Positions 1-64,000 of a DNA stretch of 64,000 bases are shown in pieces. Origin of the DNA: Anthoceros angustus (lineage: Eukaryota > Plantae > Anthocerotophyta); assembly GCA_010909165.1 (NCBI GenBank), contig VJWM01000016.1:248001-312000 (forward strand), in the 5' to 3' direction. The position numbers were made by a program, and so were the translations under genes. Below the pieces are notes generated by a model. That model saw only the letters and a program-made list of their open reading frames with translations, ran no database searches and had not been told where the DNA came from. Positions within the stretch are counted from its first letter, which is position 1. The number at the start of each line of letters is the position of its first letter.

Positions 1-70
1 AGGAAACGAAACGAGAAGAGAAAGCTTGGTTGCGAAGGGCAGTCCAGACAGGTGCACTGCTCTTGCTCAC

Positions 71-411
71 TTGAAGGGCGCAAGGTGGAGCGCAACGAAA
101 GAGACCGAGAAGGCCTCCCCGTTGGAGTCGAGGTATGTCACCGTTTGCTTGGCTGCACCGCTTACGCCCACGCAGACGAGGGCCAGCACCGCGGCGATGG
201 CCCTCAACGCCACGACCAGCAGGCGTGACCCACCCTGGGCGCCCCCGGCATTGGAGACGTGGTGATGGTAGGGGGAGGCCACGCCATCGAAGCCCGTCGG
301 CGGGCCGGTACCGGTACCCGTGCCCTGTCCGCCTCCGACTCCATACCCCGCGCCGCCGGCATACGCTGGTGCCGCGCCGCCACCCACCGGAGCCCCCGTC
401 CCGGTTCCCAT
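71..411 (-). CDS. CASP-like (DUF588/MARVEL) membrane protein, exon 1; gene continues off the left end
   Basis: Gly-rich N-terminus followed by LLVVALRAIAAVLALVCVGVSGAAKQTVTY...LAPF, the typical CASPL first TM helix and loop. Phase-2 donor AA|GTGAG at 71/70. ATG at 411; the ORF is open upstream to 573. Confidence 0.8.
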
Positions 412-1689
412 CCTCCGCACCTGCTGCCGCTCAACTCGCGGCTCCCCCTCGGGCCCTTCCCGCTTCCCTCGCCTTCCTTCCCTACCGCGGCTTGCTGCAA
501 ACCAGGGCCCTGCGAGCGAGGAGGAAGAGAACGGGCGGAGCGGAGGTCGATGCGGGCGAGGACTCGGTGCCAATGCCTCGTCCCCCTGGCTCAGAGTATT
601 AGGCTCTGCACCGGAAGCTCCTCCGCACCTTCCTCATCCCGCTGTTGCATTGCCCAAAGAACTTTTCAGCACTAGCAGCCGGAATGCGGGCTGACAACAC
701 GCGCAACGTTTGTTTAACGTTTCCGCGGCCGCCGTCGCCTCCTCCAATCACAGGATGGGATGACGGTATCGAGGAGGACTTCTGGATTAGAATGTGCCGG
801 CAGCCCTGCCCGTACGCGCGCCCGCTGTTCATTCATCCCACAAGGTGCTGATGCTACTATGCGATTTGCGGCACCGCTTTTTCTTCTTGATCAGGTCACA
901 TGCCTGCAAATACCGACAGCCGGGACTCGAGTTACTTGCACTGCGATTAGCTGTTAACGAGTAGGGCAGCGTTACAACAATGTTAGAGACTTAGTCCATT
1001 GCCTTTACGTGAGCTTTAAGACACTAGTGATTATAGTTGATACAGGGATTCGAACCGCGGTGACCACGTTCCTGACGTTCCAGGCTGAGGCCCTACTCAC
1101 ATTGCGTGAGGCCTCCGTCCGTCCGCAGCCCGCGTATAGCGGGCACCGGACGGAGCTGTAGCGCACCGTGCGCCGGGCCCGCTAAAAATGGGAGATTCGT
1201 TATATGTAGGAATGGTATTTAGGGTTTCAGTTAGGAAGGACCCGTTATTCAATCCCGGGCAAGCTCGAAGTAGCCCGGGTTTGCTCTTCTCTTCCTCCAC
1301 TCTTGAACCCCGTCTCGCTTTTCATGCAGACCTCGCTAGGAGTGTCCTGCGCTGGGACTTCCCTTCTTCTCACGCTGCGACTTCCCTTCTTCTCACGCTG
1401 GGACTTCCCTTCTTCTCGTCTGCACTTGAGAGTCTTGTGTCTGAGTTCTTCTTTTTTTATATATGATTATATTGATTATCTTATTTTCAGTTATCGATCC
1501 TGTGTTCTAATTTTTAGTTATGGATCCTATGTTGTACTTCATGCTTCAAGTTATGTTCCAAAGGTCATATTCACATTCTTTATACTTGGGGGATGTACAC
1601 TATATGGGAACCGATGACAGTGTGATGCATGTATTGTTCATACTCCTTTTGGCAGCTTCAGGTGGTGCTCTTGTGGAGACTTTGCACAC

Positions 1690-1944
1690 GCAAAAAAGTC
1701 GTATTTGGTGGAAAGCTCCATCTTCTACAGGGTTATGGGAAGAGCTACACATGCAAGCTTGGCACTTGGAAGGTGCAAAAAAGTCGTATTTGGTGGAAAG
1801 CTCCATCTTCTACAGGGTTATGGGAAGAGCTACACATGCAAGCTTGGCACTTGGAAGGTGCAAAAAAGTCGTATTTGGTGGAAAGCTCCATCTTCTACAG
1901 GGTTATGGGAAGAGCTACACATGCAAGCTTGGCACTTGGAAGGT
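1690..1944 (+). repeat. 3 x 85-bp tandem repeat inside the Harbinger transposase 5' region
   Basis: Unit gcaaaaaagtcgtatttggtgg...ggcacttggaaggt starts at 1690, 1775 and 1860. Confidence 0.95.
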
Positions 1945-1975
1945 CCTGAGAGACGAGATGAGCATTGGCGTAGAG

Positions 1976-2874
1976 AATACCGAATGTCATATCCAACTTT
2001 CATGGTTCTCGCTCAACAAGTGCATCCTTTCCTTGTACGAACCTCACCAAGAACGCTCTATACCATGTGATAAAGCTATTGCTACGGTGTTGCATAGGCT
2101 TGGCGGTCTACCTTCCTCACCGTTGCAAATATGGTATTGGTGATGCCACGGTTGTTGAGTATACTAAGCTCATTGTTTCCATCTTAAGTGACCCCATCAT
2201 TAAATACCGAATGTCATATCCAACTTTCATGGTTCTCGTTCAACAATCGCATCCTTTCCGGTACGAACCTCACCAAGAACGTCTATACCATGTGATAAAG
2301 CTATTGCTATACGGTGTTGCATAGGCTTGGCGGTCTACCTTCCTCACCGTTGCTTGAAATATGGTATTGGTGATGCCACAGTTGAGTATACTAAGCTCAT
2401 TGTTTCCATCTTAAGTGACCCCATCATTAAATACCGAATGTCATATCCAACTTTCATGGTTCAACAACAAGCATCCTTTCACGTACGAACCTCACCAAGA
2501 ACGTCTATACCATGTGATAAAGCTATTGCTCTGGTGTTGCATAGGCTTGGCAGGGGTCTACCTTGCCTCACCGTTGCTTCGAAATATGGTATTGGTGATG
2601 CCACAGTTGTTGAGTATACTAAGCTCATTGTTTCCATCTTAAGTGACCCCATCATTAAATACCGAATGTCATATCCAACTTTCATGGTTCTCGTTCAACA
2701 ATGCATCCTTTTCTGTACGAACCTCACCAAGAACGTCTATACCATGTGATAAAGCTATTGCTCGGTGTTGCATAGGCTTGGCGGTCTACCTTCCTCACCG
2801 TTGCTTGAAATATGGTATTGGTGATGCCACGCTTGTTGAGTATACTAAGCTCATTGTTTCCATCTTAAGTGACC
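1976..2874 (+). repeat. 4 x ~227-bp tandem repeat encoding the transposase HTH segment
   Basis: aataccgaatgtcatatccaactttcatgg recurs at 1976, 2203, 2430 and 2658. Confidence 0.95.
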
Positions 2875-3843
2875 GCCAAGCTATATTCTTCATTTATCAC
2901 CATTCCATCGGTTCGTAGTTGACATATCAACAAAGATTTGAGCGTGGACCCTATTGCCTAATATTGTTGGTGCTATAGATGGATCCCTTATCAAGTTTGC
3001 CACCAAACCTATTTGGCGGTACGCTCCGGACTTATCACTTATCAAAACGATACAATATGCATTGCATGGTTGTGCAAGCCATATGTGACAACCAGAAGAT
3101 GTTTATTGATATATGTGCTAATAGTCCGGGAGGTTCAAATGACGCTGGTATTCTCCGGAATAGTAGCTTATGGCAGCGCCTTATCACTAAACGGATATTT
3201 GCAGGGCCAATCATTGAAGTGGAGGGAGTTCTAGTACCTCCTTATATCATTGGTGACTCCGCGTATCCTCTGAGACCTTTTCTTATGAAAGGCTTCAAAA
3301 TGCCTATGAATGCAGAGCAAAGAGCATTCAACTCTTCCTTTTCTTCCAGAGTTGTCATTGAGAATGCTTTCTCCTTATTAAAGAACAGTGGAGAATATTG
3401 AAGAACCTCAACGTCCACGTGAAATATGCGAGCAGTGGTACTTGTTGTGTTTTGCACAACTTTTGCATTGTGGCTGGTGAGTTAGAACCTTCGGAACCAG
3501 GGGTGGACGAGTATCCTCTACCATATGATGTTCCTGTTATCTTGACAAGTGTGGATGAAGAGGCTATGAAGAGTATTGCACTGGTTCAACACAATGCCTT
3601 GGTCAAGCATTGGCGTAGACAAAGACAAGAACAATAGTGTTGCATTTATGTGCTTGAGTGATGTACTTTGTTGCACAAATAAGTGAATAAGTCAGCAAGT
3701 GCGTTTGTTGTTTTTGAAAGAAGTCTCTTATTAAAATCGAAAAGTGAGAATACAAGCTTGTAGAGGTAAACAAGTTTATTCTAATGGTATATAGCTTGTT
3801 TTGAGATTAATTGTACGTTGGGACTGAATGGCACTTGAAGGTG

Positions 3844-5369
3844 CAAAAAGTCGATTGGTGGAAAGCTCCATCTTCTGTGGTTATGGGAAGAGCTACACAT
3901 GCAAGCTTGGCACTTGGAAGGTCCCGAGAGATGAGCATTGGCGAGAATACCGAATGTCATATCCAACTTTCATGGTTCTCGCTCAACAAGTGCATCCTTT
4001 CCTGGTACGAACCTCACCAAGAACGTCTATACCATGTGATAAAGCTATTGCTCTGGTGTTGCATAGGCTTGGCAGGGGTCTACCTTCCCTCACCGTTGCC
4101 TCGAAATATGGTATTGGTGATGCCACAGTTGTTGAGTATACTAAGCTCATTGTTTCCATCTTAAGTGACCCCATCATTAAATACCGAATGTCATATCCAA
4201 CTTTCATGGTTCTCGCTCAACAACGCATCCTTTCACGTACGAACCTCACCAAGAACGCCTATACCATGTGATAAAGCTATTGCTCGTGTTGCATAGGCTT
4301 GGGTAGGTCTACCTTGCCTCACCGCTGTTTCAAATATGGTATTGGTGATGCCAGCTTGTTGAGTATACTAAGCTCATTGTTTCCATCTTAAGTGACCCCA
4401 TCATTAAATACCGAATGTCATATCCAACTTTCATGGTTCTCGCTCAACAACCGCATCCTTTTCTGTACGAACCTCACCAAGAACGCCTATACCATGTGAT
4501 AAAGCTATTGCTCGGTGTTGCATAGGCTTGGCGGGGTCTACCTTCCTCACCGCTGTTTCAAATATGGTATTGGTGATGCCACATTGTTGAGTATACTAAG
4601 CTCATTGTTTCCATCTTAAGTGACCCCGCTATATTCTTCATTTATCACCATTCCATCACGCCAGTTGACATATCAAAGATTTGAGCTGGACCCTATTGCC
4701 TAATATTGTTGGTGCTATAGATGGATCCCTTATCAAGTTTGCCACCAAACCTGCTGAGCAGTACACTCCAACAGCTTATCACTGCAAACGATACAATATG
4801 CATTGCATGGTTGTGCAAGCCGTATGTGACAACCAGAAGATGTTCATTGATATATGTGCTAATAGTCCGGAGGTTCAAATGACGCTGGTATTCTCCGGAA
4901 TAGTAGCTTATGGCAGCGCCTTATCACTAGACGGATATTTGCAGGGCCAATCATTGAAGTGGAGGGAGTTCTAGTACCTCCTTACATCATTGGTGACTCC
5001 GCGTATCCTCTGAGACCTTTTCTTATGAAAGGCTTCAAAATGCCTATGAATGCAGAGCAAAGAGCATTCAACTCTTCCTTTTCTTCTGGACGAGTTGTCA
5101 TTGAGAATGCTTTCTCCTTATTAAAGAACAGGTGGAGAATATTGAAGAACCTCAACGTCCACGTGAAATATGAAGAACCTGCTTGTTGTGTTTTGCACAA
5201 CTTTTGCATTGTGGTGAGTTAGAACCTTGAACTGTGGGTGGACGAGTATCCTCTACCATATGATGTTCTGTTATCTTGACAAGTGCGGAGGAAGAGGCTA
5301 TGAAGAGTATTGAATGGTTCAACACAATGCCTTGGTCAAGCATTGGCGAGACAAAGACAAGAACAATAG
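3844..5369 (+). pseudogene. PIF/Harbinger transposase, tandem copy 2 (5'-truncated; 3 copies of the ~230-bp unit)
   Basis: Repeats the copy 1 sequence, including NIVGAIDGSLI, IIGDSAYP and GRVVIENAFSLLKNRWRIL. The duplicated 3' region extends to ~5573. Confidence 0.9.
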
Positions 5370-5825
5370 TGTTGCATTTATGTGCTTGAGTGATGTACTT
5401 TGTTGCACAAATAAGTGAATAAGTCAGCAAGTGCGTTTGTTGTTTTTGAAAGAAGTCTCTTATTAAAATCCAAAAGTGAGAATACAAGCTTGTAGAGGTA
5501 AACAAGCTGATTCTAATGGTATATAGCTTGTTTCGAGATTAATTGTACGTTGGGACTGAATGGCACTTGAAGGTCTGCTCAAAACTTAAGAAACTATCTC
5601 GAAGTCTGCAATTTCGGAGCTGTTTCAAAGGTCATCTTTCATTCAAATGAAAAAGTGAAAACATAACCTTGTAGAGATCAATGAGCAGATTCTAATGGTA
5701 TGTAGCTCTTTTCGAGGTGAGTCGTATTTTGGGACTGAATGGCACTTGGAGTTATGGTGAAACCTTACAATATTATAGCTAGCACAAACCATAAGCTATG
5801 ACAAGTGCTGGAACCCCTTGATGTA

Positions 5826-6775
5826 TCACTCCTGCTCCTGCCTTGGGCACTTGGATGCTTGTACCAAGAGCTTGGCCAGCTCTATTTGCGTGAATTGTTG
5901 GAGTTCAACAACCTTCATGCTCTGCTCTAGCCTTGTTTTCTCCATGTTTTGAAGGCTCTCCAACCTTGCTCTCTCCATACTTTGGAGGTTCTCTTGCTTC
6001 ACAGCTTCAACTCTTGCCCACACCTCTGCAAAGCTGTTGATTGATTCAACTATCTTGTCTATCCCAGCACCTGAGAGCTTCCTTTTGGCTTGCTTGGAGA
6101 CCTTCTTCAAGCACCTTTGAGCTTCTTCAACACCTTTGAGCTTTGTCACTTGAGTGAAAGGTGAATCACAAGAGTGATTGTCCTTGGATGTAGAAGGAGG
6201 AGTAGGGCCCCTAGCAGGAGTTGTAGGGGGTGGGGATGTAGGAGGAGGAGAAGAGGCAGGAGGGGAGCTTGCTGGTGGGTTGTGAGTGTGTGATGACTCA
6301 CACACTGGTTTATGCATGCACCTTCACAAACATGCGTTTCAGTTAAATCCACAAAGCCTGGGTCATGCGAGTTAGGCATTCCTACCACCTTTGGATTGTG
6401 TGACATGAAGGAATGCAGGGCTTCCCAAAAAGCCCACTCAGAAGCATACACTCCCGTGTCAAGCTTTTTGGTCTTTTGCTTATATTGCTTCTTGAGGGAG
6501 TCCATTTTGTTGCGACATTGCAGACCTATTGGCACAAATCCCATGCAAGAGGACGAAATCCTGAGTGCAATAGCGTTCCAGTGGTGGGAAGCAAGGTTCC
6601 CTTTGTGAAGATGGTTGACATACACCTCCTCGTACGCCGAGATGAGAGCATGAGTGCTGTCTCCTGTCCATGCAGCCACATTCTGGTTTTGAAGCCTAGG
6701 AATCGCTGAAACTTGTAGCCCAAATGCGGTTGGGACAAGTGCTAGTTGTGTTGCCAACATGTCAGATTGGGACAT
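5826..6775 (-). CDS. Myb/SANT-like trihelix DNA-binding protein (Harbinger partner ORF) with an ASIL/SIP1-like C-terminal coiled coil; one frameshift or short intron near 6320
   Basis: WTGDSTHALISAY..KGNLASHHW..QCRNKMDSLKKQYK..EWAFWEALHSFM; C-terminus IVESINSFAEVWARVEAVKQE..TQIELAKL; convergent with the transposase. Confidence 0.85.
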
Positions 6776-7782
6776 GGATCCATGGGGAACTGATTGGGCA
6801 ACTTCACGAACACCGGCCCAAAGACAAACAAATAAGAGCGAAGGAACCGTCCCCCACAAACAGCGAAGGAAGAAGATGAGCCGGTGGTCACATGCACCTG
6901 AGATATATCTCGAGTGCTTAAAAAAATACATATGTCAGCTGTTATGGGAAAGCCGCTCTGACATATGGAGAGCTCCGTCGTTAAAAGTCCCGTCGCCTAA
7001 GGCTAACGCAAACTTAATGAGCCCCGCCATCTGCATCGCCTGTGGCCACGCACTTCGGCTGCAAAGCCGAGAGGCATGAGGCCGCATGCGGGCATGCTTC
7101 TCTTTCTTTCCGCCGCCTCCTTCCTCGGCAGAACGGCCCGGCTGCCCTTCTCAACGGCTCCGCCTCCTCATGGTCACCCATCTCGGTCTCAACTGCTCAC
7201 CAAGCACTCGATTACGAACTCCCACCGCCTTGTTCATTTTGAACATACTGTAATAGATTATGCTTTCTCACCGCAATAAAATCACCTACACGATCGCCAG
7301 GAATGTAAGCGCTTCACATTCATGTGCATTTTCATCTTCCTCGATGATTGCCCATGCCCCATGACAAATGCTCCTTGGTGAAGATGCCGGGCTCCAGGCC
7401 GTGACTGAGTGTGAGGCAAATGTTCCATTCCACCGACATCACAATTTTGAGAGACTACCGCCACTTGCTCGATCGTACTGCCAAGCTTCCTCCGAATCGA
7501 GAGCCGCATTAGAAGTGGGTTATAAATACTTGAAACGCCTGCTTTGGCATGCATTAGGAACGAGAACAGGGATGGGGAACAGTGAGACCATAGACGTGAG
7601 CAGGTGAAGGACGGCGCTGAAAGGAGCGCGAGAGCGTTGAGAGGAGGGTGGAGGGAGCCGTTGAAGGCTACTTACATTGAATATTGAAACACCTCCGTCC
7701 GTCGCGGAGTCCACCTGGAATGTTCTTTTAAAAATGGAGTTCATCTGCTAAAAGTAGGGAGCAACCCTACTTTTAGACCGAG

Positions 7783-8388
7783 TCTCAGATATGTCGAGCG
7801 GCTTTCCTGCACATGGCATATGTATTTTTTAAGCACCCGAGATATATCTCGTGCATGACCACCGCTCATCTTCTTCCTTCATTTGTTGTGGGGACGGTTC
7901 CTTCGCCTTCACTGCTCAGGTTGTTGCTGGGTTGCCCAACTGTTCCCCATGGATCCGCTGTCCTAACATGTTGTTGCCAACATTAACTAGCACTTGTCCC
8001 AAGCGCATCCGGGCTATAAGTTTCGGATTCCTAGGCTTCAAACCAATGTGGCTGCATGGACAGAGACATGCACGCCTCATCTCTCACAGGCGAGAGGAGG
8101 TGTATGTCAACCATCTTCACAAAGGGAACCTCGCCTCCCACCATTGGGACGCTTATTGCACTCGTGATTTCGCCTCTTGCATGGGATTTGTGCCAACAGT
8201 CCGCAATGTCGCAACAAAATGGACTCCCTCAAGAAGCAATATAAGCAAGAGACCAAAAAGCTTGACACGGAGGTGTATATCGAGTGGGCTTTTGGGAAGC
8301 CTGCATTCCTTCGCGACAATCCAAAGGTGGTAGTAATGCCTAACTCGCATGACCCAGGCTTTGTGGATTTAACTGAAACGCACGCTTG
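7783..8388 (+). pseudogene. Inverted, degenerate duplicate of the trihelix gene 5' half (mirror of ~6325-6972)
   Basis: Reverse-complement similarity; encodes EEVYVNHLHKGNLASHHW and QCRNKMDSLKKQYKQE on the + strand. Confidence 0.9.
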
Positions 8389-9499
8389 TCCCAAGCGCAT
8401 CTGGGCATTGGACTGTGTGTCCAATTTGGAGCCCTATCCAGGGACTGATTGCGTTTGAAAGTTTCGAACAGCAGGGTTTTGCTCTTGCTGCATTTGCTTT
8501 GATTTTCAATCTGGCATCGCGAGTGAGCGAGGCCGTGTGCTACAAGCTTTGCATGTGAGCTGGAGTTTTGCTGTGCTGTGTTTCTTAATCCTAGGGCAGA
8601 CATAGGGGACCGTAGGTGCTGCCGCATGATCAAAGCAGTTGAACTTTCTATTTTGTGCTAGGGAGGAGGGTGCCATGAAGAGGGTGAAGGATACAGGTAG
8701 CAATACCTACACATGCTTTGGCCATGGGGGCAGCGTGGTTTTCTGGATAGGTTCAGAGGAAAGTTTGGGAGGGAGCCAACCGTGGATGAGATCAGAGCTG
8801 TTGGTACAGTTCACGGAAATTGGCTGGTGAAGCTGCGTTTTGGATGAATTCCAAAATCACAAGTCCTGCTTTGGGTCCACAGGTTAACTCACAGGGGATT
8901 GACACTGCTATTAACGTGTGAAACCAGTTGGTTGAGGCAGGTTACCCAACCGATGAATGCGATACCCAATCATGGGGCTTGGCTTATAAAGTTGAAAGAG
9001 TTTTGGATGCAGTCTGGAACTAGAACTCCAGCTTTGGGTCTGCAAGTGGACTCAAAGGGGCAGAAGGACAAGGCGATTAATGTGTGGACCTTGTTGAAGG
9101 ATGCAGGCTATTCCATCAAGGAGTGCGATGAGAAGGTCATGGAGGCCATCCTAAAGCAGAATGTCATAGATGACGGTGGATGGTGGGGCATTATCTTCCC
9201 CGCAGTTGCAAGACAAGCTGAGGATGCTTGAGCATGATTCTGGTTAGGTCGTTGTCCAGGACTATTGTGTCTATTTTGTGATAGCCTGAAGTTCTGTGAA
9301 CTTGAACTGATTTAAGTTCGTGGTTCTCTTTTTGCAGGTGGCAAACCTTTGGGGCAGTCTTTGAGTTGAGGTGCTGGGTGGAGAAAATTCTTAGATGCCC
9401 GTGTAGCATGTAGGGGGCTGGGAGTCTAATATATTGTAGGATGTAGGTGCAATCCCGAATTCGGTACCCCATAACCCACACACCCGCCTAGCACTCCTT

Positions 9500-10049
9500 C
9501 ATTTTACTACAACAGAGTGCACTTTACTACAGCAATATAAATCCGTTTTTACTTTACTACGGTCCTGTTTACTTCAGATTTTTACTACGCGCCTTATTTT
9601 GCAGCCAGGTGTTTTACAACGGCCCGTTATAACTACAGTTCACTGATTAACCTAACCATGGTTACATAACTATGGTTTATAAACTACTGTTATTTAACTT
9701 CAGTTAATAAACTTGAGTTAATTCACATTGGTTACTTAACCATATTTTATTAACCACGATTACAGTTGTTGTAAATGCCGTTGTAGATCAACATGGTAAT
9801 TGTTGTTGTAAAGTGAATCGTAGTTAAACCATAACTGATGTACGGTCAACTCCGTAAAGTATATCGTATGTATGTCACATACGAATACGGTATATAGCCA
9901 TGGTATACGGTGTGAAGACATTACCAGGGAAATTAACGCTATGTGTTTACAACGGGCATTTTACTACATGTGTAGTAATTTTGTAGTAATGTCCGTAGTA
10001 AATTCCGTTGTAAAGGACACGTTTTCCTAGTAGTGTTTTCCTAGTAGTG
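9500..10049. mobile_element. CACTA/EnSpm terminus: subterminal repeats plus TIR (reverse complement CACTACTAGGAAAAC), with the TIR tandemly doubled
   Basis: Many tttactac/tttacaac/gtagtaa motifs in both orientations; ends gttttcctagtagtg-ttttcctagtagtg at 10021-10049. No partner TIR seen. Confidence 0.8.
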
Positions 10050-10092
10050 TCCATTGAGGTTATCCCTACTTTACAGTTCTCCATTAGTGAGA

Positions 10093-10240
10093 GCCTTTCC
10101 TTCACTTGGGGACGACTCTCACATCCTTTGGGCCCAAGGACAAGGTCAAGGTCAAGGAGGTCTTTGCGTTCTTCTTACACAAACTCTCATTGTTAGGATT
10201 AAGGGTCAAGCTCTCCAAGTGCCGCGTTTTCTCTCCATTG
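10093..10240 (+). pseudogene. Non-LTR retrotransposon RT fragment (CRE-like)
   Basis: FPSLGDDSHI(L)GP..V..VF....L...GLRVKLSKCRVFSP matches RT domains 5-7; flanked by 43-bp direct repeats (10050-10092, 10234-10276). Confidence 0.6.
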
Positions 10241-10899
10241 AGGTTATCCCTACTTTACAGTTCTCCATTAGTGAGATTGCTTACTACAAACGGGATGGGT
10301 ATGTATGGGGGTACGAATGAGTAGGCAGGTATAGAAATACGGTCACTAGCAGACTGGGGGTGTTCAGGGAGTACAGCATGTGTGGCGCGTGTAGTACTCA
10401 TCACCTTAAACTACTGAAAATCGGGCGGTTTAGGGTTTACCAAGCCCGATTATCGGGTTTACCAAGCCTTGACGATGCTTATCTACCAGCGATGCATATT
10501 GGTATTGCAGAGAGATACTGGAATAATCACCTCGGTAAATACGGTAATGAAAGCATACACGTAAAATACAACTACAGCCCGGTACACGTGTTACAATAAT
10601 GGCACGGGCAAAATACGGGAGTATAAGCAACAAGGGTTAAGGTAGATGCGGAGAAGGTTCGGTACCAAGCCTGCAAAACAGTAACAAGAGATAATGTAAG
10701 ACTCTGGTTGTTGCAATTATGTTAAAATTTTGAGAGGGGACACATACCACCTCTCACTACATAGCAACATAATTGCAACAAAATTGTAACATGACTATAA
10801 CAAGATGGAGGGTTGCTTTCCAAACCCTAAACATAACAAGGGACCCCATCACAAAGATGGAAGCAAGCGGCTTCCATATGATTCTAATATGGAAACCAC

Positions 10900-11600
10900 A
10901 GTCATATGGCTTTTTCATGGATTTCATATGATGTGTTGATACAGTAATAATACGTTTTCCCTAACATAGTTCTATGGAATTTTTTCATATGTAGTCCATA
11001 TACACGGTATATTGTCTTGGTGGGGAAGTATTTATATTCGAATATATAACAATCATACATTTGTAATATAAAAATCCACATGAAGTAGAAATGAAGAAAC
11101 ATGTGGTTTTGTTATCGTTTCTTCATGAATTTTCCTTATATGATAGCTATAACCAACAAAAGTATAACACACGTACCCTTGAGGTATTGTTCCTTATATG
11201 CAATTCTTACAGTAGGACATCCATTTTTGCACAAATGCTATATGTTATTTTCATGAATTCCATATTTTTTCTGAATATGTTCTTTATATATTTGACCACA
11301 TGAAGTTGACTTATGTAGAGACCATATGTATGTTATATTATCTTTGTATAAAGTTTTCTTATATGATCGGCATATCCACCAAAACTATAACGTGCATATC
11401 CTTGACTTGATGTTTGTATATAATTAGTAACATTCTTGTATATAGTTAATAACATGAACATTCATTGTTTCCCTTATGCTACATGTTATTTTTTATGGAT
11501 TCCATGTACTTCTCTTTTATGATAACCTTATCTTCTTTATATATAGACCATATGAGTTGACTCATGTACATACCTTAGGCATGATCTATGTTTGTATATG
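10900..11600. repeat. Diverged AT-rich ~220-bp tandem repeats, possibly subterminal repeats of the adjacent element
   Basis: ccacatgaagt..ttccttatatgat..aaaa(g/c)tataac recurs at ~11077 and ~11297, with a partial copy at ~11548. Confidence 0.5.
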
Positions 11601-13849
11601 TATATGTAAATAACATAATTATTTAAGTTTTATATTCTTTTTATAGTAATCTATATTGAGTACAAACTTTAAAAATAACCTTTTCATGGAAGTTTTCATG
11701 CATTTTTCTGACATGAATGCTCTCAACAACACATATGTTTGAGAAGGAGCGGTTGGATTGAATGGTGGTGAGTATGGCCTGCGAACAAGCGTGAGTTATG
11801 GCGGGTTCGACGCCTTGAACCGCATCCGCAACAATGCTCGGATGTTGCTCACCTTGGATGAGAAGAACACCGTCGTATCTTGATGAATACACTCCCGTCG
11901 GATGAATGTGTCTCACCGAATAACCAATTGTCTGCAGGTTGTGCTTGTGTGGGACCGTGTCGAAGAGATTCGTGAAGAGCTCGGCCTAATTAGCTAATTT
12001 GAGATGGGATGGGAACATTGCAATCATCGACCCTCCTGCATTTGGCGTACAAAGGAAAGCAAGGCCATGATCACATGTCATCCATTCGGAGAAAATACAG
12101 GCTCGATGAAGTGGATAGTCACCGCCGCCCGCGGACTGTGCCCGATCTGCGAAGTTTTCTCCTCGAACTCTTCCACCGCCCACGTGCGAGCTCATGAAAA
12201 CGCTTCGTGGCCTCACAGGTGAAAGGCTTCCAAAACTGCGCCGCCATCCGGACTCGGACTCCACATCATCGCCACCGAGTGACAGTTCCAACTTCCAACA
12301 CACCGCCTTCCACGCCACCGATACAAGATACATGGCGAGGGAAATGGCGTAATCCATGGTTACGCTTGCAATCGCTATGAGTCGTGTCGTTGCCACGCTT
12401 ACAAGCGTCGCCAACATTACGGATGAAGACGAGGCCCGTACAAGGTGGACAAGGCGCAAGGATCGGAACCCATCACCCACTACTTGTTGGAAGGTTAGTG
12501 CGTACTCCGGATCTGGATCATTCCAAAACTCCTCTCGGACAGCCATCGGATCGATGGTCTTGAAACGTGTTTGAATCTCGAGCTCCACCGGCTACTTCCA
12601 GTGGTCATGTGACTTGCTCTCGAAACATATATTATACATGTGCCAAAAGATTGAATATACAGGTAGTTGATAATATAGACTAGATCGGGCCCTGACCTCT
12701 AAAGAAACTTGGGACACTTACAAGTTAAGGCTGAGTGCGACTTCGTTATGGAATACGATCTAAATCGGAAGCCCTTTAGGGTTTTTTCCATTAGACCAAA
12801 GAAGTTTTCCGCATCGGTAGAAAACTCTGGTCTCCCTTGACGACATCGGTCGTGCCCTCGTGTCCCGATCTCGTCACTAAGCATGTGGTGTCCGGGAATC
12901 TTTTGTGGTTGTGACACACAATGTTTTCGTTTTAGGTGTGAGGGCATGGGCCATCGGACATCCATTCGCATGACCCCATCTGCCCGTCAGTTTGCCATCA
13001 CGAAACCGTCACGGGGCTTTATGGGAGATAGCGTGGAGGGCACAAGGGCTGTATGCGCGGGGCATACGAGCCCTGTGCTGATAAGCGTCAGGCGCCATAT
13101 GCGCCTCGCGGCGCGCTATCGCCATCCGGCGTCGTGCGCTGAGGCCAGCCATACGGGCCTCGCGGTGGCGCACACCATCTTCACACACAGACTTTACATT
13201 CCACCACAACAAAGCCACCCGGGCTCAACTCTCAAAGGCGAGCAAACAAATCCAAATTGTCACGCTCCCGGTGTCATGGTGAGCGCACAAAATCACCGCT
13301 CGGTCATGGTGGCGCTGGCTCACCACTCCACACCTAGCTCACTCCGGAAGAACCGTCTGGGGCCACACGCCTCACACCTCGTGCACCATAGACCCGGGGT
13401 GATGGCCGTCCACGCCCAGGGGTGGCTTGACCTCCTCCATGGAGGTATTCGGGCAATCGTCCACGCTCCTGCACTCCCTGCAGTGTTGTTAGTGCCATGT
13501 GCACCGATACATGTCGGGAGGAAGTCCATGTCCTGCAATCCCTTTGCATATGCATTGTCCTCGCCATCTGCGGTTCTGCACATGCCACGATTCGATTCCC
13601 GTGCACGCATATGGCGTGGATGCGCCCCCGCCTCCACAATCTTGTAACTGCGGACAAAATAAATGACGGGCGACTGCGATTTGCTCACCGCTCGGCAATT
13701 CTCTGGTGGTGGCATCTCGGGGCCACGTTTTGTGCATCTTGAGGCCACCACATCGAACTCCTCGCCATCGTCCTCCTCACCCCCATATGCGGGTGGTCGC
13801 ACCCACCCTTGTAGTCGACCTTCTTCTTGGAATGCGATTGCGAGGCACA

Positions 13850-14700
13850 TGGCGGGAATGTCCTGTCGGCTGCCACGATCTTCCGCACCGGTGCCTATTC
13901 CATACACCTCCAGCGCTCGAGCTCAGCCCCTCATCGTGGGCATGAAGGTCACGTCGAGGGAATGGATGTGCCGAGGTTGGTGATGTCGATTCGTTGCTCC
14001 TCACCATATCCATCATGTACCCTTGTAGAGGAACGCCCACTTCTCTCCCAAGGACCGCGGAAATGCTCAATCCTGCAACAATCCGCATTCAGCTTCACGG
14101 TTCATTGCGGACAAGGAAAGCAGACCAAGCACCAAACTTTTACAGTTGTGCACGGAGGGCGCGGATGAAGTTGCTTCCATGTGCCCTTGGCCTCGCTCGG
14201 TTCATATCTGCCTCTATCGGGTTGTGCTCTGCTGCGTGTCAGGCCAGAATCCTGCGGATGCCCAAACTTCCTCACTTCCACATAGGCGTTGAAAATCGTC
14301 GTTCCCGCTTGTTATCCTCGGTACCAACGAGGGGCGTAATGGGTTGCCCCATCTATGGCCCCATGGACTCACAGTAGAATTGGTACATCTTGTCATAACT
14401 GCGCAGCAACGCGACCCCGTCACGATTGCGGTCACAACTCACTGCAATCACTTCTTCCCCGCGAACTGCGAACATCGCCGACCCCCGCATCACGCACTTA
14501 CAATCCATATGCCACATGAACATGGGTGTCGCATTGAATTATCTTGGGCCGGCGGATCGCCTTATCGGCCATGTATATGTGCTCATCATCTGCGCCTCCG
14601 TGACCCTCCTAGGGATTTCGATTCCATCCGATTGCACTCTGCACGAATCAGATAAATATTCACGGGTGTCTTAGGGTGATGGGTGTGTGTGTAACTGCCA
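13850..14700 (-). pseudogene. IS3EU-like DDE transposase (rva_4-type integrase core) with introns, degenerate
   Basis: Manual translation gives VQSDGIEIPRRV..PMFMWHMD [gtaagt..cag intron] YDKM..VHGAIDGATHY..KFGHP..SVHN [intron] RIEHF..TFMP..WNRH. This is collinear with the WHxDG..HGxIDG..SVHNxRIE..WNxH signature. Confidence 0.75.
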
Positions 14701-14994
14701 AGACACCTCCTCCACGGACAACCTCCCATACACCCGCGCCATGCCGTGTGCGTCACGGGGGCCGTCACAGGTGCTCAAGCTGCGACCTAGCTCCGTCGGT
14801 AGGCCTTTCAATGGCCTCACCTTTGCTGATCTTTGGGCCAGCCAAATCGTACACGGTTTGCGGTGTAAGGCCTTGTGGCGCGCGGCCAGCTTGGCGTCTC
14901 GATGCACCCTTCACCTCCCCTTCAGCCCCTCGTGTCCCACACATTTGCTCGCCACAGTGCACGAGTGTTCACCGTCGCATCTTGATGGGCTTCA

Positions 14995-15366
14995 CATCCG
15001 CAGTCGGATAAATGCACAGTGTGAGCGGACAAGCGGACAAGCCGGCTTGATGATAGATGCTAGCTATGTGATCGTTAGCTAAGGCAGGAGGCTAAGCGTG
15101 GGAAGGCAGCGACAGGCGAACTAGGGCGCATTAGGGCTGGTTGAGGCAAATAGGCCAACCCGCGGTTAAATGGAAGTCGATTAGGCTAACCTAGATGACA
15201 CTAACCTAGCTAACTAGCCAGCAGACTGAACAGTCAAGGAGAAAAGGACACGTGCAGACGGGAGGCGGAGGCTACTTGACCCGCTCCCAAGAATCAAGAC
15301 GGCCCCTCGCATTCCATCCATGGCCGCGCCCGTGTCTTGGTCTCCGTCTCAGGAATGCCGATTACA
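14995..15366 (+). repeat. 5' LTR (~372 bp; 5' TG end degenerate)
   Basis: tcggataaatgc...ggaatgccgattaca matches 22255-22628. Confidence 0.85.
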
Positions 15367-15369
15367 TCT

Positions 15370-15380
15370 TGGTATCGAGC
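15370..15380 (+). promoter_or_regulatory. Primer binding site, tRNA-iMet type
   Basis: tggtatcgagc, 3 nt after the LTR ...CA; one base short of TGGTATCAGAGC. Confidence 0.75.
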
Positions 15381-16576
15381 GGGGCCAGTCTTCGATCAAT
15401 GGATCCGAATAGCCGCCGAATGGATCGACGGCGATTTGGGCGACGGAAGAACACTCGTCGAGTGGGGAAGTGAGCTAGGGGCGAAGGAATGTGGGCGAGG
15501 CTGTGGCGGGAAGTTGTTATTCGGTGAGATGGATGGCGGTGTGGGGACAAGAGCCGCAGGACCTTTGAAGGTGCGGGAGGCGTTTGCTCGAGGTCAAGTG
15601 AGTGCAAGGCGTTGGTGGTAGAGGATTGGGATCGACGTGGAAGAACGATGGGGAATTCATTGCGGATCGTCAAGAAGGAAGGAAAAGCTGGAAAGAAAGG
15701 CAAGGAGGGACAAAAGAAGTGTTGGTTGGAGGAGGGCAGCGAGATTGTAATACCTTTCGGATTGATCAATGCGCCTACAATGATTCGAGAAGGTGTGTTT
15801 GCTTGAGCACAATCCTTGCTTTATGGCGCCTCTAGACGCAAGATAGAGTAAGAGGCCTCCGAGGCCGGTAGCTCCGACAATCATGTCGTGTAAGCCAGCC
15901 CGGTTGCTCAAACTTGGCTTCTTGTGAGCACTGTGCAAGGCAGAGACGATTCTTGAATAGCTTGTAGAGGAGCTGAGCGGAGCGGAGCTTGGTGTCCGAA
16001 ATGCCAATGAATGTGTCGGTAGCGAATTTGCCATTCCACATGCATGAGAAGCAATCGGTCGGTTTCCTTTGTGACCACGGTTTTCAGACTGTGGGTGTTT
16101 CGATCGACCATTGATCAATACACGTGTGAGAGAGCAATTCCGTTATTCGTGATGGTCAAACACGTTGAGCACGCAAGAATGCGAGAACATCCGATTGATC
16201 TTGGAGGATACGGAGTCAACATTTGTGAGGCAGTGGTGGTGACTGGTCATTGTGACTAGCCTTGCTACATGTGCGAGAGGCGAACCGGCGATTACGTAGT
16301 AGAGACTGGCGATTTTGCGGTGAAGCGACATGGATAGCGACACCGTCTCCTCGGTGCGGAGAACAAGATCCTTGGGCGATGTGAACCCGACTCCGGATGA
16401 GCCTCCAACCCTTCAAGGTGTGAGGTCGAGGCGGGCTGGCGGCGGCGGCGTTAAGAAAAGCGGTAGGAAGCGGGTTGAATGTGATCACGAGATGCTACAC
16501 GTCGAGCGGTCAGCGGAAGAGAAGGAATGTGGTAGAGGAAGGAGAGGTCGACTGTGCCTACTCAAGGAGTTGCGAA

Positions 16577-19500
16577 ATGGCACATGTGCCTGCTCAAAAT
16601 ATGAATGATGATGCGGATGTGGATGTGGATCTTGCACGTGAGTTGGAGGTGCGAGCCCGTGTGGAAGCGAATTCCGGATGATTCTTCAACGCACCTTGCG
16701 GAGAAAACCTGAGAAAATTGATGGCGAATTCTTGGCTCAGTCTTGAAAGGAGATGGCCCTCGAGAGATGTTCTTTGCAAGGAGGAATTCAACGTCCGATT
16801 GGACAAGGCGTGAGGCGCCATTACCTATGCCAAGATATGTCAAGAGCGAGCCAATTCCAAATCGTGAAGCCGAGAGAAGAGTCGAGAGGGTAGCTAACGT
16901 GGCATTACGGAGAACTTGAAGGGCTTGTCAACATAACCACGTAACCCACCCGGGGCCTGGTGCGAGACTCCCTCGTAACTCTAAAAGCAGTTCGGATTGA
17001 GGTCTAGGTGAAGAAGAGCAAAGTGACCCACGCATAGGCGACATGGCCCGAGGTGCAAGTTGCAAGACATGAACGGGCTCAAGCAGGCAGTTCAAGAACA
17101 AGCGAAAGGGAGGCGAGCATTCGATGAGGGTCCAGAGCCTACCAAGAACGGCGATTTGAGGAAGAGAGCCAAGTTTGAGACACGAAATCAAGATAGGAGT
17201 CCTACAAAGCGCAAGAGTGGACTCAAGCTTTCTCGGTATATTTTGAAGCGGTGAAAATGATCGAGAAAGAAAATCGATCTCGTGCACATTATACCGATCA
17301 TTTGGCGAGGCGTGGTGGGAGAATAGAAGAGAAGCCAAAGGGGAGAAGCCACGTCCTCTCATGGGAAGTGATGAAGGCGAGTCCTCCAAAATTTTCGCCC
17401 AAGGACCACAAGGAACGTTGCTGGTCGGCATGGTATGCCCTCAAGCATACAGCTCCTTAGAGGAATTTCACTTGAGTTTCATGAAAACCATGCTCAAGTT
17501 ACGACTTGGAGCAAGAAGCCAAGTTAGCTAGATATTGTGATCTTTGTGAAGCCGAGTATAAGTTGGGAATTAAACATCAACGTTGCTCAGCTTGAAGAGG
17601 CCATGCGGTGCCATGGATATAGAAAATTATAGCGTGAAAACGTTAGCTCCAGCCGATGGCGTGCAGGTGCAAGGAGGGTACGGACCTTACCAAGCAAAGT
17701 ATAGTGGCCAGCACACATGGAAGCCAAGGTCGAGCACACGAGCCACGTGCGTCAACCAGCGGAGGCGCCGATTGAATTCAAACAAAGAGAGGCGAAAGGA
17801 GAAGAAGGAATTCATGACGAAGGCCTATGCTTCATTTGCGTTGCCCCGATCACATATCCGGACCATCCATATGGAGCCTTATACGGCAAGTGGTGAGAGC
17901 AAGGAAGAGCACCATTGGCCTGCAGAGGACAAGGCTGTCACGCCTTTGGATAGATTGGACAGAAATCGATCCAATGTCATGACAGAAGAACAAAGGAGTA
18001 GAGATCGGGACTGACAATGAGCAAGAAAGGTCCAAGTGTTATGAACACCTCAAGCACGGATCGGAGTTGAGGGATTGTTGGGAGGCAAACGAGTCACTTT
18101 CTTAGTGGATGGAGGATCCTCACACAGTAAGAGCGAGATGTGGCCAAGGACGCCCGAAGCCATGTGGTATAGCACACAAACACAATGAATGAAGTTAGCC
18201 AATGGCATGGTGGAGAAGGTAACCTTACGAAATTCGACCAGCATCAATATTCAGGATACGGCGGTCGGACTTGAGGTTATCGATGCTCTAGCACATGAAG
18301 TGCTCTTGGGGCAAGATTGGTTGTGGAAGGTGGACCCCAACATCTCGTTCAGAAGCACGAAATAGCGTTGCAATGGCAAGGCAAAGAGTTGAAGTTGCAA
18401 GGAGCCTCCTTGCGATCGAAGGACAAGTTGTTCTCAACAAGAAATGCTAGGAGGGCACTCAAAAGAGGAAGTTGGAGTATCTGCTTTCTCTGATTGTTGC
18501 CAAGTAGAGCACGTACAAATTGGTCACCAGTGGGAGAGGTACCTTCGAGTTGCAAGAAGTCTTGGACGCCTTTGAAGATGTCTTCTCGAGATGCTGCCCC
18601 AAGGAGAGACGTAGATCACGCTATAGACAGTGGCGGAGTGCCCCATACAGGCTTGCTCCAGCTGAGAACATGCAGGTCCAAGCAGCAGTAGATAGCTTGT
18701 TAAAGAAAGGGTTAGTGGAGCCATCTGTATCACCATATGCTACACCAGTGCTCATCGTGAAACATAGAAACGGCAAAATCCGCATGTGCATTGACTATAG
18801 GGGTCTGAATGCAACAACTGTCAAGAATCGCTTCCAAATGCCAAGAATAGAAGAGATACTTGACAACCTAGTAGGCGCCAAGATTTTCAGCAAGGTTAAT
18901 CTTGAGCTTTCACCGAACTGGTCGGGCTGGAGATGAGTATAAAAGCGCATTTCGGACGAGTGCGGCCACTTTCAGTTCACGGTGTTGCCTTCGGCATGAC
19001 AAATGCACCAGCAACCTTCAGCGCTCATGACCAAGATATTGCGGCCCTACCTCGGGAAATTTGTAGAAGTTTTCGTTGATGATATCTTAGTGTACTCAAG
19101 GATGCCCCGGAGCATAAGCAACACCTAGTATTAGTGCTCACAGCCCTGAGAGAACACCAATTGTATGCAAGGAAAGCAAAGTGCGAGTTCTTCCGGAAGA
19201 AGGTAAACTACCTTGGGTTCATCGTCTCGGTGGCGTAGAGGTGGATCCGAAAGGTGCGTTGCATTGTGGAGTGGCCTTGCTTATGACTTGTCCGAGGTGC
19301 GCAATTCTTAGGCATGTGTGTACAAATGAGGAGTTTCATACCACAATGTCTGCGAAGATAGCGGTCTGCGTGACAAACTTGACTTGCAAGGCATCCAAGT
19401 TTCCAATGTCGGAAGAGGCCAAAGTGGCATTTCAGCGGATGAAGAAAGCGGTGACAAGTCGCTATTCTTACCTTGCCGGATATGGAGAAGCCATTTGTGG

Positions 19501-22215
19501 TAGGAAGCGCATCAAATCTAGCCCTAGGTGCCGATCAACAAGATGGAAAGAGTGTAAGTTTCCTATCAAGGAAACTCCAAAGGCGCGATGCAATTACACA
19601 ACTCACGATAAGGAGCTTCCGTGGTTTATGCACTAAAAGCTTGGAGACATTACCTCTATGGGAGTGAGTTTGTGGTATACATGCACCATCGTAGCTTGGA
19701 GCATTTTTTCAAGCAACCTTTGTTGAACCCGGACAACGAAGGTGGCGAGTACACAGCGATTTCCACTTCACGATCTCCTACTCCCGTAAGGCAAATTTAA
19801 TTGATGCTCGGCGGAAGAAGGTGTAGTGTCTTTTCAGTGGAGTCCGACATGTGGAAGGAGGTGAGGGAGTCGACCAGAAAGATGAGCATTTGAGTAACAT
19901 CCTCGCAAGTTGGAGGGCGTGTCACTCTTGGCGAGACCCTCGAGCTTGAGGGATACAAGACTCATCAAGGCATCTATATAGAAAGGGAAGCTTTGCATAC
20001 CCGCATGTTGCTCAAGCTTGAAGCTAACCTTGCTCCATGATGCACATGATGCTCCTGCCAGGCACATGGGCATGGATGAGAACACGCGGTTGAAGGAACA
20101 TGTGTGGTGGAAGGGCATGCGGCGAGTGTATAGAGTATGTAAGAACATGCTTACCTTGTCGACAAGCGAAGGTTGAAAGGAAGTCTCCGATGGGACTCTT
20201 GATGCGGCCAAGTCCCTTGCAGTGGCAAAGCATGTCATGCGATTTCGTGACTTGCCTTCCCAAGACTCGAAGAGGAAATGACGCCATCCGGTTTGCATGG
20301 ACGAGCTACTAAATTGGCTCACTTTATTCCGGTGAAGGGTACTATAAAGGCCAAGTCATTAGCTCCCATTTTCCTCAAGGAAGTAGTGAGGCGCAGGGTG
20401 CCACAGGAGATAGTGAGCGATCGAGATTCCAAGTTCACATCGAGTTTTGACCGCTCGCAAGAGCCTAGGCATCAAGCAATGTCGAGCTCGGTACCATGCA
20501 CAATCGATGGAGCCAGTGAGAAGTTGAACGGACCATGGAGGACTTGCTCGGACCTTACGCCATGACAAGCGAGCAAGTGGGAAGAAGTGCTGCCCTTGGT
20601 GGAGTTTGCCTACAACTGCAAAGCATTCGAAGCAGGATACTCACCCTTCAAAATGATTTATGGCAAGAACTTGCCCCTCGGTCTGTGGCCAGTGTTGGGT
20701 GGCGAGCCAAAGTCGGTGGCGGAGCTAAGTGAAGAGATGCATGAAGCCCTTAACGATGCCATCCTGCGTATGCAAGTCGTGAATCGACCCGGCGCACATG
20801 CCAACAAGAAGAGCGATGAAAGACGAGGTAGGAGATCTCTGCATCTGAGAGTCAAGCCAAATCGTTACTCCGTGCAGAAGGTAAGGCAAAGTTGGCATCA
20901 CAGTGCGTGGGACCTTTTGCCGTAAGTAAGAAAATTCTGCGATTGCTTACCAACTCGACTTGCCCGATCCGAAGATGTGCCGATTTTCATGTGTCCTTGC
21001 TTAAGAAGTTTGTGGGAGCCTCCACAGCGAAGTTCTGAGCGATGGACCCACCGGCCAAGCATCGGCTAAGAAGAGCGCAACATCGGCCGATGGAGGGAAA
21101 TGCGGTGTTGCAACTGAATTTCTGACTAGGAGAGAAGGACCCAACCCGCGGTGGCAGGCTAGCCGAAGAAGGAGGAGGGAAGAGTGCGGCAACTTGCCGA
21201 GAAGACGCAAGTTCAAGCGGTGACCAGCTCATCTTCGGCAGCGAGATTCTCGGCGTCGGGGAGGCGAGTGTTGCGGCGGGACCGTGAAGGAATACTTGGT
21301 GGGCAGGAGGCGACCATCAAGAGGACCCGAGTTGGGAAACCAAGCCTTCATCGAAACTTTTCAACACCTCGGCAAACCCAAAGCGGAGAATGAAGAACGA
21401 GGCCCTCGATGCTCGCTAGAGGAAGGAAGAGGATGTCACGATCGGATAAATGCGGTGTGAGCGGACAAGCGGACAAGCCGACTTGATGATAGATGCTAGC
21501 TATGTGATGTTGGCTAGGCAGATGCCGGAGCTAAGTGAAGAGATGCATGAAGCCCTTAACGATGCCATCCTGCGTATGCAAGTCGTGAATCGACGAGCCG
21601 CACATGCCAACAAGAAGAGCGATGAGCACGGTAGGAGATCTCGTGCAGGCGAGTCAAGCCAAATCGTTACTCCGTCGCAAGAAGGTAAGGCAAAGTTGGC
21701 ATATCTGATGCGTGGGACCTTTTCGTAAGTAAGAAAATTTCTGCGATTGCTTACCAACTCGACTTGCCCGATCCGAAGATGTGCCGATTTTCATGTGTCC
21801 TTGCTTAAGAAGTTTGTGGGAGAGCCTCCACAGAAGTTCCTAGACGATGGACCCACCGGCCAAGCATCGCTAAGAAGAGCGCAACATCGGCCGATGGAGG
21901 GAAATGCGGTGTTGCAACTTTGAATTTCTGACTAGGAGAGAAGGACCCAACCGTGCCAAGCAGTAGCCAGGCTAGCCAGAAGAAGGAGGAGGGAAGGGAG
22001 TGCAGCAACTTGCCGAGAAGACGCAAGTTCAAGCCAGGTGACCAGCTCATCTTCTAGCCCGAAGAGATTCTCGACGTCAGAGAGCGAGTGTTGCGAGGCA
22101 GGACCGTGAAGGAATACTTGGTGAGATGGGAGGGCGACCATCAAGAGGACCCGAGTTGGGAAACCAAGCCTTCATCGAAACTTTTCAACACCTCGGCAAA
22201 CCCAAAGGAGAATGA
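16577..22215 (+). pseudogene. gag-pol polyprotein (fragmented)
   Basis: Protease FLVDGGSSH (~18100); RT SPYATPVLIVK..RMCIDYRGLN and FVDDILVYS (~19070); RNase H NYTTHDKEL; integrase HD..CLPCRQAK..CDFVT..IVSDRDSKFTS..LPLVEFAYN; chromodomain EEILDVR..KEYLVRWEG...PSWE (~22060-22165). Confidence 0.9.
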
Positions 22216-22345
22216 AGCGAGGCCCTCCGATGCTCGCTAGAGGAAGGAAGAGGATGTCACGATCGGATAAATGCGGTGTGAGCGGACAAGGTGACAAGCC
22301 CGGCTTGATGATAGATGCTAGCTATGTGATCGATGGCTAGGCTGA
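20720..22345 (+). repeat. ~805-bp tandem duplication of the integrase C-terminus, chromodomain, PPT and LTR start
   Basis: ggagctaagtgaagagatgcatgaagcc at ~20721 and ~21527; PPT+tgtcacgatcggataaatg at 21434 and 22255. Confidence 0.9.
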
Positions 22346-22628
22346 GCTAGCGTGGGAAGGCAGCAGCGGACTAGGCGCGCATTAGGAAGCTGGTTGAGGC
22401 AAATAGGCCAACCACGGTTAAATGGAAGTCGATTAGGCTAACCTAGATGACACTAACCTAGCTAGCTAGTAACTGCACTCAACCCCTCAAGGAGAAAAGG
22501 ACACGTGCACGGACAGGAGCGGAGGCTACTTCAGCCCGCTCCCAAGAATCAAGACGGCCCCCTCTCGCATTCCATCCTGCAGCGCCCTTCGTGTCTTGGT
22601 CTCCTGTCTCCGAGGAATGCCGATTACA
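22255..22628 (+). repeat. 3' LTR (TGT...ACA), preceded by PPT agaggaaggaagagga
   Basis: Canonical ends; PPT at 22239-22254. Confidence 0.9.
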
Positions 22629-23179
22629 CTTCCGCCATGTCCTCTTGATGCAGCCCGTGCTGGCGCACTGCCCACCCTCTTCCTCCTTCGTCCGCCTGGC
22701 CTGCAAGGCCGCCGCGCGGCGCGTCCATGGGCACCCTTCACAGCCGTTCTTTGCCCCAGGTGATGGCCAAGGTGCAGAGTTCGGTGGCCTCAACACCTTC
22801 CAGACCTGGCGCCGCCTACTTCCTCCAGTGGGAGCGCTTTTTCCTTGCCCATGCGCCTTCCTCCCAGTTCAAACCCCAAATGCACCTCGCACTGCACAGC
22901 CGGCGCCGATTACAATCCTCCCTAACACTTTGCGGCCCGAGAAATGGCATGTCCGCAGCCAAGGGTTTCCTACAGGCGGGACGGCTCGATCAGCTGTTAG
23001 CGTATGGCCACTCCGATTTTGTGTTCCACGGGACGGTCCGGCAGTTGAAGCGCTTGCGGGCCGGGGCTTGCACACACCGCTCGCCGAGAGGGATGCCCGC
23101 AGAAGTTCGTCGAAAGCCGTAGCTATCACGGTTCACTTTTGGTTTCCGCGTTTGATTCATTGTTTGAAGTGCAGCCACA

Positions 23180-23720
23180 AGTGCACTGCAGCTCCAGCGT
23201 AACACTTCCAAAGTGTACCACACACGCCGTCTGCTTCGAACATTCTACGATGGGCCGCTTCCTGGCCGTTTAGGCATACACACTTGCTCGTTCCATGCCC
23301 ATGTTCAACCCCCGCCGACAAATGTCGATGGCCTCCGCCTCAATTCATTCTCTTCAGGCGCTTGGCAAACCCGCAAACGATGTAACCGCCTTACCTCAAT
23401 TCGCAGCTTCCACGACGGTCCTCGTGCAAACAAAAGGCATGGGATCTTCCACCATCGTATGCATCCTGCGACCCCCATTGTGTGGCATGCCCCGATGATC
23501 GTGTCACATGCTTCCGGTTTGAATACCCTTCGCTTCGCTGCGAAGTCCAAGTAACAAATGAAATGCTCCCGCTGTACGAACGGCAATGAACGGCGCCCAC
23601 AAAAATTGTGTTGATCCACCTCCCTGGAGGATGCTCAATGCCCACCGCCGAAACGAGCCTCACCGCATATTCCATCGCCGCCGTGGTCCGTCCATCATGT
23701 GACGTCCCCGCCCAACCGCC
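23180..23720 (-). pseudogene. Possible Ulp1/C48 peptidase-like remnant associated with the IS3EU-like element
   Basis: Across frameshifts: TIFVGAVH..EHFICYLDF..RVF and SKQT-GVCG-YTLEVL, resembling the His and Q..G..CG catalytic motifs. Confidence 0.35.
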
Positions 23721-25518
23721 TCACCACTAGCTTCCAACTCCACTTCTCCGATTGCAGGACATCCATCGCTATCATTCCTCTACTGCGACCATAGGGTGCC
23801 ATCCAACCGCCTCCTCCACTTTCGAGCGACGGTGATTGCCGAAAAGGCCCTTCTGTGATCAGAACTCCCAGAAGCCTCCATTGACTTCTCAGAGCATGGT
23901 CATGCGGCGTCCTATCTCGATGGTCGCACGCAGATTGCAATCCTCGTCATCCACAACGGCACCAACGTGCCATGCCAATTCTTTAGCGCGTTCGGCATTC
24001 CGTGCCCCATGCGTTCATGACACCGAGGCACCTTGACTCCACCTCCAACCCACTTCTCGGTGGGCATGGGCCTGTCATCTTCTCACGGCGAAAATGAAAT
24101 CTTTGTGCATGGCGGACAATCACGCAACCTCCAATACCATGAGGACCCATTTCCCGGACCAGCATCGTACCTCACATTTCTCGACCTCCCCGGGCCCCAC
24201 CTCGCTCTACAGTGAGTCGTGGAGTGCATTTGCGGCTCTCCCACTCCCCGGCTCCACGTCGGCCGAGATTCCCAGCCGTCGCTTCCACGGCCTCCTCGCC
24301 ACCGCCCCGTCCCGCATGTGCAGTGATCCTCTTCGCATGGGCGCCTTGGCGAGGGCGGCGTTCGCTCCCTTCGGGGGCAGTCACGCCAAAAGCGGTGCTC
24401 AAGCCCACATCCCTCAACCTCATGCCGGCGCGCTGCACATCGCCGGCCGCCCCTTCCTCCACTTCTCCCATCGCATCCTGCGGCCGGGCGGACCGCACCG
24501 CACCTCGCCGCGATCGTGCGTCCGGTGGCGATCGTCCACGCCACGCTCTCTGTCGTAGCCCGCAAAATCGAATGGATCATACTCACTGCAAACACACAAG
24601 GCTTGTGAGGCTCCCACACAGATGCCGACCGCGCAATGCTTACATTTCTGCTGGAGCCACATAGCACCGCTTGTACATCGTCGTTGTGGGCGGGTACGCC
24701 TCCTTGAGCCGTAACCAAGCATGGCCGTGGGCAATGGAGAACGCCGCCTGTGTGCAATCCACCCTGCAATCAGCGGTTTGAGAATTCATGGGTGACCGTG
24801 AGATGCATCGCGCTCGGGGCCGACCTCCTTTGTCTCCACTTCGGTGCACATCCACGGGATCGGCGTCCACGCCCCTCCCACGGTGGGCGGTCGGTGGATC
24901 ACCGCCGGCCCGTGCCACTCCACCTTCCGTTCGGACGGCCGCACGGATGTCCATGGCGTCCTCCCACTCGCCTCCCCTCCTCCCCTCTTTCCTCGCGATT
25001 GCTCCCTTCCTGCGCGCCGCGTGCCGCGCCCCTCCTCCTCCACCGCCTCCCGTTTGAGCGCACAGCGGGCATGCTTTCATTGTGCACGGAATCATAGGTC
25101 CACTGCAGCGGCCTCGGGATCGTCGAGATCCCCGGCGGTGCTTTACTCCGCCTCCTCCCATCGCATCCCGCATCCATGCCGCTGCGGGCATATGCCAACA
25201 TGTGGAGTCGCCGCACCCGCCAGGTCGGCGATGCGATGCTACTGACCTCAAATTTCTGGCGTGCATTTTCGAAACATTGAGTGCCATGCGCCGCGCGCGC
25301 ACTCCCTGCGATCCGCGCTGCGAGTGCAACGATGCCATGCGGTACTGCGCTACTCAAATTTCTGCGTGCATTTTTTCAAACATTGATGCCGCGCGCGCGC
25401 GCACTCCACAGCGATCCGCCTTTCGGGCGGTTGCACCTACGAGCGGCTGCTGCGCGCATCGCGCCGCCTCGCAACCCGCGAAATCACATCGCAGTTCCAA
25501 TTACATGAACCGCATGGC

Positions 25519-28260
25519 GAACCTATGGTACCTATGTTGCTCGGCGTGCTGGCGTTCATCATAAGCGTGCTCGCACCATCACTCCCTTCCCAACCGCAAC
25601 CACCCTTACATTTTTGCCTTCACGGCACTTGGTTATTCCACGCCGCACCATCCACCAGTACGCCATAACATGGTTCTCCGTCGCGGTTGATATCCTCGAA
25701 CAACGCTCCATTCTTGTCTTCCATTCCATTTCTCCATACGAAATCGACCAATTCATAATACCTATAGGCCACCTCTCCACAAGGTCGGTGGCACTTGATG
25801 CGTGCACTGGGAAAACCAAATCCTAAGGTCGTCACGCAGCTCCTTTCGGTACCTCTTCCATTCCGGCCAGCCAGTCGAACACTTGGTGCATGAAAATGTG
25901 GCACTCCACCGGTCGGTAGACTCTCGCGATAATTTGTCCACCGCCACTCCATCCGGTCCGTCCCTCGCCGGTGCAGTCGTGAGGCGGCAAGTTTCTGGAT
26001 AGCCCTCCATGCGCAGACCGGCTTTGATGGTCCTCCACAAATGCCAAGAACTGACAGCTCCCAATAGTTGATGGGAACCATAGGCCACGCAGAATGTACT
26101 CGCGCTTTGCATCTCCCACTCCTCCGCCGCCCCCACGCCCCGCCGTGCTTGCCGGCGGACCGCAAACATGCGCGGCACCGTGATTTCAGTCATCTACGGC
26201 ATGTGAGCTACCTACTCTGTCGCTTCCCTCTTCAATTGCAACCGCCACCAGTTCACAACCCACCGGCCGCCTCCGCTCATGGCACGATCTTGGGTTCCTC
26301 ATCATCCTCCACGGGCACGGGCGGGCGCGTTGCCGACCCTTTGCACCACCGCCACCGGCGCGCTTCCTTGCCTAACTAATGCCCCGCGTTTCCCTTCCAC
26401 CAGCGGCGTCTCCTACCCTATTCCTTCTCGGCCGCGGTTGGGGCGGCGGCGGTAACCACGCGGTGGGCGGTCGTCACAACCCCCGGCAATCCTATTTCAA
26501 AACCTCCCACTGTGCGGTCCTCGTTGGCCCACCGCATCGAACTAGTGGGATGCGCGACTGCATCACTTGGGATGCATCCCTCCAGGCGTTCCCTACCCCC
26601 CCTCCCCAACGTCGCGGTGCACGGTCTTCCGCTCCTTTCCGACTCCATAAAGTCGGTGGAGAAAGCATGTTCACATAACCACTGGATGATGGGATGAACT
26701 CCTTTCTTTCACGAAGGGAATTGTGGGCTACAAACCCGTGTTTGTCAACCATTTGACCAACGGGTATGCCCGATCATTTCATGAAAACATGCATGAATAT
26801 TTGGTAATGAATGAGCTTGCGTTTTCGTAGGTCCCCACCACTTCGGCTGATTTCATTTCCATGCACCAAACCCACTTTGGCTGTCACCGGAACCTATGGT
26901 ACCCATCGGCAATTCTGGGCGTTCATCATAAGCACATGCTCGCACCATCACTCCCTTCGCAACCACCCTTACATTTTTTGCCTTCACGGCGCGGTTCACT
27001 TCCACCGCCCGGCACTCGCATCCCTCGCCATAACATGGTTCTCCGTCTGCGGTTGATATCCTCGAACAACGCTCCATTCTTGTCGTTCCATTCCATTTCT
27101 CCATACGAAATCGACCAATTCATAATACCTCATTAGGCCACCTCTCCACAAGGTCGGTGGCACTTGATGCGTGCACAGGAAAACCAAATCCTAAGGTCGT
27201 CAGTTCGCAGCTCCCCTTTACCTCTTCCATTCCGGGCGGCCAACCGCCGAACACTTGGTGCATGAAAATGTGGCACTCCACCGTCGGTAGACCTCTCGCG
27301 ATAATTTGTCCACCGCCACTCCATCCGGTCCGTCCCTCGCAGTGCGTCGTGAAGGCAAGTTTCTGGATAGCCCTCATGCGCGAGACACGGCTTTGATGGT
27401 CCTCCACAAATGCCAAGAACTCGGACAGCTCCCAATAGTTGATGGGAACCATAGGCCACGCAGAATGTACTCGCGCTTTGCATCTCCCACTCCTCCGCCG
27501 CCCCCACGCCCCGCCGTGCTTGCCGGCGGACCGCAAACATGCGCGGCACCGTGATTTCAGTCATCTACGGCATGTGAGCTACCTACTCTGTCGCTTCCCT
27601 CTTCAATTGCAACCGCCACCAGTTCACAACCCACCGGCCGCCTCCGCTCATGGCACGATCTTGGGTTCCTCATCATCCTCCACGGGCACGGGCGGGCGCG
27701 TTGCCGACCCTTTGCACCACCGCCACCGGCGCGCTTCCTTGCCTAACTAATGCCCCGCGTTTCCCTTCCACCAGCGGCGTCTCCTACCCTATTCCTTCTC
27801 GGCCGCGGTTGGGGCGGCGGCGGTAACCACGCGGTGGGCGGTCGTCACAACCCCCGGCAATCCTATTTCAAAACCTCCCACTGTGCGGTCCTCGTTGGCC
27901 CACCGCATCGAACTAGTGGGATGCGCGACTGCATCACTTGGGATGCATCCCTCCAGGCGTTCCCTACCCCCCCTCCCCAACGTCGCGGTGCACGGTCTTC
28001 CGCTCCTTTCCGACTCCATAAAGTCGGTGGAGAAAGCATGTTCACATAACCACTGGATGATGGGATGAACTCCTTTCTTTCACGAAGGGAATTGTGGGCT
28101 ACAAACCCGTGTTTGTCAACCATTTGACCAACGGGTATGCCCGATCATTTCATGAAAACATGCATGAATATTTGGTAATGAATGAGCTTGCGTTTTCGTA
28201 GGTCCCCACCACTTCGGCTGATTTCATTTCCATGCACCAAACCCACTTTGGCTGTCACCG
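25519..28260. repeat. 2 x 1371-bp tandem duplication
   Basis: ORF pairs offset by exactly 1371 (26068/27439, 26379/27750, 26492/27863); junction motif gaaccta at 25519, 26890 and 28261. Confidence 0.95.
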
Positions 28261-28399
28261 GAACCTACCATTTCATTTGCGGTATCCATCTGCATCGTCC
28301 ATGCTGTGTTTTTCTCACTGCGACTTATGGGTAGGTCAATCACTAACCAAGTAAACCTCACCAAGTCGATGTGAACACCATGCACACCGATGGTCTTTA

Positions 28400-31300
28400 T
28401 GCATGATGGACGGTTGACACGGTACTATGGAACATGACTATGACACATATATGGGTCTCGCATCTACAAAATACCTAAAAATAACCCAAGGAAAAGGCGA
28501 GCATGGTGTTGGTGGACATATACATTATTTATTGAGGCCAAGGAAGTAGGATTATACATAGACCCGGTGGGTTTTTCCTATATATGTGTGCCCAACCATG
28601 GATTCACTACAGTGCTTGCCTATCCCTCCCCTGCCTGCTTATATGTAGGGAGAAAAGTCCTTGGCCTTTGGACCAATCTAACATGTTCATTGCCCATGGA
28701 TGGCATGCACATGGTATGCATGTCATGATGCATGCTTGACATGCGATGTGTGTGAACATGTCTACCTACATGCTCTGTCATGGCACAATCAATCTATGTA
28801 CATCGTGATGCATGTTCGGCACGGTACTATGACACATATATAGGTCGAATATATATTGAAAATACGAAAATCAAAACCCAAGGAAAAGGTATGTTGTTGG
28901 TTATAATTATCATTTGTTCAAGGCCAAGGAGAAGTATGATTATAAATAGATTTGCCTACCATGGGTAGGTGGCACGTGATTTAACTGTTTTTTGGGCTTG
29001 ACACGGGACCCTTTGTATATATGTGGCCTACCTAGCCATTGATTCTTGGATTGTAGATGTTTGCCTGGATGGAAAGGGGTCCATACTTCGTCACTGCAGC
29101 GTCTCTTCTTTGTGTCTTGGAAAAGGGCGAGCATGTTGTGCAGTGCATAAATATCATTTGTTCGAAGGCCAAGGAAAAGTAGGATCGTAAATAGATCCGA
29201 CGTGCCTACCATCGGGTGAGAGGTGGCACGTGTTTCAACCCGTTTCCTTGGTGTTCAACAGACGGGACCACTATACATGTCTATATATGTGGCCTGCCTA
29301 GCCATTGATTCTTGCATTATACATGTTTCTCTGGATGAAGAGGCATACATACTCCGGCCCAGCAACTTCCCTTCTTTCTCCCTTGTGACATATGGGATCC
29401 GGTGGGAGCATCATGCAACCAACAGTTTGACCTTTTCCTTTGCTCTGCGCAAGGGACCATTGTTCATGTCATATATACGATTATGCACCCTCATGCTTTA
29501 TTCCATTGTCAATACATAGGAGAAAAGTGCATGTGTTAGATTGCGTCATTCCGCACATTCAACTTTGCTCATAGTGGGCAGCGTGTGGGCACCTGTGGGC
29601 GTCTCGTCTGCATAGTGTGGGCAGCGTGGGGCAGGTGGGGCGTCTCATACCGCATCAACGCCATGCCTCCATTGCATCACTCCATCAATGCCTTGTCTCC
29701 CATAATGCATGGCTATGCATTTTGCATTTGATGAATTTAAGGCATTTAGGCAATTTCGAAATTTAGGCGTTTGGGCATTTTGCACTATTCGCATTTATAT
29801 TTATGTATTTCCATTTTGGGCAATGTCGGTGGCATTTTTTCGCCTTCTGTTTGTTGGGTGGGTGCGGTTGGTTGGGGCGGGTTGGGGCGGGTTGGGTTAT
29901 TGTGCGGGTTGGGGTTCATTGTGCGGGTTGGGGCGGTGTGTCTTTGTTGGGGCGGGTGGCGGGTGGCGCATCGGGCGGGCTCAGCCGGCGGTGCAGCCCT
30001 CTGCTGGGCGATGGCGCGTGGGGGCTCCTCGGCTGTCCGTGGAGCGGGCCGGGTAATGGTGGGAGGACCCCTGGCGGGATGGGGTCGAGGATGTGGGAGT
30101 GACACAAATCCAGCCATGAGGCCGCGGAAGGGCCAAGCGGCAACCATGCCATCGAAAAATGAAAAGTGACAGATGGCTGCGTTGGCAGGCCAAGATGGGC
30201 CATGTTCACGGATTTTATGGCAAGCAATATGGGATGGACTTCATGAGCGGTACCGATTGCGGCGCGCGGACTACGGAGGATATTAATGCATAGCGAGATG
30301 GTGCGTGAATATGGCGGATGCCTAAAAGGCATGTTGGTGAAGGATGTCCTGGATGGTTGTGCAATGGCCATGCGGGCACTGCCGTTTCCGTCTCCAAAAC
30401 AAGACCTCCCACCACGGTGGTCGACCGCTCATGCCTCCAACGCGACCATGACATCGGATGGGCATTTGAATATGCAAGGCACAATGAATTGTTCCACAAC
30501 GTCGGATATTGGTGTGCGGTCCGGACACAATGCTCGGAGGCGGCGCGATAGCGCATCATTTGCACTCGACAATAGTTTATTTGAACATATCGGACCCAAT
30601 ATGTTATTGGGACACATATGTCTGACATCTTCGCGTGTGGCGGAAGGAACCATGATCGCCGGACCACATGGCATGTTTGGCGGGAGCCGAAAGTCAAGCC
30701 GGGTCATGTCCGCTGCAGAACCGCGGGAGGCGGAAGCGATCGGCGCATGGGGTGTTGGTGGCGCATGCATGCATCGGCAAGATGATGGCGCGGCGAGTTG
30801 AAACATTAGCGCAATACGCAATCATATATCGTGAGCCAAAACTTGGCCCGCGCGGCCACCTCCCAGCGAATCACCGCCCATGCCGGCGTGCCCGGTATGT
30901 CGGGCGGGGACGGAGGAATATCGTCAATGATTTCAGCTTTCCTTGGGCGACCCACTCACTTGAACAGCGCAATGCTTGCGGGCATCGCGCCATCGATCTC
31001 CTTCGCGCTGCCCTGCCGCCCCACACCGAGGCGCACATACGGTGGCGGATGTAAGGCAGTAAGCGGATCTTTCACAGTGCACCATGGCGTCGGAAGACAC
31101 GTGAGCATTGCACCTCTCAACCCGCCGGGCGTGACGAGGAAGAAATTGTGGGCACAGTTCTTGCTCGGCACGCGCCGTACGCGGATGGCGCGAATATGCC
31201 CCCATGGGTCATCGATCCGTCCGCCCACGGATGCGAGGCGGCCTTGTCGCGGGCCCGCCATCGCCCGTGTTCGCCAGCGGGCGGCGTCGTGCGCCCGGTG

Positions 31301-34300
31301 GCGACCCTCGGCGCGGCGTCGATGCCCAATGCGGACGCCTCTGCCGTCCCAAGCCGCATCGTCGGATGCTCGGAGGTTCAACGTGGCGTCCCGTGGCCCA
31401 TCCACATATGGCGGAGAATGGGTGGGCGGATCATCGCAATCCGCCCGCGGGGTGGGAGGATGGAGACGGCGCAGTGAGCGAGGCCTCCTGCGGGCGCCGT
31501 TGGGACAATCCCATTCACGCAACTCAATCACGCGGTGCGGTATAGCGGAAGAAGCAAAAGCTGCGGCGCACGTCGGTGATGCGGGCGGGCGTTGGCTCCT
31601 GGCGGGTACAAGTACGGACAAGGCTTTCCCAAGGTCGACTTGGGAGATGGAGAAGGCGGCGAGTTGTCTTCGTGTCCGCTCGACCTCGCAGTGGAGCTAA
31701 CGGTGCCCTCATGCCGGTGGCGGCGTACAACGCGTTCGCAAGGCGGTGTGTGCCATTGTTGCGTGCGAGGCTCTATTCGACAAGCGCGGCGATGCGGTCG
31801 GCTGCTTTGTGGTCCGTCGCCGGTTGCGTCGCGCACACACAAGTCCGGTGTATCCGACATTCTGTCAATTCCCCGGCGGCGTCACAGTCTTGTGGTGATG
31901 CAAATCTTGTACATCCGGGCGTGCAGCAATTTACACCTCTGCAGTGCGGAGAAGCGAGGCTGCGCCGGAGGTGTCGATTGGGTGGAGGAGGAAGAAGTGG
32001 ATGTCACCGGGATGGGATGAGGCGGGCGTTGGCGGCGGTGGTCGTGGCGCTGGAGGAGAGTTCAACAACCGTCGGTGCATCCCCGACCTTGAGGCACCGC
32101 GCATCCCACCCTCGACCCTCGGGACATGTGGGAGGAGGCACAATTTCCTCTCCCCTAGGCCAGCAGCGCGGTGCCTGCGTACGCCGCGTGGGCGGGCGCA
32201 CGAAGTCCGGCGCGCGGGCGGGGCGCAGCGTGCCGGTTCATGGGCGTCTCGCGGGGAGGCGGAGAGGCTCGCACGGCATGGCGGACCTTCTTAGTTGTGG
32301 AAGAGCTCCGGCACACACCACCGGTGGGGAAGGAAGCGCTGCGGCCCGGTGAATCCGGAGCCATCCGAGGAGGTTCTTTTCTTCGAAATTTTGGGTCACT
32401 TGCGGGAAAATGGCAATGGCTGCAAACAGCGCTCTTGCAAGGCTGCAACATCTTGTGGACAGGCGCGAGCACGAACTGGCGAAGGGCTCTTTGCATCCGA
32501 TGGTCAAGGCATGGCGGAAATGTTCGACACGCCACCATCCGAGGGTTCTTCGCGCGCGCGTCTCCGCCGGCTGGTCCGCCTTCTCGCGGATATGGACGAC
32601 CGACTGACCTTCGATCCATGACGGAAGAGTTGCGAGCGCGAATAGCACCAACTTGAGGTTCGCGATGGATGAGGAGGAGATGCTCCGGCGCACACCGCGC
32701 GGTCGCTTCAGGCGCGGAGGCGGAGAGAAAGGGCGGCGCGAGCGGCGCTTATGGCATTCCGCGGCGGAGGGCGCCGCGATGCACATCGATGCGGCGGTTT
32801 CTGACCGAGCTCAGTGCCGTCCGAGCGGAGCGGCGGCGATTCGAGGACATCCTAACCCTCCGGTGAGCGGCCGATGCCATTATTTGCGGTATGGTGCCTC
32901 GATGGGGTTGATACGCGCGGCATTGGTGATTGTTGAGGCGGGCATGGAGTGCCAACAATTCGACAATTTCCGCTGGCGGGAGGAGGGACCTTTCCACCGT
33001 TTAGAGTGCGATCGCACGTGCAGGACATCGGTGATGTAGTCCACGAGGTTGGAGCGATGGGCCAGCCGCGACGGTGCATCGCGAGGCACGAAGCAATTAG
33101 TCGCCGTCATTTGTGACGGCGTGTTGAACAACGTTCTGCGGTGCTACACATTACCACATCACGAGTGCATCCGACCCCTCGGCATGGTAAGATATTTGGC
33201 ATGATGCAAAATGTGCGAGTGCGCAGACGGATGCCTCCTTGCGAGCCATGTTCTTGACCACACTCTACATCCGGCAAATGGCATTGAGGTGAGTCGTCCC
33301 ATGACATTTGCCACACTCGCGCACTAGGGAGCCAAAAGGATGGCGTGCACAAGGAGTGGAAGGATGCGGGCAGGAGGGGCGTTGAAGAGGGCTTTTAAGA
33401 CGGATATGTTGACAACCCACCCATATGGCCATCCTCCAAGAAGCTGCGGCTCGGCGGGCGAAGAGGAGCGGCAGGCGATTTCATCGATTGGTCCGCGGGC
33501 TCCCGGATTTTTCAAGCATGTGGCCGACAGCCCTCGCATGTCGCGGTGGCGCGCGTCGGAAGAAGGTGCAGGACCTTTTATTCACCGAGTGCGCACGCGT
33601 TGGCGGGTGGGTGGGAGAGGGTTCCGGCATGTGGTGCACTGGACAAGAGGGCCATGTTGGAGTGTCTAGGGAGTGCACGCGTTTGAGAGTGTCACAAGTT
33701 CTTCACGCCACGCATGGATGCAGGCGAGCGTTCTGCGGAGTGAGATTCGAGGCCCTTGCCGCTTTGAAATGTTACGTGAAATCGTCGAGAGATGTCATTC
33801 GGCGATAGAGCGCGCTGTTCACCTTCATCACCGGCGAGTTTACTTGGGCGATGCCAATGGTGGTCGAGCAAGTTCCTCCGGGCATTTGGGCGGGCCTCGA
33901 GGCGAGGGGCGTGCTCACGCTCGCTCCCGCTCTATGTCTCAAGCTCGTGATGGCCACGCGGGTGACGAAGCCATCCGCATGAACTCCGTGTATGGGAACG
34001 CTTGAAGGCCGGCCTCGAGTCGGACTGCGTTTCATTAGAGGCGGCAAGTGGTTTTCGGAAGTTGTGTTTGTCCCGGCCACAAGAGGGCTAATGTGAGAGA
34101 CTTTGAGCCGTCGCACTCACTTCTTGGTTTGCGATGGCGGATCTGAAAATCGAAACATGCACCCATAGACGGCCGATTCGACGTGAATTGCTTTCCGTCA
34201 CCAATTGAGAATGGGCGAAACAAGGTCGGGCGCAATAATGAAACCGTAGGGTTGGCGGTTTGCGCGGGCGGTCGAATGCGCGGGAACGGAAGTGCAGTCC

Positions 34301-36800
34301 GCGGAGGTTCCAATCGGCGGCTGCCCGACAATCACAATGGGCAAATGGAAAGAGGTGCAGCGGTGGGGTTTTGAGGCGGAAGGTCTTCCAAATGGGCGTG
34401 CACCGATGGCGCATGGCGAGGTGGTGCGGCTACCGAGCAAGGTTGTTGTCATTGCGACAATCCGAGGTGGACGCTCAAAGTTCTTCTTGTACATCGGATC
34501 GAGAGGCTGACGACCGGAAGAAGACAAGCAGAAGTGTGCGGCGTGGAAGTGCGGTCGGCGTTCCGAGGTGCTCCTCGATGAGAGACAGGTATGGGCCTTG
34601 CATTCAGTGCCGGTGAGGTCTTGGGCATGGCCGAGGAGTTTGGGCTGCGTGTGGAAGACGGGATGCAGCGCGATCGCGGGATGCGGAGGGAAGGCGCTTT
34701 GGTGCATCATCGGTATGGTGAGCCCACTCGCCGCCACATATCCGTTGTGCCTTGCCGGTGGGAGGAAGGTCCTTGAATGTGCAGTGGAGGGGGCGGTGCG
34801 ATCGGGGGAGGCGGGCGCGGAATGGCCTCAAAGGGAGGTGCATTTTGATTGCGCCGCAATCACCGAGGCAGTGAACTTGCAGGGTGGCGATGGCGGCAGT
34901 GCTCATAATAGCAATGGCCGCGATCGCGAGTGGAAGAGTGGTTGTGGAATGGCGGTAGAAGGGTACTCCTCCATAAGTTTGGTGTTTCGCAAACCAAGGG
35001 CGATCGCGATGGTGTAATCGGTCCAAAGCCTAATTTGTCAGTGGTGTCGTCCAAAGCACAACGACTTGGTGTTTCGTTTTCATGTCTTTATCATGTAACT
35101 AGTCCTCGGCCTATGGCCCAATAGGCCGTGTTTCGTCATTGACATGACTTGATATTGTTGTCAAAGGCCAAGGACTAAAATGTAATCTGGATTGACGAAT
35201 GGTCCGAATGTAAGGTCCGATTCATGTAAGAAAATCCATTTCCCAACTACACGGTACTTGCCTATCTCGCCCGCCTATATATACGAAGACAAGGCCTTCC
35301 CCTTTGGACCATCCCGAGTCATGAAAGGGAAAATACTCATTGGCCTTTGGAGCTTTCACATTGGCAATGAAGGAACAAAACTCCTTGGCCTTTGCACCAA
35401 TATGTCAATCAATGAATGGAAGAAGACCTTGGCCTTTGGACCAAACCGAGAATCACCAAATGAAACAAGTACCTATCGACCATTCGACCGCTTAGTGACC
35501 ATTCTGCATAGGTTACATTCAAAGCCACACGACGCTCCCACTAGACAATGCGGTTCCCAAAGGTGAGAAGAGGGAAAAGAGAAAAGAAGGGGAGTATGGC
35601 TGCCTATCCTTTATGACAAACATGTACAATCGAAGAATCATAGGTTGGGTAGCCCACATATATAGGCAAAAACCACGGGACTCTCGATGAAGCACCACCC
35701 GATGGTAGGCACTGGATCTATTTAGAGTCCTACTTCTCCTTGGCCTTTGAACAAATGATATTTATGCATAACAACCTACTAGCCCTTTTCCTTGGTTTAT
35801 GATTTTGTATTTTCTATATAGGTGCGGTGACCTATATATGTGTAGTATCTTGTGCCTTACAAACATCGCGATGCACATAGGTTGATTGTGCCATGACACC
35901 ATCTAGGTAGACATGTTACATGTCAACCACATCATGACGTGGTCCGAGGCAAAGGCAAGGACGTTTCTTCCTATATATAGGCGGTAGGCGGGGATAGGCA
36001 AGTAGCGTGTAGTTGGGAGTCCATGGTTGGGTAGCCCACATATATAGGCAAAAAAAACCGGGAACTGTTGATGGAGTGCCACCTCACAGTCGATGGTAGG
36101 CAGTTAGGTATATTTGTAATCCCACTTGTCCTTGGCCTTCGAACAATTGATATTCATGCAATGAAGAACGTACTCGCCCTTTTCCTTGGGTTATGGTGTT
36201 TAGGTATTTTGAATATAGATGCGCTGACCTATATATGTGTCATAGTACCCTGCCGAACATGCATCACGATGCACATAGATGGAAAAGGTGCCCATGACAC
36301 AGCATCTAGGTATACATGTTCACATACTTCACATGTCAACCATCCATCCATGCATGCATACCATGTGCTTTCCATGTGCACATTTTCCTTGGGTTTTGAT
36401 TTTTAGGTCTTTTCTATATAGATTCGTTGGCGTATGTATGTGTCGAGTCTGTCGAACATATATCACGATGCACATGCACATGGTATGTATGCATGATGGC
36501 TGGTTGACATGTGATGCATGTGACCATGTCTCGTAGATCGTGTCATGGGCACCTTTTCCTTGGGTTTTGATTTTTATGTATTCTCTATATCGCACGTGAC
36601 CTTTATATGTGTCATGGTACCCTTCCTACATGCATGGTGCACATACATGGATTGTGCCATGGCACATCTAGGTACAAATGTTCAATGCATCACATGTCAA
36701 CCCCATCATGCATACATACCATGTGGATGCCATCCATAGGCAATGCACATGTGACATTGGTCCAAATGCGAAGGACTTTTCTTCCTATTTATATGCAAGG
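28400..36800. mobile_element. Segment bounded by ~1-kb diverged, internally repetitive inverted repeats (28400-29350 vs 35600-36800), with decayed GC-rich + strand coding-like sequence inside
   Basis: aacccaaggaaaagg / aaggccaagg / catcgtgatgcatgttcggca on the left match ccttttccttgggtt / ccttggcctt / tgccgaacatgcatcacgatg on the right. Confidence 0.55.
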
Positions 36801-37167
36801 CGGGGAAAGGCAAGTAAGTGTAGATGCCATGGATAGATGGCGAGAACACACATCGGAAAAGGGTGGTAGGTTGACTAGCGGTCAACATCCGGACTCAAGC
36901 AAAAGTCAGTTAGAAGGTTGGAGCTGCGGCAAGCTGAAAGCCGGTGGCAACATGCTGACCATCTGCGCAGTGGTGTTGAAAATAATAGCGGCGGCGAGGC
37001 AGCCAAAGCGAGCCTGGTGGCAAGTGATGCATTAGTGCCAAATGCGGTGAAAATCTGGACAACAGGCGGCTTTCTTGATTTAGCGCAAGTTGGGCAGCTC
37101 TTCACTCGGAACTCCAAGTGCCACTTTTCAAAGTGGAAGCTCACGAGCATAGGCGTTTTGCGATATG

Positions 37168-38085
37168 GGCGAGGTGGAAGACATGGAGCTCGACACACCC
37201 ATGTCGTGCCGGGACGGAGGAGGAGCGCCGGAAGGCATGGCGGGGGGAGCATGGGCGCCGACCGCCGAGCGGTGGCGACGATGAGGAAATGGCCGTCTGT
37301 GGCGGCGGGCGGCAATCGCTTCCTGCTCCGGCGGCGGCGGCAGGCGAGCGAGGCGGTGGCGGCGTGGAGGCCAGCCGGACGAGGGGCGCCGAGCAATGCG
37401 GCCACGGTGGCGAGCATCGGCGGCGGAGGCTCGGTCGGCGGCTGCGATGCGTGGCGGCATCCGATGCGCCTTGGTGGAGCCGCAGGCGTACCTTGCGATC
37501 CCCAACAAGCGTCTGCGGCGGGAGTCTGCTTGACCACAAAGGCTGTCTGCGGCGGATGGGCGGTTTGCGCCCGCCAAACACGGAGGGGCGAGGGCTTGCA
37601 TGCACCGGCCGAAGTCTGGGCGGCGGCGGCGAGGTGGACATGGAGCTCGACACACCCATGTCGGCCGGGGAGACGGAGGAGCGGAAGGCATGGCGGGGGG
37701 GGCAGCATGGGCGCCGGCCGCCGAGCGTGGCGGCGATGAGGAAATGGCCGTCGGCGGCGGCGGGCGGCGCGCTTCCCTCGCCCGGCAATGGCGGCAGGCA
37801 GCGGAGGCGGTGGCGGCGTGGAGGCAATGACCACGGCGAGGCCGCTGATGCTTGAAGCGGCCCCGGAGCATGCGGCGGAGGCTCGGTCGTGCTACGATCT
37901 TAGGTGCGATCCCCGCCGCCTTGGTCAAACCCTCGCGGCCAGGCGTGCCACCTTGGGCGATCCCCAACAAGCGGTGCGGCCGTGTCTTTGTTGCTGACCC
38001 ACAAAGGGCTGCTGCGGCGGATAAATTCGCCGGTTTGCGGCCAAACAGGAGAGCGGCGGGGTGCCGGCCGCGAAGTCTGACTGCG
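37168..38085. repeat. 2 x ~460-bp GC-rich tandem repeat
   Basis: gcgaggtgga..catggagctcgacacacccatgtc..gatgaggaaatggccgtc at ~37168 and ~37628. Confidence 0.8.
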
Positions 38086-41000
38086 GCGGGGCGCGGCTGC
38101 TGCCAACCGGCTGTTACTGCACATGCGGCCGCCAGTGCGATGGAGGAGATAATTTGGCGGCCGACTTTGTAGGGAAGTGGGCAGGCTGCGGCCCAATAGG
38201 CTGCGATGGAGGTGCTTTGGCGCCCCGCCAATCTGCGTCACGAGGATGGCTGGCCATGCGATCGCCTGCGATGCGCCTTAACGGACATTCGCCCACCTGG
38301 GCAAGGCGGCCAAGGCGCAACCCATGTGGTTGCGCCAAGGCGCAACAGGCGCATGCGGGGGACCCGGCATCCCTTGCTCCTTCTCGGGTGCCGTGGGCGG
38401 AGGAGGAGGTGGGGCAGGCGGTGAGGATGGTGGGGCAAGCGGCTCCGGGAAGGAGCCGTGCAGGCGCCCGGTGAGAGTGGAGAGAACGAAACCGAGGAGG
38501 GAGGAGGCGCCCCGCAGGACGATGGGCGTGGGGGTTGCGAGCGAAGGGGCGAGGCGCGCGGAGGACAACAATCGGAAGACTCCGATGGTAAGTGAACCGC
38601 ACAATCCGCCGTGGCTGTTTGACAATGCTTTGGTTCGATTGTCATTGTCATGCCTCGTAATCTTTGGTTGCAAGTGGTGAACTTTGCCATGCCATGGTAC
38701 TCATATGTCAGTTGGGTTTGCGGTGTGGGCCGGAGTGGGCAGACCAGCCCTCTGAGGTCATCTACGGCAGGAACTTCGTTCGCATCCGCTATCTGACGTG
38801 CGTCGTCGAGATCGAGCGGAGGCTGGCGGCGAAGGCTGGAGCGGAGGGAGGCAAGGCGAGAGAGCTGGCCGAGCTCATCGTTGAGCTCGAGGCAGCCCGT
38901 GGGCACCGGAAGAGGAAGAGGTGCGGCCCAGGGGCGGCGGCTAGCGATCAGGCGCGGGCGCGATGCAAGGCGAGTGCGGGCGAACCCGGTGCCGAGGCGT
39001 GAATGGGGCCAGCACGGTGGGGAGGGGCCACCGCCCAAGGCCGCAACAAGGTGGGGCATCCACGGCTCAATGGAGCTCCGAGTATGGTAACAGCGAAGTC
39101 CAATGCGATTGCAATCGACGCCGCCATGGCGCCATCGGCCTCCTTCTTGAAGTGGTGGAGAAGGTGCGCAACCGAGGTCCGCACCGACATGGAGGGAGTG
39201 ATGGACAGACTCCGGCGGCCGGGCCGACAACGCGGCCGATGGGAAATGCCCGCTGCGGCTGCGTTCATGGAATACATGAAAGATGGCCGCATCCTCCATG
39301 CCATCGGGCCAATGTGCAAGCGGTTCTTGGTGGTGGGCGCCACCTCTCATCGCCCCGCCACGCCTTCCGGTTTCGGTCCCCCCTTCCCATTGGTGCCGGG
39401 ATGAACCTCCCCAACCTCACGAGGGCAGTGGTGCACAGCCTGGCCTGTGGGTGCACCTCCCATGTCCGGTGCGGAGGACATTCGGCCCCTCCACGGCCAG
39501 GCGGACAGGCGGGACTGCGGAGGAGGAGCCAAGTTCGGAGCACAAGAGGATGGAGGCTGCTCGAGGCTCTTCCGCGCGGCCGTAGGCGTAGGGAGGTGTT
39601 TTTTTTGTGGCGCTCCCACCATGAGGTGTGGCGCTTGAGACTCGGATGTTTTTGGTTGAGCAGCGGCCTCGATTGTGCGCGGTGTCGTAGGACGGAAGTG
39701 GATTTGTAGGGGCCTTGATGACATTTGTTTGATGAGTTGAGGGAGAGTGTGAAGCATGTTCGGATCTGTAATGCCGCATTGCATGGTTTCCTTCCGATCG
39801 TGTTCGGTTTGAAAGGTGAAGTCTTAGGTGGGAGGAAGCTTTGCACGATTAGCATCACATGACCTTCGATGGCCACCTTGTACGCAGGAGATGCACGATG
39901 GGGAAAAACATCGATCGAACATGTTCGCGGCTAACATCCGGCCACGGGGCGACGGTGAAAGGGAAAGCGCTTGAGCAAGTACCATGCCCAGTGGGGCTTC
40001 CACGGGGCCGAGACATGTCCGATCCGATATATATGTCCATGTGGTGGGAAAACCCTAAACATGAGTGTATACAAACATAAACCCTAAATGGCGAAAAGAA
40101 AAGTGGATGACAAGATCCAACACCAGGCCAAGTTCGAGACAAAAACTTTTGTAGCCGCCTACGGCCCGTCACTGATGTGGCGCTGTGATGTCGTGAAGGC
40201 ATCTTGAAGATGCGCTATAGCATCTTCCCTGTAGAATCTGGGAAGAAAAAAACATTCACACACACACACGGCTTAGTGGCGAGTGATCGAGTAGTTCCAT
40301 ACTTACGTCTACAACCAGCTGAAACCCATAAGGTTAATGTAGCTCTTGGTGTCGGGCGATGATGGGGAGACACGACGGATACATGGTCTGGTGAAGTAAG
40401 AGGCTCATTGGTTGCGGTTGGGCGAAATAAAGCGGCTGGCGTTATGGTTTTATGCAGTGATAGAAATTGCAGTCTTTCGTTGAGATATCTAAAAGGCAAT
40501 GTTAGATTGACCAGGCCAAAGAGATGAGTGTTCTTGCACTTTACACGTTTGTATTTGAAACTTTCAAGGCTATGAAGAATCGAGCTCGTGGAGGCAGAAG
40601 TAACACTCGCGTCCGGGGTTTGCCTCAAAATCGCATGTGCATGAAGTGGAGCTATGGGATCGTCTCCAATATCGAGATGCAAAAGAAATACACGGACAAT
40701 AGTGGCCGATGACATACATTACATTTCACGTATCTCGGAAACGTCCTCTTGCGCCAACTCCTACTCGGGTGGTGTCAGTCAAGAGACTTTCAATTGATGC
40801 TAACTGTGCACACTTTGCGTACGTATTTGCCGCCGATCTTATTGTTTCCTAAAGTACACTTCATCCGGACTGTACAAGGCCACAAGGCGGAGCATCAATT
40901 TGACGGCGGTGAGGATCCCGGGTATGCAAACGTCGGTGAATCGTGAGTGGATCCTCTACGCATCATCTGTTGTTTCCTTTTGCTTGGTGGATGGGGTCTT

Positions 41001-41094
41001 GACTTCCTTCACAATCTCTTGAGAGGAGGTCCGAGGTGAGCTATGCTCTTTCTGTAGATTGGGCTCCTACACGGCACAAGCGTGGAGTGCCACT

Positions 41095-41101
41095 ATAAAA
41101 G
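41095..41101 (+). promoter_or_regulatory. Candidate TATA box upstream of the Plavaka transposase
   Basis: ccacTATAAAAggagg, ~830 bp upstream of ATG 41925. Confidence 0.35.
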
Positions 41102-41924
41102 GAGGCTAACATCGCAATCTCAAAGATCACGAGTTGAAGAAGCATTGTGAGGCTGTTTGGCATGCCGGGTTTTTGGTTTTAGTTTTCGTTTGGTGGTGCC
41201 AATCAACATCGCTCTTCTTGGCATCCATTATCGGTCTTGCATACCCACTTTCGTGAATTTGCACCTTGTTTTTGTGCATTTCCTTGATGGTTTTTGCAGA
41301 GTTGGACGTGTTGCTGACTTGAGTTCCGTAGTCTTGCACGGAAGTAGTCTCACGATTAGTCACGAGCTTGGCATAGTTTTCGGTCAGTTAGTTGCCCGCA
41401 TCGGCCGGAGTTCACAATCTCACAGGGACAACTTGGGCTGTGAGAAGGCATAGTTCCTTAAATGAGACTTTGAGACTTTGCAGCGCCTCTTGGTTGGAGT
41501 CGATTCTTTACACCGACTCGCGAATTTGTGCAGTAAAGTTTGCATTGGTTTGGCCCGGCAATTAAGCAGTACGAACGGCAGCGGGGGTATCTTGCGACGC
41601 GTCGATGAGTTTGTTGCTGCAAGTTTTGGTCCTCACTTTGCAGGCATGTGGACCATTTACATTCCAACTTGATTGGCTTGTTCATGGTGGCAGACCAGGG
41701 CTACTTTGCTTTCGAGACTCCACTTATCCTACTCTTTGCCTTGGCGAGGATATAGTGCAGAAGCGGCCCAGCATCACCAAGATTGAAGGGCGTGATATGT
41801 CAAAGGATTTAGGAGTGGCATGGAGCTCTGATGGAGTGGCAAGATTGTTTGAGCCCTCGTCTGAACACCCAAATGCAAGATTGTTTGTTGCTTGCACTCC
41901 TGGAGTCTGTGCTGAACGTACAAT

Positions 41925-44900
41925 ATGAAGTTTGATTGTCTTCATTGTGGGATAAAAAATTTTGGACACTTAGGAGCTCTATCCCGCCATCAACAGAGTT
42001 TTAGATGTCAGAGTGCTCAGCGAAGGAATGCGGATAGGGAGGAAAGGGAACGGACTAATGTTGACAGGGAGGAAAGAGCAGATCGGGGGAATGGGAAAGG
42101 ACTAATGTTGACAGGGAGGAAAGGGAAAGAGCACACCGGGAGGAATGGGAAAGGACTAATGTGGACAGGGAGGAAAGGGAAAGAACTGACCATAAGGAAA
42201 GGGAAAACACTAACTATGAGGAAAGGGAAAGAGCTGACCATGAGGAAAAGGAAAGGGCTAATGTTGATACAGAGGAAGGGGAAAGACCTGACAGGATCAT
42301 CTTGGAGGGACAGATCATGTCGTCGGAGGAGAGCAACTTGGCAGCCTCTAGTACCACAATCAGCTCTGAAGAAAGTGGGAGTGAAGATGACGTGGAGAGC
42401 AGTACTGATGACCGTGTCTTGGCTGAGCTTACTTCCAAGGCCTTTGATTCAACCTTGCATTTAGTCAAAGTTATCATGGACTGCAGAAATGGTGTGGGAA
42501 TGTCTCAAAGGAATGTTTCTGCATTGTTTTGTTGCTTGTTTCATCCTGAATTTAATTTGAGTGATGTGAAGGTTCATATTGTGGATGAGTTGAGAGCATT
42601 TCAGGAGCAGATGGTTAGAGATTCAGAAGCTAGCTATGAAGATTCGGGGTGGCATGAGATTAATTTGAGGCCAAATGCAACTGACCCTGTAATTTTGAGA
42701 TATCGCAATGTTGTTTGTGTGCTTGCAAAATTATTCTCTGACAAACGCAACAAGCGAAAGTTTGCATTAAGAGCTGAACGTGGTGTAGAAAAGTATACCA
42801 CTGCTCAGACAGGGAAATGGTGGTCCACCATGGAGGTATTATACTTTCTACTTGATGGACCTACTAGTATCGATTGAGCCATTCATCCTTTTCATTCCAA
42901 TCTTGATGTTAATTATTTGCTACTTGTAGGATCACGTAAAATGTGAAGGAGCTGTTATATCACCTCTCATTTTATATTCAGATGTGACAAGCTTGTCAAA
43001 TGATCAAAAAGTGACAGGATATCCCTTGGTTATGACCATTGCAAATATAGCTTGCTCCAATCGATCATTGGAGCATGGACATGTCCTGTTAGCAATTTTA
43101 CCAGTCCTTGGAAGTTCTGGCCGTTCTAGAAATAAGAAAGTGGAGATGCTGGAGATTTTTCAAGATTGCTTGAAGACCATTCTTCAACCACTTAAAGATG
43201 CTAGCTTCAAGTGAGGTCCTCTTTCATCCGATAGCTATCATGATGAATCAATTATAGTTAGTTCATGATTCAGAAGTTGTTAGTAGCTTGGCTTCATGAA
43301 ATTAATGTTAAATCGAGTGACTACTTGCTTGCATACTAGTGGTATAGCTCTACTTGATCCTCATGGAAACAGCCAATGGGTCTTTCCTATGCTATACGCC
43401 TATGTTCAAGACCATCAAGAGGGCTGCAAGGTAAATTTTTAGATTTTCAGTTTGTATTGATGGCCTTGTAACCTAAGTTTTCAGTTCTGATTCCAACTTG
43501 CAATAATTAGATTTGTGCTTGAAGGGAATTGATGCTATCATGTCTAGTACTTCAACCACCGTTGAATAAATCTTTTGGAGCATTTACTAATTCATAGCAA
43601 CTTGGTTGTAGTGACGTGCACGTATGACACAAATCGATGTTCATATCCTTGTAGCTGCTGCCTAGTCCCTCGGGATCTTTTGAGTTCTGTAGGTATAAGG
43701 CATATGTACAGGACTGAAGAAGGAGCAAGGAACATCTACAATATTATGGTCGAGGAGGCTAGGAGGGGCAATATAGCATTCGCTAGGCGTTTGTCTAAGG
43801 ACAATTCTGTCCACCCTGTAGAGGTTTGCTTGTTGTCTACTAATCACACGATACCAGTACTTTTAAGGTTTTCTTTTTTGTTCCTACTGGAGTGTTGCTA
43901 ACTAGCCCAACCCTGAAACTTGTGCAGTGTGCACTCCTGGGATTCAACGGAGGTGAAACTGAGCTAGGAAGTGCATTTCGTGCGATTCACACAGAAATTC
44001 TTCACCAATCTGACCTTGGATTGGCCAAGATGCTTATAGGAATATTGATTGAAGCTGCCACTAGTGTATGTCGGGTGAGGAAACCACTGCAAGTTATGGA
44101 TGAACGGTTGAGGCATCTCAAAATGTTTCACCGGTACTCCGAGTACAGAGTTCCAGGAAATGACCAGCATGGATATTTTACTTCAAACTCGAATTTTGCG
44201 GCGCATGAACATCGAGCTGTGCTACAAGTAATAGTACCGTGTATGGTTGGTGTTTTTCCAAACTCTTTTATTAGCACATTTGTTCACTTTCTGGAGTGGT
44301 ATAGAGTGGCATGTCGCAGCCCATTTCATACAGAAGAAACACTTCAGGAGATGGACAGATTAATGGTCAGGTGATTATCCTCTTGGCTCTAATTCTTGAT
44401 TTTGTTACCGAGGCTAGTCTAGCAAGTTGTGATTGTCCTTTGATGTTTAGAGTTCTGACTGTGAGTATTTTCATATTTTTAGAGCTGTGCAATCAATGAA
44501 AAGCAACCTAGGGGACTGGCAAGTGTCCAGTTTTGATACTGTAAAAGTACATGCTATGGTACACCTTTCTGATTGTATTCGGCGTTCCGGTTTGCCTTGG
44601 GAATTCAGCGCAGAAATGTATGAACATATGCACATTGCGCTATTGAAGACTCCGTATCGTGGTAGCAACCGGCGTAAGTATCTTGACCAGATTGTAAAGC
44701 ATCACCAATGCCTGGAGGCTCTGCGAAGTCAAACAGACAATATGGAAGGCTTTGCTCCCCGAAAGGAGAGAACAACTCCCTTAGACATTGTAAGTGACTT
44801 AGTGTGAGTGCTATGTATTATCGCTCCTAATAGGATCAAGCGATCATGATATGTTTTTTCTCGTGGTTGTAGGCTGTTAGGACTGGAACAAGCAGGTTAT

Positions 44901-45618
44901 CTGGCAAATGTATACGACTAAAATTCTCATGGTTGCAACCAATTGGACCTGAAATACTTCCGACGAAAGCTACTAAGTTTCTTGCAGTTCAGCCAGAGTT
45001 ACAAATGCATTTGCAATCAGAGTTGCAATCATTTTTATCACAGAATGAGCTCATTCTACATCATGGGCAGGCTAGTCCTTGTTATGTGCTCTTTGGTTTA
45101 CATGATACCCTCTAAGTTGTTGTACCTTGAGTGATTTATATCTTGACCATTTTCATCATTGTGTTTGTTTTTAGAGTATCGTGGTGAAGTCAAGCCTTGC
45201 TATGACTGCTGGTCCTGGAGAGAGGCTTGGGGATTGGCCAATGTACCTACGAGCTAGCCAAAACTTTCATGGAAGGTCTTGGTTCTCGGATGTTAGCATT
45301 CAGATGGAATCACAAGGGCAAGAAGAAAAGACTTGGTATGGACAGCTACGCTTGTTGTTTATGGTCAAACTTACAACTCCAGATGGCACACCTACGACGA
45401 AGGAATTGGCTTTTGTGAAGCTTTATCGAAAAGTACAGTCTCTAACTCGCATCAGCAGGATCATCAATTGTCAAGAGTTGAAATGGGCTAATGCTACCAC
45501 CAGACGGTCAGGATATATGGTGGTTGACATAAGTAGTATACTTAGAGCACATCACTTGGTTCCAAATTGGAGCACCGGCAGTTCTGGACACTTTTTTGTG
45601 AACAAGTATAAATTTTAA
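41925..45618 (+). CDS. Plavaka-family transposase (~960 aa, 8 exons: 41925-42835, 42930-43210, 43340-43430, ~43611-43823, 43928-44370, 44483-44789, 44873-45070, 45175-45618)
   Basis: N-terminal Zn finger CLHC..LSRHQQSFRC; YRNVV; TGKWW; PLILYSDVTSL; YPLVMTIANI; AYVQDHQEGC; PCSCCLVP; EILHQSDLG; KVHAMVH; SAEMYEHMHI..KTPYRGSN; YGQLRLLF; ILRAHHLVP; FFVNKY. GT-AG introns (one probable GC-AG) join in frame except for 1-nt lesions at ~42087 and ~43611. Confidence 0.88.
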
Positions 45619-45849
45619 CTCTTCAATTCGATCATAGTAAACTTGTCTCATCACTTCTCAGAACATGCATGATAACATGTTCATTTCCACTTGACTTGAT
45701 GCTTTTGTGTCAATCTGTCAATCTAGCCCTCTTGCCTCAAACACTACATGGATTTCTCAGAATTCCTCTGAGAATGTTTTCCAATTACACATTCTAATTT
45801 TCAAGCAGAACCATATTTGTGGTAAACGCTCAGCTCCTGGCTAAGATTG

Positions 45850-47880
45850 GCATGCAAGTACACAAACGCGCGGGGAGGTAGGCAGGGCCCTTCACTTGCA
45901 GATTCGGGAAAGAGGGTTGGAACGGGATTTGGTTGTTGGCAACTGCCTGGTGGATAGGTCTGCAAAGTGTGGCAGTTTGGAGGATGCTCGTACAGTGATG
46001 GAATGTGCAGGAGAGATGTGGTGACCTGGACCCCCATAATTGTTGGATATGCTACCTCTTTGCGTGCTCAAGAAGCTCTAGCGTTGTACATGGAAATGCA
46101 GAATGAGGGCATCACTCCATCGAATCATGTTACGTATGTCTGCCTGTTGAAGGCATGTGGCATCGTTGGAGCATTGTGTCAAGGGAAGCAGCTGCATGGC
46201 CAGATTCAGGTCCAAGGACAGGAGCTGACGCGACCATTGGCAGCAGCCTTGTGGACATGTATGCGAAATGCGGGAGCTTGGAGGACGTGCGTGGAGTGTT
46301 TGACAGATTGACAGTCAATGATGCTGTCACATGGAATGCTATGATAGCGGGATTTGCTCAGCATCGGCCTGGTTAAGAATCGCTGAAGCTCTTTTCAAGT
46401 ATGCAGAAGGAAGGTATTGTTCTACCAGATCACTCAACTTTTGTGTGCCTCTTGAAAGCGTGTGCCAATATTGGGGTTTGACGTGAAGGTAGAAAGATTC
46501 ATTCCAAGATTCTGGAGCGAGAATTGCATGGTGATGTGGTCCAAGGCAATGGCCTGGTGGACCTGTATTCTAAATGTGGCAGCTTAGAGGATGCCTGCAG
46601 AGTGTTCGATGATCTGCCCGCAAGAGATGTGGTAATGTGGAATGCCGTGTTCATTGGATATTCTCAGCATGGGCTTGGGCAAGAAGTCCTGACTCTATAT
46701 ACAAGGATGCAGCAGGAAGGCATCACTCCAGCCGATCAAATAAAATTTGCCTGCGTGCTGAAAGCATGTGACAGAGTTTGAGCTTTACATTTAGGGAAGC
46801 AGCTGCATTCCCAGATTCGAGATGAAGGATTAGATGTTTTTGACAGCATGAACACACAGGATGTGGTGACATGGAATGCTTTGATTGATGGGTATGTAAG
46901 ATGTGGTGAACTGGAAGATGCACGCCAGGTATTCTACAGCATGGCGACTAAGAATGTGGTGACTTGGACGGCATTGATTGCTGGGTATGCCCAGCAAGGT
47001 CTTGGACATGAGGCGCTTGGTCTGTATGGGCAAATGGAGAAGGAGGGCCTGATTTTGGCTGACCATTGTACGTTTTCTTGCCTTCTGAAGGCCTGTGCAA
47101 GCACTGGTGCCTTACAGAAGGGCAAGCAGGTGCACTCACAGATTGTTGAGAGAGGACTGCTAGATGACGTAGTGTTGGGTGACTGCCTTGTGGACATGTA
47201 TACAAAATGTGGCGAACTAGAAGATGCACGCCAGGTTTTTGACAGCTTCAACACCAAGGATGTGGTCACATGGAATGCCCTGATAACTGGGTATGGTACT
47301 TGTGACGATGGTCAGAATGCACTAGCTTGTTTTGAGGAGATGTTAGTTGATGGCATTCAGCCTGATGGTGCTACTTTTATTTGTCTTCTAGCAGCATGCA
47401 GTCATGAGGGACTGGTCCAGGAGTAAGCACTTCGATTCCATGGCTGAACAGCATGGCATCGAACCTACTATTGAGCATTACAATTGCATGATTGATCTTC
47501 TTGGGCGTGCGGGCCATTTAAATGAGGCTGAGAAGATGCTGTTGTCATGTGAGGGCCAAAGTAATGTTGTGGCCTTAAGGTCTTTGTTGAATGCCTGCAA
47601 AAGTCACGGGGATATAGAGAGGGCGATGTGGTGTTTTGAAAGCATTGTTAGGCTGGACCCTCAGCGGGCAGCATATGTGCTCATGGCTAACGCCTATGCA
47701 GATGCAGGTATGTGGACCGTTGTAGACAGGATTGAAACACAAAGAACGGTAGCAGGAGCTAGCAAGAAACCTGCTGTGGCGACTATTGAGGTGAATAAGC
47801 AGGTACATAGATTTCTGGTGGGAGAAAGGAATGAGCATATTGCACAACAGGATCCATCTACCCTTTTGAGGAATTCCTGA
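45850..47880 (+). pseudogene. PLS-class PPR protein of the DYW:KP (KPAxA) type; lacks the N-terminus and catalytic DYW part; stops and frameshifts
   Basis: Repeated LVDMYxKCGxLEDARxVFD / DVVTWNALIxGY / TFxCLLKAC; HYNCMIDLLGRAG; E motifs; KKPAVATIEVNKQVHRF at 47764-47814; intronless. Confidence 0.9.
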
Positions 47881-48190
47881 TGATGGATGGCCGGAAATGA
47901 CAGTAAGCCCATCATCATCCGTGGCATGCCTCAGAGCTTCCGTTCGAAGATGGTATGGCCCTTTCGTCGGTGGAGTCACAGAGACTGACAGACGCAGAGC
48001 AGCAGGTTTCAAGTCTCCTCCGCCTGGTCTAGGTGACAAAAGCGGAAAATTCTTGTCAAGTGATAAGGTTGGAGAAGCCAGCAGCTCCTTCCACGAGATA
48101 GACAGTGTGCCAATTTGCTTGGAGGCCGTGAGCTTGCTGAGCATGCCGTACTTCTTGAGAAGCCCGAAAACCAGCTCACATGGTGTCTCT
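47846..48190 (-). pseudogene. Fragment of a glycine-rich domain-containing protein (GRDP1/2 family)
   Basis: ELVFGLLKK..SKQIGTLSISWKELLASPTLSL..LRLSVSVTPPTKGPYHLR...TDDDG..IS...PQKGRW parallels the GRDP pattern as I recall it, SWxxLLxxPxL..SxTPPxxxPYxL...TDDxG..PQxGRW. Confidence 0.7.
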
Positions 48191-49711
48191 TCGCCATTCT
48201 AATGGTTCCCTACTCTTTGTCATTTCTGTGCTTTTCATGTGCCGTTTTAGATTTTGGACCTGGTTCATGGTCATGGACAGCACAACTCCCGAGAGTGGAC
48301 ACAAAACCCCTGCAAGATTTCCAAATTCTAGCTACCTGGCTGGAATCGACACAGTTCGACGACTTTTGGGTCTGGTTTCGTCATCCCAGGTGATATTTTC
48401 CCTCAACCCTCGCCGATCCTTTCTTTCTGGACACATGGTCGGCTGAATGTGGCCTGAATTCCAATACATGCAGTGACCCTCTCCTTTTGAATTCGAGCAG
48501 TACGGTGGTGGCATTTCGTGGCAGCTATACATGTATGATGAGAGTCCTGACGGTTCATCAACATCGACTGATGATCGGAAAGCTGCCCCGGCTCTGGCTA
48601 CGGATATGTCACAAGACATATCCGACTGTACAACATGTTTCTGGATAGTGCTTTGACAAGTCATGCCACTGTCGTTTGCAGACATTCTCCCATATTGGGA
48701 ACCTCGGCCACCAAGCCGCTGGAGGCAAGTGGTTGGCGACATTCCAAAACACGGCGTGCTTCTTTCGGATGAGGCTGCTGTACCAGGTTTTGGTTTTCGT
48801 TTCGTTTCTGTTCATCTGCGGCAATGCTTGCAGTCGTTTCAGCTCTGGAGAGAAGTGCATGCTATCTCAGTGCTGATTTCTGCATTAGAGGAGGATATCT
48901 TTGTCTGTGGGTGATTACCAGTTGGCCAATGTGGTGCAGAAGAGAAATCTGGCGCTGGCATATTTGTAGCAGGAAATCGAGGTGCAGGCGCTGTTGAGAT
49001 ATCCAAAGGATAGTTCAGCCGGTTGTACAAAGAGGTGAGAGTTCTTGCACTTCACATGTTTGTGTGCTGAAACTTTCAAGGCTGAAGAATTTGAGCTCGT
49101 GGGCAGGTAACATCGCATCTGGGGTCTGCCTCAAAGCTGTATGTGCATGATGGAGCAATTAACTGCGAAGCTGGAAGAGGAGCAGACCAAGGCCTGAGCT
49201 CAGGAGCAACCCGTCACCCTCGATCCGTCAAGTTCACAGCTAGGTGAGTTCTCCTCGCTAACTAGTAGTTAGTGAAAAGATAACTAGAACACCTAGTTAT
49301 CTCTTCGCTAAATGGTCAGACGAGAGGTTGTTGCCGAATAAATGAGCTTAACTGGTCACTATGGTGCAGTCTCCCGGACGAATTGTTGGCGACCAGGCGG
49401 GGCTCTGCGCTGTTCTAAGTTGGTGCTCGTCAGGCGTTGTTCTTCGGTGGCCGTTTCTGCCAGGCTCTGCATTCTCTTATTCTTGCGTAAGTGAATTCTT
49501 GCCTTGTCTGTTTTCCTCAACTTGCTCCCTGTCCACTTTCATTTTCTCGCCTTGTCCGTTTTCCTCAACTTGCTCCCTGTCCACTTTCATTTTGTCGCCT
49601 TGTCCGTTTCCTTCAACTCTCTCCTTCCACTTTCGTATTCAAACTTGCTTTGTCCGTTTCCTTCAACTTGCTCCCCCTTCTACTTTTGTGCCAGTCGTTA
49701 GAGATAATCAA

Positions 49712-51069
49712 GATGACCAGTAGACGCATTAGAGCTTCAGCTCCAAGTCAGAAAGAGGACAATAGAGCTTCAGCTCCAAGTCAGAAAGAGGACAACAGAG
49801 CTTCAGCTCCAAGCCAGAAAGAGGACACACGAGTTTCAGCTCCAAGCCAGAAGGACAATGAGAGGCCTAATTGGACGTCTGATAAGGCAGCCTGTTACGA
49901 GATGAGGTCGAAGTCTCATATGGAAGCGATTGCGGCGCAGCAGCAGAAGCCAGTTGAGGATCGAGCTGCCTTTATGGCCAGAAGGAACTGTACCTTTATG
50001 GCCAGAAGGAACTGTATTGGCACGGAGGAGCGGTTAGTTTAAGACCTCTTGAGTTTTTTGTCTCTCCGTGTCTTACAGCAAGTTTCCAGTTTTGTCGACT
50101 AAATTTCTATCTGTTTGGTCTGATGCTAGGGGATTTGAAGGCCGAGGAATTGTGAAGAGGTCAAGAGAGGCTGGAGAGACTCTTCTTCACACCAACACAA
50201 AGGCAAAAGTTCACAATGAAAACGCATCATAAATGTTAGTGCTCGAGTTCATATGTTTCTATAGCCCCTTGCACCTGTTTCCAATTTAAGTTTTTGGTTT
50301 GTTTGGCAGGCTCACTGTTGAACTCCTGAAGGAAGAGAATAAAAAGCAGCGGGACTTATTAAATTTGATGCAGCGGACGACAGATATGGCTTTGAAACTG
50401 TCAAATGTCAACAAACCGGATTACATGGACTCAAAATCTTTGAACAGGAAAGTCGGCATACTGCTTGCAGATGTCATGCTTGGCAGGACCTCGGAGGCTA
50501 CTTTTTTCCCTAGTGATGATTGGCTGCAGAAGAGTATCATGGCTGCGTATTTCATTCAAGAAGATCAGAACGCACGCTGTGAGTTCCAAAAAAATTGGAT
50601 ATCTACAGTACACCGTCATGTTGGAGTCATTGTGCGGAATAAGAGATGCAGTTACACAAAGATCTTAAGAGAGACACTTTACGCTAAGATTGGTTCGCCG
50701 AAACCTAGATTAAATGCTCCGAGGGGTGATTTGATTGATTGGGAAAGTAAATTGGAAGATGTAAACAAGTCATTAGACTGGAGAGAAGTTTTGGACACCG
50801 ACACAGGTATGCTGGATGATTGGGGCGCTGATCCTTTAGTGGCTTGCATTGCGGCTGTGTTTTATGGAACAGGTAGAGTTGAAATTGTTTGTCCAATCGA
50901 GCTGAACATCCAGCAAGCGGCTTTCTTATTCCATGTCGCAGAGCTTGCCATGGAGGGGAAAACGTTAAGAATGCCGCAACACCACCAGCAAATCGTGAAT
51001 ATGGAGCATAGAATTCGAGCATCCATGGGTTCAATGACAAAGTTTCATATAGTAGATTTTGATAATTAG
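49712..51069 (+). pseudogene. Second ORF of unknown function, putative Plavaka partner (3 exons: 49712-50032, 50130-50234, 50310-51069)
   Basis: N-terminal RASAPSQKEDN repeats (33 bp x4); GT-AG introns; ~250-aa open last exon; two stops in the middle exon consistent with C>T changes. Confidence 0.55.
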
Positions 51070-52143
51070 TAAATGACTTTGAAAATTCATTTGAATAGAC
51101 ATTTATATTCATACATATTAATACAAAATATGAGTACTTTTTGAAATTTCTATACAAACGTGAATTATATCTGAGTGAAAAAGATATAGTGTAAAATAAA
51201 ACATATATATATATAATATAAATACATAACTAATATATAATATATAATATATTACCTTACATTCCACACATAACATAGTAAAATATTGATAGGATTGTTG
51301 TATTCAAATTCACATGTAAGAGATAATATCCTATATTTATTTTTTAGATATTCTATATTATTTTCACAAGTATTCGGCATGAATGTTGGCTCACAAAAAT
51401 ATTAGATGATATAAATTTGAATGTCTTTAACAAAACAAAGATATTTATTTCATAAAAGGTTTTTGTAAATACGCCACACACATTTCATAAGTATTGCCAC
51501 ATGCACTTTATTCTACGGCCGTTACATTACTATGATCCCTAAATTTAAACAATACAATTCCATATAATAGATTACATATCTCACATTTAGTTTTTGGATA
51601 TTTTCATGTATATTTAGTAAGCATTGTACATGAATACTTGATAACAATGGTAATGTAACTATTCTTCATTAATTTACGTAAATTAAAAAATATGTACTAA
51701 AATATTATGAGAATTTGTATGTATTTTACAAATAAGAAAATATTTTTCCACAAAGTGTTCATAAATACCCTGCACACATTCATGATTGTCACTATGTGTG
51801 CTTTATGCAACTCCTTGCAACATTACCGTGAACTACATATGGTAAGCATGGCAATTTCTGTATTCAAATCAAGTAACTCTACATCAAGGTCATTGTAATT
51901 CCTACATACAAATCAAAGGACTCTACACCAGAGTTATTATTTGATTCAATATATACAAATTTGAGAACTCGGTGTATATGACATAAGCATTTCTATTTGA
52001 TGCACTATGGTATCTTTATATTGTACATATTATGTTCCATATTGTTTTATTTATTTATTTTGCAATAAGAGTTCATGACACTCTTTATAGATTTCTAAAT
52101 AGATAGATTTCATAAATTTTCGTACAAGAACTGTGATTTTTGT

Positions 52144-52181
<38 letters not shown>
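52144..52181. repeat. (CA)n(TA)n microsatellite
   Basis: Read directly from the sequence. Confidence 0.9.
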
Positions 52182-52769
52182 CGTATACAAAACACATGGA
52201 ACATATGTGTTTGAAGACATTGAATTTATATGGATTTGTGAATTTTTATATGGGAACTATCATGTTTTACTACTTATATGTGTATATATCATATTATAAA
52301 AACATTCGACATATCTGTTCGTACTATATACAAGTTATAATCATTAAGCATAGTGCTTGCATTAGTTGCATGTCTATCCATGTACGCAAATCATGCATGT
52401 TCGCCATAATTTTTGATGGGGTATAATCATAAGATTAAAATTGATGTCATAAGATAATTTCTTAACATATCCATACAAACTTCCACATCATATGTGTTGA
52501 GAACATTGTATGGAGATTGTGCTACACATGTACATTTTTTTATATCAAATTCATGAATAAATTGCATGACACTCTCTATGGAGTGGGAACCATATGATTG
52601 TCATATGGTTTCCATTAACTCTCATTTTTGTGATGCCAAAAGTGTAATAAGACCCCAAGATTTCAACATAATTGTAATAAGAGGGGTCCAAATCTTAACA
52701 TAAAGTGTAATATGATTGCCTTTTTCTAGTAGGGTGAGAGAACTCTTGGGTTTTGTTGGTATAGTGGAT

Positions 52770-53480
52770 CCAATGTGTTGTTGGGAACTCCTGAATAGTC
52801 TGAATAGGGAGGATATCTTGCTGCCAACCTTCATGTCCTTGATTATAGTGCTCTACTATATTATTGGTTCTTGTGTATTTGTGCCATTTCTGGTTATCAA
52901 TGATGGCTCTATAAGCCTCGTTTCTGATTGGCTAGACCTTTAGATAACATTATCTTAACAGGGTAACTGACATGCTGTATCTTGGTTGCAAATTTGGAGT
53001 TAATTGAGTGCAAGGTCGGGAGTGTTGGAAAAGCCTTTCTTGATTGATAGAGATTACATAACATAGTCTTTCCTTTGAACTTTAATTGGCCCTTGTGGTG
53101 ACAGCAAGACACATGCTATAGTTTTATTGTTATAGTCCAATGTGTAGTTGGGGACTTTTTAATGGCCTACACATGGAGGGCATCTTGCTTCCAACCACCA
53201 GTTGCTTGATCATGCTGCTCTGCTTTATTATCAGTTCTTGCTTGGATGGGCATATGCTATATATTTATGCCGTTTTTGGTTATCAATGATGGCTTGTGTG
53301 CTCGTTTCTAATTGGCTAGATCTCGGGATAACATTATCTTAGTAGGGATATTGACATGCTGTTTGTTGGGACAAAATTCCAAGTTGAAAGAGTGCAGGGT
53401 TTGGGGTGTTGTAGCAGCCTTCCTTGATTGATAGAGGATACATAAGATAATCTTTCTTTTCAACCCTTGGGGTGACAACA
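52770..53480. repeat. 2 x ~370-bp diverged direct repeat
   Basis: tccaatgtgt(t/a)gttggg..ggttatcaatgatggct..ggctaga..gataacattatctta..ttgattgatagag is duplicated. Confidence 0.75.
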
Positions 53481-55249
53481 ATGGTACATGCCATGCCTAC
53501 TCCACATCGTAGGCAGCTACTAGAAACTCTCGACCTTCCGCATGGCTTGTGAGTTTGGCCTTCCCCTTCCTCTTCCGTTCTGCGGCCATTTTCCTGCTGT
53601 CATGTGCATGCATTTCTCCTAATGTGGTATTGGAATTCTGCAATCACAGCCATGCATATGCCATACTGATGGCCCTTGGCATGTAAGCAGAGAGAAATTG
53701 CTAGCTGGAAAATTGCAATTTGCACGCTCACCTTGGCCGCCTGCCTCGATTTATTTCTCGCCTATTGAACAACGCCTGGTTTGATAACGTCCTCCACAGC
53801 CCTCACCCATGTTATCCATGCTCCCCCATCCACCTCTCTAGGCCTTGCTCTTGCTTTCCTCTTCTGGCCTCCTCCCTTCTCCACAACCTGCGTCTGCCGG
53901 AGCACCATTGTGCAGGTCCATGCTCTCGGCCTGAGACTCCACTAGGTGTGTGTCTGATACAAAAATCGCACCGGTGTTCCTCTTCCTCCCTGTTCTCCTC
54001 CTCCTCATCATCATGCCGTGACGCCATCAGCCCACCAAGTACCTACTTGTCGAATCCCCTGGACAAATGCCTCATCTCTATACCTTGCCTTTCTTGTCCT
54101 CCAGCCCCCGATGACAGCCTCATTTTTATAATTGCATTAGGCTCAAATGTCCTCATCCCACGCTCCCCCCGGGCGCTCTTCCTCCATTTGTGACACATCC
54201 TGGCTTGATGTTCCTTGCACCCATACATTTCATCTCACACTTTGATGGATACTGCCATTCTCTCCCTATGTACCTGGCCCCCTCCTATTAAGAGACAACA
54301 CATACCTATCACTTGCTGGTGACGCCGCACTCCCCAAGTTGTTTTCGTTATCCCCATTTTTGCCCCTCTCGACACATCCACCCTATCCCTCCCTCAAGCA
54401 ACATGACCACCGCCCATTCCTGCCCCTAACCACTGTTCCCCGTGTTACACAACATCATCGCCCTCGCTATCCTCCACGGTGTCATCCACATTGCCTCTGC
54501 TTGTCCTGTGACTGCCATGCAATGGCCCCACCTTGTTAGTGTGGCGATAGCCTCTTCAGACTTCTAGCCTCACGGCTCCCACCACATGCTAGGTGGACGA
54601 GGAGGATGAGGAGGATAGCCCAGTCGAGCTACCCTCCTCATCCTTCCCACCTTTCTACGACCTCCTATCGCCGGCGCCGTCGCACACACCTCCCAATTGT
54701 GGTGTGTTTACCGGTTGCATACGATCCTTGCCCACCTCCGTCTCACACCATTTCCCTATTCTTGTTGTGCCATGTTTTCTTTTGTTTTTTTTTTCCTTCC
54801 TTGCACGACAACCAGCTGCCATCCTCCCTCATGAGGTTAGCATTAGAAACCTATCCGTAGACATTGAAGGCCTGAAATTTGAAATTCAGAAGCGACCCAT
54901 AACTTGCATGCATGCAGGTGAATCAGCGAGTGTGATTCACGCCATCACGCTTTCCCCTTCCCTAATCACCACCTTCCTTGACCATAGATACGCGACATTG
55001 ACTTGTCGTGACATTGGTTACAACATAACCAAGGTGCATTGCCTGCATTTAGGGTACATTATACTATTTAGTGACTGAATATCGTTAAATATAATGTGCA
55101 AACAGGACAATGGCCCCTATGCCCGCTCTACTTCGTAGTTCTCAGAACACCTCACTAGTCCACACACGTCACTACCCCAACTATGATCACTACTATGTGC
55201 CACCGTCCATGAGTTCCTACTCCCTCCATCTCCGATCCGGTGTGGGAAC

Positions 55250-55520
55250 GACAATTGCCTAACCTATGTTATCCTCCATCATCTTCGGATGCAGGATGGA
55301 TTGGATTATCCGTGATGGCCACACACGCTCCATCGATGGCCACACAAATGGGCCATCGATGGAGCGCACCCTATAAACGCAACGCCTCTTCATGTTAACA
55401 AGGTTGAATCCCATGTACGATGTCTGCAATGATGGTCTGATTCCACTTGGAAACACTCATACCAACGAACCTTCAACGATACAAGATACAAGCTTACACT
55501 CCTCCAAGAAATGTCATGAA
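55250..55520 (-). pseudogene. CACTA TnpD C-terminal (DUF4216-like) remnant
   Basis: LKVRWYE...MGFNLVNMKRR.VY...DGPFVWPS..RVW..DNP resembles KCxWY..GFxLVN..DEPFV.xSQ..QV..DP. Confidence 0.55.
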
Positions 55521-55966
55521 CAGGATCATGCCGGACAAACAGGGCGCTATGACAACCTGACTGAAGGAGAAGCGGGGATGGAGGGTTGCACCTATCATGC
55601 CCAATCCCTCTGCAGTTTTAATTTCCTAGAATACCGAAACATAATGTGTAGGGTGCGTTGGTCTTGTAGGGGAGGCTGGAGTCGACAACCAAAAGGTCGC
55701 GTATTCAAATTTCTTGGTCAGCACACGATTTTGCAACTGGACATGATCGGGGAGGCAAATAGACATGATGTACTTATGCCTGTGCCGTGCATATACATAG
55801 AAAACATGCATGCACCATGCCTTGTAAAATAGCAACATACACGGCCGTGTTCGCCATGTACATGTACATATTTTACGTGCCGCATGTACATACGTCTATG
55901 TGGAATGGAAATAAATAAAATATAGCGATTGCAATTCACACATATGTATCTATACATCCTATACTT

Positions 55967-56093
<127 letters not shown>

Positions 56094-57117
56094 CATATAC
56101 ATACATAGGTAACCTACAATTATCTTCTACACGTATGTATGGCATAAGGCTAAAAAATTAGGCTTCAACCCATGAATAATATGATCACAAAAATATTGAC
56201 AAGAAAAGAAGGTTATGAGGTGGGAGATGTGGTAGGGAAAACCCGCACTCCGAGATTCTCCCACTATAGCGGCCACACTTATCCCAATCGGCCGCTCAGA
56301 CGCTTGGGTTTCATCCCCATGAGACTTGTGAAAGTTCGAGGCCTTGTGATCACCGATCGCGCTACTTGCAGAGACACAACTTCTCGCCTTCTAAACGAGC
56401 AAGGCCCTCTACTAACCCTCTTACAAAGATGCGCCCACTTGCACTGCAAAACTACCGCCTCGACCCACAACGACACAACACACTGCAGGTCCCCGCCTTG
56501 CGGGGAGCCTATCACGGGCGCCCAGGGACCCCCTGACCCACACCGCGATTTCGTCCGCACTTCTAAGACCACTCTTCTCCACTCAGGGAGCGCTCTTTTA
56601 CTTGCAGATTTGGGATTCGTCCCTTAGGCTCTGCCTGTGGCCTTCCGCTAACGCCTACACCCTATTCCTCTACTCATCTCCTCATCCTCTTCCTCCTATA
56701 ACACGCTATTCAGTGAAGGGGGTGAATATCCGAACCCCCTTCTGGTTGAACGAAACCTCCTTCACTAATAACACATGGTTCCCAAAACCGTGTTTTTTGG
56801 ATTTGTGTCCCATACCATGGACAATGATTCCTACAAATGCAGCTTTGTGAAACAACAAAACCAAGGAAGGGTCAGGCGCTGGCTTAGTCCTCAAAAGTAG
56901 TTTGTTTTGTGCGATGATCCATTTCCACATTGACAAAAGGCCTAGTAATAACACAACAAAACTAGGTATGGGTAAATGCATCTGCAAGCGTTGGAGACCA
57001 TCCACTGTTTTAGGTTCCGCCAAAATTGACCACTAGCAGACAATAGTTCACAACTACAAAGCGTCTACACGTCTGGCTAACTTGTGACTCAACGGTGCTT
57101 GTTGACCGAATCATAAA

Positions 57118-59851
57118 CTACGACCAAGTTCCGTATCCGCTCAAGTTCTTCCTCGCATCGAAAACTTCAACCAAAGCCCTCGAGTCCTCGTTCCCATCAT
57201 GTCTTCATCATTACCATCACCCCGCCAAACGTTCTCGAGTGTTTGTTGGCCAGCCTCAACAAATCGCCATCTGCTCTTATTCCGACGGGCACTCAAAGAA
57301 ACCACTTGTGCTTTCAAGGAGTCCTTCTCGATGCAAACCTCCTTTGCAGGCTGCAAGTCCTCTCCGGTGGGCTTCAAAATTCAACTCCTCAAGCGCATCA
57401 CAGGAGCACCTCAAATCCATGAATTCTTTGTGAAATATAACACATCTCAAGTCGGCCTCGATGGCGATACAACTCCTTCACCTGGTAACGCATGTCTGAT
57501 TGTGTCGCTCCCGAGCATGCATCCAACCCAATCTCCCTCTTTGGAGAAGGTTGTAATAAGTCTCGTCATCAACCCTAGTGGTCTGGTAGGCGGACCACCA
57601 ACTTGTCATGTGACATGTAAACTGTTTTTGACAAGCGTATGTGAGCAATGCGGACCTTCCATTGTTGAATGTTCCATGCATAGCATTTGGTAGCATTACA
57701 TCCTTTGTGCTCCCATCCTTGAGACCCCATCCGATAGTTATGTATTCCACAGTCTCAAATCCACCATTGTTCATGTTTGTCTTGTCCCATACGACGACAC
57801 CAAGCCCCTTTCACCTCCACTTTCGCATTGATTCTCTAGCTATGTGCCTCCTCCACTCCATGCATCACAATCATCCCGTTCGCTAGTGGTCTTCTCAAAG
57901 CTTTGGAAGGCAGAATCCATCATTTGCTTATCCACCCTCTTGTCCATAGGTCCAATGTTAAAACCTCGGGCACATCCATGGAGAAGTGTGTCTTGCCCGA
58001 GAAAACCACGCATATCTTGTACATCACGACTTTCGATTTGGTATTGTACACGGCTCTGTTGATGGGCCTGAAAACCTCAAGACCTTCCTCCGGTCCTTGT
58101 CGCTAATCTGCTGCTCGTCTTCAAGCCCTTTCCAATTGTTTATCTCGAAAATAAAATGGAAGTCGGTGAGTTTTGTCGACTTGATGTCTTTGCTGCGAGC
58201 TCGTTAGTCATTCTGCGGGAGAGGCGGCCTCATTTTCGCGTTGGATTGAAGGCGCGGGCGGCGGCGCCTACCTCATATCTGAGTGAGGCGGCACCAGCAC
58301 GTCATCAAACATATGCGAGGACGGGGCGGTGCGGGCGCCGGCCGGCGCCACGCATCGATCCCCGTCCCTTCAATATGAAAAACGATCGGACATACCTTTC
58401 GGGAGAAGGTTTTTGGAATCGTGCTAGCATATTGTCCGTAGAATGTAAAGGATACTCCTCGCGCACCTCTTCAAATGACGAGCGGCCGAGATGCTTCACC
58501 ATTGCTACTTGTATGATATGAAATTTTTCAGATGTGATCTCTTCCTCCATCCCTTGGATCTATCATTAACACCTTCTCGGTGGCGCTTATCGATTATTCT
58601 TGGCCACACTCTCCAAGCTATTCCACGAAAAGATTTCCGGGGCTTGGCCAACATGTCTCTAGGCTTAGCGTACACACTATCAACTTTGCTTGGTCATCCG
58701 CAGCTTGCCTTTCCCTTTCTTGCTTGTCCCCAGAACGTGTTTCTTACGTGCAGAAGCTCTCCACACTTCCCATTTGGAAAAAATCTTGTCCACATTCTCC
58801 CACACCTTCCCATCACCTTGCAATACGAATGTGGGTCCGATTGTCCACTTTGTTACGCTTGTACACGTCGTCCTCCCGCCCTTCATCGTCTTCAATCAAA
58901 CCTAGGACTTTATGCAGTTGTATTTCGACATGGTCATTTGCACTTCTTCCCTCTTTGCGATGATCAACTCGTCCCTTAAATACGACTTGCTCTATAAAGT
59001 TCATCTTCTTTCTTATCGGACATCATATTGTGATCATTGCAAGCACCGCATCTCATGCATGTAAGCCCACAATACACATGTGCTTCAACATATTGGAACC
59101 GCTTCTTTCGGGTGAGATATCCGATAAGTGCTTCATAGCTGCGTGGGTGTGGTTACCACCAAGAACTCCCATGACATACTTCTTTGCGCCATTGCTTCCG
59201 ATCCGGCTTGCTCGGATCGGCACACTCGCTCGGATCAATCATACACAAAAGGCGAACTCCCTCCTCTATCAGCCCTTTTTATAACACGGGAGATAGTTTG
59301 CCCAAGCCTCATCAACCCTCCGGATCTGGCGTGCGGAGTAATATGGCCGGTCTCAAGTTCTCCAACTTCACTAAAACCCGTTTCTGCACCACCTTCTTGG
59401 TATGAGAATCCCTTAGTCAATGGATCGCATCCCTCATAGCCTCTTCCAACCTTTCCTCGTCGGTTTGAATATGAGCGTGGTTATGTCCTCTCCATGGCAT
59501 CTTCTCTTCCACCCTTCTTTGCCTTCTTGGTTTTCCTTCCCAATTCTCCGTCCCATTGTGTGTCATTGCTTGCCCTTGCGCCCACTCGAGGCTCATCGTT
59601 CGGGCATGAAGGTTGAGGAGGCGCCGGCGCCTCCTCTTCCTCCATACCCACATCCCCGCATCGCCATGTCCTTTTCTCCGGGGACGAACTGCTTGACCGG
59701 TGCCATCTTGCTCTCTTTTGTGTGGTGGGAGGATTGAGGTGGGCGTGGGCCGGCCCCACGCACCTTCCTTGAATCTTATAAACCGGTCCGGATCTGGCGT
59801 TGGCTCTTGGGAACGAAGATGGTAGGCGCGGCGCCCTTGGTCATCCGCCAT
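57118..59851 (-). pseudogene. ParB-like domain + beta-class N4-cytosine/N6-adenine DNA methyltransferase (N6_N4_Mtase) fusion, frameshifted
   Basis: ParB-like VLGGNHTHAAMKHL (GGNH at 59149-59160) then DHNMMS..KMNFIEQV; motif IV-like MDVP(x)GFN at ~57958-57979; VVWDKTN..ETVEYITIGW; YQ(x)PLGLMTRLITTFSKEGDWV(x)DACSGS.T..A...RSCIAIEAD (57590-57450). Confidence 0.72.
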
Positions 59852-59949
59852 ATGGTGGGAACCATAACGGAAGGAGTCGGAGTTTGAAGATTGGGAAGGT
59901 CCTCGGCATCTCGATTCACATGCCCCGGATCCGGAAGATCGCTTGACTA

Positions 59950-60870
59950 TTAAAGCCCCATCTTCCTCGTCGATGGGCCAAGCTCACTCTCCTCATGATC
60001 TTCTTCCATACCTTCCACCACATCACGTTCTGTGGAGGCTTGGGCTCGGCGCATAGACATTTCCCTCTTGTGGGCCCTCATAGTTTGTGTAATCTTTTCG
60101 CGATAGCTCGTGAGTGCCCTCGCAACTAGTGGTGCACGGAAGATGGTAGGAAAAACATATCCACAATGTCGTTGAAGAAACTGAGGAATGCGCGGCAATA
60201 CTGCACGTCTCTGCATGGAATCGCGGAAATCTTCAACAAGGCCACGAGGTGCACACTTCTTCCATGAAACCCTTTGGGCTAAGAACAAGAGACTTGTATA
60301 AGCGGATCTGAAACTTCCTCATCTTGGTATGCCTTTGTGGTGCACAAAAAGTGAACTACCTTCATTGAAGTCCAAAGTAGCCCAAACAACCCCACGCTCT
60401 TGCTCTACGATTTGGCGAGCCCCCCATATCCATGATCCACAACTTCAACAAAGGGGTCCATGGCGCATTGCGGTCGATGAGGCATGGATCACACTGCATC
60501 AGTCCTTCTCCACAACCACAACATTGTCGGATACCGCTGATATGGGCCAGTCTCCTCCTCTGTATATGGAATGGGTGGAATAGGTTGTTTCGCTCTTACC
60601 AACCTTAGTCCCTTGCTCTCCAGCAACCTTTGTGGGATTTTGGAGGATGGATCTGTGCCCGTTTTGCAGAAGAATGCCTGCCCCCCTCTGGAGCATGGCG
60701 GATGGCAAGATGTCTCCAATGACTGGATGGAGGTGCCTCGCGATGTCCTGGGCGCGCTGCTCGCCTTTGAGCCTCCTCGGCCTTCTTGAAGCCGCATGGC
60801 GGGCGTCATATTCCTCAAAGGCTGGTCCTTCTTGCTCCTCCCGCTTGCCATCTTGATCTCTGCAATTCAA
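59950..60870 (-). pseudogene. Decayed ORF of unknown function upstream of the ParB-MTase gene
   Basis: Chain of overlapping minus-strand ORF pieces ending ..EEDHEESELGPSTRKMGL*; no domain recognised. Confidence 0.35.
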
Positions 60871-62199
60871 GGCAACCCCACTCCGTAATCACAAAGAGAT
60901 GCACAAAGCCACGGTGACGCTAACTCACTGCTCAGATCGCTTTGCCTCTCAAGAGGCGCCCGCTATCACGGCTTGCGAGCTTGCATCCACGGAGCAAAGT
61001 TGCGCTCAACTGAGCTTGCGGCGGTCTAGGGGCGGGAGCGGCGGCGGTGTGGCTCACTCACTCGCGCGATCAGCGGTGGTGGTGCGCTCGGCAGCGGCAG
61101 CGGCATCACGGTGCGTTGCGCTCGAAATCGGAACTGAACTGCCTTGCAAAGTAGCCCTTAAGTTCGGAGGCCTTAAGCTAGCGCGTGTAAAAGTAGGGTT
61201 TTCTTCCATAACCCCAAATGGTTTTCATAACTGTTCTCTAAAATAACCCGCTACCTTAAACTCAATTTTGACGAGCTTACTATTTTAGGTATCGCCGCCA
61301 TCAACTTTTCGCAGGTGGCTACAATTATGCTTGGATTTTCCGTTACAATCGAACCACTTCATTGTCCGCACTTATTTGAGGCAATCCCATCAACCTCTTA
61401 GGCGGTGGCACTCGGGGATGCGAGGGCCGTCCGGCGCCATATAAGCCGGGGAGGAGGCTTCGATGTCGCTAGCCACTACACGGTGCTCTGCAAAGTCTTG
61501 TGCTTTCCTTCCTTGCGCATTCGATAAGTGCGTGCGATGTTGCATTTACGCTGCGCTGCGGGAGATGAGGTTGGTCTTGTTTCGCCATTGTCTTTTCCAC
61601 GCATACCATTCGATACGATGCAACTTGTGACCATGCACGTGGCGCAGGAGGTTCAAGTGGAGGACCGGGCCCTCGCAATTCCAAAGAAATGGAGACATGG
61701 TGGAGGAAGAGGCTCGCTATCTTGAGCGCTCCTCCAAGTTCACATATTCCGGTGCAATACCCACGAGTCCTCCACATGAAGGTTTGTTGTGGTTACCACT
61801 TTTACTTTTGGAAGAGGCAATCGGGTAGCTTGTTAAGTGCATGTTATTACATGTAGGCTCTAGCAGGCGTCGACACTTGGCGTCACCAAACATGCAGGTG
61901 TGCCTCACACCCAGAATTTGCATCTATCTGTGACCATTGAGGGAGCCCATCTACACGCCTCCCATCCGAAATTGAGTCCTCATCCCTCAAGCTGCGTGAG
62001 AATGGACCACTGTTGCAGCGGGGATTGTTTGATGGTGGTCACGGTAGAAGACCTCCCAGGGCGGGGAGCACGAACCCTCAGGGATGAAGATGAAGGTGAC
62101 CACTTCCGGACACACTGCCGCGTCAGCGTTCCATCCCAAGCCGGGTGAGACGGCGCGTCAAGCAAAGCATTGCACCTCAAGCGGAGACCGTGGTGTCAC

Positions 62200-63900
62200 A
62201 TTGAAGAAAAGTGAAGGAGAGTGTGGATTTCAAAACCATGTTGCAATCAAATGTGCTTGAGAAGAAAAGTTTCGAGCGGTACGATTCTAAGGATGGGGCG
62301 AGCAAGAGACATTTCTAGAGTCCTTGGTTCAAGCGAGAGAGGGGATGTGAAAGGGGTAAAGTATGCACACACATTTTGGGGTCCATTCCTTGCTTGAAGG
62401 CATTTAGAAGAGTATATTGCATAGGGCTGTGATATGAGGGAAAAGAGCGTAATCATTTGAATGCCCGTGGGATGGTTTCAGCCTAACCCCAAACCACGGT
62501 CTTCTTATGCTGGGAGCGATATCACGGATGGATAAGACATTTCTAATGATGGCCTGCCGAACGTGGAGGTCTTCAACCTTCCGAACATACACAAGGTTGG
62601 AAATATGGAGTATGTCGGCGGCAATGCGAAACCTCGGGATCCTCTATGTGAAATATCCATGGTTCTTGAAGTTATGGAAAAGCAACTTCCCAAGAGTGAA
62701 AATACCAAAATCCAACAGGTTTTCCACGTGCTCACTCTGCAGTCCAAGAGCACAATTAGGAACATCCAAATCCGATCAAGGTAATTGTTACCACTTTCGG
62801 CGGCTGGTTGACATGCATGGGAACTTATGACAATGGTTTTCTTGAGTGGGGAATGGTTGTTTTGAACTCGAGGCTTTATGGGCAAGATCCCTATAACCCG
62901 GGTCTTCGATCTTTGTATGATGGGATGGTGCGGCCTTGAGGCCGTCGTCCACATATGCAAAACCCTTGGGATGAAACCACGAGAGGCCCTTTGTACATGT
63001 GGTGGGACGGCGGCGGCCCCATGGAGCCAAGAACCCTATGGTGCCGTTAAGAGCCCACAGGATGGGGCGCGGCGGCCGGCGCCCACCTCAGTGCTCTTCT
63101 TAAGCACCATAGGGTTCCGTCAGCGAGGATACCAAGCTGCCAACGCCCACATGGCGAAGGACCATAGGTCACCTACAATTTATACATGTGGTGGGGCGGC
63201 AGGCCCCCCCCTCAAAAGCGATGGCATGGATTGTGGTTGCTCGTGAAATGCGGCCAGCGACAATTGCGCGCTAGGGCGGAACATGAAGGTTCTTCCTCCG
63301 TTGATTTGGGGCGGGGCGTCGCCCAGGCGATATCTTGTCTGATAGGAGGGTCCTTCATATCTAAGCGGATGTCTCTTCAAATGTACGAGTGTGTATGTTT
63401 TAAATGAAAAATATCAAGCGGCTTTAGATGCCCATCGTTTGCGGTTACATCGAGGCGGTGAAGATGGCGAAACAGAGCAAGAGTTATGTAGAACCACATA
63501 TGTACCTTCTACTTTCAATCGATGGAATGGACCAAAAGACGGAGATTCCCCATCTACTTGATGGCCAAAGAACTTGGATGAGAGTGCGTATTCGAGTTCA
63601 TGTGGTTGGGTGCATGATCACAATTACACGTTTAAGGCAAGAGCTTACTTGCATTATGCGAACTTGAATGATGCCAATCTTCACGATTACCATCATCCGG
63701 GATGTTATTCATTCTGAAGGAGTATTGCCGAAAGTGTTATATTTGCAATTGGACAACACTGCGGAGAACAAGAATCAAGCTGTTTGCATATCTCAACATG
63801 CTCGTGGACATGGGGACGTTTGAAAAGGTGAAAGTGGGGTTTTGTTGGTGGGGCATCGCATGATCAAATCGACCAAATGTTTCATGCTTTTCAAAAGCTT
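62200..63900 (+). pseudogene. Sola-like DDE/DDD transposase (DUF7869-type) with intron 62781-63428; probably continues past the window
   Basis: CCNQMCL; CLKAFRRVYCIG; FLKLWKSNFPRVKIPKSNRFSTCSLC; SIDGMDQ (63515-63535); DANLTITII; LPKVLYLQLDNTAENKNQ; FEKVKVGF.LVGH.HDQIDQMF. Confidence 0.8.
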
Positions 63901-64000
63901 AAAACATAAGGAAGGCTCACATTCGCTTCCACGACCGAACCGCGATAATTTTTGAAGGGGTGAATAATCTCGAAGGGGTTTTCATAAATAATCTCGAAGG

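Follow-up and report, generated by a model that had tools for sequence, protein, structure and literature searches.

Fragments of a DYW:KP-type PPR gene as probable stepwise-acquired cargo of a Plavaka transposon in a hornwort genome

A major question raised by this locus is how a PPR sequence of the kind found in U-to-C-type editing factors comes to lie between the two genes of a DNA transposon, and what its presence there says about the origin of such factors. The sequence-only reading that drew attention to it had proposed that, through capture by the transposon, editing factors could be multiplied and reshuffled. Here we analyse the window, that is, the whole stretch of 64,000 nucleotides of Anthoceros angustus DNA shown above, and ask in turn whether the PPR sequence is internal to the transposon, what type of gene it derives from, whether it could work, and how it was acquired. 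The features on which the argument rests are collected in Table 1.

Plavaka elements are cut-and-paste DNA transposons of the CACTA-Mirage-Chapaev clade, and Iyer et al. 2014 reportedly deals with them. Searching the transposase exons and the PPR pieces one by one, we found that the Plavaka domain (PF18759) scores 51.8 bits (cut-off 26.3) on the exon at 42930-43211, with weaker collinear matches on the exons before and after it. The second gene, ORF2, is probably expressed and spliced, since a contig of the public run X1 is identical to it over 49766-50031 and departs at 50031 at the donor-like site G/GTTAGT. The exact motif CATCACAAAA forms the right end at 52635, and the transposase gene, ORF2 and this right end follow one another in the order and orientation of a single element. 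Within the window the right end has a sole partner, at 10847: 12 of the 13 terminal bases are identical, CC stands on both sides (a flank match with a chance expectation of 1 in 16), and the first 100 nt, with the subterminal region, are about 65% identical, with a score of 19 where 2000 random 100-mers reached at most 15 (z 8.9). The alternative ends at 39853, 39734, 12996, 9283 and 56183 were rejected because they lack subterminal likeness to the 52635 end. The last of these belongs to a GATCACAAAAATA sequence at 56183-56195 which resembles a Plavaka left end, lies 3.5 kb past 52635 and is unlike the other ends in its subterminal part. The region from the transposase stop to ORF2 (45.6-49.5 kb) contains no terminus-like 13-mer. 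Because the TIR pair with its CC flanks encloses the genes and nothing like a terminus separates the transposase stop from ORF2, the PPR tract would be internal to one TIR-bounded Plavaka element, with the caveat that the candidate ends span 41.8 kb, of which 28 kb are unexplained. The earlier placement of the PPR sequence inside a Plavaka locus thus agrees with the Plavaka domain on three collinear exons upstream, ORF2 downstream and the candidate TIR pair with CC at either end.

Table 1. Coordinates of the transposon genes, candidate ends and cargo tiles (positions in the window)
Feature	Position	Strand	Description
Candidate left TIR and subterminal region	10847..10946	+	CATCACAAAGATG..., CC before
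Diverged second copy of the patch right edge (81.6%)	40480..40665	+	about 1.3 kb upstream of the transposase ATG
Plavaka transposase gene, several exons	41925..45618	+	Pfam Plavaka domain on 42662-42835, 42942-43202 and 43299-43433; TAA at 45616
PPR tile 1	45845..46834	+	(L)-S-P-L-S-P-L-S-P-L; two frameshifts (~46000, ~46222); in-frame stops (frame 3) at 46374 (TAA), 46479 (TGA), 46779 (TGA)
PPR tile 2	46835..47763	+	truncated S, then S-P-L-S-P2-L2-S2-E1-E2; one frameshift, 47424-47431
DYW:KP remnant	47764..47877	+	38 residues, KKPAVATIEV box, xHP insert absent, then TGA TGA
C2_GRDP fragment (glycine-rich domain protein)	47881..48198	-	PF25334, E 5.3e-05, below gathering score; tail to tail with PPR
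Tile of unnamed family	48177..48618		~98% to own-species contigs that diverge beyond 48177 and 48618
Intron-bearing tile	48624..49163	+	~95% to relatives; 72-nt GT..AG intron 49035-49106; right edge is the patch right edge
ORF2, second gene of the element	49361..51069	+	no Pfam family; probably spliced
Right TIR	52536..52635	-	reverse complement CATCACAAAAATG..., then CC

Upstream of the transposase gene, 28 kb reaching back towards the candidate left end (11.8-40 kb) consist mostly of GC-rich sequence. They contain a direct repeat (15004-15366 against 22263-22628, 85%), a tandem repeat (25519-28267, 95%) and an inverted repeat (28437-29385 against 35593-36814, 75-79%), and Pfam had no match on 20 long ORFs of the 12-40 kb region or on ORF2. 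Exact look-ups of four window ORFs returned no recorded match, nor did a word search with the last transposase exon, in a length range that left out full-length transposase proteins. Both transposon genes carry repeats near their starts: coding tandem repeats with 24-54-nt units rich in K, G, E and R at the transposase N-terminus (42040-42292), and three 33-nt coding units, RASAPSQKEDN, at the start of ORF2 (49731-49855).

The PPR tract itself occupies 45845-47880 on the forward strand and runs from PLS-class PPR motifs through E1 and E2 into the first 38 residues of a DYW domain. Pfam reports PPR, PPR_2 and PPR_1 on five stop-free pieces within 46012-47877 and the E_motif on 47392-47877, and the three-frame translation of 45600-48100, read motif by motif, gives the order (L)-S-P-L-S-P-L-S-P-L-[cut S]-S-P-L-S-P2-L2-S2-E1-E2. 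The tract therefore shows what defines the PLS class, a tandem array of P motifs (about 35 residues), L motifs (about 36) and S motifs (about 31) with E1 and E2 behind it. Similarity to PPR proteins sets in at 45845-45875, 227-257 bp past the transposase TAA (45616-45618), where a distance of about 230 bp had been noted before. The tract has no N-terminus, its first residues already lying inside an L motif, and it ends at a double TGA (47878-47883) within the DYW domain. When the window was searched by tblastn with a complete GRP-type protein, P0001, the HxE/CxxC part had no match anywhere and nothing aligned past P0001 residue 655. The missing start and the break before HxE/CxxC, both remarked on in the sequence-only reading along with the PLS motifs and the KP-type box at 47764-47793, are thus real features of this copy. 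Since truncation has removed the zinc and catalytic site (HAE...CxxCH), the sequence is a remnant of a DYW:KP member and not a working member.

In DYW:KP proteins, K-P-A-x-A occupies the position of the PG box of DYW:PG proteins (PMC11332814, PMC9478123), and the xHP residues after the box are missing in most of them (PMC9478123). The window has a KP-type box, KKPAVATIEVNKQVHRF, at 47764-47814, and in our alignment it shares with GRP and DRH proteins the same four-residue xHP gap relative to DYW-ending proteins. The same box recurs in three proteins (P0001, P0156 and P0086), all of which have HAE and non-DYW ends. Because Pfam is blind to the difference between KP and PG and a word search misses full-length PPR proteins from a short query, we searched a library of representative sequences. 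Among its 1.84 billion representatives, the best match of the 162-residue PPR end was P0001 (E 2.4e-49), which reads KKPAVAGIEV, GHAEKLA and CTDCH and has GRP at its C-terminus; two further good matches come from the hornwort Nothoceros aenigmaticus. A word search with the same 162 residues gave two distant matches, its length range leaving out full-length PPR proteins.

With P0001 as bait we gathered 114 more full-length proteins, so that window pieces were compared with 265 proteins in total, grouped by their C-terminal end or site. For a C-terminal piece of 149 residues (47431-47877), median scores were 164 bits against GRP-ending proteins (n=4, median identity 56%), 136 bits against DRH-ending proteins (n=6, 48%), 121 bits against other HAE proteins (n=22) and 104 bits against DYW-ending proteins (n=74, 39%). 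The top four matches of this piece are all four GRP-ending proteins (55-59% identity; DRH 46-48%), the four best complete relatives of the tract all carry HAE and end in GRP, and the best matches of PPR tile 2 are the GRP-type proteins P0164 (61%) and P0001 (57%). We considered whether KPA arose by simple G-to-A decay of a PG box and rejected this, since affinity to the GRP type is seen in the xHP gap and across the entire 149-residue piece as well. These comparisons support the view that the C-terminal part of the tract derives from a hornwort GRP-type DYW:KP gene, although the GRP triplet itself would lie beyond the truncation point. Both the DYW:KP assignment, for which the KP box and the absent xHP insert speak, and the probable GRP subtype, suggested by the higher scores against GRP-ending proteins, uphold the earlier typing of this sequence.

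Hornwort GRP-type DYW:KP proteins (Gerke et al. 2020; Gutmann et al. 2020; both cited through PMC9478123; compare the designer proteins KP2/KP3) and the window sequence have in common KPAxA in place of the PG box, the lack of xHP, and a P2-L2-S2-E1-E2 region closest to GRP-ending proteins. Unlike them, the tract keeps only 38 of about 133 residues of the domain, lacks the HAE...CxDCH zinc site, the GRP end and the N-terminus, and has its reading frame broken six times. A source gene of the GRP-type part was looked for, and none was found among the sequences searched. A contig segment, L003 1074-6742 (Logan SRR33208241), carries the complete GRP-type PPR gene of P0164 tail to tail with C2-domain ORFs, a layout like that of the PPR and GRDP pieces in the window; it was rejected as the source locus of this pair because its C2 ORFs have no sequence likeness to the GRDP piece.

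Could the tract still be translated into an editing factor? A tblastn alignment with a complete relative needs frames 2, 1, 3 and 1 in succession and hence three frameshifts, which fall near 46000, at 46215-46269 and at 47424-47431; the in-frame stops of tile 1 are three more lesions. The PPR tract is a six-fold broken pseudogene fragment, beyond mere truncation. RNA editing is impossible for a fragment without a start, a targeting peptide, the zinc site or the catalytic glutamate and with a broken frame, and we conclude that it has no function as an editing factor.

We compared the tract with contigs of four public runs (X1, X2, X3 and X10) from three organisms, in which contig depth is not copy number. 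At 46836 only the last eight residues of the expected S motif (VFDSMNTQ) are left, a loss of about 23 residues, and this internal junction, 46834/46836, is the point where related contigs from three organisms depart from the window. A 2856-nt X2 contig, from the window's own organism, is 95% identical to 46255-46834 and has a different sequence after it. Contigs of X3 and X10, from two other organisms, are 93-94% identical to 45961/46251-46834, continue with 765 other letters and then rejoin the window at 48624-48771, the 765 letters replacing the middle 1789 nt of the window patch (46835-48623). Tile 1 relatives from X2, X3 and X10 (93-95%) have TGTT after 45995, an A after 46222 and a C at 46374, which turns TAA into CAA; because the relatives do not have them, the lesions at 45995, 46222 and 46374 are private to the window copy. 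Since X1 and X2 hold both exact-match contigs and a version at about 95%, the window copy is a paralogue in its own genome.

The PPR tract does not stand alone. It belongs to a cargo patch of about 3.4 kb (~45716-49163), in which at least five tiles that have diverged unequally are joined as a mosaic. At its right end, the 72-nt intron is spliced out in X1 without a single difference (joint 49032/49105; 0 differences), and the same intron region is spliced out at high depth in X10, from another organism; on the basis of two spliced joints, X1 is probably an RNA run. The stretch 48177-48389 is 98.6% identical to a 1111-nt X1 contig (depth 64) that departs at 48177, and this contig is probably the expressed source gene of that tile. 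Separate tiles have close relatives with different breakpoints and different divergence (~95% against ~98%), and tiles of unequal divergence suggest more than one step of acquisition. Near the two transposon genes there is also a direct repeat of about 170 nt (40480-40665 against 48995-49163, 81.6%), its second copy spanning the 72-nt intron and lying 0.2-0.3 kb before ORF2. The repeat may represent a leader common to both transposon genes, or else two parts of a single host gene.

Gene-fragment cargo is well known in CACTA-related transposons, namely Tgm-Express of soybean (PMC1947982), Pack-CACTA (PMC6379663) and Pack-TYPE elements (PMC8903248). The element in the window resembles these in belonging to the CACTA-related clade and in holding, between its ends, unrelated host-gene fragments from several loci and on both strands (PPR on the forward strand, the GRDP C2 piece on the reverse strand, and two further tiles), some with introns, which are non-functional as genes and possibly co-transcribed. 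Pack-TYPE elements are non-autonomous by definition, whereas the cargo-bearing element here has kept a transposase gene and ORF2. It differs from the systems just named also in its superfamily, which is Plavaka and not CACTA proper, and in its host, a seed-free plant. With Plavaka (PF18759) it shares the transposase domain and, if the candidate ends are its true ends, would also share a short terminal inverted repeat and a 2-bp target duplication.

Taken together, these observations make stepwise capture reasonably probable: the PPR tract would be cargo without function, a single tile in a 3.4-kb mosaic of scraps from host genes that was assembled between the transposase gene and ORF2. The tiles would have been copied at the DNA level, for which the intron retained in one tile argues, in more than one step and through repair-associated template switching as proposed for Pack-type elements. 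An older composite of PPR tile 1 and the right edge (about 95% to relatives) would later have taken up a younger insert (about 98% to relatives) that contributed the PPR end of GRP type together with the GRDP piece and a further tile. The fragment would then have entered neutral decay, and it may ride passively in a transcript running into ORF2.

The patch might instead be an independent repeat, for example a non-autonomous Pack-type element of another family, for which the Plavaka element was merely the landing site. The four runs, from three organisms, contain relatives of the patch at 90-95%, and the adjoining Plavaka backbone (44600-45700 and 49256-50400) has none there at 90% or above, a pattern that suits this reading no less than it suits capture; the X2 relatives are about four times as deep as the exact-match contigs, though depth in a contig table is not copy number; and at 40480-40665 a second, truncated copy of the right edge stops at the same position, which is how copies of mobile-element termini behave. 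Yet the patch borders showed neither an inverted repeat nor a target duplication nor a Helitron-like end, and tiles that differ in their breakpoints and in divergence among relatives indicate that the patch is not one unit. We regard this explanation as rather unlikely. Stepwise capture must also be weighed against a decayed host locus, in which the PPR sequence and its neighbours stayed in place and were flanked by two separate Plavaka remnants, as would fit the contigs of other organisms that join PPR tile 1 to the 48624-48771 tile and contain no Plavaka sequence at 90% or above, some of them 2.2-8.7 kb long, as for low-copy DNA. Against it, transposase, ORF2 and right end are ordered as one element and enclosed by one TIR pair with matching CC, the presence of exact and about 5% diverged versions in the same organism makes the window copy a paralogue, and the middle 1789 nt differ from the form in other organisms, so that we think a host locus very unlikely.

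The same data bear on whether the fragment might be functional as RNA, serving through the transposon transcript as a source of small RNA or as a decoy for the large DYW:KP family. Exact-match X1 contigs cover 45946-46123 and 46566-46731 in a run whose spliced joints make it probably RNA, tile 2 resembles very many family members, and the summed depth over 46734-47897 is huge. But X1 is only presumed to be RNA, and the lesions are private to the window copy, as in neutral decay; such a role seems to us barely conceivable.

What does the locus say about the proposal that capture amplifies and shuffles editing factors? The piece is dead, has no catalytic centre and is itself a patchwork, and relatives of its tiles in other runs are unaccompanied by this Plavaka backbone, so the proposal finds no footing here. 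Given tile relatives without the backbone and their unequal divergence (~95% against ~98%), we see no evidence that the element amplified the fragment. PPR genes make up about 7.9% of the genes of Anthoceros angustus (PMC7027989), a share at which a PPR scrap among captured pieces is expected by chance. We conclude that the locus shows no sign of transposons building working editing factors. A bolder idea takes the in-frame junction 46834/46836 as a fusion in which the PLS array comes from one gene and the S-P-L-S-P2-L2-S2-E1-E2-KP end from a GRP-type gene, and supposes that such joins arise regularly in Plavaka cargo and that some are released intact. We hold it to be highly improbable; if it were true, the very large hornwort family of U-to-C editors would owe some of its new target specificities to repeat shuffling by transposons.

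Plavaka elements have been reported in Archaeplastida from algae and a moss and are considered lost in land plants apart from moss (PMC13519894). Set against that picture, the element described here is a further land-plant case and extends a transposon lineage whose presence outside fungi was recognised only recently. The mildly new aspect is the combination of transposon lineage and host, gene-fragment cargo itself being ordinary: in a seed-free land plant, scraps of U-to-C-type editing-factor genes are documented as cargo of a transposon of the Plavaka lineage. Annotators are thereby warned that some DYW:KP matches in hornwort-type genomes are transposon cargo.
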